64,000 bases of DNA from Spongiibacter sp. (GTDB taxonomy: Bacteria; Pseudomonadota; Gammaproteobacteria; Pseudomonadales; Spongiibacteraceae). Position 1 is the first letter of the stretch; every line of letters begins with the position of its first letter. Under the pieces are notes generated by a model. It had not been told where the DNA came from and ran no database searches. It was given only the letters and a program-made list of their open reading frames with translations. Shown here piece by piece: positions 1 through 64,000 of this stretch. The translations under genes were made by a program, and so were the position numbers. The stretch is from contig JBFKEA010000002.1 of the NCBI GenBank assembly GCA_041619375.1, forward strand, positions 1,689 to 65,688, read 5' to 3'.

Positions 1-1083
1 GATCCCACGAATGGGCATCGGCGCGCCAGCCACTGGCACCTTAAAGCCGGTGGCCAAGACCACCGCGTCCACCTCGCGGCGCTCGCCATCGCGACTATAA
101 ATCGCCGTCTCATCCATCCGCGCGACGCCGTCGGCAATCACCTCAACGTTGGACTTACACAGGGCCGGATAGTAATCATCCGACAGCAGTACACGCTTAC
201 AGCCCATGGAATAGTTGGGCGTCAGCTTGCTGCGCAGCGCCGGATCTTTAACCACACTGCGCAGGTAGCTGCGCCCCGCCCACTCGCCGATGCGGGTAAA
301 TACGCTATCCCAAATAAACGCCGGCAGCACGCTCTCCATCTTGATGTACTGCAAGCGGCGAATCAGCTTCTGCAATATCGGCCAACGCTTGAAACGCAGT
401 TGCTCTGTGGCGCGCAATTCACGGTCGCGCTTGGGCAACACCCAGGGCGGCGTCCGCTGAAACACCGTTAACGCAGCCACTTTCGGCTGAATCGACGGAA
501 TCACTTGTATCGCACTGGCACCGGTACCCACTACCGCAACGCGCTTGCCGCGCAGCTCGTAATCGGTCTGCCATTCAGCGGTGTGCATCACCTTGCCTTT
601 AAAGCGATCCATGCCATCGATATTGGGGTACTGCGGAACATTGAGCGCCCCGATGGCCATTACCAAGGCACGGGCGCGCTGCACTTCTCCGCCGGCCAGC
701 ACTATTTGCCACTCACCGCTTCGCTCGCAGTAATTCGCGGCCGTAACTTGGGTAGAGAAACGAATCTTGCGCCGCAGCCGGTATTTGTCCGCGCAGTGGC
801 GCAGATAACGATGGATTTCCTGTTGCGGGCTAAACAGCCGTCCCCAGTTTGGGTTGGGCTCGAAAGAAAAAGAGTACAGGTGCGAGGGCACATCACAGGC
901 CGCGCCCGGGTAGAGATTATCCCGCCAAACTCCCCCCACATCTTCAGCTTGTTCAAAAATACGGTAGTTATCTATGCCGCTTTTCTGCAGCTGAATAGCC
1001 AAACCAATGCCGCCAAATCCGGCACCAACTATTGCCACGTCGAAAACGCCCGCCTGCTGGCGGCTATTATTGTCTGTACTCAT
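1..1083 (-). CDS. Flavin-containing (Baeyer-Villiger-type) monooxygenase, 3' end outside window
   Basis: Not in the ORF track because it runs off the left edge. Manual translation from ATG 1083 gives MSTDNNSRQQAGVFDVAIVGAGFGGIG (FAD Rossmann), GGVWRDNLYPGAACDVPSHLYS, fingerprint FKGKVMHTAEW and a second Rossmann VAVVGTGASAIQ. ATGA overlap with the upstream hydrolase stop. Confidence 0.9.
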   Translation of the reverse strand, partial: MSTDNNSRQQAGVFDVAIVGAGFGGIGLAIQLQKSGIDNYRIFEQAEDVGGVWRDNLYPGAACDVPSHLYSFSFEPNPNWGRLFSPQQEIHRYLRHCADKYRLRRKIRFSTQVTAANYCERSGEWQIVLAGGEVQRARALVMAIGALNVPQYPNIDGMDRFKGKVMHTAEWQTDYELRGKRVAVVGTGASAIQVIPSIQPKVAALTVFQRTPPWVLPKRDRELRATEQLRFKRWPILQKLIRRLQYIKMESVLPAFIWDSVFTRIGEWAGRSYLRSVVKDPALRSKLTPNYSMGCKRVLLSDDYYPALCKSNVEVIADGVARMDETAIYSRDGERREVDAVVLATGFKVPVAGAPMPIRGI

Positions 1084-2078
1084 ACTGAATATTCCGTTTT
1101 GCTGATCCAAAAATCACGCAACAACCGCGCTGTCTCCGCCGGTTCCTCAAGCATCGGCAAATGGCCAACCCCCGGCATAACCATCACCTGACAGTCGGCA
1201 ATCCGCTCGGCAAAGACATCACTGCAACTGGGGTCCAAAACTCGATCGCTATCTCCCCACAACACAAAGGTAGGGGCCTGAATATCGACGAGACGCTGCC
1301 AGGTATCCTGTAGCGAGGCCACCAAGTGGCCAAACAGATAGTGATTAACCGGGTGGCGATGACACATCTCCCCGGCCATCACCCAGGACAAGCCCATACC
1401 CAGCAAGCGGTGACGGCGGTGCAGACAGATCTGAAATACCATCGCCGCGTCGCCACGCCGCTGCGGCGCTAGATAATTGCGCCCCGCCGCCACGCCACTT
1501 TCCAATACACTCATGCGCCGGCCCGGGGCTCCGGCGGCATTCATCAGGCATACCGCGCTAACGCAGTCGGGGTGGCGAGCCGCCAGTTGCGCGGCAATCG
1601 CACCGCCCATCGAGCTCCCGGCGACAAATACTGGACCGCAGTTCAAGGTCTGGATGAGAGCCGCCAAGCGATCCACCTGAGCACCCAGGGCATAGTCGGC
1701 GCCGAAGCGGAACTCACTGCCGCCAAAACCTGGCAGGTCGGGCACTAGCAAGCGAAACTGGCTGGCCAAATGCGGCGCGATAAACGCCCAGTTCTCTCGA
1801 CTAGCGCCAAACCCGTGCAATAACAACAAGGTTGGACCGCTGAGGTTACCGCCCTGCCAATAGCTCAACTGGTGGCCATCGATACGCACACTGGCACTGC
1901 GCATGCCGGCCTGCAAACTCATCAGCGGCTGCAGCCGGCGCCACAAGGAGTGGCGCAGTGGCCGCCAAGCCTGCAGTGCAGCGGCGTCATAGCGGGCCAG
2001 CGGGCCCGCCAAAAACTGCTGATGCATCTGTTCTAGCATCGCACCAGCATCCGCCTGCGCAGACAGCGGCGCATTCAC
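1080..2078 (-). CDS. Alpha/beta-fold hydrolase (lipase/esterase)
   Basis: LLHGFGA, PDLPGFG, nucleophile elbow GSSMGG, WGDSD and GHLP motifs. Overlaps both neighbours by 4 nt. Confidence 0.88.
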   Translation of the reverse strand: MNAPLSAQADAGAMLEQMHQQFLAGPLARYDAAALQAWRPLRHSLWRRLQPLMSLQAGMRSASVRIDGHQLSYWQGGNLSGPTLLLLHGFGASRENWAFIAPHLASQFRLLVPDLPGFGGSEFRFGADYALGAQVDRLAALIQTLNCGPVFVAGSSMGGAIAAQLAARHPDCVSAVCLMNAAGAPGRRMSVLESGVAAGRNYLAPQRRGDAAMVFQICLHRRHRLLGMGLSWVMAGEMCHRHPVNHYLFGHLVASLQDTWQRLVDIQAPTFVLWGDSDRVLDPSCSDVFAERIADCQVMVMPGVGHLPMLEEPAETARLLRDFWISKTEYSV

Positions 2079-2953
2079 GCGCCCGCTCCCGCCAGCTTCT
2101 CGTAAGACTCTACTTCGCTCACCAACTCATCTACGTCGTCAAGAAAACGACGGTTGTCGTGGTCCCAGGGATGGAAGCCCGGTTTAAAGAAGTCCAGCCA
2201 ATCGGGAACAACCCGTCGCAACATACCCGGCGATCCCCACAGGAAGTTCATCGCGCCCAGCCAGCCGGTAATACTAAACAGCTTACCCTCGCGAGCCACC
2301 ATGCCGATATGAATGGGAATGACCATCACCCAGAACACCATGGTCGCCAAGAGCAGGGCTAAACAGCGACGGAAATACGCGATAGGGCCGCGGCCAACCG
2401 TTTGTTCATAGACATCAAACGCCACCGCCTTGTGCTCGGTTTCCTCCAGCGCATGCCAGCGCCACATCGCGGAAAAACGCGGCTCCGAACCCGCCAGAGC
2501 GCGCGGTTCTTTCAACAGGGAATCGGCCAGAATCGCCGTCAGGTGTTCTAGGGCAATGGTAATGGCCAGCTGACCCGCGCGACTTTCCACCTTGCGGGTA
2601 AAATTCAGCAGCCCGAGAATGATCCGCGAATTGCGCGCCGCCGGCATGCCGCGCTTCTCCAGCGCATCGTTATACTCTTCGTGCTCGCGACCGTGCATGG
2701 CCTCCTGGCCGATAAAAGCGCGCACCGCCTCCTTCAGCTCAGGGTCTTTAACCTCGTCGCGATAGGCGCGAACACTGTCGATAAAAAATCGCTCGCCATC
2801 GGGGAAAAACAGCGACATGGCATTAAAAAAATGGCTGACATGTACACCTTTGCCATGCCAATCACCGACCCGCTCCTCGGGAAGGTGAAACTCTAGATTA
2901 CGGCGTACTGGCATCACTTCTGTTTTCATAGTCCGATCCCTCAACTGAGTCAT
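2075..2953 (-). CDS. 'Metal-dependent hydrolase' family protein (PF10118-like, helical E/H-rich)
   Basis: FPDGERFF, FIGQEAMHGREH, ALEHLT, WHALEETEHKAVAFDV and FKPGFHPW motifs typical of the family. Confidence 0.85.
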   Translation of the reverse strand: MTQLRDRTMKTEVMPVRRNLEFHLPEERVGDWHGKGVHVSHFFNAMSLFFPDGERFFIDSVRAYRDEVKDPELKEAVRAFIGQEAMHGREHEEYNDALEKRGMPAARNSRIILGLLNFTRKVESRAGQLAITIALEHLTAILADSLLKEPRALAGSEPRFSAMWRWHALEETEHKAVAFDVYEQTVGRGPIAYFRRCLALLLATMVFWVMVIPIHIGMVAREGKLFSITGWLGAMNFLWGSPGMLRRVVPDWLDFFKPGFHPWDHDNRRFLDDVDELVSEVESYEKLAGAGA

Positions 2954-2962
2954 TAATCTATG

Positions 2963-3008
2963 TTACACCATATGATGTTATAATTAACATTACATCGTTT
3001 AATGTCAA
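2963..3008 (-). promoter_or_regulatory. Two ACAT-N6-RTG operator-like dyads and a TTGACA -35 element
   Basis: Minus strand TGACAT-TAAACG-ATGTAA (2990-3007) and TAACAT-CATATG-GTGTAA (2963-2980); TTGACA at 3003-3008. The matching -10 is ambiguous. Confidence 0.55.
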
Positions 3009-3048
3009 ATTAACTTTCGCTAATAAACGCTGAACTGAAACTTCACTA

Positions 3049-3729
3049 CTAAAAAGGATTGAAATTCCGATATTCCGGCCGCGCTACCACCTCTCGAAGC
3101 CGCTTCAGCGTCTCATAGGGGTTGTCGACAATCAGGCTATTGACCAGGCTGGCAGGCAGCGCTCCGCCCGGGTCCAAGTGCAACTGAAAGATCACCGCAG
3201 TGCGATTGTCAGCCTGAGGGCTCAGCTCAAAATACCCCTTAAGCGCCGGCACCCGCTTGGCCCCTTCTGCCTCGGGAATCAGCGCGCGCTTGGCGGCCGG
3301 CAACTGCTGCTCATCAAAACTCTGCAAACTGATGCGTGTCACCCGGGTATCGGCGTCCTGACTGATCTGATTGCGCAGCAGTAACACGCGGTCAGCCGCC
3401 GGCCACGGAAAGTCATTGACCAGATACTGATAGCGATCGAGCAATGACGGCTTGTACAGCAGCTGCGCCTCGCGACAGTTATGCATCCAGCTGACGAAGG
3501 CCGCCGTATCGTCCAACACCGCCATCAACTGATTGATCTCCGCGTCAATCACCGTTTCACCGCGAAACTCTCGAACCGCAGACCCGTCCACCGCCCGGGT
3601 ATACACGGCAATCCCCGCCTTATTTTTTTCCTCGCGCCACTCACTGGGCTCAGCGTAGCCCGCCCCAGCAAACGCCAGCGCAAGCCAAAATACCGAGCAC
3701 TGCTTTAACAACACAGCTAACAGCTTCAT
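3049..3729 (-). CDS. Exported START/SRPBCC lipid-binding domain protein
   Basis: N-terminal signal-like segment; GIAVYTR, FPWPAADR and DPGGALPASLVN motifs of bacterial START proteins. Confidence 0.82.
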   Translation of the reverse strand: MKLLAVLLKQCSVFWLALAFAGAGYAEPSEWREEKNKAGIAVYTRAVDGSAVREFRGETVIDAEINQLMAVLDDTAAFVSWMHNCREAQLLYKPSLLDRYQYLVNDFPWPAADRVLLLRNQISQDADTRVTRISLQSFDEQQLPAAKRALIPEAEGAKRVPALKGYFELSPQADNRTAVIFQLHLDPGGALPASLVNSLIVDNPYETLKRLREVVARPEYRNFNPF

Positions 3730-3785
3730 CTGCCTCTCCTTATTGCTTATTGGCTAAAGCGACGCCCCCGGCGCCGCGTCAAACA

Positions 3786-6260
3786 TCACATACGGTAGGT
3801 AAACTGCAGGGCAACTGAGCGCGGCGCCTCAATAAAACCGGTATGCCCGGTGGTGCCGAATAAGGTTTTTGCCAGTGGCGTGTCCGCGGCGTACACCACG
3901 ATGACTTCATCGGTGAGATTTTTGCCGATCAGCGCCACCTCCCAGCTGTGGTCTATCGCACCCACACCCAAGCGGCCATTCACCTTGTAGAAACCATCCT
4001 GCTCAACGCGGGGGTCGAGGTTGCTAGAGGGGTTGTATTTATCGGTGAAAATCACATCCAGCGAGGCACCAATGCCCAGGGTCGAACTAATCGGGCGCAT
4101 ATAACCCAGAATAAAGGTCCCCGACCAATCGGCCACATACTGGTTAGACATACCGCTGTAATCACAGTCGCGGCCGTTGGCCGCGTTCGGCTGCTGATCT
4201 TGGCGGCACTGACCGTTCTTAAAGTCTTTAAACTCGAAATCCAGCAGCGCCAGGGCACCCCCCAGGGTCAGGTAGTCGGTAACCTGCCAGCGGCCGTCCA
4301 TTTCAATACCCATGGTCACCGCTTCTTCCGCGTTACCCACTTGGAATCCAATCGTACCGTCGAAAATACTGATCTGCAGATTGCTGTACTCGGTATAAAA
4401 CGCCGCCACATTCAATTCTGCGGCGCCATCCAGCAGGCCGGTCTTCAAACCCAACTCATAGCTGACCGCCTCTTCTTCGTCATATTCGAAGGTACCTACT
4501 AACACCGTTTGATTAGCGACAACCGCATTGGGGTTGCGGAAAGTGAGTTCGTCGTCAGGTGTCGCGTTGGAGCGCGCATCAAAGCCGCCGGCCTTGAAGC
4601 CCTTGGTCGCCGTAAAGTAGGCCATTCCCTCGTCGGAATAGTCCCACTGCACATTCACCAGCGGGGAAAACTGGGTCTCGCTGCGCTCGCCCTTGAGGTT
4701 GTGCCGCTCCATCCCAAAAGTGATCGCAGCTACCGTATCCACCTCACCCATCGGCAGCTCATTGCCCTCGAGGTCGGTAATGGTCAGATGGCGACTGCCT
4801 CGTTTGTTCTCATAGGTATAGCGGCCGCCCAATGTCAGGCGCAGGGTATCGGCAACATTGATGGTTGACTGCAAAAATGCCGAGGCAATTTTTGACTTAC
4901 TGGTAAATTCACGCGGCCCTTTAATATCTGCAATCGCATTACCGGCATCGCCAAAACCCAGCACCTCATAGGGATCGGCAGCCAGGCCCAGGGGGTCGAG
5001 ATCACCCCGCGCGCCGCCTTCGATAAAGTCAGCCGCATTGAGCAACTCGACCACTAAATTCGAGTCCTGAATCAGCTCGTCGTGAAAGTTAAGATCGTTC
5101 TGCTGAAAATACAGGCCGGCGATATAATCGATTGTTTCACCACCGGGCGACACCCAGCGAAACTCTTGGCTCAGCTGCTGGTAATCTTCCTGCATGACGA
5201 ACTTAAACAGCTCCGCCGCCGTCGCATCACAGTCGCAGAGGTCGTCGTACTCATACTTGAGCAAGCCAGTAATCGCGCTGAACTCGTGACCCTCCGGGCT
5301 GACCCAGCTCATTTTAAGCGTGAGGTTATTGGTGTCGTTATTGCTGTAATTGCCGTTGGACGAACCCTTGTAGTCTTGATAGTTATTGCGCACCGACTCG
5401 TCGGTATCGACATCGAGGAACGGCGGATAGTAGCTGCGATCCAGAATTTCCGCCTGGGTGCGGCCAGCCAGAATAGGGTTGGATGACGTGGAAGGCTCGT
5501 CGTTAATCACCTCGCCGTGGCGACCCACCGTGTCGAACTTGCCCTTCTCAAATTTCAGCTCGGCGCGCAGTTGGTCGGTAACATCCCACACCCCTTTCAC
5601 ACGGAAGGTCGCCTGGTCGTACTGAGGCCCCTCAATATCCATATTGAGATCTTCCATGTAGCCGCCAAATTCGCGCAGGCGGGCAGCAAAGCGCAAACCG
5701 AAGGTATCGGTAACCGGACCCGACACCATCAAGTCAACCACCTTCTCGTCAAACTCGGGCTCGTATAGCGCCGAAAAAAGGCCTTCTACCTCCTCCCCAG
5801 AGGAGGCAGTAATAATATTCAGCGCGCCGGCGATACTGTTTTTACCCTGCAGAATATTCTGCGGCCCGCGCAGTACTTCGACCCTTTCCAGGTCGAGAAA
5901 CGGTGCCCTGGCGAGCTGTGCCCGGCCGTAGTGAATACCGTCGACATACATCCCCACCGACTGTTCAAAGCCTTGGTTCATGCCGGTGCCAATACCGCGC
6001 ACGTAAATATCGGTACTGATACCGCTCTCAGTTACCGTCAGGTTTGGCACATAGGCCTGCAGGTCCTCCATGCGGTTTATACCCGCTTCCATCATCTTAT
6101 CGCCGCCAATCGCGCTGACCGACACAGGAACATCTTGCAGACTCTGAGCACGATGCTGGGCGGTAACCACCACCTCTTCAAGCTTTGCCGCCCAGCCAGC
6201 GACAGGAATTGCGCAGGTCAGCGCTATGCTACCCACCCGCAATATGCTAAAACTACCCAT
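3786..6260 (-). CDS. TonB-dependent receptor
   Basis: Signal peptide, TonB box LEEVVVTAQ, plug motif DLERVEVLRGPQ, C-terminal KNLTDE...PRS...FTYRM. Confidence 0.95.
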   Translation of the reverse strand: MGSFSILRVGSIALTCAIPVAGWAAKLEEVVVTAQHRAQSLQDVPVSVSAIGGDKMMEAGINRMEDLQAYVPNLTVTESGISTDIYVRGIGTGMNQGFEQSVGMYVDGIHYGRAQLARAPFLDLERVEVLRGPQNILQGKNSIAGALNIITASSGEEVEGLFSALYEPEFDEKVVDLMVSGPVTDTFGLRFAARLREFGGYMEDLNMDIEGPQYDQATFRVKGVWDVTDQLRAELKFEKGKFDTVGRHGEVINDEPSTSSNPILAGRTQAEILDRSYYPPFLDVDTDESVRNNYQDYKGSSNGNYSNNDTNNLTLKMSWVSPEGHEFSAITGLLKYEYDDLCDCDATAAELFKFVMQEDYQQLSQEFRWVSPGGETIDYIAGLYFQQNDLNFHDELIQDSNLVVELLNAADFIEGGARGDLDPLGLAADPYEVLGFGDAGNAIADIKGPREFTSKSKIASAFLQSTINVADTLRLTLGGRYTYENKRGSRHLTITDLEGNELPMGEVDTVAAITFGMERHNLKGERSETQFSPLVNVQWDYSDEGMAYFTATKGFKAGGFDARSNATPDDELTFRNPNAVVANQTVLVGTFEYDEEEAVSYELGLKTGLLDGAAELNVAAFYTEYSNLQISIFDGTIGFQVGNAEEAVTMGIEMDGRWQVTDYLTLGGALALLDFEFKDFKNGQCRQDQQPNAANGRDCDYSGMSNQYVADWSGTFILGYMRPISSTLGIGASLDVIFTDKYNPSSNLDPRVEQDGFYKVNGRLGVGAIDHSWEVALIGKNLTDEVIVVYAADTPLAKTLFGTTGHTGFIEAPRSVALQFTYRM

Positions 6261-6292
6261 TCTGACACGCCCTTATGAATCAAATTATTATG

Positions 6293-6337
6293 TAACATTA
6301 TTTGATGAAACATAAATTGATGAGCAACTGCTGTCAA
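6293..6337 (-). promoter_or_regulatory. Sigma70-like promoter of the TonB receptor overlapped by two ACAT-N6-ATG dyads
   Basis: Minus strand TTGACA-N17-TATGTT. Plus strand TAACAT-TATTTG-ATGAAA (6293-6310) and AAACAT-AAATTG-ATGAGC (6308-6325). Confidence 0.55.
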
Positions 6338-6472
6338 GACCGGAACAAAAATTTGTGCACAAAATCGCCAGCATTAGGAGCTGTATTCTTACAAGCTATT
6401 GATTAAAATACTTTTTATCAAAAAGCCCAGACCCAAAGTCTGAACAAGCCCCCAGTCCGAGCAGTAAAACGC

Positions 6473-7306
6473 ATGCGATTCCCAGAAGACACCATAAACA
6501 ATATGGCCCAGTACCTGCCCCAAGGCGGCGAGCTCAATGCAGCAAAGGGCGACGAGGAAGTGCAACGCGAATACAGTGTTGAAGAGCTGGCGCTGGCCGC
6601 TAATACCACCGTGCGCAATATCCGCGCCTACCAAGACCGTGGGGTGTTACCACCACCAGCGCTGCGCGGCCGCAAGGGTATTTACAATAACCAACACCTG
6701 TCCCGACTTAGATTGATCGCCAACCTGCTCGAGCGCGGCTACACCCTTTCTTCAATTCGCGAACTGCTGTCGGCAATGGAACAGGGTATCGGTCTGAGCG
6801 AAGTTCTCGGCATGGAGTCGGCGATTAACTCTCCCTGGGGGAGCGAAGCGCCCGTAATCATATCCATGACTGAAATGGTGAAAATGTTTGGCACCAAGCT
6901 GACCCCCAGCGCCATCAAAAAAGCCGCCGAGCTCGACCTATTTTCAGTGAATGGCACCCAGCTTCGGGTGACCAGCATGAACACCCTGAAAGCCGCTGAG
7001 GAACTCTGTAAAACCGGTATTCCACTGGAAGAACTATTGAAAATATTGACTGTTATGCGCGGCAATGTGCAGCCGGTCGCCGACTCCTTCGTTAAGCTGG
7101 TCACCCAGCATGTGCTGGAACCCTATGGCGAGCAACCACTGCCCCCAAAAGAAGAGTTCCCACAGATTGCGGAGCTAGTATGGCGCTTGCGACCACTGGC
7201 GCAAATCGTAGTGGACGCCGAATTGGGGCGGGCTATGGACTACGCAGCAAGCCGCTTTCTGGCGGACAAGTTGGAGTCCATTCTCAAGCAGTTGCCTGAG
7301 GATTAA
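6473..7306 (+). CDS. MerR-family transcriptional regulator
   Basis: HTH YSVEELALAANTTVRNIRAYQDRGVLPPP...RLRLIANLLERGYTLSSI. Divergent from the TonB receptor. The true start may be ATG 6503. Confidence 0.88.
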   Translation: MRFPEDTINNMAQYLPQGGELNAAKGDEEVQREYSVEELALAANTTVRNIRAYQDRGVLPPPALRGRKGIYNNQHLSRLRLIANLLERGYTLSSIRELLSAMEQGIGLSEVLGMESAINSPWGSEAPVIISMTEMVKMFGTKLTPSAIKKAAELDLFSVNGTQLRVTSMNTLKAAEELCKTGIPLEELLKILTVMRGNVQPVADSFVKLVTQHVLEPYGEQPLPPKEEFPQIAELVWRLRPLAQIVVDAELGRAMDYAASRFLADKLESILKQLPED

Positions 7307-7995
7307 AAACAGTACTCGCTGGTCGGCAGCACATCAATTTCACTGAAATCGATAAACTTTGCACAGCTTTCCATCATTTGCTGCATACGCTGCTGGCACA
7401 GCTCGGGGCGACCCTCGGCATTATAAAAGGCCTCCGCACTGGCCATGGCGGCACCGGGAAAACACTCTTCGACGATCGCATGATAACTCGCGCCACCTTC
7501 GCTTAAGCCAGATACCACTCGGTTTTGTACATAACGGAAGGTCGACTGCGTATCGATCGCAATTTGGGTATGACTGTTCTTCCAATACCCCAGCCACTGC
7601 TCATAGCTCAAAAAGCTCGGACAGCGCAGCATCGCAACCTGGCTAAACCCAGGGGTACGCTGGCCGGCTGCGACGCTATGGCGACTGTTGCGAAGGGGCT
7701 CCTCAGCCTCAACGTGATACACCGCCATTTTAGTAGCGAACGGCCCAAGCAATGATATTGCACCATCGAGGTCGGCATCACTATCGACACAAAAACTGCA
7801 CATCACATCGAACAAGGCTTCTTCACTGCCAATACGCTTGTCGGCGGCAGCTTCGACATCAGCATCAGCCAAATTAAATTGCAGGCGACTGAGTCCCCCC
7901 AGCGCCAGCATTGCCGGGGGCAGCTCCGCCAACACGCGTTCGAAAAATACCGGGCTGGCCTGATCGGCCCACAGTAAAATTTGAATTTTGCGCAT
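7303..7995 (-). CDS. EthD-domain (dimeric alpha/beta barrel) protein
   Basis: LSYEQWLGYWKNSHTQIA...YVQNRVV...AIVEECF pattern of EthD-like domains. Confidence 0.7.
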   Translation of the reverse strand: MRKIQILLWADQASPVFFERVLAELPPAMLALGGLSRLQFNLADADVEAAADKRIGSEEALFDVMCSFCVDSDADLDGAISLLGPFATKMAVYHVEAEEPLRNSRHSVAAGQRTPGFSQVAMLRCPSFLSYEQWLGYWKNSHTQIAIDTQSTFRYVQNRVVSGLSEGGASYHAIVEECFPGAAMASAEAFYNAEGRPELCQQRMQQMMESCAKFIDFSEIDVLPTSEYCF

Positions 7996-8008
7996 TGACG
8001 GTTCCTAC

Positions 8009-8785
8009 TTAAATACCCAGCGGCGGTGTTGCCGTAGCAGCATTATCAATCAGCATTTCGGCCGCATTCACAAAACGCGACTCGTCAGAAGCGAGATAGG
8101 TCACCAGCGCGGCAATATCTTCGGGCTCGCACATGGGGTGCGCTTCAGTAGACAGTGACTCAATCTCTTCTCGGCTAGCTGTCTCGGCACCGGTAGCCAC
8201 CTTAAACACCATCGGCGTTTTAACCCCATCAGGGTGGATGGAATTACAGCGAATACCGTTGCGCTTCTCGCGGCAATACAGGGCGACAGATTTGGTCAAT
8301 GCCGCTACTGCGCCTTTACTGGCACTGTATGCCGCCACAAATGACATACCGTGCAAGGCAGCCACCGAAGACATATTGATAATGGAGCCGCCGTTGCCAG
8401 CCGCTTCCATCGCTGGAATCGCGGTTTTACAACCCAAGAACACCCCTTCACTGTTTACGGCGTTCACCCGACGGTAATCTTCAAGGCTGCAGTCCACGAC
8501 ATTGCCCAGAGCCATCATGCCGGCGTTATTGACCAACACGTCCAAACGGCCGAACTTCTCCACCGCCAGCTTCACCACATTCTGCCAATCGGCTTCATTA
8601 CTGACATCGTGTTTAACAAAAATGGCCTGCTCGCCAATTTGTTCGGCAACCGCCTGACCGTCTTTTTCATTCAGGTCCGTCAACACCACACTGGCGCCCT
8701 CAGCAGCCAGCATAATAGCGTCCGCTTTGCCCATACCACTGGCGGCACCCGTTACAATACAGACTTTTCCGGCAACTCTGCCCAT
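8009..8785 (-). CDS. SDR oxidoreductase (hydroxysteroid/cyclopentanol dehydrogenase-like)
   Basis: TGAASGMG, VNNAG, NMSS and YSASK motifs. Confidence 0.9.
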   Translation of the reverse strand: MGRVAGKVCIVTGAASGMGKADAIMLAAEGASVVLTDLNEKDGQAVAEQIGEQAIFVKHDVSNEADWQNVVKLAVEKFGRLDVLVNNAGMMALGNVVDCSLEDYRRVNAVNSEGVFLGCKTAIPAMEAAGNGGSIINMSSVAALHGMSFVAAYSASKGAVAALTKSVALYCREKRNGIRCNSIHPDGVKTPMVFKVATGAETASREEIESLSTEAHPMCEPEDIAALVTYLASDESRFVNAAEMLIDNAATATPPLGI

Positions 8786-9024
8786 TTTTCATAACCTCTT
8801 AGTATTTATTAATTGTGCCGAGAGCCGGTGGCTATCAGCCAAAAGCTACAGGATATTAACCTGTGAGCAGTAAATCATGGCGTCCCAAAAAAAACAGAGA
8901 TCCGCAATTACACTTTAGTAATATATAGTGACGACAAAGGCGTCGTTACAGTCGCTTAAACTAACGAAGGCATCAACTAGCCTCAGCGATTATAGCCGCA
9001 CCATTCTGCGTCACAGGAGCCACA

Positions 9025-9765
9025 ATGCGCATCGTCTATCTGGCCGAGAAACTTTCCTACCTGTCTCTGTTATTGCTGATAGCCAGCGCCGCAGGGGTGC
9101 GCTTGGAATGGCTGCACTTCCGCCTCGGCCTACTGATTTTCGCCCTGTCGGCGCTCTGCTCCCTGATCGCGATCGGCATCTCGGCGCTGTGCACCCGCCG
9201 CCAGGCCAACGGGGCCGACCGGCAGCGCCTCAGCCGGGCTGCCATTATCGCGCTGCCAGCTATCGGCTTTTTTGCCCTGAATCTGTTTGCCGGAGGCAAC
9301 AGTCCGGCGATCCATGATATCAGCACCAACACAGAGGCCCCACCACAGTTCGTCAGAGCGCCAGAGCTGCGACGCAGCACTGACAACCCGCTGGATTACA
9401 GCGCCGAAACCGCCGCGCTGCAGCAGCAATTCTATCCCGAACTCAACGGCCTCGTACTCGATCTCCCTCAAGCCCGCGCCCAGCACTTGGCAGAAGACAC
9501 CGCCGTGCAACTTGGATGGCATATTCACTACCAACAACCGGGCCACATTGAGGCGACAGAACGGAGCTTCTGGTTTGGCTTTACTGATGATATTGTCATT
9601 CAAGTGCAGAGTATCAGCGGTGACACCAGCCGCATCGACCTGCGCTCAGCCTCCCGAGTGGGACGGAGCGACCTCGGCGTTAATGCAAAGCGCATCACGC
9701 GTTTTCTGCAGGTCTATCAGCGGAGGCTGTCATCTGAATGCGAAACCGTTGACTGCGGTCTATAG
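9025..9765 (+). CDS. DUF1499 membrane-anchored protein
   Basis: Three N-terminal hydrophobic helices; IHDISTN, FGFTDD and RSASRVGRSDLGVNAKRI motifs. Confidence 0.85.
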   Translation: MRIVYLAEKLSYLSLLLLIASAAGVRLEWLHFRLGLLIFALSALCSLIAIGISALCTRRQANGADRQRLSRAAIIALPAIGFFALNLFAGGNSPAIHDISTNTEAPPQFVRAPELRRSTDNPLDYSAETAALQQQFYPELNGLVLDLPQARAQHLAEDTAVQLGWHIHYQQPGHIEATERSFWFGFTDDIVIQVQSISGDTSRIDLRSASRVGRSDLGVNAKRITRFLQVYQRRLSSECETVDCGL

Positions 9766-9924
9766 TAGGAAGCAAGCAACTCGTATCTCGGTTTTCCCTA
9801 GCAGAATAACCGTCAGCGATAACTGATGATGCCAACCACTGAGCTGGTTTAACGAATGAGGCAATGGCGGTATTCATGAACCAATACCACCTTCCCCGAA
9901 TGGATCACGGAGGCCATTACTGCT

Positions 9925-10404
9925 GTGGGCGATAAACCCTTGAGACCCCCCCGATGCAGCTTCGTATGGGTGACCCTCGCCATCTGCCTGCTATTTAGTA
10001 GCGCAAGCAGCGCGACAGAGCCAACGCCCGGCGTGAAGCTGCTTACTCATGGCAGCATCGACGCCTCCAGTTTAAACATAAGCACCCTTCGCGCCATTTT
10101 CTCCCTTCGCAAACGCAGTTGGGACAATAAAACGCCCATTAAAGTCTTTGTACTCCCGGACAATCACCCTTTACACAAACGTTTTTGTAAATCGGTACTT
10201 CGCGTCTACCCCTACGTGCTTCGGGACCAGTGGGATCGCGTTATATTTAGCGGCGCGGGCACACCACCCACTATCGTCAAGGATGCCGAGGAACTGCGCC
10301 GCGCAGTGCAATCGACACCCGGTGCCATTGGCTACCTGCCACAAAACGATGACCAAGCCTTCGCAGGCCGGACAACTTCAGCGAAACACAGGTGGTCTCA
10401 ATGA
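9925..10404 (+). CDS. Small exported periplasmic-binding-protein-like protein (PstS-like half domain)
   Basis: GTG start with GGAGG upstream, signal-like segment, LRAIFS...W...IKVFVLPD...H..F and V.STPGAIGY motifs. Confidence 0.72.
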   Translation: MGDKPLRPPRCSFVWVTLAICLLFSSASSATEPTPGVKLLTHGSIDASSLNISTLRAIFSLRKRSWDNKTPIKVFVLPDNHPLHKRFCKSVLRVYPYVLRDQWDRVIFSGAGTPPTIVKDAEELRRAVQSTPGAIGYLPQNDDQAFAGRTTSAKHRWSQ

Positions 10405-11543
10405 TCGCAAGACAATTCTTCGCCCCCCTTTCCCTCCTCGCCCTGCTACTGACGGTAAATTTCAGCCACGGCTTGGAATACAATGACGTGCAGATACATG
10501 GCTTTGCCTCGCAAGCTTACCTGCTGAGCGATGGCAATAACTTCTACGGGGACAGCCAGCGGGGCTCCACAGAATTTTATGAATTGGGGGTCAATGCCAG
10601 CTGGCAAGCGACGAACACCCTTAATATCGCCGGCCAATTATTGAGCAGAGATGCCGGTGCTACCGACAATGGCAGCGTCGAGATAGACTACCTCTTTGCA
10701 GACCTCAAAGTAGTCGAAAACGATCTAAGCGGACTCGGCTTTCGCATCGGCCGCGTGCGTAATGCCTACGGCTTTTACAATGAAACTCGCGATGTGTTGG
10801 TCACCCGCCCCAGTATTTTGCTCCCCCAGGCAATTTACTTCGAGGGCAATGGCCTGCGGGAATTGCTGTTTTCCTCCGACGGCGTGCAGCTCTACAGCTA
10901 CTGGGATGACGACGATGACAGCATCAGCCTGTCGCTCACCCTGGGGCGCAATAAAAGTGTCTCTGCAGACGTTATTAAAAATATTCTTGGCAGCAGCACG
11001 TCACAATTCATTGTACAGGGTAATTTGCGCCACCCGGTTTTCGCCCAACTCGCGCACAGCGTGAACGGCGGCTCAACACGACTGGCACTGTCGATGTTTG
11101 ATGTCGACATGGCGTTCTCCACCAACATCCCCGGCAGCAGCGATTTTAATCTCTACTCCACGGGCTATGTCGCATCGCTGCAACACAACCTGCAACGCTG
11201 GTCCTTTACCGGCGAGTACAGCTTGACTGATGTAGCCTTTCAGGCCAGCCAGAGTTACGAAACACAAATAGAAGCCGCCTATGTCCAGGCACAATTTCGC
11301 CTCAGCACCACCCTAAAACTGCACAGCCGAATTGAATACAGCACCTACGACCGCGACAACCGCAATGAGTCGGATAACAGTCATTTAATATTGGGCGTCA
11401 AATGGACACCAACGACAAATTGGACCATCGCCGCCGACATCTACGGCATACGCGGCAGCGCCGGAGTGCCAGCCATCGACAACCCCGCGGGTCTCAATGA
11501 ACGCACTGAGTTACTTGCGGTAATGATCGGGTATCGGTTTTAG
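10401..11543 (+). CDS. Outer-membrane beta-barrel (porin-like) protein
   Basis: ATG 10401 overlaps the upstream TGA. Signal peptide, QIHGFASQ, amphipathic strands, C-terminal IGYRF beta-signal. Confidence 0.75.
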   Translation: MIARQFFAPLSLLALLLTVNFSHGLEYNDVQIHGFASQAYLLSDGNNFYGDSQRGSTEFYELGVNASWQATNTLNIAGQLLSRDAGATDNGSVEIDYLFADLKVVENDLSGLGFRIGRVRNAYGFYNETRDVLVTRPSILLPQAIYFEGNGLRELLFSSDGVQLYSYWDDDDDSISLSLTLGRNKSVSADVIKNILGSSTSQFIVQGNLRHPVFAQLAHSVNGGSTRLALSMFDVDMAFSTNIPGSSDFNLYSTGYVASLQHNLQRWSFTGEYSLTDVAFQASQSYETQIEAAYVQAQFRLSTTLKLHSRIEYSTYDRDNRNESDNSHLILGVKWTPTTNWTIAADIYGIRGSAGVPAIDNPAGLNERTELLAVMIGYRF

Positions 11544-14344
11544 TGAATTCAGAACTTCCGACGACAGCTGCGCGATTGAGCAACAGCGCAGCCAGCTTCA
11601 GCCTCTTTCAGAAACTGTGCATCATCATTTTTGTGATGATCACACTGATCATGTTTGGCCGCGGCTATATCAGCTATCTACAGACATTGATCAGCTATGA
11701 AAAATCAGCCCTGCAACGCGCAGATTTTCTGCAACAAACCTTTAAAACCCTGACTGAGCGTTCAAGTCGCGAGCTGTTTCGCAGCGCAGACCGCTATGCT
11801 CTGCCATCGAGCGACGAACTGGCAAACCAGAAGATACCCGCCCCTTCACTGTTGTCCGGCATAGACTCCGTGGTGTTTATCACCCCTGGCGGAGAGATCC
11901 TCAGCTCAGCATTTGTCGAAGGCGCCAGTTTTGTGCCAGGCGCAGCGGATATTCGCCGCGCTGTATCAGCCATTTCAGCCTCGCAGCGCCCGCAAGCCGC
12001 CTTGAGCTGTGACGAAGATTGCGTGCAAAGCGTATTCATCCCGGTGATTAACGACAATGGCGACGAACTCATTATTAATATCAACCGCTCAGCAACCCTG
12101 CTATTTCAGGATTTTTACGACCTGACCCGCGCCGAGCTGCTGATTATGTCACCGGCCGAAAACCAGCGCCGCGACTACCGCGTATTGCTATCCAGCCACG
12201 GCCAAGAAAGCGAGGAAATTCTATCGGCAATTACTGACAGTGCCGTCGTGGACCCACTTAGCAATGAGCAGTTTTTTGGTCGCACTCACCTAGGGTTTTA
12301 CGCTGCAAAGTTTTTCAGTTTGGAAAACAGTAGATTGCGCGTCGCAATCATCTCTGATGAATCGCAAATGAAGGTCATTGCCCGCAAAGCGATACGCGAG
12401 GTTATCATTGCCGCTATCCTGACGATGGCCCTAGTCATCGCCGTCGTCTACATCACCCTGCGCCCGCCACTCAGCACGCTGGTAAGGATCACTGAAATTC
12501 TGCCGTTGCTGTCAAGCGCACAATTTAGGCAGGCGAGCTTGGCGCTGCAAAACATTAAACGCCGCGCAACATTCCCAGACGAAATTGACATCCTTCACGA
12601 TACCACCGAGAAAGTGAATCAGGCTCTGGAGCAGCTCAGCGACGATGTCCGCCGTCATCGCGATGACTTGCAAGACAAAGTACATGCGCTTACCGAAGCC
12701 AAGCAATTCAATGAAATGCTGCTCGACAACTCACCCATGGTAATCGTCACCCACCACGAAAACGGCAGCATTCACAATATTAATGCGATGGGCAGACGCC
12801 TCAGCGGCCTGGAAAAAAGCCTTCCTCTGAATGCCAACATCAACCACTGGGTACGCGACCCGGACCGAAACACCAGTTTAAGTGCTTCACTGCACAATAT
12901 GACCCGTAAGGGCCAGAAAAAATTACAAAATGAAATGCCATTTTTGGCCTGCGATGGGCAGATCCACGACTTCCTCTGGACACATTCTGTCATCAGCATT
13001 GATGGCAAAACATTGTTCTTGTCACTGGGCGTCGACATTACAGAAACCCGCCGTGCAGAAGAAAGTCTACGCTGGTTAGGCGAACACGATCGTGTCACCG
13101 GCCTGTTAAACCGCAGTACCTTTATTGAAGAGGCAAATCGCCACATACACAGCCTCGATGCCAACCAGTACATCAATCTGATAATGGTCGACCTCGATAA
13201 TTTTTCCGAATTCAACGACCGCTTTGGCTTTGATTGTGGCGACAGTCTGCTGCGCAAATTTGCGACCAATATCAGCGACTCTTTGGGTGATGCGCGCCTG
13301 TTGGCGCGAACCGGCTCAGGTGAGTTTTGCGTGTTAATGATTACCCGCGACGACCAACAACTGGAACGCGAAAAACTGGAAAAACTGACCAGCTTTCAAG
13401 TCAGCACCGGAGCGAGCAGCGAGACGATCAGCGCCACCCTTATCGTCGATCACTACAGCAATGACGTTAATTCTATCGACGACCTGCTCTCCAACGTCAC
13501 ATCAGTAATGCAGCGGATGAAAAACAAAGCCAAAGGGCACGTGTATTTCGTTGACGACGAAGACAGCAAAGAAAGTCGCCAAGAAAAATACCAACTTAAA
13601 GAGCAGCTTATTCAAGCGCTCAACAGCAACCGTCTAGTGCTGTTCTATCAACCGATAGTCGACATGAGCCGCCAGTATGTCAGCCACTGCGAATGCTTGG
13701 TGCGAATGCTCGATGATGAAGGCAGTTTTATCGCGCCGGCAAAATTCCTCGGCATTGCGACCGAAAGCGGACTGATGCCACGTATTGACTACATCGTGAT
13801 TGAAAAAGCCATGCGTCAGCTAGCAGCTTGGCAGCAAGCCGGTGTCAAAACACAGCTAAGCATCAATGTTACTGCGCCAACCTTGGAGCAGCCCGATTTT
13901 TCAGGGCGACTACAGGAAATCATCCGCGGTACTGGCGCAGACCCGCAGTCGCTGATATTTGAGCTAGTTGAAACCGACGCACTGGAAAATATTGACAACG
14001 CGCGGAAATTACTCGAGCAAATCAAAGTGAGCGGCGCCAAAATTGCACTGGACGACTTTGGCATCGGCTTCACGTCATTTGAATATGTACGCGAACTGCC
14101 CGTCGACTATATTAAAATTGATCAGGCATTCATTCGCTTTATCCACGAACGTGAAAACGATCAGGTCTTGGTCCGTTCGATTGTCGAAATGAGCCACAGC
14201 CTAGGCAAAAAAGTGATCGCCGAAGGTGTTGAAGAGCTTGCCGCCGTGGACATTCTGCGCGACATGCAAGTGGACTACATCCAAGGCTACTATATCAGCC
14301 GCCCGGTACCGATCAGCGCCCTGGACCTGAGTATCCGCTTGTAA
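11543..14344 (+). CDS. Membrane sensor with periplasmic domain, PAS, degenerate GGDEF and EAL domains (c-di-GMP phosphodiesterase)
   Basis: Two TM helices, PAS ending GVDITE, HDRVTGLLNR, DLDNF, GSGEF. EAL domain has YQP, ECL, ELVE, DDFG, KID, EGVE and QGY. Confidence 0.92.
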   Translation: MNSELPTTAARLSNSAASFSLFQKLCIIIFVMITLIMFGRGYISYLQTLISYEKSALQRADFLQQTFKTLTERSSRELFRSADRYALPSSDELANQKIPAPSLLSGIDSVVFITPGGEILSSAFVEGASFVPGAADIRRAVSAISASQRPQAALSCDEDCVQSVFIPVINDNGDELIININRSATLLFQDFYDLTRAELLIMSPAENQRRDYRVLLSSHGQESEEILSAITDSAVVDPLSNEQFFGRTHLGFYAAKFFSLENSRLRVAIISDESQMKVIARKAIREVIIAAILTMALVIAVVYITLRPPLSTLVRITEILPLLSSAQFRQASLALQNIKRRATFPDEIDILHDTTEKVNQALEQLSDDVRRHRDDLQDKVHALTEAKQFNEMLLDNSPMVIVTHHENGSIHNINAMGRRLSGLEKSLPLNANINHWVRDPDRNTSLSASLHNMTRKGQKKLQNEMPFLACDGQIHDFLWTHSVISIDGKTLFLSLGVDITETRRAEESLRWLGEHDRVTGLLNRSTFIEEANRHIHSLDANQYINLIMVDLDNFSEFNDRFGFDCGDSLLRKFATNISDSLGDARLLARTGSGEFCVLMITRDDQQLEREKLEKLTSFQVSTGASSETISATLIVDHYSNDVNSIDDLLSNVTSVMQRMKNKAKGHVYFVDDEDSKESRQEKYQLKEQLIQALNSNRLVLFYQPIVDMSRQYVSHCECLVRMLDDEGSFIAPAKFLGIATESGLMPRIDYIVIEKAMRQLAAWQQAGVKTQLSINVTAPTLEQPDFSGRLQEIIRGTGADPQSLIFELVETDALENIDNARKLLEQIKVSGAKIALDDFGIGFTSFEYVRELPVDYIKIDQAFIRFIHERENDQVLVRSIVEMSHSLGKKVIAEGVEELAAVDILRDMQVDYIQGYYISRPVPISALDLSIRL

Positions 14345-15823
14345 TCAGCTGCGCACCCGCGCCACCGCTTGCTTCCAGCCGTGGTAGCGCGTTTCTCTAT
14401 CGACCTCCCCCATCATTGGGGTAAATCCGCGCTCCTCCCTCCACATCGCCGCGATATCCTCTAGCGAGGCATACCAGCCCAACTGCAGCCCCGCCAAATA
14501 GGCCGCCCCCAAGGCGGTGGTCTCGGTTACCGCCGGCCGCTGGCAGTGGCAGGCCAGCGTATCGGCCAGGCGCTGCACCAACCAATCATTCACCACCATG
14601 CCGCCGTCGACACGCAGGTGTTGGATATCGGCGCCGTCGCCAGCCATCGCTTCCAGCAGGTCGCGAGTTTGATAGCACACCGACTCCAAGGTCGCTCTAG
14701 CGATATGGGCAATGCCGGTATCCCGGGTCAACCCCAAAATCGCACCGCGAGCATCAGGGTCCCAGTAGGGGGCGCCCAAGCCGGTGAATGCCGGCACCAT
14801 AAACACCCCATTGGCACTGTCGACACTCTCGGCCAAAGCTTGCGTCTCGGCAGCCGAGCCGATTAATTGCAGGCCGTCGCGCAGCCATTGCACCGCGGCC
14901 CCCGCCATAAAAATACTGCCTTCAAGGGCGTAGCAAACCTCACCGTTAATCCGGTAGGCAACGGTGGTCAATAAGCGGTTTCTCGATCTCAAGGCTTTAC
15001 TGCCGGTATTAAGCATCACAAAGCAGCCGGTGCCGTAGGTGCTCTTAGCCATGCCGGGTTCAAAGCACGCCTGGCCAACCGTGGCCGCCTGCTGATCGCC
15101 GATCAGCGAGGCTATCGGCAGTGCGGCGCCCAGCAATTCTGGCAGCGATTCACCGAAGTCATCACAGCTATTTTTTACCTCGGGAAGCAGCGCCTGCGGA
15201 ATATTGAACAACTCCAGCAGCTCCTCGTCCCAGCACTGGCGATGAATATTAAACAACAGGGTTCGCGAGGCATTGCTCGCGTCGGTGGCGTGCTGCCGCC
15301 CTCCGGTCAATCGCCACAGCAAGTAACAATCCACCGTGCCAAAGGCCAGCTCACCGGCCTCCGCACGCTGGCGAGCCCCCGGCACATTGTCGAGAATCCA
15401 GGCCAGCTTGCTGCCGGAGAAATACGGGTCCAGCAACAGGCCGGTGCGTTTATTGACGGTGTTCTCTAAGCCCTGGGCTTTGAGCTGGGCAATCCAGTCG
15501 GCGGTGCGTCGGTCCTGCCAGACAATCGCCGGGTACACCGCCCCACCCGTGCTGCGATCCCACACCAGCGTCGTTTCACGCTGGTTGGTAATGCCAATGC
15601 CTGCCAGCTGCGCCGCGTCAATGCCCGCCGCCGCTATCGCCGCCCGGCAACTGGACAAGGTCGTTTCCCAGATTTCTTCGGGATCGTGCTCTACCCAACC
15701 GTCGCGGGGATAAAACTGCTGGAACTCCTGCTGACCAACGCCGCAAATCTGCCCGCCGCGATCAAAGACAATCGCTCTTGAACTGGTAGTTCCCTGATCA
15801 ATGGCGAGAATAAAATCAGCCAT
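14345..15823 (-). CDS. glpK: Glycerol kinase
   Basis: [34 protein letters not shown] and [11 protein letters not shown] motifs. Confidence 0.96.
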
Positions 15824-15903
15824 GTCGCCGCTCCCCCTATAAGTATTTTAGGGGCAAAGACTAAACAGCGGCCGGCAAGCACACAAGCGCTTTTAACCGA
15901 AAA

Positions 15904-16677
15904 TCATGCCAAAATCCCGCCATCTACGCGAATTTCTTCACCGGTAATATGAATGCCGTCATCGCTGGCCAGCATCGCTATCACCCCCGCCACTACCTCG
16001 GGGCCCTTGGCGCCGGTCAGCGAGGTAATTCGCGACAGCAGCTCGAAGTCGGCATCGTCAGGGAAACTCAAGCCCTGCACCATGCCGGTCGTGATATCGC
16101 CGGGGCACACACAGTTGGCACGCACCCCTCGCTTGGCGTATTCCACCGCAATGCTGCGGGTCAGTGCCAACACGCCGCCCTTACTGGCGCCGTAGGCCAC
16201 TCCCCACGGCAGGCCCTGTAGAGACGCGGTAGAAGCCGCATTGATAATTGCCCCCTGACTTTTCACCAACTCCGGCAGCGCCGCCTTACACAGCATAAAG
16301 GTGCCAGTCAGATTCACCGCGATAATTTGCTGCCAAACCTCCAACGGCGTTTCGTGGGCATTGGCAAAGCGCAGAATACCCGCCATATTCACCAGTGCGT
16401 CAATGCGCCCCCACTGCTCCAGCAGCGCCGCCAGACAGTCCTCCGCCGCGCCCACTGCCGCAATATCAAACACCCGCGCCACGGCGTTCCCGCCTTGCTG
16501 GCTAATCTCGTCCACTAATTCGTCCAGTGCCAGCTGATTAATATCGGTGCAAAATACCTTTGCGCCCTCGCTGGCCATACGCAGCGCCGCCGCGCGGCCG
16601 ATACCCGAGGCCGCACCCGTTACCATCACTACTTTGTCGTCAAATCGCTTCATAGTATTTCCTGTTATATTAATCAC
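15904..16677 (-). CDS. SDR oxidoreductase
   Basis: TGAASGIG, NMAG and YGASK motifs. The start may be the MKRFDD Met. Confidence 0.9.
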   Translation of the reverse strand: MINITGNTMKRFDDKVVMVTGAASGIGRAAALRMASEGAKVFCTDINQLALDELVDEISQQGGNAVARVFDIAAVGAAEDCLAALLEQWGRIDALVNMAGILRFANAHETPLEVWQQIIAVNLTGTFMLCKAALPELVKSQGAIINAASTASLQGLPWGVAYGASKGGVLALTRSIAVEYAKRGVRANCVCPGDITTGMVQGLSFPDDADFELLSRITSLTGAKGPEVVAGVIAMLASDDGIHITGEEIRVDGGILA

Positions 16678-16915
16678 TTCTCAGCACCCACTCTCAATGA
16701 GTAGTCAGCAGCATCTAGCATCGGCAAGTCGCGGACCAAGGTAAACACCCATATGTAGGAGGCGAAAGCTTAGCTTACTGACCGAATATGTTAGTCGCCG
16801 TGACGCGTTTGGCCCTTGCCTTAATAGCTGTCTCCGCTAAGCTGATCAGCCATCTAAATTGCCTTGCTAATCGCCATCAAGGTACCGCTATATTCCCAAC
16901 AAAAAGGAGAGCGAC

Positions 16916-18109
16916 GTGGCCGATCTCGACCAATTCCGCCTCGAAGTCCGCCAATGGCTGGAGGACAACTGCCCCGCTTCACAGCGCCTGCCCATCACCC
17001 GCGAAGAGCAAGTCTGGGCCGGACGCAATAAACAGTTTCCCAGCGCCGACGCCAAGCTGTGGTTTGAGCGCATGCGCGACAAGGGCTGGACCGTTCCCGA
17101 GTGGCCCAGCGAGCTGGGCGGCGGTGGACTGGATGAGCGCCAGGCTAAAATCCTGAAAGAAGAAATGAAGGCCCTGGGTTGCCGCACGCCGCTGTTCGAC
17201 CTCGGCATTTGGATGCTTGGCCCCGCCGTTCTGGAATTTGGCAACGACGAGCAAAAGCAAGAGCACATCCCCAAAATTGCGCGCGGCGAAGTGCGCTGGT
17301 GTCAGGGCTACTCTGAGCCCGGTGCCGGTTCCGACTTGGCCAGCCTGCAAACCCGCGCCGAAGACATGGGCGATCACTTCCTGGTCAATGGCTCCAAAAT
17401 CTGGACCACCAACGCCGACAAAGCCGACTGGATTTTCTGTCTGGTGCGCACCGATCCCGACGCCAAGAAACAGGAAGGCATCAGCTTTTTGCTGATCGAC
17501 ATGGACGACCCCGGTGTCAGCACCACCCTGATTGAATTGATCAGCGGCGAATCCGAGTTCTGCCAAACCTTCTTCGACAACGTCAAGGTTCCCAAGAAGA
17601 ACCTGGTCGGCGAGCTCAACAAAGGCTGGTCGGTTGCCAAGGCCCTGCTCAAGCACGAGCGCAAGCTGATGTCGGAAATCGGCGGCGACACCCCCGGCCC
17701 CAGCTTCGGCCCAGTACAGGCGGCACTGGAGTACGTCGGCAAAGGCGCAGACGGCAAATTGAAAGATGCCGCGCTGCGCGATCAGCTGGTGCGCCATGAA
17801 ATGGCCTACCGCGCCATAGGCTTGACCCACTTCCGCACCTTCGAAGAGCGCATGAGCGGCCAGGCCGACAGCAATGTGCCGCTGATTATGAAGTACGTCG
17901 GCACTGAAGAAGGCAAGCGCAAAGAAGAACTGCTGCTCGCCCTGCTCGGCCACCAGGCGCTGGGCTGGGATGGTGAGGGCTTCAACGAAGACGAAAAGCT
18001 GACCACCCGTGGCTGGCTGTTCTCCAAGGCACTGTCCATTGCCGGCGGCACCTCGGAAGTACAACTCAACATTATTGCCAAGCGTGTCCTTGGCCTGCCT
18101 CAGCAGTAA
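16916..18109 (+). CDS. Acyl-CoA dehydrogenase family protein (catalytic-type subunit)
   Basis: GTG start after AAGGAG. WCQGYSEPGAGSDLASL, NGSKIWTT, LKHER and SIAGGTSEVQ motifs. Confidence 0.93.
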   Translation: MADLDQFRLEVRQWLEDNCPASQRLPITREEQVWAGRNKQFPSADAKLWFERMRDKGWTVPEWPSELGGGGLDERQAKILKEEMKALGCRTPLFDLGIWMLGPAVLEFGNDEQKQEHIPKIARGEVRWCQGYSEPGAGSDLASLQTRAEDMGDHFLVNGSKIWTTNADKADWIFCLVRTDPDAKKQEGISFLLIDMDDPGVSTTLIELISGESEFCQTFFDNVKVPKKNLVGELNKGWSVAKALLKHERKLMSEIGGDTPGPSFGPVQAALEYVGKGADGKLKDAALRDQLVRHEMAYRAIGLTHFRTFEERMSGQADSNVPLIMKYVGTEEGKRKEELLLALLGHQALGWDGEGFNEDEKLTTRGWLFSKALSIAGGTSEVQLNIIAKRVLGLPQQ

Positions 18110-18125
18110 CAAAGGGAGACCGGAT

Positions 18126-19265
18126 ATGGCATTGGTACTGAACGAAGAACAACGCCTGCTCAAAGATACCGCCAAGGATTTTTTGAGCGCCAATATGCCC
18201 GTGGAAGCGCTGCGCAAGCTGCGCGATAGCGCCGATGAAACCGGCTATTCTCGCGAGCAGTGGCAGCAGATGTGCGAACTGGGCTGGGCGAGTATTGTCC
18301 TGCCCGAAGAATACGACGGCCTAGATTTTGGCTTTATGGGACTGGGCGCGATTATTGAAGAAAGCGGCCGCACCCTCGCCGCCTCGCCGCTGCTCAGCAC
18401 CGTCGTACTGGGTGCCTCAGCGGTACTGCTGGGCGGCAGCGACGCGCAGAAACAAGCGATTCTTCCCAAGGTGGCCAGCGGTGAAATCACCCTGGCACTG
18501 GCCCTGGAAGAAGGCCATCACCACGCGCCATTAAATACCGCGCTGCGCGCCGAAGCCAACGGCGAAGGCTATCGCCTGAACGGCGCCAAAAGCTTTGTGC
18601 CCGACGGCCACAGCGCCGACAAATTGATCGTTGTCGCCCGCAGCAGCGCAGCGCCCGGCGACGCCGAAGGCCTGAGCCTGTTTTTGGTCGACGGCGACAC
18701 TCCCGGCCTGCAGCGCCAGCGCCGCAATATGGTCGACAGCCGCGGCGCAGCCGCGCTGGTATTCGACAATGTTGAACTGCCCGCCGACGCGCTGATTGGC
18801 GAGCTGGGCAAGGCCTGGCCAATTCTTGAGCCGGTACTCGACCGCGGCCGCATCTGCCTGGCGGCAGAAATGCTCGGCGGCGCGCTGGAGTGCTTTGAGC
18901 GCACCGTGCAATACCTCAAGGAGCGCGACCAGTTCGGCGTTAAGATCGGTAGCTTTCAGGCGCTGCAGCACCGCGCCTCGCTGATGTATATCGAGCTGGA
19001 ACTGGCCAAGTCCGTGATGTTCGACGCACTGACTGCCATCGACGACAACCGCGCCGACCTGCCGCAATTGGCCAGTCTGGCCAAAGCGCGCATGAACGAT
19101 GTCTTTGAGCTGGTCACCAATGAGGCGGTGCAAATGCACGGCGGCATCGGGGTTACCGACGAACTGGAAATCGGCTTTTTCCTCAAGCGCTCGCGGGTGG
19201 CAAGCCAGCTATTGGGCAATGCCGGCTTCCATCGCGACCGCTACGCCAGCCTCTGTGGCTACTAA
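18126..19265 (+). CDS. Acyl-CoA dehydrogenase family protein (partner-type subunit)
   Basis: ATG 18126 after GGGAG. LNGAKSFV, RDQFGVKIGSFQALQH and QMHGGIG motifs; lacks SEP.GSD and the canonical C-terminal motif. Confidence 0.92.
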   Translation: MALVLNEEQRLLKDTAKDFLSANMPVEALRKLRDSADETGYSREQWQQMCELGWASIVLPEEYDGLDFGFMGLGAIIEESGRTLAASPLLSTVVLGASAVLLGGSDAQKQAILPKVASGEITLALALEEGHHHAPLNTALRAEANGEGYRLNGAKSFVPDGHSADKLIVVARSSAAPGDAEGLSLFLVDGDTPGLQRQRRNMVDSRGAAALVFDNVELPADALIGELGKAWPILEPVLDRGRICLAAEMLGGALECFERTVQYLKERDQFGVKIGSFQALQHRASLMYIELELAKSVMFDALTAIDDNRADLPQLASLAKARMNDVFELVTNEAVQMHGGIGVTDELEIGFFLKRSRVASQLLGNAGFHRDRYASLCGY

Positions 19266-19285
19266 GGCCCGCGGCGACAACAATT

Positions 19286-19314
19286 AAACGGGCACCATTG
19301 GTGCCCGTTTTTTT
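19286..19314. terminator. Intrinsic terminator between convergent genes
   Basis: AAACGGGCACC-ATT-GGTGCCCGTTT followed by a T run. Confidence 0.8.
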
Positions 19315-20776
19315 ATGTCTGGCGACCGCGTTTTTCCATCCGCTGCAAAAACACCGCCATCACTGCGCGATACAACTCATCGCCCAGCAACTTATCCTCC
19401 ACACCGGCATCGACACTGGGGTTGTCATTGACCTCAATCACCACGACCCGATCGTCCTTTTGTTTTAAGTCCACCCCGTAGAAGCTATTGCCGATCAGCT
19501 TACAGGCTTTCAGCGCCGCATCGAGCACGGCTTTGGGCACCTCATCCAGCGGCACCGCATCAAACCCTCCTGACTGGCTGCGCTTGCCGTGGCGATAGAT
19601 CTGCCAGTGCTTGCGCACCATATAGTAGCGGCAGGCGTACAGCGCCTTGCCATCGAGCACGCCAATGCGCCAGTCGTAATCGGTATACATAAACTCCTGG
19701 GCCAACAGCAGCGCCGACTTATCCAGCAGTCGCTCGCTCTCGCTGCGCAATTCCTCCAAGGTGTCTACCTTGACCACCCCCTTAGAAAAAGCCCCGTCGG
19801 GAATTTTCAGCACCATTGGCAGGCCCAATGTGTCCACCAAGCGCTGCAACTCACCACTCTTGGCCCGGCGCAGGAACTCCGTAGCGGGCACCGCCAGGCG
19901 CTTACTGCGCAGCAAATCGGCGAGATAAATTTTGTTGGTGCAACGCAAAATCGACTGCGAGTCATCAATCACCACCAAGCCCTCGGCCTCGGCGCGCTTG
20001 GCAAAGCGATAGCTCTGGCGGTTAACGGCGGTGGTTTCACGAATAAATAAGCCGTCGTATTCCGCCAGACGGGGGTAGTCACGCTTGGTAATCAACTCGG
20101 CGCAGATGCCGAGCTTTTCCGCCGCGCGAATAAACTTGCGCAGCGCGACACCGTCGCTGGGCGCCATGTCTTCCTCGGGGTCGACCAGAATGGCCAAGTC
20201 GTAGCGAAAACTTTTGCGCGCCGGCGGCTTGCGCCACAGCTTGCGACTGAAGCGCTCAAAACTATTGGCAAAGGCCTCCTGCTCATCCGCCGTCTTGAGC
20301 GAACGCGGCGACACCGCCTGCAACTTATCCAGCCGCCAGCGGCCGCGATAAACCAGCGAGATTTCCAATATTGGACAGGGAAAGTGGGCAAATACCGACT
20401 TCGCCAATGCCGCCTGCTCATCGGCCAAGGCCTCCCCGAACCAACAGCGCAGCGTGCGCTGTTCGCCCTCGGCTGCTTTTTTCATCGCCGCCAATGCCGG
20501 CTGCACGCCCTCCCACTGAATCGACGACAGCGACTTGCGGCCGAGATCACTCAGGGTTTTTATCGCTGGAATCACGTGATGGCCACGCGCCTCGGCCAAC
20601 AGCGAGCAGTAATAGCCCGTGCCCAAGTAGCGATAAGAACGGCAGAGGTTCACGACCCTCACCCGCTCGCCAGTTGCCGGCAATGACAGGTAATCGTCAA
20701 AGCTGATGACGTCCTGACTGGGATAGTAAGGTGACCAATCCTTGACGTCGTCAACCACCACATACAAGCGAGACAT
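19313..20776 (-). CDS. RimK-family ATP-grasp amide ligase with N-terminal RLAN domain
   Basis: VNLCRSYRYLGTGYYCSLLAEARGH (RLAN-like). ATP-grasp motifs CTNK, VLKIPDGAFSKGV, QEF, DWRIGVL, YGVDLK and IEVNDNP. Start placed at MSRLY. Confidence 0.9.
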   Translation of the reverse strand: MSRLYVVVDDVKDWSPYYPSQDVISFDDYLSLPATGERVRVVNLCRSYRYLGTGYYCSLLAEARGHHVIPAIKTLSDLGRKSLSSIQWEGVQPALAAMKKAAEGEQRTLRCWFGEALADEQAALAKSVFAHFPCPILEISLVYRGRWRLDKLQAVSPRSLKTADEQEAFANSFERFSRKLWRKPPARKSFRYDLAILVDPEEDMAPSDGVALRKFIRAAEKLGICAELITKRDYPRLAEYDGLFIRETTAVNRQSYRFAKRAEAEGLVVIDDSQSILRCTNKIYLADLLRSKRLAVPATEFLRRAKSGELQRLVDTLGLPMVLKIPDGAFSKGVVKVDTLEELRSESERLLDKSALLLAQEFMYTDYDWRIGVLDGKALYACRYYMVRKHWQIYRHGKRSQSGGFDAVPLDEVPKAVLDAALKACKLIGNSFYGVDLKQKDDRVVVIEVNDNPSVDAGVEDKLLGDELYRAVMAVFLQRMEKRGRQT

Positions 20777-20986
20777 GCGACCACATAGCTCCACGCGCAG
20801 CACCCAACAGGGCAAAATACGGTCGCCAACGGCGCCGCAGTAATCGCCGCATTCTGCGACTAACTATTCAGCCACACAAGCGACAATATTCGATTGTGGT
20901 CAGTAAATAATGCGCAGTATGATCCGTCCATAGGCGAGCGCTGCCCGCCACCACCGAGTCAACATCATGATCGCGCAAATGAACCT

Positions 20987-22129
20987 ATGGCAAGGCCGAT
21001 GAGCGAGACAATCCGTTCTGCCAAAGAGCGCGATTTGGCGGGCCTGCTCGCCCTTGAAGAGCGCTGTTTCGACGGTGACCGACTGTCACGGCGCAGCTTC
21101 AAGGCCTTTATTCGCGATGGTGCCCACCAGCTCTTCGTCTGCGAAGAACAGGGCGCCCTGTGCGGCTACGCCCTGCTGCTGTATCGCCGCGGCACGCTGT
21201 TGGCCAGGCTCTATTCGCTGGCCGTTGATCCCGCCCTGCGCGGTCGCGGCATCGCCCAACAACTGTTGGCAGAGGGCGAGCAGCGCGCACGCCAGCGCGG
21301 CTGCGTGTTTCTGCGCCTTGAGGTGCGCGAAGACAACAGTGCGGCCATTGCCCTCTATCGGCGCAGTGGCTACCGCCATTTTGACCGCGTCGGCGATTAC
21401 TACGACGACGGCTGCAGCGCCATACGCATGGAAAAACGCCTGCGCAGCGCCCCACCCAGCACCACTGGCGATGCACCGCGCTACTACCGCCAGACCACCG
21501 AGTTCACCTGTGGCCCGGCCTGCCTGCTAATGGCCATGCACGACATCGACCCCAGCAGCCCGATGTCGCGCCGCGCCGAACTGCAGATATGGCGCGAGGC
21601 CACCACCATCTTTATGGGCAGCGGTCACGGCGGCTGCTCACCCCACGGCCTGGCGCTTGCCGCGCTGCGCCGCGGCTTCCGCTGCACCCTGTATATCAAC
21701 GACAGCGGCACTCCGTTTATCGACAGCGTAAGAAGTGTACAGAAGCGTCAACTGATGGAAGTGGTGCACCGCGACTTTGAGGATCAATTGCGCGAACACC
21801 AGGCCGACATCCGCATCGCCAGCCTCGACAAGGCCCAGCTCACTGAATTGTTGAACAAGCATCAACACATCGTCGCCCTGATCAGCACCTGGGCATTGGA
21901 CCGCCAGCGCGCACCACACTGGGTCTATGTGTATCGCAGCGACGCCGATACCGTGTACATCAACGACCCCGACAGCAACTGCGCCAGCGGCCTGTCACTG
22001 GACGACAGTGACAGCGACTGGCAATCTGAAACAGATTACCGCCATGTGCCCATTTCGCTGGACCAGTTCAGCGCCATGGCAAGCTTCGGTAAGCGGCGCC
22101 TGCGCTGCCTGCTAGCACTCGATAAATAG
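20987..22129 (+). CDS. GNAT (RimI-like) acetyltransferase fused to a C39-like (DUF3335) cysteine peptidase
   Basis: YSLAVDPALRGRGIA and LEVREDNSAAIALY (GNAT); YYRQTTEFTCGPACL, PHWV and INDPD (Q/C/H/D papain-like set). Start uncertain (20987 or 20999). Confidence 0.88.
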   Translation: MARPMSETIRSAKERDLAGLLALEERCFDGDRLSRRSFKAFIRDGAHQLFVCEEQGALCGYALLLYRRGTLLARLYSLAVDPALRGRGIAQQLLAEGEQRARQRGCVFLRLEVREDNSAAIALYRRSGYRHFDRVGDYYDDGCSAIRMEKRLRSAPPSTTGDAPRYYRQTTEFTCGPACLLMAMHDIDPSSPMSRRAELQIWREATTIFMGSGHGGCSPHGLALAALRRGFRCTLYINDSGTPFIDSVRSVQKRQLMEVVHRDFEDQLREHQADIRIASLDKAQLTELLNKHQHIVALISTWALDRQRAPHWVYVYRSDADTVYINDPDSNCASGLSLDDSDSDWQSETDYRHVPISLDQFSAMASFGKRRLRCLLALDK

Positions 22130-22137
22130 GGCTTTTT

Positions 22138-23457
22138 ATGCCGGATAACGACGACTACCGGGCGGCATTGCGCGCCCTGTCCGACGAATTGATCGCCATT
22201 CAAAAACCGATCCTGATCCTCGATGCCATTAAATGGCCACAGGCAATGGAAAATGCCTTTTTTGCCGGCGGAGCCAAGAAACTGCCAGCCTTCGGGCGCG
22301 AAGAATACCTGCAGCGCAATCCGCTCAACTTTGACCCGGCCACCACCGACCAGCGCCTCGGCGATTTCCAGAAGCGGATCAGCAATGTGCTGGGGCACAA
22401 CGACCCACTTGGGACCATCCTCTGGGAAACCGCCGAGCAATATCGCCTGGTCGTCAAGCTGCTGAGTGAGCGCGGCCGGCCGGAATTTTTGACCGCCAGC
22501 CGCCAGCTTTACGGCTCGGCGCGCGATCACTTGCGCGGCGACAGTACACCACTGATCGACATGGGCAAACGCCTGTGCGAGATTTTTTCACTGCCGGCTG
22601 CCAGCCACTTGGCCTCCGCCTACCCGAAAAACATCAGTGCAGAACAGGCCGTCATCCAGCTCCGCGAGCGTCTGCAGCCGTTTTTTCACGACAGTGCCTT
22701 CAGCGTTCGCGAAACCGACGGCATTGTCTCCGACGCCGCCGCCGGTGGCGATTGCATCAAGATCAATAGCAACGCCAGCTTTTCTCGCCTAGAGCTGCAG
22801 GTATTAGAAGTCCACGAGGGCTGGGTACACGTTGGCACCACCCTCAACGGCCGCCGCCAGCCCTGGGCCAGCTGGCTGAGTGTCGGCTCGCCGCGCATTA
22901 CCGCGCTTCAGGAGGGGCTGGCGGTGTTAATCGAAACCCTCACCTTCAGTTCCTTCCCTGGCCGGGCGCGCAAAATCAGTGACCGGGTGGTCGCCATCGA
23001 CATGGCCGAGCAAGGGGCTGACTTTATCGAGGTATACCGCCACTTTGTCGATCACGGCCTGAGCCCCAAGGAAAGCTACAAAATTGCCCAGCGGGTGTTC
23101 CGCGGCGGCATGGTCGGCGGCGGCGCCTGCTTTACCAAGGACCTGAGTTATGTGAAGGGATTTGTGGAAACGGTGAACTTTATCCGCAGCGCCATTCTCG
23201 CAGATGTGCCGCAGATTCTGCCGCTGCTATTTGTCGGCAAGGTGTCACTCGGTGATGTGCCGGTGCTCTACCAATATCTCGACGACGGCACGATTCAGGC
23301 ACCGCATTATTTACCGCCGATGTTTCGCGACCTCAACGGCCTGTATGTCTGGTTCGGCTTTTCCAGCGGCCTGTCACAGGTCAACCTGCAAAGTGTACAG
23401 AGCCATTTTCAGACGCTGTTTCACCAGCTCAAGCCAACACCCGGCAGCGAGTTGTAA
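22138..23457 (+). CDS. QEGLA-motif / DUF1704 metallopeptidase-like protein
   Basis: VHEGWVH (HExxxH), QEGLA, RVFRGG and FTKDLSYVKG motifs. Starts 8 nt after the GNAT-C39 gene. Confidence 0.88.
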   Translation: MPDNDDYRAALRALSDELIAIQKPILILDAIKWPQAMENAFFAGGAKKLPAFGREEYLQRNPLNFDPATTDQRLGDFQKRISNVLGHNDPLGTILWETAEQYRLVVKLLSERGRPEFLTASRQLYGSARDHLRGDSTPLIDMGKRLCEIFSLPAASHLASAYPKNISAEQAVIQLRERLQPFFHDSAFSVRETDGIVSDAAAGGDCIKINSNASFSRLELQVLEVHEGWVHVGTTLNGRRQPWASWLSVGSPRITALQEGLAVLIETLTFSSFPGRARKISDRVVAIDMAEQGADFIEVYRHFVDHGLSPKESYKIAQRVFRGGMVGGGACFTKDLSYVKGFVETVNFIRSAILADVPQILPLLFVGKVSLGDVPVLYQYLDDGTIQAPHYLPPMFRDLNGLYVWFGFSSGLSQVNLQSVQSHFQTLFHQLKPTPGSEL

Positions 23458-23474
23458 GCCCGGCATGCCGGGCT
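23457..23474. terminator. GC-rich palindrome between convergent genes
   Basis: AGCCCGGCATGCCGGGCT perfect inverted repeat; no U tract. Confidence 0.4.
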
Positions 23475-23481
23475 CTATCGC

Positions 23482-23763
23482 TTAGCCGTAGAAACAGGCG
23501 TACGCGCTGGTCTCGGCAATTTTTAAATCAAAGGCACTGTTCGCCGGCACGTGGAACTCTTCGCCCGCGCCAAAACTCTGCCAGCTATCGCTGTCCGGCA
23601 GCAGTACCGTCAACTCACCGCTGATCACCAGCATGCGCTCAGCTGCCTCGGTGCCAAAACGGTATTCACCAACATTCATCACGCCCACCGATACCGGCTG
23701 AGTCTTGCCCTCAAAGCCCAGTGACTGAACATTGTCGTCAAAGTAACTGTTGTGTTTAATCAC
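23482..23763 (-). CDS. ppnP: Pyrimidine/purine nucleoside phosphorylase (YaiE/DUF1255 cupin)
   Basis: NSYFDDNVQSLGF, SVGVM, FGTEAAERM and FHVPANS motifs; 93 aa. Confidence 0.88.
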   Translation of the reverse strand: MIKHNSYFDDNVQSLGFEGKTQPVSVGVMNVGEYRFGTEAAERMLVISGELTVLLPDSDSWQSFGAGEEFHVPANSAFDLKIAETSAYACFYG

Positions 23764-26700
23764 GACACACCCTCTTTTTCAGTAAAGGCGCGATCATACG
23801 CGTCGCGCTGCCCTTCGGCCAGAGGCAGCGCTGAGGCGGCCAGCTCGGCGTTGTAATCGCGACCAATGTACTGGTACATCGCCGGCACCACAAACAGGGT
23901 AAACAAAGTGCCAATACTCATCCCCGAGGCAATGACCATACCCAACGAGAAGCGCGAGGCCGCGCCCGCGCCGCTGACCGCCAGTAGCGGCAACATCGCC
24001 ATAACCAAAGCCGCTGTGGTCATCAATATCGGCCGCAGGCGAATAGAAGCGGCCTCCTCAATGGCCTCGCGTTTGCCCACACCCTGCTCCTGCAGACGGT
24101 TGGCAAAATCCACCATCAAAATACCGTGCTTGGAGATCACGCCGATAAGCGTCACCAAACCAACCTGGGTATAAATATTCAGGGTCATACCGGGAAACGC
24201 CGTCAGCTGCATGCCATTAGTTAAGGCAAAGACATTGATACACAGCAGCGCGCCGCATACCGACATGGGCACGGTTACCAAAATGATTAGCGGATCGCGG
24301 AACGATTCAAACTGCGCGGCCAGCACCAGGTAAATAATCAGCAGGGCAAAGGCAAAGGTGCCTACCAACGCGCCCCCCTCCTGCTTGAACTGACGCGAGC
24401 TGCCGCCGTAGTCCAACTGAAAATTGGTCGGCATAATGTCCTTGGCAATGCCCTCGAGTAATGCCAGCGCCTCCCCCTGGGTGACATCCGGGCGCGGCAC
24501 GGCAATGATGGTATTGGCATTGAGCTGCTGGGCGTGGGGAATGGAGCGCGGCTTGGTGGTTTGCACCACCTCGACCAGGGTTGAGATCGCCATCAACTCG
24601 CCATTGCCAGCGCGGGTGTAAAAGCTCGTTAGCTGCTCGGGATTCAGGCGCTCTTCGCGCTGCACCTGGGCAATCACCTTGTAGGAGCGGCCCATATAGG
24701 AAAAGCGGTTGACCTCGGCGCCAGCCATCATCGCCGCCAAATCCGCGCTGATCGTTTGCATATCCACGCCGAGCAGGCCGGCTTTATCGCGATCGATAAC
24801 GATTTCCGCCTCGGGTCGGTCGAAATTCAACTGCGACGCCACATAGAAAAAGCGCTTGCTCTGCATCGCCCGCTTCACTAATTCGTCACCCACCTCGGCA
24901 AGCAATGCCGGCTCGGCCGTCGATTTGAGAATAAACTCCACCGGATAGCCCTGACCGGGCGTCGGCAACGGCGGCGGCTGAAAGGTCGCCAGACGCAGCG
25001 GCGCCACAGACACCATACTTGCGCTCAGGTCGTTGGCGACATCGCCCATACTCTTGTCTCGGGCATCCCAGGGAGCACCGATCAAACCCATAAAACCTTT
25101 ATTGCTCGCCATGGTAAACGCAAAGGTGTGGTCAACCTCGGGGTGAGCCAGGGCCAACTCCTGCGTCGCCAAAAAGGCCTCGGCAAAATATTCCGGAGAC
25201 GTATAGCCATCGCCTTCGGCAATCACCCCGGCAAAACCTAGGTCTTCAGCCGGCGCCAGCTCGCTGTCACTACCCTGATAAAGGAAGTAGCAAGACAGCA
25301 GTACCACAAGGCCAAACACGCCTATCACATGCACCTGATCCATCGCCGCATGTAAACGCTGTTTGTAGCCCAGCCGCCAGAATTCAAACCGCTCGTCCAG
25401 AAAGCGCTCCAAACGGCTGCCGCCCTCGGCGCTGTGCGGCTGCAATATTCTGGCGCACATCATCGGCGTCAATGTCAGAGCGATCACCCCGGAAATCAGT
25501 ACAGCGCCTGCCAGGGTAAAGGCAAACTCGGTAAACAGTTTTCCTGTCATACCGGTTAAAAAACCAATGGGCGCGTAGACCGCTACCAGCGTGACGGTCA
25601 TCGTAATCACCGGCCCCAACAGCTCTCTGGCGCCAAGCAGCGCCGCCTGCCGCGGCGCCATGCCCTCCTCAATATGGCGGTGGATATTCTCAAGGACAAT
25701 AATGGCGTCATCAACCACCATACCAATGGCCAACACCATCGCCAGTAGGGTCAGCAGATTGATGGAAAAGCCCAGCCAATACATCAAAAACAGGGCGCCC
25801 ACCAATGACAGCGGTACCGTGACCGCAGGAATCATCGAGCTGCGCAGTGAGCCCAAGAACAGAAAAATCACCACGATGACGATCAGTACCGCCTCGACGA
25901 GGGTGCCCTGCACATCGCTGATCGCCGCATTGACATAGACCGTGCTGTCATAAGAGATATTGCCTTCAATCCCCTCAGGAAGCGCTTTGTGGATGGCCGG
26001 CCAGCGCTTGCGAACCTCTGCCGCCACCTCCAGCAAATTCGCGTCGGGGCGCACTTCTATACCGATAAACAATCCGGGCTCGGCATCCCAGTGCGCCACA
26101 AAGTCATAGCTTTCGTCGCCAAAGACCACATCGGCCACATCACTTAAACGCACCAGCTGGGTGCCCTCACTGCGCAGCACCAGCTTGCGAAACGCCTCAG
26201 CGCTGCGCAGATCGGTATCAGCCGACACCCCGACTTTCACGTACTGCCCCTTGGTCTCACCCACCGCTGACAACACATTTTGACGACGCACCGCCGCAAA
26301 GGCCTCTCCTGGGGTCATGTCATGGGCGGCCAGCCGCTCCGGATCGAACCAAATACGCATTGCGTAATTACGCCCGCCCAGTATCGATGCCCGCTCCACA
26401 CCATCGAGAGCCGCCAACTCGGGTTCAACGACCCGCGCCACATAATCGGTTAACTGTGCCTTGCTGAGGGTTTTAGAGTAAAACGACAGGTACATGGCGG
26501 CGTTCTCACCGGCACCGGCCAGCTCAATCACCGGATCCTCGCTGCCCTCGGGCAACTGACTGCGCAATTTGTTTACCTTGGCCGATATTTCGGTCAGCGC
26601 CTCATTGGGGTCCTTATCAATGTGCAAATTGGCGGTGATCCTGGCCACCCCCTGTGCAGAATTGGAACTGAGGAAGTCGATGCCATCCGCCGAGGCAATT

Positions 26701-26909
26701 TCGCGCTCAAGCGGCGTGGTAATAAAGCCCTCCACCAGCTCGGGGTCAGCACCAGGATAGACCACCGATACACTGACCTGCGCGTTCTGAATTTCGGGGT
26801 ATTCGCGCACCGTGAGATCTTGAGCCGCGCGCAGCCCGAGGAGAAATATCACCAGGCTGACGACGACGGCCAACACCGGGCGTTTGATAAAAATATCAGT
26901 GAAGTGCAT
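23760..26909 (-). CDS. RND efflux permease (HAE1, MexI/MexW-like)
   Basis: FIKRPVLA, GMVVDDAI and RLRPILMT motifs; 1049 aa. Confidence 0.95.
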   Translation of the reverse strand: MHFTDIFIKRPVLAVVVSLVIFLLGLRAAQDLTVREYPEIQNAQVSVSVVYPGADPELVEGFITTPLEREIASADGIDFLSSNSAQGVARITANLHIDKDPNEALTEISAKVNKLRSQLPEGSEDPVIELAGAGENAAMYLSFYSKTLSKAQLTDYVARVVEPELAALDGVERASILGGRNYAMRIWFDPERLAAHDMTPGEAFAAVRRQNVLSAVGETKGQYVKVGVSADTDLRSAEAFRKLVLRSEGTQLVRLSDVADVVFGDESYDFVAHWDAEPGLFIGIEVRPDANLLEVAAEVRKRWPAIHKALPEGIEGNISYDSTVYVNAAISDVQGTLVEAVLIVIVVIFLFLGSLRSSMIPAVTVPLSLVGALFLMYWLGFSINLLTLLAMVLAIGMVVDDAIIVLENIHRHIEEGMAPRQAALLGARELLGPVITMTVTLVAVYAPIGFLTGMTGKLFTEFAFTLAGAVLISGVIALTLTPMMCARILQPHSAEGGSRLERFLDERFEFWRLGYKQRLHAAMDQVHVIGVFGLVVLLSCYFLYQGSDSELAPAEDLGFAGVIAEGDGYTSPEYFAEAFLATQELALAHPEVDHTFAFTMASNKGFMGLIGAPWDARDKSMGDVANDLSASMVSVAPLRLATFQPPPLPTPGQGYPVEFILKSTAEPALLAEVGDELVKRAMQSKRFFYVASQLNFDRPEAEIVIDRDKAGLLGVDMQTISADLAAMMAGAEVNRFSYMGRSYKVIAQVQREERLNPEQLTSFYTRAGNGELMAISTLVEVVQTTKPRSIPHAQQLNANTIIAVPRPDVTQGEALALLEGIAKDIMPTNFQLDYGGSSRQFKQEGGALVGTFAFALLIIYLVLAAQFESFRDPLIILVTVPMSVCGALLCINVFALTNGMQLTAFPGMTLNIYTQVGLVTLIGVISKHGILMVDFANRLQEQGVGKREAIEEAASIRLRPILMTTAALVMAMLPLLAVSGAGAASRFSLGMVIASGMSIGTLFTLFVVPAMYQYIGRDYNAELAASALPLAEGQRDAYDRAFTEKEGVS

Positions 26910-26946
26910 TGCGCCTATCCTTGTTGAAAGTGGGGTACGGCTACAC

Positions 26947-28074
26947 TCAGCCCTGCGGTGGTTGTGGCGTCAAACTCGGCTTGGGGGCCAATTCGCTCTC
27001 TATTTTCACCGGCTGACCGCTGCGCAATTTCAGCAAGCCACTGCTGGCAACTTGCTCACCCTCTTCGACCCCGGAAATCACCGCGACATAATCGCCGCGC
27101 GCCTCGCCCAAGGTAATAAAGCGCTGTACCACCTCAAGCTGAGGCTGGGTGCTATCTGCGCCCTGCTGACGAATCACAAACACCGAATCGCCATAAGAGC
27201 TGTATTGAATCGCAGTGCGCGGCAACACCAAGGTGTCTTGGGGCTCGCCCAGTTCAACAGAAACCTTGGCGAACAGTCCCGGTTTCAGCCGCTTTTCCGG
27301 GTTGGCAAAGCGGGCGCGAACATCAAAATTGCGGGTCTGGGGATCAACCTTGGGTTCTACTGCAATGATGTTGCCTTGGAACTGCTGCCCCCCCAAAGCA
27401 TCGACGCGAATGGACAGCGGCAGGCCGGCCCGCACCACGCCCAATTGTTTTTCCGGCAGGGAAAAATCCAATTCGATAGGGTCTAATGCCTGCAAGGTCA
27501 CAATCTTGTCACCGGCGCGTAAATACTGCCCCAGCGCAACACGACGAATACCCAGCTCGCCATTAAAAGGTGCCTGCAAGGTTTTTAAAGCCAGGCGGCC
27601 GCGCTGGGCCTCAACGGCAGACTTGGCAACATCGGTCTCCGCCATCGCCGTGTCGTACTCGGATTTCGAGATGGTGCCGCGCCGGTAAAGCTGTTCGCGG
27701 CGGCGCTGTTCGATTTCTGCCAACTTTGCCTGCGCCTCGAGTCGCGCTAACTCGCCGCGCTCCGCAACCGACTCCAGACTGAGCAGCGGCTGCCCCTCCT
27801 CGACACTCTGACCCGACTCAAAGTGAATGGCCGTCACCGTGCCATCAACCTGAGTGGTCAAATCTGCGCCCATGACGGCCACCAAACTGCCCACCGCCGA
27901 CAATTGCGCCGCCCACTGCTGGCGCTGTATCTCCGCGCTGTTCACACTCACTGCGGGCGTCGGCATATTGTCGATGTAGTCGTTCATCATTTTACCGCCG
28001 AACCACTTCATGCCAAATACGCCGCCAAACACGATGCCGCAAAGCAGCAGCATAACGACCATACGCTTAGTCAT
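26947..28074 (-). CDS. RND periplasmic adaptor (MFP, MexH/MexV-like)
   Basis: N-terminal TM, lipoyl half-motifs (GTVTAIHFESGQSV, APFNG) and LKPGLFA. Confidence 0.93.
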   Translation of the reverse strand: MTKRMVVMLLLCGIVFGGVFGMKWFGGKMMNDYIDNMPTPAVSVNSAEIQRQQWAAQLSAVGSLVAVMGADLTTQVDGTVTAIHFESGQSVEEGQPLLSLESVAERGELARLEAQAKLAEIEQRRREQLYRRGTISKSEYDTAMAETDVAKSAVEAQRGRLALKTLQAPFNGELGIRRVALGQYLRAGDKIVTLQALDPIELDFSLPEKQLGVVRAGLPLSIRVDALGGQQFQGNIIAVEPKVDPQTRNFDVRARFANPEKRLKPGLFAKVSVELGEPQDTLVLPRTAIQYSSYGDSVFVIRQQGADSTQPQLEVVQRFITLGEARGDYVAVISGVEEGEQVASSGLLKLRSGQPVKIESELAPKPSLTPQPPQG

Positions 28075-28329
28075 GGGTATTCCTTGTCTATTTCAGGGCT
28101 TTTCGGGGCAATGTAACGCAGATCAGGATGACAACTAACACAGTGAGAAAAACTGCTGAGGGGACTCCATCCCGGTAACGCTTCCATTATGCTTGCCCAC
28201 ATCGAGCAGTAGAACGACCAAGCTTAGCAAGGATAAAAATGCGACTGCATTAATATTTTGAAAGATTACTATCAGTAACAGCTAAAGTTTAAACACCTAT
28301 ACTCCACCGCCATCTATCGATGGCCACAA

Positions 28330-28367
28330 ACAAAAACGCCCCAGTCTTGCGACTGGGGCGTTTTTGT
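28330..28367 (-). terminator. Intrinsic terminator downstream of tRNA-Ser
   Basis: ACAAAAACGCCCCAGTC-TTGC-GACTGGGGCGTTTTTGT perfect hairpin with T tracts on both strands. Confidence 0.88.
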
Positions 28368-28373
28368 ATTGTA

Positions 28374-28466
28374 TGGCGGAGAAGGAGGGATTCGAACCCT
28401 CGATGAAGCTATTAACCCCATACTCCCTTAGCAGGGGAGCGCCTTCAGCCACTCGGCCACCTCTCC
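28374..28466 (-). tRNA. tRNA-Ser(GCT)
   Basis: GGAGAGGTGGCCGAGTGGCTGAAGGCG-CTCCC-CTGCTAA-GGGAG, long variable arm, GGTTCGAATCC, 3' CTCCGCCA. Lies downstream of csrA as is typical. Confidence 0.96.
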
Positions 28467-28555
28467 GTGATGTTGCAGCTTACACTGCCTGTTTCGTTGG
28501 CAACTGTCTTTGCTCGGCGCTAAGGCCTTGTTTTCAAAGACTGTTATTAACGAAA

Positions 28556-28572
28556 CGCGCGGCATAATACCA
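28556..28572 (-). promoter_or_regulatory. Putative extended -10 promoter with GC-rich discriminator for tRNA-Ser
   Basis: Minus strand TGgTATTAT followed by GCCGCGCG, typical of stable-RNA promoters. Confidence 0.45.
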
Positions 28573-28613
28573 TACTGAGCGAAGAATCAAAGTCCTTTGC
28601 AGCAATTTCCGCG

Positions 28614-28796
28614 CTATTCTTTATTACCGTCTTTTTCACCTTGAATGCGATCGTAAATTTCTTCGCGATGAACGGCGATATGCTTAGGCGCATTGACACC
28701 CAGGCGCACCTGATTGCCCTTCACACCCAGTACAGTAACGGTTACTTCGTCACCGACCATCAGTGTCTCACCAATACGACGAGTCAGTATTAACAT
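28614..28796 (-). CDS. csrA: Carbon storage regulator CsrA/RsmA
   Basis: [45 protein letters not shown]. Confidence 0.98.
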
Positions 28797-28874
28797 GTTG
28801 GTTTCTCCTAGCCAGAGTCCGTGTCCATACCCCGTGCGTATCCCTATGCGCGCAGCGGTTCGTGTCTCTATTAA

Positions 28875-30104
28875 TTACGATGAAGGCGCTTTGTCCAAAT
28901 CAAAAGCGGTATGTAGGGCTCTCACCGCCAGCTCCAAATATTTCTCATCAACCACTACCGAAATTTTAATTTCAGAGGTAGTTATCAGCTGAATATTAAT
29001 TGACTCTTCTGCGAGAGTTTTAAACATTTTGCTAGCGATACCCGCGTGTGAGCGCATCCCCACACCCACCAGCGATACCTTGGCAATTTTGTCGTCCGTT
29101 TTGAGCTCACGCGCACCGGTCTGCTGAACCAGTTTGCGCACCAAGGCCTCGGCCTTTGCCAAGTCATTGCGGCTCACGGTAAAAGTCAGGTCGGTGGTGT
29201 TATCTTCAGCGACATTCTGCACAATCACATCGACTTCGATGTTTGCCTCGCTAACCGGCCCAAGGATCTGGTAGGCCAAACCCGGGGTGTCTGGCACGCC
29301 AAGCACAGTGATTTTTGCCTCATCGCGGGTGAAGGCGATACCCGAGATTGCCGGGTTTTCCATATCTGACTCTTCCTCAAGACTGATCAGCGTCCCTGGG
29401 CCTTCTTCGAAAGCATGCAGTACACGCAGTGGTACATTGTACTTACCCGCAAATTCGACAGCGCGAATCTGCAGAACTTTTGAACCGAGGCTGGCCATTT
29501 CCAGCATCTCTTCAAAGGTGATACGCTCCAAACGGCGCGCCCGACTCTCTACCCGAGGGTCGGTGGTATAGACGCCATCCACATCGGTATAAATCTGGCA
29601 TTCATCTGCCTTCAGAGCCGCAGCCAACGCTACACCGGTGGTATCCGAGCCCCCGCGCCCCAAAGTAGTGATATTGCCATTCTCATCAACGCCCTGAAAG
29701 CCAGCTACCACCACGACATTGCCGTCGGCGAGGTCACTGCGAATTTTTTGGTCGTCAATCTCCCGGATACGTGCCTTGGTGTGCGCCTCATCCGTCAATA
29801 TACGTACCTGCGAACCGGTATAGGACTTCGCCCCAATACCGCGTTCATGCAGTGCCATACACAGAAGAGAAATAGTGACTTGCTCGCCGGTCGAGACGAG
29901 GACATCCAATTCCCTTGGGGTAGGCTGCTCCTGCATGGCTTTCGCCATTTCTATTAGGCGGTTGGTCTCACCACTCATGGCCGACACCACCACCACCACA
30001 TCGTCGCCGCGCTGCCTAAAACCAGCAACTTTCTCAGCGACGGCCTTTATGCGGTCAACAGTGCCCACTGAAGTACCGCCAAATTTCTGTACGATCAGAC
30101 TCAT
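28875..30104 (-). CDS. lysC: Aspartate kinase
   Basis: VQKFGGTSV, LGRGGSDTT, TDVDGVYTTDPR and two ACT domains. Start placed at MSLIVQ. Confidence 0.96.
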   Translation of the reverse strand: MSLIVQKFGGTSVGTVDRIKAVAEKVAGFRQRGDDVVVVVSAMSGETNRLIEMAKAMQEQPTPRELDVLVSTGEQVTISLLCMALHERGIGAKSYTGSQVRILTDEAHTKARIREIDDQKIRSDLADGNVVVVAGFQGVDENGNITTLGRGGSDTTGVALAAALKADECQIYTDVDGVYTTDPRVESRARRLERITFEEMLEMASLGSKVLQIRAVEFAGKYNVPLRVLHAFEEGPGTLISLEEESDMENPAISGIAFTRDEAKITVLGVPDTPGLAYQILGPVSEANIEVDVIVQNVAEDNTTDLTFTVSRNDLAKAEALVRKLVQQTGARELKTDDKIAKVSLVGVGMRSHAGIASKMFKTLAEESINIQLITTSEIKISVVVDEKYLELAVRALHTAFDLDKAPSS

Positions 30105-30188
30105 GTTTTCGATCTGCAAATGAGCGCCCTGCGCGAAGGGCGCTCATTAAACAACAACTCCAGATTAAAGGAAACGGCTACTAAGACT

Positions 30189-32810
30189 CTATAAGTGTTT
30201 CACGTAATCTTTTGCCGCCTGTAAGGCCGCCGGAATCGCCGCCGCGTCCGTACCCCCACCCTGCGCCATATCGGGGCGACCGCCCCCCTTGCCGCCCACT
30301 GCCGCTGCGGCCAACTTCATAATATCACCCGCTTTGCACTGGCCAGTAAGGTCTTTGCTCACCCCAGCGACCAGCGACACCTTGCCGCCCTCGGCACTGG
30401 CCAGCAGCAGCACGCCTGAACCGAGCTTATTCTTCAGCTGATCCATGCTGTCGCGCAGTGCCTTGGCATCGACGCCATCGATTTTCACCGCCAGCACCTT
30501 GATCCCGTTAATCTCTTCAACTTCCGACATCAGGTCGCGGCTGCCGGCGGTAGCCAACTTGGCTTTCAAGCGCTCCAGCTCTTTTTGCTGTTCGCGACTT
30601 GTCGCCAGCAATTGAGCCAACTTAGTATCAAAGTTTTCCGGGGTACTTTTCAGTGCCGCACAGGCCGCCTGCAGGCGGTTGCGGTCGGCATTGGCCTCGC
30701 GCAGTGCGCCCTCTCCGGTCACCGCCTCGATGCGGCGCACGCCGGCCGCAATCCCCGACTCGGCGACAATGCGCATCACGCCAATGTCACCGGTGCGCGA
30801 CACATGGGTGCCACCGCAAAGCTCCACCGAAAAATCACCGCCCATGCTTAACACGCGCACGGTATCGCCGTATTTTTCACCAAACAACATCATCGCGCCG
30901 CGCTCGCGGGCACTGTCGATATCGGTTTCCAAGGTCTCTACCACCGTGTTGCGGCGGATCTCGGCATTGACCAGCGCCTCGATCTCCGCCAGCTGCTCGG
31001 CTTTGACCGCCTCACCGTGGGCAAAGTCAAAACGCAGGCGCTCAGCGGTGACCAGCGAGCCCTTCTGCGCGACATGCTCGCCCAGCACCTGACGCAGCAC
31101 GGCGTGCAGCAAATGGGTCGCGGAGTGGTTGAGCGCGGTCGCCTGGCGAATATTTGCATCAACTTCCGCCGTCACGGCTGCGCCCAGTGCCACACTGCCC
31201 TCGGCCACGATGCCCATATGCACGAAATGGTCGCCAGCCTTCTGCGTATCCCTGACCTCAATGCGCAGGCCATCGGCGCAAATCAGCCCACAGTCACCGG
31301 CCTGACCACCGGACTCGGCATAGAAGGGGCTGCGATCGAGCACCAACAGCAGTTCATCGCCCTGTTCAGCGCGCTCGCAGGGCTGGCCGTCTTTCAGCAT
31401 GGCCACGATCGTCGCCGAGTCCTGCAGGTTCTGGTAGCCGGTAAATTCAGTGGCTCCCTCCAGCTCGATGCGCAGGTCGGCATCCATTTTAAAGTTCGAC
31501 GCAGAGCGCGCGCGCTGGCGTTGCGCGGTCATCGCCGCCTCAAACCCGTCCATATCCAGGCTCAGGTTTTGTTCGCGGGCAATATCGGCGGTCAAATCCA
31601 CCGGAAAGCCATAGGTATCGTAGAGCCGGAACACGGTCTCACCGGGAATCTGGCTGCCCTGCAGATCTTTGAGATCGGCTTCGAGTATGCGCATGCCCTG
31701 ATCCAGGGTTTTGGCAAACTGCTCCTCTTCCTGCAGTAGCGCCTTTTCAATTTGGCCCTGCAAGCTCAGCAGCTCGGGATAGGCCTCGCCCATCTCTGCC
31801 GCCAGCGCGGCGACCAGCTTGTGGAAGAAAGCTTCACTGGCACCCAGCTTATTACCGTGACGCACCGCCCGGCGAATAATGCGGCGCAGCACATAGCCGC
31901 GCCCCTCGTTGGAGGGCAGCACGCCATCGGCAATCAAAAAAGCACAGGAGCGAATATGGTCAGCGATGACCCGCAGCGAGGTGTGGCTGCGGTCTTCAAC
32001 CTGCAGCACCTGGGCCGTAGCGGCAATCAGATTATCAAACAGGTCGATTTCGTAGTTGCTGTGCACCCCCTGCATCACTGCAGAAATACGCTCCAAGCCC
32101 ATGCCGGTGTCCACCGACGGCGCCGGCAATTCCGTCATGCTGCCGTCGGCGTCGCGATTGAACTGCATGAAGACATTATTCCAGATCTCAATGTAGCGAT
32201 CGCCGTCCTCATCCGGGCTGCCAGGCGGACCACCCGCGACCTCTTCGCCGTGGTCGTAAAAAATTTCCGTGCAGGGGCCACAGGGGCCGGTGTCGCCCAT
32301 CGACCAGAAGTTATCAGACGCGTACTTAGCCCCTTTGTTATCGCCGATACGCACCATCCGCTCGGCGGGCACACCCACCTCTTCATTCCAGATCTTGTAG
32401 GCTTCATCGTCGTCGGCATACACCGTTACCCAAAGGCGCTCGCTGTCTATCGCCAGCCACTCTTTGGAGGTGAGGAATTCCCAGGCGAACAATATGGCGT
32501 CGCGCTTGAAGTAGTCGCCAAAACTAAAATTGCCCAGCATCTCGAAGAAGGTGTGGTGGCGGGCGGTATAGCCGACATTTTCCAGGTCATTGTGTTTGCC
32601 GCCGGCGCGCACACAGCGCTGGCTGCTTACCGCGCGACTGTAATTGCGCTTGTCGCGCCCCAGGAACACGTCTTTAAATTGCACCATACCCGCATTGGTG
32701 AACAGCAGGGTCGGATCATTGCCCGGCACCAGCGAGCTGCTGGCAACCGGGGTGTGGCCCTTGCTTTCAAAATAGCGAATAAAGGCATCGCGAATAGCAG
32801 CGCTTTTCAT
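30189..32810 (-). CDS. alaS: Alanine--tRNA ligase
   Basis: [30 protein letters not shown], editing NHSATH and ELCGGTH, C-terminal [11 protein letters not shown]. Confidence 0.98.
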
Positions 32811-32934
32811 GAAAACGGTCTCACTCCGGGGTCTACACAACGACAAACGCCGGAAAATGGCTTCCGGCGAAAAGAAAAAAGTATAGCGAAATCAATCGGC
32901 TTTGTATGCGTTGGCACCGCCACCGAACGGTAAA

Positions 32935-33120
32935 TTAGTCGAGTTTTTCGTCGGCGGTCAGCGGCCGCGCCTCAGATTCCAGCATCACCGGAATCCCGTC
33001 GCGCACCGGGTAGGCCAAGCCACTGGCACGGCAGATCAGCTCATTGCGGCTCGCGTCGTACTCGACCGGTGCCTTGCTGACCGGACATACCAGAATTTCT
33101 AACAACTTCTTATCAATCAT
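32935..33120 (-). CDS. Trm112/YcaR family protein
   Basis: [16 protein letters not shown]...[13 protein letters not shown]. Confidence 0.9.
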
Positions 33121-33169
33121 TTTCCACACTCTACAAACCATAAACTGCAGCGCAAGCGCCGCACGTATT

Positions 33170-33976
33170 TCAGGGCAGTTCGGGCATAGGCCCTACCAAC
33201 AGCGCCGGATCCAGGCGCTGGCCAAACCAATTCATCCGCCAGTCCAGATGCGGCCCGGTCGCTCGCCCCGTTGCCCCTACCTCGGCAATGGGCTGCCCCT
33301 GCTGTATTTCCTGCCCCTCTGCCACCAGTATCTTACTCAGATGAATAAAGGTGGAAGAAATGCCCTGACCGTGATCGACTATCAAGGTGCCGCCGGAGTA
33401 AAACATATCCTCATGGACCAGGCTGACCACCCCGCTATTGGGCGCGACCACCGTGGCGCCGGTCGGCCTGGCAACATCCACACCGTAGTGCGGCCGACCG
33501 GGCGTGCCATTATAGACACGCTGACTACCGAAAACACCTGTTACCGGCCCCAATAGCGGCCATTGAAAGCCCTGCAAAAAATCCTGTCGCGCCAGTACAC
33601 GCTTGCGCGCCTTGCCAACCAAGGCCGCCTCGCGACGAATTCTCGCCAACACCTCCGGTGGCGGCGTCACCGTTTTCTGCGGCACACCATCCACCCGCTG
33701 AATGGCGTAGTCGCGCTGTTTGATGCTCAGATTGCGCTGTTCACAGCGTGAACCCTGGCAGATGCTCAGCGTCACCGACGGTGGCGCGTCGCGATCAAAG
33801 CCCGCCACAAAAACGCCATTATCGGCCACTTCCACCGCGTATTCGCCCAATGCTACCCGACTATTAGGCGCCGTCTTTCCCCAAATCAGCCCGCCTTGAA
33901 TAAAGTCGCCGTGAAGCTCCACCGCGGCGGCCGGTAGCGATGCCAGACTGAGCAACAGCAGTAAAACCTTGCGCAT
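33170..33976 (-). CDS. M23 family metallopeptidase
   Basis: Signal peptide; HYGVD (HxxxD), HLS and [10 protein letters not shown] motifs. Start placed at MRKVLL. Confidence 0.9.
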
Positions 33977-34058
33977 ACAACCTCCACCATATTCTGATTT
34001 GCTACCATATCGCGATATCATCTCCGCTTCAGCTACACAGCCAGGATTTTTACTCAGC

Positions 34059-34565
34059 ATGAGCCGATACCGCCCGCCGCGCCCCCGCGGCTCGCGCTAT
34101 ATCACCCCACAAGGCGAGCGCGCACTGCGCGAGGAGCTGCGCCAACTGTGGAAAATCGAACGCCCCCAGGTGACCAATGCGGTTCACGAAGCGGCCAAAA
34201 ATGGCGATCGCTCGGAAAATGGCGATTATATCTACGGCAAAAAGCGCTTGCGCGAAATCGACAGCCGCGTGCGCTTCCTGACCAAGCGCCTAGATGAGGT
34301 GGCAGTGGTCGACGAGCTGCCCAGCGACCGTGAAAAAGTGTTTTTTGGCGCCTGGGTCACATTAGAAGATGAAGACGGTGAGGAGGCCCGCTACCGCATT
34401 GTCGGCCCGGACGAATTCGATTTAACTGCCGGCAAACTGTCGATGGATGCCCCCCTGGCCCGCGCCATGCTCGGCAAGCGCCTAGATGATGAAATTCTTG
34501 TCACCACACCGACCGGCGAAAAGCTCTACTATATTATTTCCATCCATTACGGCACAGCGCCCTGA
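34059..34565 (+). CDS. greB: Transcription elongation factor GreB
   Basis: YITPQG, ERPQVT and GDRSENGDYIYGKKRLREIDSRVRFL motifs. Confidence 0.95.
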   Translation: MSRYRPPRPRGSRYITPQGERALREELRQLWKIERPQVTNAVHEAAKNGDRSENGDYIYGKKRLREIDSRVRFLTKRLDEVAVVDELPSDREKVFFGAWVTLEDEDGEEARYRIVGPDEFDLTAGKLSMDAPLARAMLGKRLDDEILVTTPTGEKLYYIISIHYGTAP

Positions 34566-34607
34566 GGCGCTGCGCAACACTCACCGCAACTGCGAGGCGA
34601 CAAGTCA

Positions 34608-35891
34608 ATGCTGACACTCTCACTATTCTGGGCATGGTTTAGCTGGAATGCCCACCGCCCCTGGAAGGGCAAGCCAGAATTAATGGGTATTTTGAGCTTT
34701 ATTTTCGGCATGCTGGCGGGCGAGCTGGGGCTGCATATCATCGCCCTGAACATTCTCATCACCGCGGCAATCGTCGCCTTTGGCGAACTCAATGGCCCGG
34801 CCGACAGCCTCGGCTTACTGATTGCCCTGGGCAGCTGGCTCAGCCTCGGGCGATTTTACTTTCGCGCCAAACAGAGCGAGGCGATTATGCGCCGCGCGGT
34901 CACTGAGGCCCTGGGGCGCGACGACTACCCACAAACCCCCGACGCCCTCAGCTACACCCCCGACAGCGACCGCCTGCTCAAGCCCTTCGCCTTTCGCCAC
35001 CCCCGCGTAGAGCGCCTGCGCGACGTCCCCTATTGCGACGTCGACGGCCGTAAATTGCATGTCGATATCTACCGCCGTCGCGACTGTCCCGCCGACGCCC
35101 CGGTGTTGCTGCAAATCCACGGCGGCGCCTGGATGCAAAATCTCGGCAGCAAGGAGCAGCAGGCACTGCCGTTGATGACCCAGCTGGCAGAGAATGGCTG
35201 GGTCTGTGTGGCCGTGCAATATCGCCTGAGCCCAGCCGCGACTTTCCCCGACCACATTATCGACTGCAAGCGCGCGCTGGTCTGGGTTAAAGACAATATC
35301 GCCCAATACGGCGGCGACCCCAATTTTGTTATCGCCACCGGCGGCTCGGCCGGCGGCCACTTAAGCAGTCTGCTGGCACTCAGCGCCAACGCCCCGGAAT
35401 TTCAGCCCGGTTTCGAAGAGCGCGACACCCGCGTACAGGGCTGCATTCCGTTTTACGGCGTCTATGACTTCCTCAACAGCAAGGCCCAACGCCACAACGA
35501 GGGTTTGGAGCAGTGGTTGGCATCACGGGTGCTCAAAAAAACCCAAAGTGAGGCTCCTGAGCTATGGCGCAGCGCCTCACCGGTGTCGTGGATACATGAA
35601 GACGCCCCACCGTTTTTAATTATTCACGGCGAAGCCGACACGCTGGTGCCGGTAAAAGAGTCTCGAGAGCTGTACAGCCAGCTGAAAGCGGCATCAAAAA
35701 ACCCGGTCGCCTACGCCGAGTTGCCCGATGCCCAGCACGCCTTCGACCTGATGATTTCGCTGCGCTGCCAAATTGTGGTCAATGCCCTGTGCGATTACTG
35801 CTACAGCCTGCATCAAAGCCATATTGAGCAAAGTGAAGAAGCCCCCGTGCAACTCGTCGAGGAAGTCGGCGGCGAGCAAAGCCCCGCTTAG
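34608..35891 (+). CDS. Membrane-anchored HSL-family esterase/lipase
   Basis: N-terminal hydrophobic helices; HGGAW, GGSAGGH, HGEADTLVP and HAFD motifs. Confidence 0.88.
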   Translation: MLTLSLFWAWFSWNAHRPWKGKPELMGILSFIFGMLAGELGLHIIALNILITAAIVAFGELNGPADSLGLLIALGSWLSLGRFYFRAKQSEAIMRRAVTEALGRDDYPQTPDALSYTPDSDRLLKPFAFRHPRVERLRDVPYCDVDGRKLHVDIYRRRDCPADAPVLLQIHGGAWMQNLGSKEQQALPLMTQLAENGWVCVAVQYRLSPAATFPDHIIDCKRALVWVKDNIAQYGGDPNFVIATGGSAGGHLSSLLALSANAPEFQPGFEERDTRVQGCIPFYGVYDFLNSKAQRHNEGLEQWLASRVLKKTQSEAPELWRSASPVSWIHEDAPPFLIIHGEADTLVPVKESRELYSQLKAASKNPVAYAELPDAQHAFDLMISLRCQIVVNALCDYCYSLHQSHIEQSEEAPVQLVEEVGGEQSPA

Positions 35892-35943
35892 CCCCTCAAC
35901 ACCGCAGCGCCCCTGTACTGCCAGGAACGGGGGCGCAAACGCC

Positions 35944-36552
35944 CTACTGTGCCGCCAATGCGGCAAGTAGCGCGGCCATATCTCCTTGATTAGCCGCTAG
36001 CAGCGCATGCAATTTAAGCAGCGCGGCGACGCTCATCGCATCGGTAATCTGGCCGCTCATCGCCATCGCAATCGCCTCGGCAAGGGGTAGCCGCTTCACC
36101 AGCAACTCCTCACAGGGCTCCGGCGCGCTCTCCCCCAAGTGCAGCTCAGTGGCCAAAAACAACTCCGCCACCTCGTCGGTGCAGCTATTACTGGTATGCA
36201 ACTGCATGAATTTATAGAGCTGGGCACAGCGCAATCCGGTTTCCTCAGCGAGTTCCCGGCGGGCGGTTTCGGCCGCAGAACTGCCCTGCGGACAGCCTCC
36301 CTCGGGAATTTCCCAGCTGTAGGCCTCCAGCGGATAGCGATACTGCCCCACCAGCCAGGTGTGTCCCTCGTCGTCGATGGGCACTACGCCCACCGCAATA
36401 TTTTTAAAGCAGACCTTGCCATAGATACCTGCGGTGTTACCCGGCGTCGTGACCTCGTGGTGCTCAAGGCGCAGCCAGGGGTTTTCGTACACGGTGTCAC
36501 AGCGGTGTAGGCGCCAGGGCCCCACAGCCTTAGCGGCGGGCATTTCAGTCAT
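35944..36552 (-). CDS. NUDIX hydrolase (ADP-ribose pyrophosphatase-like)
   Basis: QYRYP and Nudix box GG....SAAETARRELAEETG. Confidence 0.9.
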   Translation of the reverse strand: MTEMPAAKAVGPWRLHRCDTVYENPWLRLEHHEVTTPGNTAGIYGKVCFKNIAVGVVPIDDEGHTWLVGQYRYPLEAYSWEIPEGGCPQGSSAAETARRELAEETGLRCAQLYKFMQLHTSNSCTDEVAELFLATELHLGESAPEPCEELLVKRLPLAEAIAMAMSGQITDAMSVAALLKLHALLAANQGDMAALLAALAAQ

Positions 36553-36558
36553 AAGTAT

Positions 36559-37137
36559 TTACTCATCTAACAGCTGGTTCAGCCGCGACTGCAGCGCGGG
36601 CAGCAACTCAAGATCAAACCAGGGATTTTGTCGAAACCAGCGGATATTGCGCGGCGACGGGTGGGGAAGGCAAAAAAACTCGCCATCTACGCGCTGACTG
36701 CGCACCCGCTCAGTCAAACTCCGGCGTTTACCCTCTAAATAATACTGTTGGGCATACTGACCAATAAGCAAGGTGAGAGCCACATTAGGCAGCTGCCTCA
36801 GCAGCCGCGCATGCCACTGCGGCGCACACTCGGGGCGCGGCGGTAAATCGCCACTACTTCCCTTACCTGGATAACAAAAGCCCATCGGCATAATCGCCAG
36901 ACGACGATCGCTGTAGAACTGCTCACGGTCCATCTGCAGCCAGCTGCGCAACCTATCGCCCGAGGCATCATTCCAGGCAATACCAGTGTCGTGCACTTTA
37001 CTGCCGGGCGCCTGACCAATAATCAGCAGGCGCGCTGCAGCATCGACACTGAGCACTGGCCTCGGCCCGCAGGGTAACGACGCATGACAAATGCGACAAC
37101 GCGCCACTTCCTGCAGTAATTGCGAAAGAGTCTCCAT
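36559..37137 (-). CDS. Uracil-DNA glycosylase-like family protein
   Basis: CRIC, IIGQAPG, GFCYPG, PPRPEC and HPSPRN motifs. Confidence 0.88.
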   Translation of the reverse strand: METLSQLLQEVARCRICHASLPCGPRPVLSVDAAARLLIIGQAPGSKVHDTGIAWNDASGDRLRSWLQMDREQFYSDRRLAIMPMGFCYPGKGSSGDLPPRPECAPQWHARLLRQLPNVALTLLIGQYAQQYYLEGKRRSLTERVRSQRVDGEFFCLPHPSPRNIRWFRQNPWFDLELLPALQSRLNQLLDE

Positions 37138-37198
37138 TGCGGCATTTTGCGGCGCCGCTGTCGCGACGGCAAGCCCTGCCGCTTGGCAAGACCCGAGC

Positions 37199-38284
37199 TT
37201 AAGGCGCCGGCAACTGCAGCGCTTGCAGCGTTTCTACAGACAGGCGCCCGGTGGCCAAGCCCTGCTGCTGCTGAAAAGCGTATACGGCGGCCTGTGTGCG
37301 CTTGCCGAGTATGCCGTCGGCGTAGCCCGGGTCAAAACCGCGGGCCTGCAGGGCTTTTTGCACCGTCTTTAGCCGCTGTTCACTGAGGTCGCGCTGACAG
37401 ACGATCTGTCGCCAAACCAGCGATTCGTCGGCCACTTTTTCGCGATAGCTGTAGCGCTCATACACCGCCGGCACCGCGATGCGCTGCACTTTCGCCGGCT
37501 CCACTACCTTCTGCACCCGCACCGTTTTATAGACCGCGGGCACATGGACCTCCACGGTGTGCTCAGGCTGATCCACCACCCGCTTGCGGGAGGTCTCATA
37601 CACCGCCGGCTCGACCACCCGGCGGTACACCGCAGGCGTTTTGACGACCTGGCGCTCAACGTCGCGGGTTTTCGCCGGCAGCTCAACGCGGTGCAAAATT
37701 TCGCCGCTATCCTCATCAATCTTCTCGATCTCGCCGCGCCCTTTTCGCCACACCGTTTCAGCCGGCGCGATCAAAATCTGCTCCGTAACCACCTCATATT
37801 CCGCCTCGGCAACCAACTCTTGTCGCTCTCGGGCAGGCAGTACTAGGGTTTTTTCCTCCAACCATTTGTAGGTCGCCGGCACCAGCTTTAGCTGCGTATG
37901 CGCCTCACTGACGACCACTTGCTCTTCTAGCCACTCCGTTTTAGCGGGTCGCATCTCCAGCTTTTCAGTGGCCTCCTTAACAACCCGGCTCGCTTCGCGC
38001 TCAATATATTGCGGCGGCTGCAACATTCGCGCATAACACGCCCCAGTTTGGGCATCGGCGGGCATCGCCGGCAGCGCGTCGCCATCGCTGCGTGCCTTCA
38101 TTTTCTCAATCTGAATCAAGGCGTCAGCCAGGGCGGTCTCCAGCGATGCTAGGCGCCCCTCATCCGCTACCGGCGTGCGCCCGCTGCCACGCGGCGGAGC
38201 CAGCGCACAGCCAGCCACCAGCAATGCCATTAACAACCACCCCGCATGTCGGCGAACCACGATAACCCTCTCCCTTTGCGCCAA
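37199..38284 (-). CDS. Lipoprotein with PAxY repeats and C-terminal peptidoglycan-binding domain
   Basis: Lipobox LVAGC; repeated (V)PAxY/T units; C-terminal VQKALQARGFDPG.ADGILGKRTQAAVYAFQ (PG_binding_1). Start uncertain. Confidence 0.82.
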   Translation of the reverse strand: MAQRERVIVVRRHAGWLLMALLVAGCALAPPRGSGRTPVADEGRLASLETALADALIQIEKMKARSDGDALPAMPADAQTGACYARMLQPPQYIEREASRVVKEATEKLEMRPAKTEWLEEQVVVSEAHTQLKLVPATYKWLEEKTLVLPARERQELVAEAEYEVVTEQILIAPAETVWRKGRGEIEKIDEDSGEILHRVELPAKTRDVERQVVKTPAVYRRVVEPAVYETSRKRVVDQPEHTVEVHVPAVYKTVRVQKVVEPAKVQRIAVPAVYERYSYREKVADESLVWRQIVCQRDLSEQRLKTVQKALQARGFDPGYADGILGKRTQAAVYAFQQQQGLATGRLSVETLQALQLPAP

Positions 38285-38508
38285 GCCAAAAACCTAACGA
38301 CACCATTATGTTTGGCGCATCTTATAACGAAACAGTTGAGCCTATCGAGTTGCGGTTTCCCCCGATAACATTCACCGACAATAAACTGCCTGAATGGGGC
38401 GATCGGCGGTGAAAATATCAGCAGGCTCGGCAATAATGCCGGCGAAATAGCCCCTTCAATATGCTTTAATATGCCCCGCATTTTTTCCAACGCAGGCGCC
38501 TCGCAACA

Positions 38509-41382
38509 ATGACCCTTTCACTCAAGCAACTCAGCGACTCTGGTGAATTCCAACAGCGGCACATCGGCCCCAATGCCGAGCAAGCCCAGGCCATGCTCAA
38601 CAGCCTGGGGGCAGATTCTCTGGAGGGCCTTATCAGGGAAACCGTGCCGGCATCTATTTTGCGCGACCGACTGCCGCTACCCGATGGCATCAGCGAAAAC
38701 GACGCCCTTGCCGAGCTGGCGGCAATCGCCGCCAAGAACACAGTCGCTCGCTCCTTTATCGGTATGGGCTATTACGACACCCACACCCCCAAAGTGATTT
38801 TGCGCAATGTGTTGGAAAACCCCGGCTGGTACACCGCCTATACGCCCTACCAGCCCGAAATCGCCCAGGGGCGACTTGAGGCCCTGCTAAATTTCCAGCA
38901 GATGGTCATCGACCTCACCGGGCTGGATCTCGCCAACGCCTCACTGCTGGACGAGGCCACCGCGGCCGCCGAAGCCATGGCGATGTGCAAACGCGCCGCC
39001 CGCAAAAATAAAAGCGATGTGTTTTTTGTCGACGCCCAGTGCCACCCGCAAACCATTGCCGTACTCAAGACCCGCGCTGAAGCGCTCGGGCTGGAAATCT
39101 ATATTGGCGACGCCTTCAGCGAACTGGCCGAGCAGGACTGCTTCGGCGTATTGGTTCAATACCCGCAAACTGACGGCCGCGTCCGCGATCTGCGCGAACT
39201 CTGCCAACTAGCCCAACAGAAAGACTGCCTGAGCGTCGTCGCCGCTGACATTTTAAGTTTGGTCTTACTCACCCCGCCCGGCGAGCAGGGCGCCGACATT
39301 GTCGTTGGCAGCGCCCAGCGCTTTGGCGTTCCCATGGGCTTTGGCGGCCCCCACGCCGCCTTCTTTGCCACCAAGGACAAGCACAAGCGCTCGGTACCCG
39401 GCCGCATTATTGGCGTTTCGGTCGACAGCCGCGGCAAACCGGCGCTGCGCATGGCTATGCAAACCCGCGAGCAACATATCCGCCGCGAAAAGGCCACCTC
39501 CAATATTTGTACCTCCCAGGCCCTGCTGGCGATCATGGCGGTGTTCTACGCAATCTACCACGGCCCCGAAGGCCTGCGCCGCATCGCCCTGCGCGTCAAC
39601 CGCCTGACCGCGGTATTGGCCAAAGGCTTGGAGCAACTGGGTTACCCGACAAACCCGCAGTTCTTTGACACCCTCAGCGTCAGCACCGGCGCCAACACCG
39701 CGAGTATTGCCAACGCCGCCGAAGCGCAACTGCTGAATTTGCGCCGCAATGGCGATGCCCTGGGCATCAGCCTCGACGAAACCAGTCGCGCCGAAGACAT
39801 CGAGCGGCTGTGGGCGCTGTTTGCCGACGGCAAACCACTGCCCAGCATCGACACCATCGACGCCGAGCTGCCCGAACTGCCTGGCATTCCCGCCGAGCTG
39901 CAACGCCACAGCGCTATTCTCCAACACCCGGTGTTCAACAGCTACCACTCGGAAACCGAGATGCTGCGCTATATGAACCGGCTTGAGCGCCGCGACATTG
40001 CCCTCAATCACTCGATGATTGCGCTGGGTTCTTGCACCATGAAACTCAATGCCACCAGCGAAATGATTCCGGTCACCTGGCCCGAACTGGGGCGCATTCA
40101 CCCCTTTGCGCCGGTCTCACAGATTGGCGGCTATCTGCAGCTGGTCGACGAGCTGGAAAAACAGCTGGTGGAGTGCACCGGCTACGACAAATTCTCCATG
40201 CAGCCCAATGCCGGCTCTCAGGGTGAATACGCGGGCTTGCTGGCCATTCGCCGCTACCACGAAAGCCGCGGCGATGAGCAGCGCGACATCTGCCTGATTC
40301 CCAGCTCGGCCCACGGCACCAACCCCGCTTCGGCGGCGATGGCCAGCATGCGCGTGGTGATTGTTAACTGCGACGAACTCGGCAATGTCGATATCGATGA
40401 CCTGCGCAGCAAGGCGGAACAGCACAGCGACGAATTGGCCGCACTAATGGTCACCTACCCCTCGACCCACGGCGTGTTTGAGGAAGGCATCGGCGAAATC
40501 TGCGACATCATCCACCAGCACGGCGGCCAAGTGTACGTCGACGGTGCCAATATGAACGCCTTGGTGGGTCTTGCCGCCCCCGGTCACTTCGGCGCAGATG
40601 TCTCCCACCTCAACCTGCACAAGACCTTCTGCATCCCCCACGGCGGCGGCGGCCCCGGCATGGGCCCCATCGGCGTCAAAGCCCATTTGGCGCCGTTTTT
40701 ACCCAACCACCCGGTACAGCCCATCGACGGCCTGAGCCGCGACAATGACACAGTCTCGGCCGCCACCTACGGCAGCGCCAGCATCTTGCCGATCTCCTGG
40801 ATGTATATCCGCATGATGGGCGGCGCCGGTCTGCGCCGCGCCACCGAAGTGGCCATCCTCAACGCCAACTACATCGCCAAGCGCCTCGCGGATCATTACC
40901 CCGTGCTCTACACCGGCACCCAGGGCCGCGTTGCCCACGAGTGTATTATTGACCTGCGCCCCTTAAAGGAAAGCAGCGGCATTACCGAAGAAGATGTTGC
41001 CAAGCGCCTGATGGACTATGGTTTCCACGCCCCGACCATGTCCTTTCCGGTACCCGGCACACTGATGATTGAGCCCACCGAAAGCGAATCCAAGACCGAG
41101 CTCGACCGCTTCTGCGACGCGATGATCAGCATCCGCCGAGAAATCGCCCGCGTCGAGGCCGGCCAACTCCCCGCCGATGACAACCCGCTGGTCAATGCAC
41201 CGCATACCCAGGCCGATGTTGTCAGCAGCGACTGGAGCCGCGCCTACAGCCGCGAAGAAGCCGCATGGCCCGTCTCAGAACTTAAGGACGCCAAATACTG
41301 GCCCACCGTCAATCGCATCGACAACGTCTATGGCGATCGCAACCTGATTTGTTCCTGCCCACCACTGGACAGCTATCGCTAG
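38509..41382 (+). CDS. gcvP: Glycine dehydrogenase (decarboxylating), P protein
   Basis: [37 protein letters not shown]-Lys motif HLNLHKTF and GGGGPG; 957 aa. Confidence 0.98.
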
Positions 41383-41427
41383 GCAGATATTTCCGATCTT
41401 TGAAGCCAGTCGTCAACCGCCTACACC

Positions 41428-41465
41428 GCAGTGCCTAGTCGCTCACAGAGCGTTTAGCACTGCGG
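41428..41465. terminator. Hairpin between convergent gcvP and DUF4332 genes
   Basis: CGCAGTGC...GCACTGCG outer stem with inner CGCTC/GAGCG stem; no U tract. Confidence 0.4.
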
Positions 41466-41493
41466 CCAAGCCGCGACGACGCGCCGGCGTTTA

Positions 41494-41898
41494 CTAGTGG
41501 CTTACCTTGCGCGGCAGCACCTTGGCCTGAGCAACCCAGTCGGTCACCTGAGATACCGATGGTACTTTGTGCACTAAGTGCTGTGCTTCATTGCACTCCG
41601 CCATCTTTTTCTGCAGGTTTTCTGCATTGCGCTGTGCCAATTCAGGCACAGTGTCAACGCCGGCGGCTTCCAGCAGATCGGCATACTGCGTACTCACACC
41701 CTTGATTCGCGCAAGGTCGGCGCGATTCACCCAATCCAGAATACGCTTTTCACTGATTCCGGACTTGTCAGCCAGCTCCCTGCGCGCCGGCTTTTTGCAG
41801 CACTGCTCCAACAGGGCCTCAATAGAGGTAATACCCGCACTGTTTAGCTTGCCTGAATAAGCCTGACCAATACCTTCAATTGCAGATAATTTCGTCAT
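41494..41898 (-). CDS. DUF4332 (helix-hairpin-helix) protein
   Basis: IEGIG...L..AGI and ADLARIKGV..QYADLLEAAGVDTVPELAQRN motifs. Confidence 0.88.
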   Translation of the reverse strand: MTKLSAIEGIGQAYSGKLNSAGITSIEALLEQCCKKPARRELADKSGISEKRILDWVNRADLARIKGVSTQYADLLEAAGVDTVPELAQRNAENLQKKMAECNEAQHLVHKVPSVSQVTDWVAQAKVLPRKVSH

Positions 41899-42414
41899 AT
41901 CTCACCCGTCATCTTCTTAGCGGTTAATCACATTGGCACAAACCATCGCGGCGCAAACTAAATCAAACCGCAGCATGACGTGCACGTTATAAACATAGAG
42001 GTGATCGCTAGCCCAGGCAATCAGGCAAATCCCGCAAGTGCACGACACCCGCCCGGCAACGCTAACAAGACACATGAGCAGACATGAGAACTAGATTCAT
42101 AGCTTGCTGTTTTCGCTTTAAAAAAAGCCGATGTAAGGCACGTAAGCAAAGCGATTTTGCAAAATTCGCTATATCAATCGCCGCCTTAGTAGCGAAAAAA
42201 TCTCACACCAACACCTAAAACTGCGCCCCACATCGATCGCTGACAGCCCCCCTGTAAACGCCCTCGCCAGCCCAGCAGAACAGGCCTAGGCCCAAGCTGG
42301 GCTGCACTCTCCACCCGCCTTGCGCCGGCTATACTGGAAAAGACATACTACGCAACCGGCCACGCTCACGCCGCCAACCTATCGCGGCCATGTAATGAGT
42401 CACAAGGAATACAT

Positions 42415-42753
42415 ATGAACAAACGCCAACTGGCTGCCTACATGATGATGTTTTCAGGCATCGCACATTTATTACAGCTCGCTCTCATGGGTACAGACGA
42501 CCCCGACACGGTGAACGGTTCACTATTTGGCAGCACCTTTATCCTTGTCAGCTTATTGCTATTCACCCGCTGGCGACTGGGTTTGTGGGTGGGGGTGGTA
42601 TGGCCGCTAATTATGGGCCTCGGTGCCAGCTACCGCATTGTTGCGCTGAGCCCAACGCCGCAAACTTACCTGTTTACGCTAATCGACTTTGCGGTAGTTG
42701 CACTCTGCCTGATGGCGCTTAGAGAAACGTCCGCCACGGACGCCAACACTTAG
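42415..42753 (+). CDS. Small four-helix membrane protein of unknown function
   Basis: AAGGA SD before ATG; four hydrophobic segments. Confidence 0.7.
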   Translation: MNKRQLAAYMMMFSGIAHLLQLALMGTDDPDTVNGSLFGSTFILVSLLLFTRWRLGLWVGVVWPLIMGLGASYRIVALSPTPQTYLFTLIDFAVVALCLMALRETSATDANT

Positions 42754-43100
42754 CGCCCGAACTGGGTGCCCAGTCGCCCCACGTAGCCCACCAACTGAAT
42801 ACGCCGCAACAACGAAGGCCTAGACCACTTAGCATTAGCATTAGCACAAGCTCTGCCCCGCTGGGATGCGGACCCTGACAAGCCAGACTAATGGCTAAAT
42901 GAAGGCCGACCCTGCCCGCCCCTAACGTTACACCGCTGGCAATAGCGCGAAAAAGCCCCACCCTTACTGCAAAAAGGTGAACTCCAACAACAAAATAACG
43001 ACTTTTTTATGAAAGCCCGTGCGTAGGTCACAGACTTTTTAGGGGATTTTACTCTAACATCGCCACCTAGCGGGTTTGACTGTTGTTTTTACACACAACA

Positions 43101-43140
43101 TCCGTAAAACTACGTACCATTACGCATACTTACGTATATC
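43101..43140. repeat. Four 10-bp phased units (T[AC]CG[TC]A-N4), candidate operator array
   Basis: TCCGTAAAAC TACGTACCAT TACGCATACT TACGTATATC. Confidence 0.6.
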
Positions 43141-43174
43141 GTTGTAACAGCTATAAAATCCCGGAGGGGAATCT

Positions 43175-45592
43175 ATGAAAAATAAAACCCTAGCGCTAGC
43201 GCTTGCCTCAGCTGTACTGGCGGCCTGTGGCGGTGGCGGTGACGCTCGCAGCCCCGACCGCCCAGCTTTAAAAGTAGACCCCGCCACCCTCGAAATCAAG
43301 TTTGTCAAAGACATTAACCAGCTGCCCGGCACCGGCAATAACCGCATTTCTGTGCGTATGCTGGCATTGCGCTCAGACGGCATTAACATGAATGTGGGCC
43401 CCAAGCAGGTGCTAACCGACAAAACCAGCTGGAGCCTAGAAGAAAGCGATCTCGGTGATCCAGCTATCGCCGCGCTGGCGGAAAATGTCCGCGAAGTCGC
43501 CGGCCTCGGTAAGGTGCAGGATATTCTCAGCACCATGCGAATGAGCATTGATGACGCCCCCGTTTCCACTCGTATTACCGGTGTCTACAAGCACAATAAA
43601 GTGGACTACCCAATTGTTGCCACCTATACCATTGAACCGCCTAAAGCGCTGGACGATCCATTCATCAGCGGCCCGGAAACCATCGTACTTAACCCGCTGA
43701 AGCCCAACGACACCGCCACCGGCAAGTACAGCCTGTTGCAGGCTCTGCAGGGACTGGCCTCTCGCGAAAACCGCACCCACACCGTGCGCTTCTGCGAGAC
43801 CAGCGAATATCTGGAAATCACTGAAGAACAGCCGCGCCCCATCGACGATGGCGATGTGGACATTACCTTCAGCAACCCCTTTGCCGACGGCAGTAAGTCC
43901 CAGCTAAGCGTCGACATTTACGCGGTTAACGCCGACAAAACCTGTGAAGACCCCAACGCCACGCGCTACGAAAAGACCATTAATATTGTGGCCGGCACAA
44001 TCAGCGACGTTGCCGCCTGTGTAGTCACCAACCCCGCCGACGATGTCTGCGAGGCTACTACCGGTGACTTCAATAGCGCCTATCTCGACAGCTGCAAGGG
44101 CTTGGACACCGACAGCGTCAGCATCCCCGCTGCCCAAAACCTGCAGATGGCGGCCCGCCTGACCTATACCAACCCGCGAGACCCACAACAGCCGCCGCTT
44201 GATTTCTACAAATGTGCCAGCGCCGAGCGACTGGCCTGGAGCGCTGCCCCCGAGCTGATCTTCGAAGACGCCCCCGACGCCGCCAATGGCAACGGCAGCA
44301 CCGTCAACCGGCTCGACTTTGACAATATTGCCGCTGCTGATCGTGCCAGCACCGTCACCGCCAGCTATACCGCCAACCCCGAAGACGGCGATGATGCGGT
44401 CACGATCGAAGACGCACTGACCCTGAATCTGGTCGGCGTCGAGGTGGCAGAAATCCGCATTGATCGCGTTGACGGCGAAAGCGGCCCCGACACCATCTAC
44501 CTAAATGTCTTCCGCGAAGGCATCGACTACGAGGCGAAATGCCGCTTTAGCGAATTCGGCACTGAAAGTGCTGATTTTGTCACCTGCCCCGCCAGTTTGG
44601 TCGCGTGGACAGTAGCGCCGGAAGGTATTGTTGCACCCACCCCGAGCAGCGGTGCCACCACGGAGTTGAAACCGCTGGAAACGCCTAATGGCCAGGGCGA
44701 CGTGGTCTTGACCGCCACCTACAACGGCGGCCTTAACCCAATCAGCGCTACCCGTGACGTAACTACCGTCGAAGACAGCATTGTTGAACTACGCCTGTTT
44801 ATGCAACCCAAAGCCAGCAGCTCAGATCTGGCGATCGACCCATTTGCCTGTGTGGGCCGCGATGACTTGGTTGGCACCCTCAGCAGCGGCGAAATCACCC
44901 GCGGTGGCCAGCAGTTTAAGGCCTACGCCCTGTTTGCCAGCTCTGGCGAAACGACAGCGCCGCAAGGCTGGCTGACTGCCCCCAACGGCGTGGATTCGCA
45001 ACTGCGTGACATCACCGACCAAGCGGAACTGCGTTTCTCTGCGGTCACAGGTTATTGGGACGCTGCCCAGGGTTGTGTAACTGAATCCCAAAGCCCGGTT
45101 GGCGCATCAGACCTACCCGAGCAAATCCCAGCCGTTATAGCTCCCGCCGCCGGCTTTAACGCCGACAAAAAGGGCTATATTGAGTCTCGCGGCCTGCTTC
45201 GCCTGGGCACCGTCTGTGTGCAAGCCTACTTCGACCCCGATCTCGACGGTGTCAGCGACGGCGATATCACCTCGCTGGAAGGCTCGACAATAGCCGTACT
45301 GCCCGTCGCAGACGATGCACTGCTGGCCGAACAAGATGAGCTCTGCGAAACTCTGGACCCCCTACTGACAGCAGGGGGCGCTGGCGCTCAATTGCTCTTC
45401 AACCTCGGCCTCATCGGCGATCCTGTGCTCGCCACCTTGGCCGCTAATGAGGATGGCGGCGCGCTGCCAGTCGAGGACATCATTAATGCCCTGATCACCG
45501 GAGACTTCACCCCTCTCGGCGGTCCTGATGTCGAAAATGGCTTGGGTACCCTCACGTCTACCTTGCTCGGCGCTAACCCGGCCGGCAGCTAA
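43175..45592 (+). CDS. Large acidic Cys-rich lipoprotein, probable degenerate Ig-like repeats
   Basis: GGAGG SD; lipobox LAAC-GGGG; 805 aa, beta-rich, 12 further Cys. No family recognised with confidence. Confidence 0.8.
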   Translation: MKNKTLALALASAVLAACGGGGDARSPDRPALKVDPATLEIKFVKDINQLPGTGNNRISVRMLALRSDGINMNVGPKQVLTDKTSWSLEESDLGDPAIAALAENVREVAGLGKVQDILSTMRMSIDDAPVSTRITGVYKHNKVDYPIVATYTIEPPKALDDPFISGPETIVLNPLKPNDTATGKYSLLQALQGLASRENRTHTVRFCETSEYLEITEEQPRPIDDGDVDITFSNPFADGSKSQLSVDIYAVNADKTCEDPNATRYEKTINIVAGTISDVAACVVTNPADDVCEATTGDFNSAYLDSCKGLDTDSVSIPAAQNLQMAARLTYTNPRDPQQPPLDFYKCASAERLAWSAAPELIFEDAPDAANGNGSTVNRLDFDNIAAADRASTVTASYTANPEDGDDAVTIEDALTLNLVGVEVAEIRIDRVDGESGPDTIYLNVFREGIDYEAKCRFSEFGTESADFVTCPASLVAWTVAPEGIVAPTPSSGATTELKPLETPNGQGDVVLTATYNGGLNPISATRDVTTVEDSIVELRLFMQPKASSSDLAIDPFACVGRDDLVGTLSSGEITRGGQQFKAYALFASSGETTAPQGWLTAPNGVDSQLRDITDQAELRFSAVTGYWDAAQGCVTESQSPVGASDLPEQIPAVIAPAAGFNADKKGYIESRGLLRLGTVCVQAYFDPDLDGVSDGDITSLEGSTIAVLPVADDALLAEQDELCETLDPLLTAGGAGAQLLFNLGLIGDPVLATLAANEDGGALPVEDIINALITGDFTPLGGPDVENGLGTLTSTLLGANPAGS

Positions 45593-45618
45593 ACGACAAC
45601 AACAAAAAACAACAGCAG

Positions 45619-45640
45619 CGCGGCCTCCGGGCCGCGTTTT
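45619..45640 (+). terminator. Hairpin with short U tract between lipoprotein and OmpA genes
   Basis: CGCGGCC-TCCG-GGCCGCG-TTTT. Confidence 0.55.
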
Positions 45641-45670
45641 GCCATAGGGTAATACTAGGAGATACAGCAA

Positions 45671-46966
45671 ATGAAACTGCGTACACTTGTGCCGGTACTT
45701 GCGGCAGCGCTATTCAGCCAGCCTGCTTTGGCCGACAGGGATGACCGGGATAACGTCTTCGATGACCGCTGGCGCCTGCATATGATGCTTGGCGCTCAAG
45801 TCGCCGACGAATCTGACACCGACAATGGCACGCAAGCCAAAATGGGCTTTGGCAAGCCATTAAGCAGCTATGTGATGCTTGACGGCCACATCAATTACAG
45901 CGAGCTCAAAACGACCAAAAACGACGTTTACGAGCGCTCGGCCGCCGGCCTGGATGTGCTGTTCTTCCCCTTTGGTGCCTTTGAACTCGACGCCAGTGCA
46001 CTGCAGCCCTATTTCGGCGTCGGTGTGAGCTACCACGAAATCGACTTTGTCGGTGATCTTCAATCCGACTACGGCACCGACGCCGTTGCCGGTTTCACCT
46101 ATGACCTGGGCAATGCCGCGCTGCGCGCCGAAGCCCGCTATCAAGTCGACAAAATCCACGAAAAAGATGTCCTCGTGGATGACTACTTTTACACCTATGC
46201 CTTTATGCTCGGTTTCTCAATTCCCTTTGGCGACAAACCGCTGCCCTACAACTACGACAGCGATGGCGACGGCATTCCCGACCGCCTAGATAAATGCCCC
46301 AACACCCCACGCGGCACCCCTGTTGATGCCAGCGGCTGTCCACTGGATAGCGATGGCGACGGCGTACCCAATTTCCGCGACCAGTGCCCGAACACTCCCC
46401 GCGGTGCCAAAGTGAATGTCAATGGCTGCTCCATCGACGACGACCGCGACGGTGTGCCCAACGACATCGACCAGTGCCCCGGCACCCCCTACGGCGTGCC
46501 TGTTGACGTTCGCGGCTGCCCGCTGGACAGCGACAATGATGGCGTGCCCAACAAGATTGACCAGTGCCCCGGCACCCTACCCGGTATGAAAGTGAACACG
46601 CGCGGCTGCGTTATCTCGCAAACCGTGGATATCAGTGGCGTGCACTTTGAATACAACAAGGCGCGGCTGACGCTAGACGCAAAAACCGTGCTGGACGGTG
46701 TCGCCAAGGCGCTGAACAACGAGCCGGATATCCGCATTATCATTGCCGGCCACACTGACTCGCTGGGCAGCGATGCCTACAACAAGCGTCTGTCGCAGCA
46801 GCGCGCCCAGTCGGTAGTTGACTACCTGATCGGCAAAGGCATCGACAGTCAGCGCCTGCGCGCTGTGGGTTACGGCGAAAGCAAGCCCATCGCCGATAAC
46901 AACACAGATGAAGGCCGCGAGCGCAACCGCCGCGTAGAATTGCAGGTCATCAGCGCCAACAGCTGA
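45671..46966 (+). CDS. OmpA/OprF-family outer-membrane protein with thrombospondin type-3-like repeats
   Basis: Signal peptide, N-terminal barrel, DxDxDG repeats, OmpA_C motifs GHTD, NKRLSQQRA, GYGESKP and NRRVE. Confidence 0.93.
   Translation: MKLRTLVPVLAAALFSQPALADRDDRDNVFDDRWRLHMMLGAQVADESDTDNGTQAKMGFGKPLSSYVMLDGHINYSELKTTKNDVYERSAAGLDVLFFPFGAFELDASALQPYFGVGVSYHEIDFVGDLQSDYGTDAVAGFTYDLGNAALRAEARYQVDKIHEKDVLVDDYFYTYAFMLGFSIPFGDKPLPYNYDSDGDGIPDRLDKCPNTPRGTPVDASGCPLDSDGDGVPNFRDQCPNTPRGAKVNVNGCSIDDDRDGVPNDIDQCPGTPYGVPVDVRGCPLDSDNDGVPNKIDQCPGTLPGMKVNTRGCVISQTVDISGVHFEYNKARLTLDAKTVLDGVAKALNNEPDIRIIIAGHTDSLGSDAYNKRLSQQRAQSVVDYLIGKGIDSQRLRAVGYGESKPIADNNTDEGRERNRRVELQVISANS
46256..46615 (+). repeat. 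Four tandem 90-bp (30-aa) TSP3-like repeats inside the OmpA gene
   Basis: DSDGDGIPDRLDKCPNTPRGTPVDASGCPL and three further copies. Confidence 0.9.
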
Positions 46967-46987
46967 ACACCGGCTGCGAAGATCACC

Positions 46988-47011
46988 AAGGGGGCGAAAG
47001 CCCCCTTTTTT
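46988..47011 (+). terminator. Intrinsic terminator after the OmpA gene
   Basis: AAGGGGGC-GAAA-GCCCCCTT-TTTT. Confidence 0.9.
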
Positions 47012-47218
47012 GTGCTCATCGCCCTCCCAACTGAAAAACAGCAAAAGACTCACTACACTGTAAATTCATTGCGTTACCTTTTACGGGTACTCGCGCAGCA
47101 CCGCGGCCGACCAACACAAGCCCGCTGAGCCTAAATATTCAGCTCATTGTCCACGTTGCCCTTTGGCCGCCGACATTCGCCACACGAGCCCTCGTTATTA
47201 TGAAGGAGCACGCACTCC

Positions 47219-49230
<2,012 letters not shown>

Positions 49231-49234
<4 letters not shown>

Positions 49235-50364
49235 AAAAGCTCATTGCCAGTGCGACCCTGTGCTGCATCCTACCCATTACGGCGGTTGCCAGTGCCGACA
49301 TCAATGTGGGTGGCGCGCTGCGCTTTCAATACAGCTTTGAAGACTACGATGACGGCAACCGCCAGCGCGTCGGTGATATCGACCTCGACACCCTGCGCAT
49401 CAATTTCGACGGTAGTGTCGACAACATCTTGCTATCCGCCGAGCTTCGCTACTATCAGTACATGGAAGTCGTGCACCACGCCTGGCTGGGCTACCAGATA
49501 AACCCGCAGTGGCAGCTGCAATTCGGCATCACCCAACTGCCCTTTGGCAACCTGCCCTATAACTCCCACAGCTTCTTTTTCAGCAGTAACTACTACCTGG
49601 GGCTGGAAGACGACTACGACTTCGGCATTAAATTTCTCTACCAGGGTGAGCGACTTGAAAGCCAGCTTGCGCTGTTTAAAAACGACGAACAGGGCGGCAT
49701 CGACGGCTATGTCGACAACCGCAGTGACCGCTATTCCTACGATGTGGTCGGCAGCCGCAACACAGGTGAAGGGATCTACGACGCCCCCGGTACCGGCCGC
49801 GCCCTTGCCGAGAGCAATACCCTGGCTTGGCGGGTAGCCGGCGACCTGCTCGACCACAAGAGTGACAGCCTAGAAATCGGCTTGTCTGTCCTACACGGCC
49901 AGCTGCACAACGACGAAGACGCTTCAGCTGGCGACTACAGCGCCTTTGCCCTGCACTTAAATGGTCAATTTGGCCACTGGAACCTGCAATTATGCAGCGG
50001 CCACTACGAGTACAACACCGACGATGGCGCTGAGCTAATGGTGGTCGCGGCCTACTCCTTCTTCGATAGCATCGCAGCCTCAGCCGATATCCACAGCGCC
50101 AACCTCGCCTACCAGTTCGACCAGCCCGTCGACGGTATCGACAGCATTAGCCTCTACCTGGACAACAGCTTAGTCAGTGGCAAGTCAGCCGGCCTCGACG
50201 ACACCCGAATGCATGTCCTGGGAGCGGCAATCAGTAAGGGGAGCTTATTCACCTACGTGGACCTTATCCACGCCGAAAACCAGCCGTTTATCGGCGGCAG
50301 TATGGGTGCCAATGCCGGCAACCGTAACACCCGCTTTAACATTAACCTCGGCTTCTACTTCTAA
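49231..50364 (+). CDS. Outer-membrane porin-like protein
   Basis: ATGA overlap with the BCCT gene, signal peptide, GGALRFQY, C-terminal NINLGFYF. Confidence 0.8.
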
Positions 50365-50421
50365 GCGCCGAAGAGTGTGCAAACGCCCGCAGCACTGCAC
50401 AGCGGCACAAAAATAGATGAC

Positions 50422-50459
50422 AAAAAAAAGCCCCGCAGCAAACGCTGTGGGGCTTTTTT
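50422..50459. terminator. Bidirectional intrinsic terminator
   Basis: AAAAAAAAGCCCCGCAGC-AAAC-GCTGTGGGGCTTTTTT between the convergent porin and sat genes. Confidence 0.88.
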
Positions 50460-50477
50460 ACAATCAAGCTAGCGGGC

Positions 50478-51665
50478 TTAGCCTTCGATCTGATAGTAAT
50501 CCATCAGAATCTGCGCCACTTCAGGACGGGAGAACTCAGGCGGTGGTGCAATGCCATTGCCCAGCATCTCGCGGACCTTGGTGCCCGACAACAGCACAAA
50601 GTCCTCTTTGGCGTGATCGGGGGCGTCGCGCATCATCACGACCTTGTTCAGCTTCTTCGAGTAGGCGGTGTGGTCAGCGCGGTAGATATCGATTTCCAGT
50701 GCGCCTTCGGGCACTTTCTCGTCGAAAATGGTCTGCGCGTCAAAACCGCCGTAGTAGTCGCCCACACCGGCGTGGTCGCGGCCGACGATCAGGTGAGTAC
50801 AGCCACAGTTCTGACGGAACACCGCGTGCAGCACCGCCTCGCGGGGGCCCGCATACAGCATGTCGAAGCCGTAACCGGTGATCATCACGGTGTTTTTCGG
50901 AAAGTACACTTCAACCATCTTGCGGATGGAGGCATCGCGCACATGGGCGGGAATATCGCCAGCCTTCAGCTTGCCCAGCAGCATGTGGATCAGAATACCG
51001 TCGGTACCCAGATCTTCCATCGCCATGCGGCACAGCTCTTCGTGGGCGCGGTGCATCGGGTTGCGCGTTTGAAAGGCAACCACTTTTTCCCAACCGCGCT
51101 CAGAAATCTCGTTGCGAATTTCAACTGCGGTGCGGAAGGTATCGGGGAAATCTGCCTGGAAGTAGCTGAAGTTCAATACCTGAATCGGGCCTGACAGCAG
51201 AGTGTTGCCCAGTGCCTTAAAGGTCTTCACGCCCGGGTGGTCCGCGTCCAGTGTGCCGAAGATATTCTCGGCCATAAAATCGATCTGCTCGTCGCTGACT
51301 GCTTCAACAGCCTCAACGTCCATGATCGCCAGCACGGGATTGCCTTCAACATTGGGGTCGCGCAGTGCAATACGGCTGCCCGCTTCAATGCCTTGGGCAT
51401 CCTGTACCAGGTTCACCACCGGCACCGGCCAGAACAGGCCTTCGGCAGTGTGCAGTTTCTCGGCCACGCTCAGGGAGTCGGCCAGATTCATATAGCCGCT
51501 CAGCGGGGTGAAGTAACCGGCGCCCAGCATCACTGCGTTAGCGGCAGCAGCAGAGCTGACCACAATAGACGGCAGGGTTTCCGCTTCGGCATTCAGGGCG
51601 TGGTGTTTTTCAGTGTCGTAGACAAACAGCGGCTTCAGTTCGTCGGCGCCATGGGGCTTAATCAT
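50478..51665 (-). CDS. sat: Sulfate adenylyltransferase (Sat-type ATP sulfurylase)
   Basis: AFQTRNPMHRAHE, YAGPREA, GRDHAGVG, SGTKVR and RPEV motifs. Confidence 0.96.
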   Translation of the reverse strand: MIKPHGADELKPLFVYDTEKHHALNAEAETLPSIVVSSAAAANAVMLGAGYFTPLSGYMNLADSLSVAEKLHTAEGLFWPVPVVNLVQDAQGIEAGSRIALRDPNVEGNPVLAIMDVEAVEAVSDEQIDFMAENIFGTLDADHPGVKTFKALGNTLLSGPIQVLNFSYFQADFPDTFRTAVEIRNEISERGWEKVVAFQTRNPMHRAHEELCRMAMEDLGTDGILIHMLLGKLKAGDIPAHVRDASIRKMVEVYFPKNTVMITGYGFDMLYAGPREAVLHAVFRQNCGCTHLIVGRDHAGVGDYYGGFDAQTIFDEKVPEGALEIDIYRADHTAYSKKLNKVVMMRDAPDHAKEDFVLLSGTKVREMLGNGIAPPPEFSRPEVAQILMDYYQIEG

Positions 51666-51719
51666 CGGGTAACTCCGTAATTCAGGGTGTAAAAATAGGG
51701 TTCAAAGCCAAGTCGCAGC

Positions 51720-52331
51720 TCAGATAATGCCGCGCTCTTTCAGCATCGCCAACAGCACGTCAACCTCTTCTTCCAGGCTCAGCTCGTGGCTGTTTAACAC
51801 CAGCTCCGGGCTCTCTGGGGCTTCATAGGGGTCGTCGATGCCGGTGAAGTTTTTGATCTCGCCAGCGCGGGCTTTTTTGTACAGGCCTTTGGGGTCGCGC
51901 TCTTCGGCCACTTCCAGCGGCACATTGACGTAAACCTCAATGAACTCCATATCGCTTTCGGCATGCAGTGCACGGACCGCATCGCGATCTTCGCGGTAGG
52001 GGCTCACAAAGCTGCTCAATACAATCACGCCGGTGTCGACAAACAGTTTGGAAACCTCGCCGATGCGGCGAATGTTCTCGGCGCGATCTTCGGCACTAAA
52101 GCCCAGGTTTTTGTTGATACCCATGCGGATATTGTCGCCGTCCAGACGGTAGCAGAGGTGGCCCTGCTGCATCAGTGCCTGCTCCAGCGCCACCGCCACA
52201 GTGCTTTTGCCGCTGCCCGACAGGCCCGTGAACCACAGCGTGGCGCCCTTCTGCTTGAGCAGGGCATTGCGGTCTTCGCGGCTGACTTCGCCGTCGTGCC
52301 AGTGAACATTGGTGGCTTTCACTTCAGTCAT
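51720..52331 (-). CDS. cysC: Adenylyl-sulfate (APS) kinase
   Basis: [26 protein letters not shown] and [11 protein letters not shown] motifs. Confidence 0.96.
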
Positions 52332-52446
52332 GGGATTCTCCGGGGTAATTAGCGGTCATGCAGACAGCGGCCTGGGCCACTGGGGTAATTGGCGGCCATC
52401 ATACGGCGACACCAGCAACAAGTAAAACGGCTTATAGCTATACTCA

Positions 52447-52465
52447 CTATCGAAAAAATCGATAG
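52447..52465. promoter_or_regulatory. LysR recognition box (T-N11-A dyad)
   Basis: CTATCGA-AAAAA-TCGATAG perfect dyad in the cysC/LysR divergent intergenic region. Confidence 0.7.
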
Positions 52466-52497
52466 CAAATTCAGCCGCCAGCCACTAGGCTTTAGCA

Positions 52498-53379
52498 ATG
52501 AACTACAGTCTGCGACAACTCAGCATTTTCCTCGCGGTGGCCCGCCACGAAAACGTCTCCAAGGCCGCCGCCGAACTCAATCTGTCCCAGTCGGCGGCCA
52601 GCGCCGCCCTGCAAGCGCTGGAGCGCAACTACGGCGTATCGCTGTTTGAGCGCCAGGGCAACAAACTGCAGCTCAATCCGGTGGGCCACAGCCTGCGCAA
52701 AGAGGCCGAGACCCTATACGCCCACGCCCAGCAGTTCGACCAACTGCTGCAGCGCCACGGCGAGCTGGGCCACCTCAAGGTGGGCGCCAGCTTTACCATT
52801 GGCAACCATCTGGTGGTGCGCTATTTGGCCGACTACCTGAGCCACTACCCCGACGCCGATGTTGAACTGGACACCGCCAACACCCCCGAAATTGTCCACA
52901 AGGTGCTGAACTACGAAGTCGATGTCGGCATGATCGAGCGCGAGGTGCAGCACCGCGAGCTGGAATTGATTCCGTGGATGGAAGACGAGCTGGTGGTGTT
53001 TTGCAGCGCCGACCACCCGCTGGCCAGTCAGCAGACGCTGAGCACCCGCGATATTAAAACTGCGCGCTGGATTCTTCGCGAGCCCGACTCCGGTGCCCGC
53101 CACACCTTCGACCGGGCGCTGGCCGGGCTGCTGCCGGAAATCAATATCTACCGCGAGTTTCGCCACAACGAGGCGATTAAAAGCGCAGTGGAATCCGGCC
53201 TGGGCATTGGCTGCCTGTCGCAGGTGGTGCTGCAGAACGATTTTCGCAATGGCACATTGGTGCCGCTGAAGCTGGCACGGCGCGATATGCGCCGCCGCTT
53301 TTACTTTGCCCTGCCCCGCAAGCGCCACGACAAGGCGGCGGTGAACTACTGGATTGAACTCTGCCGCCGCCAGCAATAA
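52498..53379 (+). CDS. LysR-family regulator (CysL/YeiE-like)
   Basis: HTH SKAAAELNLSQSAAS...LFER; GASFTIGN, ILREPDSG and EAIKSAVESGLGI motifs. Confidence 0.92.
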   Translation: MNYSLRQLSIFLAVARHENVSKAAAELNLSQSAASAALQALERNYGVSLFERQGNKLQLNPVGHSLRKEAETLYAHAQQFDQLLQRHGELGHLKVGASFTIGNHLVVRYLADYLSHYPDADVELDTANTPEIVHKVLNYEVDVGMIEREVQHRELELIPWMEDELVVFCSADHPLASQQTLSTRDIKTARWILREPDSGARHTFDRALAGLLPEINIYREFRHNEAIKSAVESGLGIGCLSQVVLQNDFRNGTLVPLKLARRDMRRRFYFALPRKRHDKAAVNYWIELCRRQQ

Positions 53380-53404
53380 CACCGCTGCCGGCGGCTAGCG
53401 CAAC

Positions 53405-54580
53405 TTACAAATACTTGGCGCGGTAGTCGGCAAACATGTCCTTGAGCTGCTGTTCGCTAAAGCCAAACTGTTCCAGCGTGTACTCGTGGGCCGGGCGCGC
53501 ATCGCGCTGATTGTCCTCGCGATAGCGCTCCATGGCATCGCGCGCCTCGGCGGTAAACGGCATGCCGATAAAATTGTAAACCCGCTCCATGCTCTTCAGC
53601 GGATCGCTGATGGTGTCCTTGTACCACACATCCAGAAACGCCTCGGGCTGCTGCTCGCGAGTGGCCATGGTATGCAGGGTGCCGCGGGCATATTTGTTGG
53701 CCCACTGCTCGCCGACCACCTTGGGGTCGACCGCATCGCTGCACATAATCCACAGGTTGTAGTTCATACTTGCCGCCGAGGGGATGGTCTGCAGCGGATC
53801 GCGGTGGGTCTGCACCACTTTGGCATCGGGAAACACCTTCAGTAAGGTGGCAATATGGTGCAGGTGGTGGGGCGTTTTCAACAGCCAGCGCTCGGCCTGC
53901 TGGCCATTGCGTTTTTTCTGCCACTGCAAAAATTGCAAGAGTCGCTTCAAATAGACATAGCCCGGCGTGTTGTCATGGCTGTCAATCCAAGCACCATAGC
54001 TGGGTACATTGCAAAAGGCATCGGGAATCGTGCTGTAGAAACTGTGCTCCAGCAGCAGAATATCCTCGTCGGCGCCCACCGGATCCATGGGGTGAATCGC
54101 GGCGATCTCCGGGTTGGCCTCCAGCATCGCGGCGATCTCCGCCTCGGCGGAGGTGATGCGCGGGTCTTTGCCGCTAAAGTCCCAGTCCAGCTCAGGCGCG
54201 GGATTGCGCACCTCGTACCACAGCGGCGCGTAAAAGCGCCGATCACTGGCCAAGATCCGGTGGGTGTAAGTGGAGCCCGTGCGCTGCAAGCCGATAATCA
54301 CCACCGGCGCCAACACCTGCTCGTCGAGAATCTCCGGGTGGCGGGCAATCCAGGCTTCCACCCGCAGGCGAATAATCAGGCTGTTCAAAATACGCTGATA
54401 CTGACCAAAGCGGCCGCCAGCATTGAGCTGGGCCTCTTCGTTAAGCGCCTTGACCAATACCGCCATCGGCTCGCGAAAGGAGTCATCGCCAAAATCCGTC
54501 AGCCCGCCAGTGGCCTCAATCGCCGCCGCCAGTAAGCCCTCGACACTCAGCTCTACCTCGGGAATCGCCTGCTCTGTCAT
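53405..54580 (-). CDS. PAPS-dependent sulfotransferase family protein
   Basis: 5'-PSB loop IGLQRTGSTYTH, WLLKTPHH and 3'-PB HRDPLQTIPS motifs. Confidence 0.9.
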   Translation of the reverse strand: MTEQAIPEVELSVEGLLAAAIEATGGLTDFGDDSFREPMAVLVKALNEEAQLNAGGRFGQYQRILNSLIIRLRVEAWIARHPEILDEQVLAPVVIIGLQRTGSTYTHRILASDRRFYAPLWYEVRNPAPELDWDFSGKDPRITSAEAEIAAMLEANPEIAAIHPMDPVGADEDILLLEHSFYSTIPDAFCNVPSYGAWIDSHDNTPGYVYLKRLLQFLQWQKKRNGQQAERWLLKTPHHLHHIATLLKVFPDAKVVQTHRDPLQTIPSAASMNYNLWIMCSDAVDPKVVGEQWANKYARGTLHTMATREQQPEAFLDVWYKDTISDPLKSMERVYNFIGMPFTAEARDAMERYREDNQRDARPAHEYTLEQFGFSEQQLKDMFADYRAKYL

Positions 54581-54610
54581 GGTTAAATCCTTGTGTTATT
54601 TTTCCAGCTA

Positions 54611-55747
54611 TTAATTGCTCAGCTCACTGAACTTAACCACCCGGCAGCGCGGGTCGACAATGCGCTCGGCGCCAATCCAGCGAAACGCCATCGTACCTTC
54701 GCGGTGACCCGTGGTGTCCAGCCAGTTATCGCAACCGGGGTCGCGGGCCGCCACCACAATACGCACTCCGCCATCGTCCTTGTAATGCGCGGTGTGCTTG
54801 TTCACATGGATGTCCACGTAGCGGTATTCCAGCGACTCCATCCAGTAATTATTCAGCTGAAAATTCCAGTTGTCGCAGTCGGGAATTTCGTCGGCCTCAA
54901 TCACCAGGGCTTCATCGTCGGCCAGATTAAAATAACCGTGGTAGTAGTAAATATTGGGATCGCCGCCCAGCTTCTGGCAGTAGGCCTGATCGGCCGCCGG
55001 CAGGGTATTGGGCTGTTGCTTAAAGCCCTCGGCCCAGTCGGCAAACAAGGTGGCCGTGCCCTTGACAAAGGCCGCCGTGCTGCGCAGCTTGGCGGCAAAC
55101 TGCTCAGCATCCAACGGCTTGGGCTTGGCGCCCTCGCGATTCAGGCGCTCGATTTTCAGCTCGGCCGCCGCCTCGCTCTTGCGATCCAAAAATGTCTGGC
55201 GCACCAGCACCGCAAGGGTATCGTCGGTAATCGGCAGCCAGTTACCCGGCTGTGGCTGGCGCGACAGAATAATCTCGATATTGCCATCGCTGTCCACTTC
55301 CAAGCCGCCGTGAGTATCCAGCGCCCCCACCGAGCGCATATTGCCGTCCTCTTCCTCGTAGCCGCCGGCAATGGCGATAAAACCCAGATAGGCAACGCTG
55401 CCGCGACTGCCGCAAATGCGGTAATCGTGGGCACCATTGATTTCGGCGCGCTGATAATAGTTATCGGGGTTGTCGGCACCAATCTTGGCAGTTTCGTGGG
55501 AGGGACGGTAAAAATCCGGGAAGTCGGGGTCGCTGCACTCAACAAACATATCCAGCGCGATGCGCGTTAAGCGCGTTAAATAGCGCCAGCCTTCCGCGCG
55601 GTGCAGGGCGTCGCCGGGCGCCTCGGGACGCAATATCTGTTGACCGGCCTCTTTCAGCTGGTCGCAAAACTCCGCCCACAGCTCGCCGCTCATCACCGCG
55701 TCTATCGACTCATTCACTGTGCGCTCGGGGCCCGATTCATTCGCCAT
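54611..55747 (-). CDS. DUF1214-containing protein
   Basis: AEGWRYLTR, GADNPDN.Y, WNFQL.NYWMESL and DPG..NWLDT.GH..G...RW motifs of sulfotransferase-associated DUF1214 proteins. Confidence 0.8.
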   Translation of the reverse strand: MANESGPERTVNESIDAVMSGELWAEFCDQLKEAGQQILRPEAPGDALHRAEGWRYLTRLTRIALDMFVECSDPDFPDFYRPSHETAKIGADNPDNYYQRAEINGAHDYRICGSRGSVAYLGFIAIAGGYEEEDGNMRSVGALDTHGGLEVDSDGNIEIILSRQPQPGNWLPITDDTLAVLVRQTFLDRKSEAAAELKIERLNREGAKPKPLDAEQFAAKLRSTAAFVKGTATLFADWAEGFKQQPNTLPAADQAYCQKLGGDPNIYYYHGYFNLADDEALVIEADEIPDCDNWNFQLNNYWMESLEYRYVDIHVNKHTAHYKDDGGVRIVVAARDPGCDNWLDTTGHREGTMAFRWIGAERIVDPRCRVVKFSELSN

Positions 55748-55821
55748 CTTTATCTCCGCTTATTGTGCTGAGCATCATGGCGCGGCCGAGCGCGACCGAC
55801 ATCACCCAGAGGGGTGAAACA

Positions 55822-56505
55822 TCAGTCTTCGCGGATACGCCGATACCACTGCGCTGGCTGGTCGATCTCGCCATCCTCTTCACGCAGCGGCGGGTAGTCC
55901 AGTCCCTTGGCCCGGCAAAAATCGCGAACTTCGGGGTGGGCCCATTCAAACAAGGTGCGCTGATAACTTTGCCTGTCCAGCCGAGGCTGGTCATATAATC
56001 CGGCGCGATCGCGCTGATACTGCGCCTCCGACAATATGATGCCGGCCGCGACCGACACATTGTAGGACTGCACCATGCCCATCATCGGTATGGTAATATG
56101 GGCGTCGGCCAAGGCGCAGGCCTCGGCGCTAACCCCGCGCTTTTCCGCGCCCAATAATACCGCCGTTGGCCGCGTGTAATCGGGCTGACGGTAGTCCACC
56201 GAGTCCTCGCCTAAATGGGCCGCCAACACCTGATAACCGCGCTCCTGCATGCCCCCTATCAACTCTGCGATATCGCGGTGTCGCCGCACTGCCACCCAGC
56301 TGTGGCTGCCCATGGCCGTACCGCGAAAGGCGCGGTAGTCCTTGTCGTCAATAACGGCGTGCATCTCGGCAATACCGGCCGCATCGGCGGTGCGCACAAT
56401 GGCCGACAGATTGCGGCCCTTGTGCACATTATCGGTAATGAGTGTCAAATCGGGTTGGCGGCGATCTAGCACCGCTCGCAGGCGTTGGTAGCGCTCGGGA
56501 GTCAT
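55822..56505 (-). CDS. trmH: tRNA (guanosine-18-2'-O)-methyltransferase
   Basis: MTPERY, RRQPDLT, NLSAIVRT, GAEKRG and IPMMGMVQSYNVSVA (SPOUT) motifs. Confidence 0.93.
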   Translation of the reverse strand: MTPERYQRLRAVLDRRQPDLTLITDNVHKGRNLSAIVRTADAAGIAEMHAVIDDKDYRAFRGTAMGSHSWVAVRRHRDIAELIGGMQERGYQVLAAHLGEDSVDYRQPDYTRPTAVLLGAEKRGVSAEACALADAHITIPMMGMVQSYNVSVAAGIILSEAQYQRDRAGLYDQPRLDRQSYQRTLFEWAHPEVRDFCRAKGLDYPPLREEDGEIDQPAQWYRRIRED

Positions 56506-56530
56506 GGCAGTCGTAAAATCAAAAGCCCCA

Positions 56531-56956
56531 TTATACCTGCATCTCGATCACCGCCATGGTCAATCGCGAAATACACACATCACGCTGTTGCTGGTCGCGA
56601 ATGCGGATATCCCACACCTGGGTAGTGCGCCCTATATGAATCGGCTTGGCCACTGCCGTGACCCGACCGTCCCTGACCTTGCGCAAATGATTGGCATTGA
56701 TATCGAGGCCCACACAGGCCTTGCCCGGCTCAGCCGCCATCATTGCGGCCATGCTGCCCACCGTCTCGGCCAGTACGACCGACGCGCCGCCATGCAATAT
56801 GCCCATCGGTTGATGGCTACGCGAATCGACCGGCATACTGGCACTGAGATAGTCATCACCAATCTCTTCAATGCGAATATCCAGTACCTCGGCGATGGTA
56901 TTGACCATCATCTCGTTGGCTTTGTCGACGCTACTATGCTGTTTCCACAAGCTCAT
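56531..56956 (-). CDS. Hotdog-fold thioesterase (PaaI/MenI-like)
   Basis: QPMGILHGGASVVLAETVGS and GLDINANH motifs. Start placed at MSLWK. Confidence 0.9.
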   Translation of the reverse strand: MSLWKQHSSVDKANEMMVNTIAEVLDIRIEEIGDDYLSASMPVDSRSHQPMGILHGGASVVLAETVGSMAAMMAAEPGKACVGLDINANHLRKVRDGRVTAVAKPIHIGRTTQVWDIRIRDQQQRDVCISRLTMAVIEMQV

Positions 56957-57094
56957 ACTGACACTCCTTCTAGTCAATGCCCCCAGTTCTATAACATGCC
57001 CAGCCCAAAGTAGCTGGCCCTAGTGGCTTTTAAAGTGTTCCCTGTTAACATGAATGGGAAAATAAGGCCAAAACTATCACAAAGGAGGTCAGCC

Positions 57095-58243
57095 ATGAGC
57101 GGCATGCCACGATATATTTACGAAGAAGAACATGAAATGTTCCGCACCTCGGTGCGTCGATTCCTCGAAACCGAGGCCGCGCCCTACCACGCCCAATGGG
57201 AGAAAGATGGCCACGTTGACCGCCAGCTGTGGATCAAAGCCGGTGAACAAGGCTTTCTGTGCCCCACCGTCGGCGAGGCATACGGCGGCGTCGGCGCTGA
57301 CTTCCGCTACAACGCCATTGTCGATGAAGAAATCGGCCGCAGCGGACTGACCGGCATCGGCTGGGGGCTGCACTCCGATATCGCCGTGCCCTACATCATC
57401 AGCTACGGCAATGAAGCCCAGAAAGAAAAATACCTGCCTAAATGTGTCAGCGGCGAAATCATCACCGCCATCGCCATGACCGAGCCCGGTGCCGGCTCCG
57501 ATTTGCAGGGCATTAAAACCACGGCCGTTAAAGACGGCGACGACTATATTCTCAACGGCTCCAAGACCTTTATCACCAACGGCCAACTATCTGACCTGGT
57601 GATTGTGGTGGCCAAAACCGACCCCACTGCCGGCGCCAAGGGCGTCAGCTTGTTCCTCGTTGAATCCGGCACCCCCGGCTACAGCAAGGGCGCCAATCTG
57701 GAAAAAGTGGGCATGAAAGCCCAGGACACCTCCGAGCTGTTCTTCCAAGATGTGCGTATTTCCAAGGACCAACTGCTCGGCGAAGAGGGCATGGGCTTTG
57801 TCTACCTGATGCAGGACCTGCCCCAGGAGCGCCTCAGCGTCGCCATCAATGCGATCGCCAATGCCAAATCGGTGCTGGAGCAAACCATCGACTACGTTAA
57901 GGAGCGCAAGGCCTTTGGCAAAACGGTTGCCACTTTCCAGAACACCCAGTTCAAGCTGGCGGAAATGGATACCGAACTCACCGTCGCCGAGGCCTATATG
58001 GATCGCTGCCTGGAGCTGCACATCAACAAGCAGTTCGACTCCGTCGCCGCCGCCAAGTGCAAGTTGATGGCCACCGACCTGCAGTGCAAGGTCATCGACG
58101 AGTGCCTGCAGCTGCACGGCGGCTACGGCTTTATGTGGGAATACCCAGTGGCTCGCGCCTTTGCCGACTCCCGCGTGCAGCGCATCTACGCCGGCACTAA
58201 CGAGATCATGAAACTGATCATTGGTCGCGAACTGATTCGCTAA
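57095..58243 (+). CDS. Long-chain-type acyl-CoA dehydrogenase
   Basis: AAGGAGG SD; AMTEPGAGSDLQ, NGSKTFITNG, LPQERL, QLHGGYG and RIYAGTNEIMK motifs. Confidence 0.94.
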   Translation: MSGMPRYIYEEEHEMFRTSVRRFLETEAAPYHAQWEKDGHVDRQLWIKAGEQGFLCPTVGEAYGGVGADFRYNAIVDEEIGRSGLTGIGWGLHSDIAVPYIISYGNEAQKEKYLPKCVSGEIITAIAMTEPGAGSDLQGIKTTAVKDGDDYILNGSKTFITNGQLSDLVIVVAKTDPTAGAKGVSLFLVESGTPGYSKGANLEKVGMKAQDTSELFFQDVRISKDQLLGEEGMGFVYLMQDLPQERLSVAINAIANAKSVLEQTIDYVKERKAFGKTVATFQNTQFKLAEMDTELTVAEAYMDRCLELHINKQFDSVAAAKCKLMATDLQCKVIDECLQLHGGYGFMWEYPVARAFADSRVQRIYAGTNEIMKLIIGRELIR

Positions 58244-58274
58244 ACGCCGTTTGCCAACGCCACTGCAGCAGTGC

Positions 58275-58300
58275 AAGGGTCGCCTCGGCGGCCCTTTTTT
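58275..58300 (+). terminator. Intrinsic terminator after the acyl-CoA dehydrogenase
   Basis: AAGGGTCGCC-TC-GGCGGCCCTT followed by TTTT. Confidence 0.75.
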
Positions 58301-58347
58301 GTGCCCGCCAATTTGCCCCCGCCGTCAACATCACACACACTCAAGGT

Positions 58348-59193
58348 ATGATCACCCCAGTTACGCAGCTGCCCTATGCCCTGCTCGCCGCCTTTACCGG
58401 GCCAGGCTGCGCGGGCAACCAGGCCCTGGTGGCTCTCCACCACCAACCACTCAGCAGTGCCGCCATGCAGTCCACAGCCAAGCGACTACTGGATCGCCAC
58501 CCGGCCACTGCCTGTGCCTTTGTGTCACCCATGCCGCTGGCCAGTGCACCGGATCACTACCAACTGCGCAGTTTTCACGCCGGCGGCGAAATCCAGCTAT
58601 GCGGCCACGCACTGATTTGCGCCGCCCATTGGCTGTGGCAACACGCGCCTGCCGACGGCGAGTCACTGCGTTTTAATTTACCGGCCTGCCAATACCAGGT
58701 CAGTGCCCAGCGCGACGGCGACGAACTTTACATTGACCTGCCGGCCACCACATGCCGCAGCGGCGCGCCGCCCACCGGCCTCGCCGACCTGCTCGGCAGC
58801 GACATTGTCGCCGTCGGCTACAGTCAGCAGCTGCCCGGTATCCTGTTGGTGGAAATTGCCGAGGAGGCCGCACTGCGCCGCTTCAACCCCGGCGCCGAGG
58901 CGATCCTGGCCATCACCCGCGACTGCCTGCTACTAACCAGCGCCAGCCAACGGCCCGCTATCGACATCGTCAGCCGCTATTTCACCCCGGCCTTCGGCGC
59001 GTTGGAAGACCCGGCAACCGGGTCCGCCCACACACTGCTGGCTCCCTGGTGGCAGCGACGCCTTGGCGAGCGCCCGCTGCACTGCCTGCAAGCCTCGGCG
59101 GCGGGAGGCCGACTGCGCATCCAGCAACAGCAAAATCGCGTACGCATCTGGGCAAAGTGCACTACAATTTTAGTAAGCGCCATTCCCAGCTGA
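58348..59193 (+). CDS. PhzF/DAP-epimerase-like protein (divergent)
   Basis: EIQLCGHA, SRYFTP and EDPATGSAH motifs; N-terminal motifs degenerate. Confidence 0.82.
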   Translation: MITPVTQLPYALLAAFTGPGCAGNQALVALHHQPLSSAAMQSTAKRLLDRHPATACAFVSPMPLASAPDHYQLRSFHAGGEIQLCGHALICAAHWLWQHAPADGESLRFNLPACQYQVSAQRDGDELYIDLPATTCRSGAPPTGLADLLGSDIVAVGYSQQLPGILLVEIAEEAALRRFNPGAEAILAITRDCLLLTSASQRPAIDIVSRYFTPAFGALEDPATGSAHTLLAPWWQRRLGERPLHCLQASAAGGRLRIQQQQNRVRIWAKCTTILVSAIPS

Positions 59194-59241
59194 CCGCGCC
59201 GCAAAGCGAGCCTCAACACGCCACTACGGCAGGAGGAGACC

Positions 59242-60516
59242 ATGCTCGATAGCCCGGGGCCAATTGCCAACGAACTCTGCGAAAGCCATTCCCCTACCGC
59301 CCGCTTTCAGCAGGCCCGCTGTGACTCGCTGACCTTGTCCTCGCCGCTCAGTGAAGAGGACTGCCAGCTGCAGTCCATGCCCGATGCCAGCCCGGCAAAA
59401 TGGCATTTGGCACACACCACCTGGTTCTTTGAAACCTTTTTACTCGCGCCGCTGCGCGACAACTACCAGCCCTACGACCCCGACTTTGCGCTGTTGTTTA
59501 ACAGCTACTACAACGTCATTGGCGCTCAGTTTAGCCGCCCTCAGCGCGGGCTGTTGTCGCGACCGAGCCTCGATCAAGTGCTCCGCTATCGCGACCATGT
59601 CGACCGTCATATGTTGACGCTGCTGCAGCAGGACAATGTCCCCAGCGAACTCATCGAACTGGGTATACAGCATGAGAAGCAGCACCAGGAACTGCTGCTG
59701 ATGGATATCAAACACGCCTTCTACCAAAATCCGAGCTACCCCGCCTACCACCGCCCCACCACTGCTCGCCAAGCTTTGGGCTCGCAACCGGCCGTGAGCT
59801 GGTCGCATTTCGACGAAGGCTTGGTCGAGATTGGCGCGGGCCGCGGCGGTTTTAGTTTTGATAATGAGCGCCCCGTCCACAAGGTCTGGCTTAACGCCTA
59901 TGAACTCGCCAACCGGCCAGTCAGCAATGGCGACTTTATCGCCTTCATCGAAGACCGGGGCTACCAACGTCCCGAATTCTGGCTGTCGGACGGCTGGGCA
60001 CTTATTCAGAGCGAGCAGCGCCGCGCCCCCCAATACTGGCAGCGCCACGAGGGTAAATGGTGGGAGTTCAGTTTAATGGGCCTGCGGCCACTGCACCGAG
60101 CGCAAAGCCTCTGCCATATTAACTTTTACGAGGCCGCCGCCTACGCCAACTGGGCGGGGGCGCGCCTGCCCACAGAAGCCGAGTGGGAACACGCCAGCCA
60201 CAGCGTCGCCCTGCAGGGTCACTTTGCCGATCGCGGTTACTACCACCCCGAAGCCGCAGGCCCGGAACCACTGGCGCAGCTATTTGGCGATATTTGGGAG
60301 TGGACTAATAGCAGCTACCAGCCCTACCCCGGCTTTACGCCCTTTGCCGGTAACGCCGGCGAATACAGCGGTAAATTTATGGCCGGCCAGTACGTGCTGC
60401 GCGGCGGCGCCTGCATCAGCCCCGCCGACCACCTGCGCCACAGCTATCGCAACTTTTTCTATCCCCACCAGTACTGGCAATGCGCTGGTCTGAGATTAGC
60501 CCGCGATGCGGCCTAG
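59242..60516 (+). CDS. egtB: Ergothioneine sulfoxide synthase
   Basis: QSMPDASPAKWHLAHTTWFFE, FNSYY, HEKQHQE iron motif, FGE-like domain RLPTEAEWE, GEYSGKFM and YRNFF. Confidence 0.92.
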   Translation: MLDSPGPIANELCESHSPTARFQQARCDSLTLSSPLSEEDCQLQSMPDASPAKWHLAHTTWFFETFLLAPLRDNYQPYDPDFALLFNSYYNVIGAQFSRPQRGLLSRPSLDQVLRYRDHVDRHMLTLLQQDNVPSELIELGIQHEKQHQELLLMDIKHAFYQNPSYPAYHRPTTARQALGSQPAVSWSHFDEGLVEIGAGRGGFSFDNERPVHKVWLNAYELANRPVSNGDFIAFIEDRGYQRPEFWLSDGWALIQSEQRRAPQYWQRHEGKWWEFSLMGLRPLHRAQSLCHINFYEAAAYANWAGARLPTEAEWEHASHSVALQGHFADRGYYHPEAAGPEPLAQLFGDIWEWTNSSYQPYPGFTPFAGNAGEYSGKFMAGQYVLRGGACISPADHLRHSYRNFFYPHQYWQCAGLRLARDAA

Positions 60517-60560
60517 CAGGCACTGCTGCAGTCAACAAATTCAATAAGCAGGGAGAGCTT

Positions 60561-61532
60561 ATGTACCATCCCCCAAATACGGCTATCGCCAGCCAGCATC
60601 AAGATTTCTTCCGCGATGTACTCGAAGGCCTGCGCAAACCGCAGAAAACCCTGCCCTGCAAATATTTCTACGATGCCCGCGGCTCTGCACTATTTGAAAA
60701 AATCTGCGCGCTAGATGAGTACTACCTAACACGTGCGGAAGTGGAAATATTACACGACTGCAGCCATGAAATTGCCGCCGCATTGGGCGACTTCGACTGC
60801 ATTATTGAGCCGGGCGCCGGCAGCTGCAGCAAAGTGCAGCGATTGCTCGACGACCTACCGCAACTGCGCAGCTATATCCCCATGGACATCTCGACGGCGG
60901 CGCTAGACCGAGCAGTGACTGAACTTGAGCAACGCTTCCCCAAGTTGGAAGTTCGCGCGGTTGCCGGCGACTTTACCGACAACAACTGCCTGCACAATAT
61001 CGCCAATCAGCAACACATCGGGCAGCGCCGCCTGGTATTTTTCCCCGGCTCTACCATCGGCAATTTCACTGCCAGAGAATCACTGGGGGTATTGCGCTGG
61101 TTGCGAGAATTAGCGGGTGATAACGGCGCCGTCCTCCTCGGCGCTGATCTGATTAAGTCCCGCGACCGCCTGTTAGCCGCCTACAACGACGCCGAAGGGG
61201 TCACCGCCGAATTCAACAAAAACATATTGCGCCGTATCAACCGCGAGCTGGCTGGCGACTTTAATGTCGACGACGGTTTTGCCCACCGTGCCGTTTTCAG
61301 TGAACAGCACTGCCGCGTTGAAATGCAGCTGGTCGCGCGCCGTGCGCAGAGCGTGACCATTGGCGGAGAAATACTGCAATTTCATCGCGGTGAACATATC
61401 CACACCGAGAACTCACACAAGTACAGCAAGCAACTGATCGCGCAACTGTCCTCGTCCGCCGGTTTAACCGTTGCCCAACATTGGCAAGACAGCCGCGGTG
61501 ATTTTGCTCTTTTCTTGCTGAGCGCGGACTAG
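60561..61532 (+). CDS. egtD: L-histidine N-alpha-trimethyltransferase
   Basis: KYFYDARGS.LFE.I..LDEYY.TR.E, EPGAGS, FPGSTIGNF, AYND..GVT and HTENSHKY motifs. Start placed at MYHPP after GGGAG. Confidence 0.93.
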   Translation: MYHPPNTAIASQHQDFFRDVLEGLRKPQKTLPCKYFYDARGSALFEKICALDEYYLTRAEVEILHDCSHEIAAALGDFDCIIEPGAGSCSKVQRLLDDLPQLRSYIPMDISTAALDRAVTELEQRFPKLEVRAVAGDFTDNNCLHNIANQQHIGQRRLVFFPGSTIGNFTARESLGVLRWLRELAGDNGAVLLGADLIKSRDRLLAAYNDAEGVTAEFNKNILRRINRELAGDFNVDDGFAHRAVFSEQHCRVEMQLVARRAQSVTIGGEILQFHRGEHIHTENSHKYSKQLIAQLSSSAGLTVAQHWQDSRGDFALFLLSAD

Positions 61533-61589
61533 TACTTCGCCTATAATGGCCAGTCGGCGTCTATAGAGCGCAAAAACAAGAGACCCAGC

Positions 61590-62246
61590 ATGGCCGATTG
61601 GCAGTGGCGAAAAACCGCCGACTACTTCAGTTTACAGTGGCCGCAATTGCGCCCCTGCCTCAGCTCGGCGGTACTTAACGGTGGCCTATGCCAGGCGCGC
61701 TCTCTGATTAATCTGCGCGTCAGTGGCGATGCCCCGTCACCGCTGCTCACCCCCGAACAAAGCCTGTATCAGGCCGCCCAGCAGTATCGGCTGGCCGACA
61801 ACTGCGTCGGACTAATGACCGCCGCGTCGATGAACTCCCTGCGCATCCGCGAGGCCTGCCTCCACGGTGTGGCCCTGGCGATATTCGTCAGCTGCGGACT
61901 CAGCAATGCCCGACGCGCCGGCGACCCCCACGACTGGCAGCCCGAGCACGCCCCCCGTATCGGCACCATCAACAGTGTATTGATCACCGACCTGACGCTG
62001 CCGGTCGCCACCATGGTAGAACTGCACGGTCTGCTCAGCGAAGCCAAGGCCGCAGTGTTGCAAGAACTGGATATTCGCAGCCCGCGCAGCGGAAAAGTCG
62101 CCACCGGCACCGGCACCGATGCCTGTGTGGTAATTGGCGGCCACGGCCGCGAAGAAAAGTGGTTTGGCAAGCACACCGAGGCTGGCGCGCTATGCGCGCA
62201 ATTGTATATGGACGCCCTGCGCTGCAGTATTGAGCGCAGTCCCTAA
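61590..62246 (+). CDS. Adenosylcobinamide amidohydrolase-like (CbiZ family) protein
   Basis: LSSAVLNGG, GLMTAA, GLSNA, GTIN, EAK and ATGTGTDA motifs. Confidence 0.82.
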   Translation: MADWQWRKTADYFSLQWPQLRPCLSSAVLNGGLCQARSLINLRVSGDAPSPLLTPEQSLYQAAQQYRLADNCVGLMTAASMNSLRIREACLHGVALAIFVSCGLSNARRAGDPHDWQPEHAPRIGTINSVLITDLTLPVATMVELHGLLSEAKAAVLQELDIRSPRSGKVATGTGTDACVVIGGHGREEKWFGKHTEAGALCAQLYMDALRCSIERSP

Positions 62247-62263
62247 GGGCACAAGCGGCTTCC

Positions 62264-62770
62264 CTAAACACCGCCCTCATTGGCTTTGGCGGCGGCGCGC
62301 TGGGCTTTTTTCTCGGCGCGACGGCGACTGAAAAACGCCTGCACGATGGCGCTGCTCTCTTCGGCCAATACCCCGCCCCGCCACTGCACCACATGGTTCA
62401 ATTGCGGCTGTGCAAACAACTGTAAGTGGCTACATACCGCACCGGCTTTGGGCTCATCTGCACCGTAGACCACCCTCGCAATACGGCTGTGAACAATTGC
62501 CCCGGCGCACATCGCGCAGGGCTCAATGGTGACATACAGCGTGGCGCCGGGCAGGCGGTAGTTATCGGCAGCGATCGCCGCCTGACGCAAGGCGATAATT
62601 TCGGCGTGGGCACTGGGGTCGCGACTGGAAATCGGCCGATTAAAGCCCTCACCCAGCAGCCGATCGTCGCGCACAACCAGCGCACCCACTGGCACCTCGT
62701 TGCGCTGCTGAGCCTGCTGCGCCAGTTCAAGGGCGCGTGTCATCCAATATTCGTCGTTGTACACGGGCAT
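62264..62770 (-). CDS. tadA: tRNA adenosine(34) deaminase
   Basis: EVPVGA, DPSAHAE, TIEPCAMCAGA and FFSRRR motifs. Confidence 0.95.
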   Translation of the reverse strand: MPVYNDEYWMTRALELAQQAQQRNEVPVGALVVRDDRLLGEGFNRPISSRDPSAHAEIIALRQAAIAADNYRLPGATLYVTIEPCAMCAGAIVHSRIARVVYGADEPKAGAVCSHLQLFAQPQLNHVVQWRGGVLAEESSAIVQAFFSRRRAEKKAQRAAAKANEGGV

Positions 62771-62854
62771 ACCGAGAGCGAGTGACTGTAAGGCAATTTT
62801 ACCGCAGTTAATCGCGGCCGGGGACCTATTTCGCCCCTTTGCAGACCGGCCAGC

Positions 62855-63877
62855 CTAGCCAGCCGGGCCCGCTTGCGGCTCTGCAGTGGCAGTCACACGA
62901 TTAGGGCAGCTTTTCCCCTGCTCAATATCGGTAAGATTCTGCAGGGTGGTCATTGCGATTTTTTCTAAAGCGTCAATGGAAAAGAACGCCTGGTGGCCGG
63001 TGATCAGCACATTGGGGAAGGTCAGCAAACGGGCAAACACATCGTCTTCAAGAATTTTATCTGACACATCCTCAAAAAAGATATCCGCCTCCTCCTCATA
63101 AACATCGAGCCCCAGATAGCCAATTTTCCCGCGCTTTAAATGCTCGATAACGGCGGCGGTATCAACCAAGGCCCCTCGACTGGTGTTGATTAACATCACC
63201 CCATCTCGCATCGCGGAGATAGCACTGTCATCGATCAGATGGACGGTCTCAGGTGTTAGCGGGCAGTGCAGGCTGAGCACGTCTGCCCGCGTCAACAGCT
63301 CATTGAATTCGATGTATTCGACGCCGTTGGCAATACAATTCTCATTGGGAAAGGGATCACAGGCGATCACTTTGCAGCCAAAACCAAGCATGATTTGGCA
63401 AAATACCGAGCCTATCCTGCCCGTTCCGACCACCCCCACCGTTTTCGTATTCAGGTTAAAACCCAGCAGCCCCTCTAGAGAAAAATTACCCTCGCGCACG
63501 CGATTATACGCCCGGTAGATTTTGCGATTCAGCGCCAGAATTAAGGCCACAGCATGTTCAGCAACGCCGTGGGGAGAGTACTCGGGAACACGCACCACTG
63601 TTATCGCCAGGCGAGTCGCGGCGTCGAGATCAACATTGTTAAATCCCGCGCACCGCAGTGCCACGGTACGGATACCGCAAGCCGCTAATTTTTCCAAGCA
63701 GGCTTGATCCAAGTCGTCATTAACGAAGGCACACACCGCATCAAAGCCCGCCTCCAGGTTCGCCGTCATCGCATTCAGGTGCGCATCAAAGTAAACAAGG
63801 TCGTGGCCAAACTGGCTATTGATACGGGAAAAGAACATCCGGTCATAGGACTTGGCGCCAAAAACGGCAACTTTCAT
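62855..63877 (-). CDS. ldhA: NAD-dependent D-lactate dehydrogenase (2-hydroxyacid dehydrogenase)
   Basis: LRCAGFNNVD, GVVGTGRIG, INTSRG, DVYEEE and TGHQAF motifs. Confidence 0.9.
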   Translation of the reverse strand: MKVAVFGAKSYDRMFFSRINSQFGHDLVYFDAHLNAMTANLEAGFDAVCAFVNDDLDQACLEKLAACGIRTVALRCAGFNNVDLDAATRLAITVVRVPEYSPHGVAEHAVALILALNRKIYRAYNRVREGNFSLEGLLGFNLNTKTVGVVGTGRIGSVFCQIMLGFGCKVIACDPFPNENCIANGVEYIEFNELLTRADVLSLHCPLTPETVHLIDDSAISAMRDGVMLINTSRGALVDTAAVIEHLKRGKIGYLGLDVYEEEADIFFEDVSDKILEDDVFARLLTFPNVLITGHQAFFSIDALEKIAMTTLQNLTDIEQGKSCPNRVTATAEPQAGPAG

Positions 63878-64000
63878 AGGCTGCTACCCCACTCTGCGCT
63901 CCGCCAGCACTCGCGCACTCTCTAACACTAGCCTATATATCCACCATTACGAGGTGGGCAGCACATTGGTTTGCGCCGTCGACCTAAGGCTTGCTGAATT

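Follow-up and report, generated by a model that had tools for sequence, protein, structure and literature searches.

The sulfate-activation and sulfotransferase genes of this locus from a marine Spongiibacter sp. are likely to represent two separable units, lysR/cysC-sat and DUF1214-sulfotransferase, and not one module, an explanation that we favour together with the mechanism proposed below. The cysC-sat genes are here the housekeeping sulfate-activation operon and the sole such route of the family Spongiibacteraceae, not a private supply, and the sulfotransferase and its DUF1214-like partner form a genuine, nearly obligate pair that is widespread and uncharacterised. The genes lie in a window of 64,000 nucleotides, by which we mean the whole stretch of DNA that was analysed, and ORF and profile searches returned all five reading frames and domains as an earlier note on this DNA had described them, with cysC-sat and DUF1214-sulfotransferase on the minus strand and lysR between them on the plus strand (Table 1). 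The 30-nt gap that the note had reported from the DUF1214-like gene to the sulfotransferase gene was reproduced and carries an AAGGA ribosome-binding site, cysC lies upstream of sat with a gap of 54 nt, and lysR is divergent from cysC across a spacer of 166 nt and convergent with the sulfotransferase gene, 25 nt away.

Table 1. Genes and candidate control elements of the locus (positions in the window).
Feature	Position	Strand	Basis or remark
sat, homo-oligomeric ATP sulfurylase, 395 aa	50478..51665	-	ATP-sulfurylase + PUA_2 (Pfam); TIGR00339 408 bits (NCBIfam)
cysC, APS kinase, 203 aa	51720..52331	-	APS_kinase PF01583 241 bits; NF003013 289 bits
Promoter-like site for cysC-sat: TTTACT, 17 nt, TATGAT	52398..52426	-	consensus scan
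Palindrome CTATCGA-N5-TCGATAG, lysR/cysC spacer	52447..52465	.	read directly from sequence
lysR, LysR-family regulator, 293 aa, YeiE-like nearest model	52498..53379	+	HTH_1 + LysR_substrate (Pfam, NCBIfam)
Sulfotransferase, cytoplasmic PAPS-type, Stf1-like, 391 aa	53405..54580	-	Sulfotransfer_3, E 1.8e-39
DUF1214-like protein, cytoplasmic, 378 aa, two helix-plus-beta-sandwich halves	54611..55747	-	PF06742
Palindrome TCACC-N6-GGTGA	55802..55817	.	candidate operator/promoter element of the DUF1214-sulfotransferase pair

Profile searches across the family showed that 34 of 36 members have exactly one TIGR00339 (Sat) match each and that none of the 36 has a CysD-type match, strong 305-aa CysD-type PAPS_reduct matches being confined to other families; sat is the only sulfate adenylyltransferase in the genome itself and in each relative in which one was found. 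In the relatives examined, cysC always adjoins sat and lysR, and sat-cysC is kept in the four relatives that have no sulfotransferase pair. The absence of cysH and cysIJ from the window, noticed earlier, extends further for CysH: the suggested check for separate cysDN or cysH genes gave no match to PAPS_reduct (CysH) or CysD anywhere in the genome, which is 74% complete, and NIR_SIR is represented by a NirB-sized frame and a weak match only, both on other contigs. Given this degree of completeness, CysH and sulfite reductase have to be read from the relatives, where one small CysH is found in each family genome and a sulfite-reductase-type protein of 550-600 aa with two NIR_SIR domains in 24 of the 24 genomes searched. 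The CysH of the closest relative (G017) reaches 145 bits on the PAPS reductase model NF002537 versus 59 on APS_reductase, all of its model scores falling below the curated cut-offs, and its C-terminus is ECGLH, with no CC or CxxC motif and without the Fe-S cysteines of APS reductases. By these features the CysH of the relatives looks PAPS-dependent. Since it fits PAPS reductase models and is devoid of the Fe-S cysteines, PAPS is probably needed for cysteine too, and CysC probably serves cysteine synthesis besides sulfation. The earlier view that PAPS is made here for sulfation rather than cysteine fails on the single Sat, the missing CysD and the PAPS-reductase-type CysH.

The regulator belongs with cysC-sat: lysR stays beside these two genes at each of the 14 loci inspected, the sulfotransferase pair being present or not. 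Two relatives (G018 and G013) have the order trmH-lysR-cysC-sat with the pair exactly missing, and in four others (G006, G009, G010 and G030) the lysR-cysC-sat trio is placed elsewhere. The spacer palindrome contains a LysR box of the ATC-N9-GAT / T-N11-A type, and ATC-N9-GAT recurs in the spacers of 12 of 14 relatives, including loci without the pair or with the pair at another place. The 14 aligned lysR-cysC spacers also have conserved AGTAAAA and CATnATA blocks, with the promoter-like site falling inside a conserved block. LysR is probably a regulator of the cysC-sat promoter that acts via this palindrome. Its assignment to a sulfation module could not be upheld, as the gene is retained, box included, where the pair is absent.

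Of 80 independent loci from Gamma- and Betaproteobacteria, 77-78 have the sulfotransferase gene directly 3' of the DUF1214-like gene, an adjacency far beyond chance. The genome itself holds three such pairs, and in G059, a member of another family, 9 of the 15 sulfotransferase paralogues adjoin a DUF1214-like paralogue, in either gene order. A Mantel test on the distance matrices of the paralogues gave r 0.48, a value reached by 7 of 5000 permutations, and the two proteins are also found fused, as DUF1214-sulfotransferase (P0121) and as SRPBCC-sulfotransferase-DUF1214 (P0273), all three DUF1214 fusions being singletons. A literature search returned no paper joining DUF1214 and sulfotransferase, in agreement with the earlier description of the pair as functionally uncharacterised. 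The palindrome in front of the pair, 5 nt past the stop codon of trmH, precedes the start of the DUF1214-like gene by about 55 nt, and an alignment of 12 Spongiibacteraceae loci shows it conserved as TTCACCyyTCTGGGTGATG; of the six genome copies of TCACC-N6-GGTGA (about three expected by chance), it is the only one clearly before a gene.

The sulfotransferase, for which no signal peptide is predicted, has the conserved motifs GLxRTG(S/T)T, THRDPxxTxxS and KxPHH and aligns over its full length to the mycobacterial Stf1-type structures 2ZQ5 (E 2e-46) and 2Z6V (E 3e-42), end to end, with both PAPS motifs in common and identities in the 30-35% range. The DUF1214-like protein matches PF06742 only partially (36.3 bits, cut-off 25) and is 56-57% identical (E 1e-137) to PDB 6ANS from Burkholderia cenocepacia, with TM 0.90-0.92 for its AF2 model (pLDDT 83); structure comparison gave no fold relative of known function and none that is catalytic. 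Its orthologues are 55-60% identical between Gamma- and Betaproteobacteria, above the 45-48% of the sulfotransferase. Among paralogues of 25-35% identity N93, D95, Y98, Y109, R110, E158, N169, R183, D278, E279, N316, D336, N341, W342 and R356 are invariant, and pLDDT in the AF2 model is low for the loops that are conserved best.

A PAPS-synthesis (APS-kinase) gene lies within 8 kb of the pair in about 55 of the 80 loci, in at least six architectures, and each of the five genomes tested, from Pseudomonas, Burkholderia, Comamonas and Cupriavidus, has a second cysD-cysNC that is linked to the module. In the Cupriavidus genome no APS kinase match exists besides the module's CysNC, and in the Comamonas genome the one further match is marginal. 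A colinear DUF1214-sulfotransferase-cysC-sat-SDR string occurs in G059, which belongs to the same taxonomic order as this Spongiibacter, and in five Gammaproteobacteria MAGs. As the pair is repeatedly found beside PAPS genes, with dedicated copies in other genera, the term "sulfation module" holds for the cassette generally; the earlier claim of a self-contained module does not extend to this locus, where sat-cysC is housekeeping and lysR/cysC-sat separable. Within the family the pair and sat-cysC are linked in 17 of 28 determinable genomes and unlinked in 11, so that co-location is not required, these relatives not being independent and the four genomes without the pair possibly reflecting one loss. 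Of the two findings that the earlier note had named as speaking against its idea, sat-cysC is indeed the sole activation route, and separation from the pair is seen in those 11 relatives only. We consider it unlikely that the five genes are one sulfation module in which sat-cysC feeds the sulfotransferase and not cysteine and LysR controls all. The adjacency here and in the 17 relatives, the colinear strings and the dedicated cysD-cysNC of other genera agree with such a module, and were CysH to use APS, cysC would serve nothing but sulfation, but the family has a single Sat, no CysD and a CysH of PAPS reductase type, the sat-cysC-lysR trio is kept without the pair and moves independently of it, the LysR box stays conserved at loci without the pair, and at least three sulfotransferase/DUF1214 pairs in the genome must share the same PAPS.

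An orthologous SDR is found 3' of the sulfotransferase gene in most of the 80 loci, and 22 of 24 long matches are sulfotransferase-SDR fusions, which recur across numerous unrelated records of metagenomes and genomes, including at least two from outside Proteobacteria; the DUF1214-like gene was directly upstream in the three looked up. The four complete same-genus genomes without the pair are exactly those in which the SDR orthologue is absent; the orthologue follows sat directly in G004 and G059 and lies on another contig in the genome studied here, beside a PAS-LuxR regulator. DUF1214-like protein, sulfotransferase and SDR form a widespread three-protein module. SRPBCC and SnoaL-type ligand-binding folds recur among neighbours and fusions of the pair, and its loci contain a DHH/DHHA1 or Inositol_P protein that is a candidate PAP phosphatase. 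The recurrent SDR, SRPBCC and SnoaL partners fit a hydrophobic alcohol as acceptor, in line with the lipid or sterol-like acceptor suggested before.

In the mechanism that we propose, Sat makes APS and CysC turns it into PAPS, which would then enter two branches, one leading to cysteine through a CysH of the PAPS reductase type and a sulfite reductase whose genes lie elsewhere, the other supplying the cell's cytoplasmic sulfotransferases. The SDR would set the hydroxyl of a small hydrophobic compound, such as a lipid, a steroid or a comparable alcohol, the sulfotransferase would move sulfate from PAPS onto that hydroxyl, and the DUF1214-like protein would act either on that compound or on its sulfate ester, as enzyme or binding partner. 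The adjacency of both units would most simply be a remnant of a colinear DUF1214-sulfotransferase-cysC-sat-SDR operon.

What the DUF1214-like protein does can be read in two further ways. It may tentatively be regarded as a non-catalytic partner that presents a poorly soluble acceptor or stabilises the sulfotransferase, the product being a stable sulfated lipid or metabolite such as an envelope lipid or a signal. Its pairing is paralogue-specific and partly co-diversifying, it is on rare occasions fused to the sulfotransferase, ligand-binding SRPBCC and SnoaL-type folds share its operons, and the related mycobacterial sulfotransferase Stf3 makes a stable sulfated menaquinone; polar residues invariant across distant paralogues are, however, unusual for a pure carrier, the AF2 model of a natural fusion (pTM 0.56) has no confident domain interface, and no export or membrane-anchoring genes lie beside the pair in the window. 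Rather doubtful, in our estimation, is that sulfate serves as a temporary leaving group, much as in the KR-ST-TE units of CurM and olefin synthase, eliminated or displaced by the DUF1214-like enzyme from a secondary alcohol made by the SDR and then sulfated, in which case no sulfated end product would accumulate and the module would take part in lipid or steroid breakdown or remodelling. The stronger conservation of the DUF1214-like protein than of the sulfotransferase would suit an enzyme, as would its invariant polar and charged residues, among which three arginines could hold an anion, and the conserved low-pLDDT loops, often a feature of active-site lids. Sulfotransferase-SDR fusions imply consecutive steps, dedicated PAPS synthesis with a candidate PAP phosphatase suggests high flux, some DUF1214-like genes without a sulfotransferase sit among CoA-ligase, thiolase and ChsH2-type genes, and strong KshA-type matches co-vary with the pair among the genomes of the genus. 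This co-variation may nevertheless reflect one clade, residue roles are predicted for a protein with no catalytic fold relative found, PAPS is costly as an activating group for catabolism, and many hosts, e.g., Pseudomonas and Cupriavidus, are not known to degrade steroids. Next to sat are the gene of a BetT-type choline transporter (47219-49234) and, translationally coupled to it, that of a porin-like protein (49231-50364), as expected were choline-O-sulfate or another osmolyte sulfate ester made here, which is highly improbable: of the relatives, only the nearest (G014, G008 and G013, the last of them without the sulfotransferase pair) have BetT-porin beside sat, and every other pair-carrying locus lacks it, an independence by which synteny contradicts a choline-O-sulfate module.

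Several known systems resemble parts of the arrangement. In rhizobia, NodP/NodQ/NodH combine dedicated PAPS synthesis with a sulfotransferase for Nod factor, and here too a PAPS-dependent sulfotransferase adjoins sulfate-activation genes. The Pseudomonas, Burkholderia, Comamonas and Cupriavidus cassettes own a second cysD-cysNC, like nodPQ, whereas this Spongiibacter genome has a single set of activation genes, of the Sat + CysC type; the substrate of NodH is an oligosaccharide, and NodH is not known to have a DUF1214 or SDR partner. The BT0416 cluster of Bacteroides thetaiotaomicron, with cysC/cysD/cysN, joins PAPS synthesis to a cytoplasmic cholesterol sulfotransferase acting on a sterol alcohol; it belongs to another phylum and is not known to include a DUF1214-like or SDR partner. 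Sulfation creates a leaving group in the KR-ST-TE units of CurM and the olefin synthases, where, as in the sulfotransferase-SDR fusions, a ketoreductase-type enzyme is joined to a PAPS sulfotransferase with a third protein next; the present proteins are free-standing, without ACP/PKS context and with a DUF1214-like protein instead of a thioesterase. In Burkholderia, a 6ANS-type gene is followed by a sulfotransferase gene, as here, and the locus, unlike this one, also includes an SDR, a DHH protein and a cysD-cysNC dedicated to it; 6ANS, an orthologue-level relative (TM 0.90-0.95) of the DUF1214-like protein, is a structural-genomics entry without assigned function. A further parallel is the group Rv3531c-Rv3530c-Rv3529c of the mycobacterial KstR regulon, of which Rv3531c is presumably the DUF1214-like member. 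This group likewise joins a sulfotransferase with an oxidoreductase and a hypothetical protein (PMC6429209), with a bound KstR site upstream of Rv3531c (PMC1995591). In this Spongiibacter, by contrast, a different contig carries the SDR, and it is sat-cysC, not a steroid cluster, that surrounds or adjoins the pair.

All five genes that the earlier note had reported were recovered where it placed them (see table), in a window that comes from a Spongiibacter metagenome-assembled genome of 74% completeness. The DUF1214-like and sulfotransferase genes are separated by 30 nt that contain a ribosome-binding site, and no signal peptide was detected in either protein. The sulfotransferase scores 136.7 bits against PF13469 (cut-off 27) and 41.3 bits against PF00685 (cut-off 22), and can be aligned over its full length with 2ZQ5 and 2Z6V, two mycobacterial structures of the Stf1 type. 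It carries a 5'-phosphosulfate-binding loop (GLQRTGST, residues 97-104) and a 3'-phosphate-binding motif (THRDPLQTIPS, residues 258-268), both conserved across nine aligned relatives and aligning with the same motifs in 2ZQ5. Judged from its sequence, it is a PAPS-dependent sulfotransferase of the Sulfotransfer_3/Stf1-like family.

Features at and around the sulfotransferase locus, in window coordinates
Feature	Position	Strand	Assignment or remark
BetT-type transporter gene and 377-aa protein gene	47219-50364		choline/betaine BCCT transporter (671 aa) and porin-like protein; 4-nt overlap at 49231-49234
sat	50478-51665	-	ATP-sulfurylase + PUA_2
cysC	51720-52331	-	APS kinase
Spacer palindrome	52447-52465		candidate LysR box
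lysR	52498-53379	+	LysR family, YeiE model nearest
Sulfotransferase gene	53405-54580	-	Sulfotransfer_3
DUF1214-like gene	54611-55747	-	PF06742, 36.3 bits (cut-off 25)
Palindrome TCACC-N6-GGTGA	55802-55817		5 nt past the trmH stop
169-aa ORF	56504-57013	+	no family match; between trmH and the acyl-CoA dehydrogenase gene
Acyl-CoA dehydrogenase gene	57023-58243		generic ACAD

The sulfotransferase/DUF1214 cassette is a genuine and widely distributed unit, uncharacterised and predicted to carry out sulfation. A survey in which each species was represented by one genome yielded 586 loci, and among the best 80 of these the sulfotransferase gene lies directly after a DUF1214-like gene in 77-78, with hosts in Spongiibacteraceae, Halieaceae, Pseudomonas, Nevskiales, Burkholderia, Cupriavidus, Comamonas and Herbaspirillum; this adjacency bears out the earlier proposal that the two genes form a true pair. 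The partners also seem to have diverged partly in step, the distances between their paralogues being moderately correlated (Mantel r 0.48, a value reached by 7 of 5000 permutations), also within a single same-order relative from another family (G059; r 0.41, 97 of 5000 permutations), where 9 of 15 sulfotransferase paralogues adjoin a DUF1214-like paralogue. Rare fusions of DUF1214 take the forms DUF1214-sulfotransferase, SRPBCC-sulfotransferase-DUF1214 and DUF1214-SnoaL, each of the three being a singleton. The own genome of the window contains three pairs, two of them (C162:2081-4357 and C282:570-2862) with the sulfotransferase first and 23-34% identical to those of the window, the former surrounded by RNA-modification genes. 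Two long eukaryotic proteins, P0293 and P0122, were rejected on inspection as sulfotransferase/DUF1214 fusions; together with P0297, these EukProt transcriptome proteins of about 800 aa carry one domain that is either DUF1214-like (42% identical) or an Stf1-like sulfotransferase (35-37%), never both, each with a long unrelated extension. A literature search returned no paper combining DUF1214 with a sulfotransferase, and DUF1214 itself was mentioned in only three.

The earlier note had also regarded sat-cysC as a private PAPS supply for sulfation rather than for cysteine synthesis, and this part of its reading does not hold. No match to CysD or CysH and no CysI-type sulfite reductase was found in the incomplete (74%) own genome, and the check for cysDN and cysH elsewhere that the note had suggested was made on relatives as well, where it found CysH and no CysD. 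Exactly one Sat is present in 34 of 36 other Spongiibacteraceae genomes, most of which are 99-100% complete, the two without Sat being 76-80% complete; each of the 36 has one small CysH-like frame (213-250 aa), and none has a CysD-type match of ~305 aa like those of other families in the order. A sulfite-reductase-type protein of 550-600 aa was found by a NIR_SIR search in 24 of 24 family genomes. Sat, CysH and a CysI-type protein each occur once per genome in the relatives, a feature of an assimilatory operon. In the closest relative (G017, with a sulfotransferase 99% identical to that of the window), CysH scores 145, 129 and 114 bits against PAPS reductase models, all below cut-off, and 59 bits against APS reductase; its C-terminus reads ECGLH, and neither CC nor CxxC, the cysteine motifs of Fe-S APS reductases, was found in its sequence. 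With a single Sat and no CysD, Sat-CysC is therefore the sole sulfate-activation route, and a CysH nearer to the PAPS reductase models suggests that PAPS is probably also an assimilatory intermediate, hence shared with cysteine synthesis. Moreover, sat-cysC is kept in four complete same-genus genomes (G013, G018, G020 and G027) that have no orthologous sulfotransferase pair. The window does share one feature with a nodPQH-like dedicated cluster, namely a sulfotransferase adjoining sulfate-activation genes; an extra, non-assimilatory copy of these genes was not found in the family, which has one Sat and no CysD. The sat-cysC-lysR genes of the window deserve annotation as housekeeping sulfate activation rather than as members of a secondary-metabolite module.

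The more general idea of a sulfation cassette with a PAPS source at hand is well supported by its linkage to APS-kinase genes and by second CysD copies. Of the best 80 of 586 loci, about 55 have an APS-kinase gene no more than 8 kb from the pair, and the arrangements fall into at least six architectures: colinear DUF1214-sulfotransferase-cysC-sat-SDR, colinear cysD-cysNC-DUF1214-sulfotransferase, a divergent cysNC-cysD beside DUF1214-sulfotransferase, DUF1214-sulfotransferase-cysC, a form with cysC on the opposite strand, and the lysR-interrupted form of the window. Unlike Spongiibacteraceae, five genomes of other genera that were tested do have the extra activation-gene copy of the nodPQH type, with two CysD copies each, one of them at the module; CysNC of the module is the only APS-kinase match in a Cupriavidus genome, and in a Comamonas genome the sole other match is marginal. 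Among the 28 family genomes where this could be determined, 17 have the pair linked to sat-cysC and 11 do not. Accordingly, what survives of the proposed self-contained sulfation module is a cassette that generally has PAPS genes nearby; in Spongiibacter it simply adjoins the housekeeping PAPS source, sat-cysC-lysR being here an ordinary activation operon. In the related genome G004, the SDR gene still lies directly after sat, and the simplest history would start from a colinear operon, which lysR came to interrupt and from which the SDR was lost to another locus, the direction of these events being unrooted.

The lysR gene is divergent from cysC in 14 of 14 family loci examined, among which four genomes have lysR, cysC and sat far from the sulfotransferase pair; G018 and G013 show the order trmH-lysR-cysC-sat with exactly the pair absent. 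The lysR-cysC spacer contains a block of ~60 nt conserved across Spongiibacteraceae, which includes a promoter-like site oriented toward cysC and the palindrome listed as candidate LysR box, whose ATC-N9-GAT is found in 12 of the 14 spacers. LysR as a regulator of the pair was rejected, for LysR and box track cysC-sat everywhere; the company of lysR and cysC-sat at all 14 loci examined makes LysR a likely regulator of cysC-sat and not of the sulfotransferase. The pair has a conserved palindrome of its own, TCACC-N6-GGTGA, of which the genome holds six copies vs about three expected, only that upstream of the DUF1214-like gene being clearly intergenic; a genome-wide regulon search with this motif returned no copy at the SDR locus.

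In loci from beyond Spongiibacteraceae, an orthologous SDR (54-84% identity to the reference SDR query) is the usual next gene after the pair, and other frequent companions are SRPBCC and SnoaL_4 proteins, a DHH/DHHA1 protein, a LuxR-type regulator and an unnamed protein of ~240 aa. Fusion of sulfotransferase and SDR into one protein of 734-786 aa recurs (22 of 24 long matches), and a DUF1214-like gene is immediately upstream in all three fusions that were looked up, two of which are from a Myxococcales and a Binatia metagenome-assembled genome, the Myxococcales locus also carrying CysNC and an Inositol_P-type phosphatase. That SDR and sulfotransferase would act consecutively on the hydroxyl of a hydrophobic small molecule is suggested by these fusions, by the presence of SRPBCC and SnoaL proteins nearby, and by the absence of any glycosyltransferase or export gene beside the pair in the window. 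The own genome carries its SDR orthologue (53-56% identity) on contig C14, beside a PAS-LuxR regulator. The DHH orthologue is on contig C17, where (783-3529) a DHH/DHHA1 phosphoesterase 51% identical to the one in Pseudomonas sulfation modules is followed directly by a CitMHS/SLC13-type permease with two TrkA_C domains; the two could be a PAP phosphatase and sulfate-uptake pair. The SDR orthologue is absent from exactly the four same-genus genomes without the pair, which also have no strong KshA-type matches. This co-absence may reflect a single clade and is only a lead toward steroid-type substrates. Four matches to KshA_C (the 3-ketosteroid 9-alpha-hydroxylase family; best E 2e-72) are found on contigs C8, C16 and C29 of the own genome. 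Choline-O-sulfate had been considered as product on account of the BetT-type transporter and the translationally coupled 377-aa protein, which carries a signal peptide, ends in ...GFYF and gave no family match in Pfam or NCBIfam. The couple, kept in G014, G008 and G013, adjoins sat in the nearest relatives only, and G013 has it at sat yet does not have the sulfotransferase pair; this product was therefore rejected.

The partner protein matches PF06742 above the gathering score, yet the match spans only residues 138-183; its second half also matches this model in fused relatives. VPA0735 and VPA0106 have the usual architecture of DUF1254 followed by DUF1214, whereas the protein of the window has no DUF1254 match, and it superposes on 2P3Y, 3VB9 and 3U07 with a TM of only 0.46. 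Its AlphaFold2 model and 6ANS, an uncharacterised Burkholderia cenocepacia protein with 56-57% identity, superpose with a TM of 0.90-0.92, and the protein belongs to a distinct 6ANS-type subfamily of ~375 aa. A Foldseek search of the PDB returned only the uncharacterised structural-genomics entries 6ANS, VPA0106 and VPA0735, besides weak jelly-roll noise (TM <0.2), an Atlas search gave unnamed DUF1214 clusters only, those of ~375 aa being common in Actinomycetota, and no paper was found that describes the 6ANS-type family despite the solved structure. The family comprises 4,653 clusters at 50% identity (E up to 0.001). An AlphaFold2 model of the natural fusion P0121 (unpaired alignment) predicts good domains (pLDDT 87) and no confident interface between them (pTM 0.56). 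The protein may be an enzyme or a binding partner; its high conservation and polar residues that are invariant across distant paralogues (among them N93, D95, Y98, R110, R183, D278, E279, N341, W342 and R356) are two features that would speak for an enzyme acting on the sulfate ester. The family is not always tied to sulfation, since a 375-aa DUF1214-like gene without sulfotransferase occurs on a JGI metagenome contig (L136, 6001-7128), near genes for an ADP-forming CoA ligase, family III CoA transferases, a thiolase, ChsH2-type and MaoC hydratase proteins and an ACAD.

Among described systems, the nearest is the unit of mycobacterial Stf1 (Rv3529c), with an oxidoreductase and the hypothetical Rv3531c (PMC6429209), upstream of which a bound KstR site has been reported (PMC1995591). 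A cassette of the Rv3531c-Rv3530c-Rv3529c type, with Rv3531c as a possible DUF1214-like member, would have all three genes in one operon; a triad of DUF1214-like protein, SDR and sulfotransferase is contiguous in most other loci among the best 80 of 586, unlike in the window, where only the DUF1214-like and sulfotransferase genes are together. A wider reading, which we consider rather improbable, would make the DUF1214-like protein a new kind of enzyme that works with SDR and sulfotransferase, sulfation activating hydrophobic alcohols for subsequent elimination or displacement; such a step would occur in Myxococcota, in Binatia and in two or more proteobacterial classes, and possibly in the mycobacterial cholesterol regulon, with PAPS coming from a private cysD-cysNC or, as here, from the adjoining housekeeping sat-cysC. 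Should the partner turn out to be a sulfate-ester-processing enzyme, this would represent a new reaction type in lipid or steroid metabolism and might account for an unexplained operon of that regulon.

To our knowledge, few bacterial cytoplasmic sulfotransferases have known acceptors, and one family of them has a near-obligate, uncharacterised partner. The comparative picture provides a testable unit of SDR, sulfotransferase and DUF1214-like protein with PAPS supply genes and a candidate PAP phosphatase, and its hosts include the culturable, genetically tractable Pseudomonas putida, Comamonas testosteroni, Burkholderia and Zhongshania. Beyond trmH, the 169-aa ORF, a putative gene, has weak counterparts (30-47% identity) at the same position in relatives, and the acyl-CoA dehydrogenase gene, considered as a possible member of the module, has an orthologue that adjoins the pair again in a few other orders.
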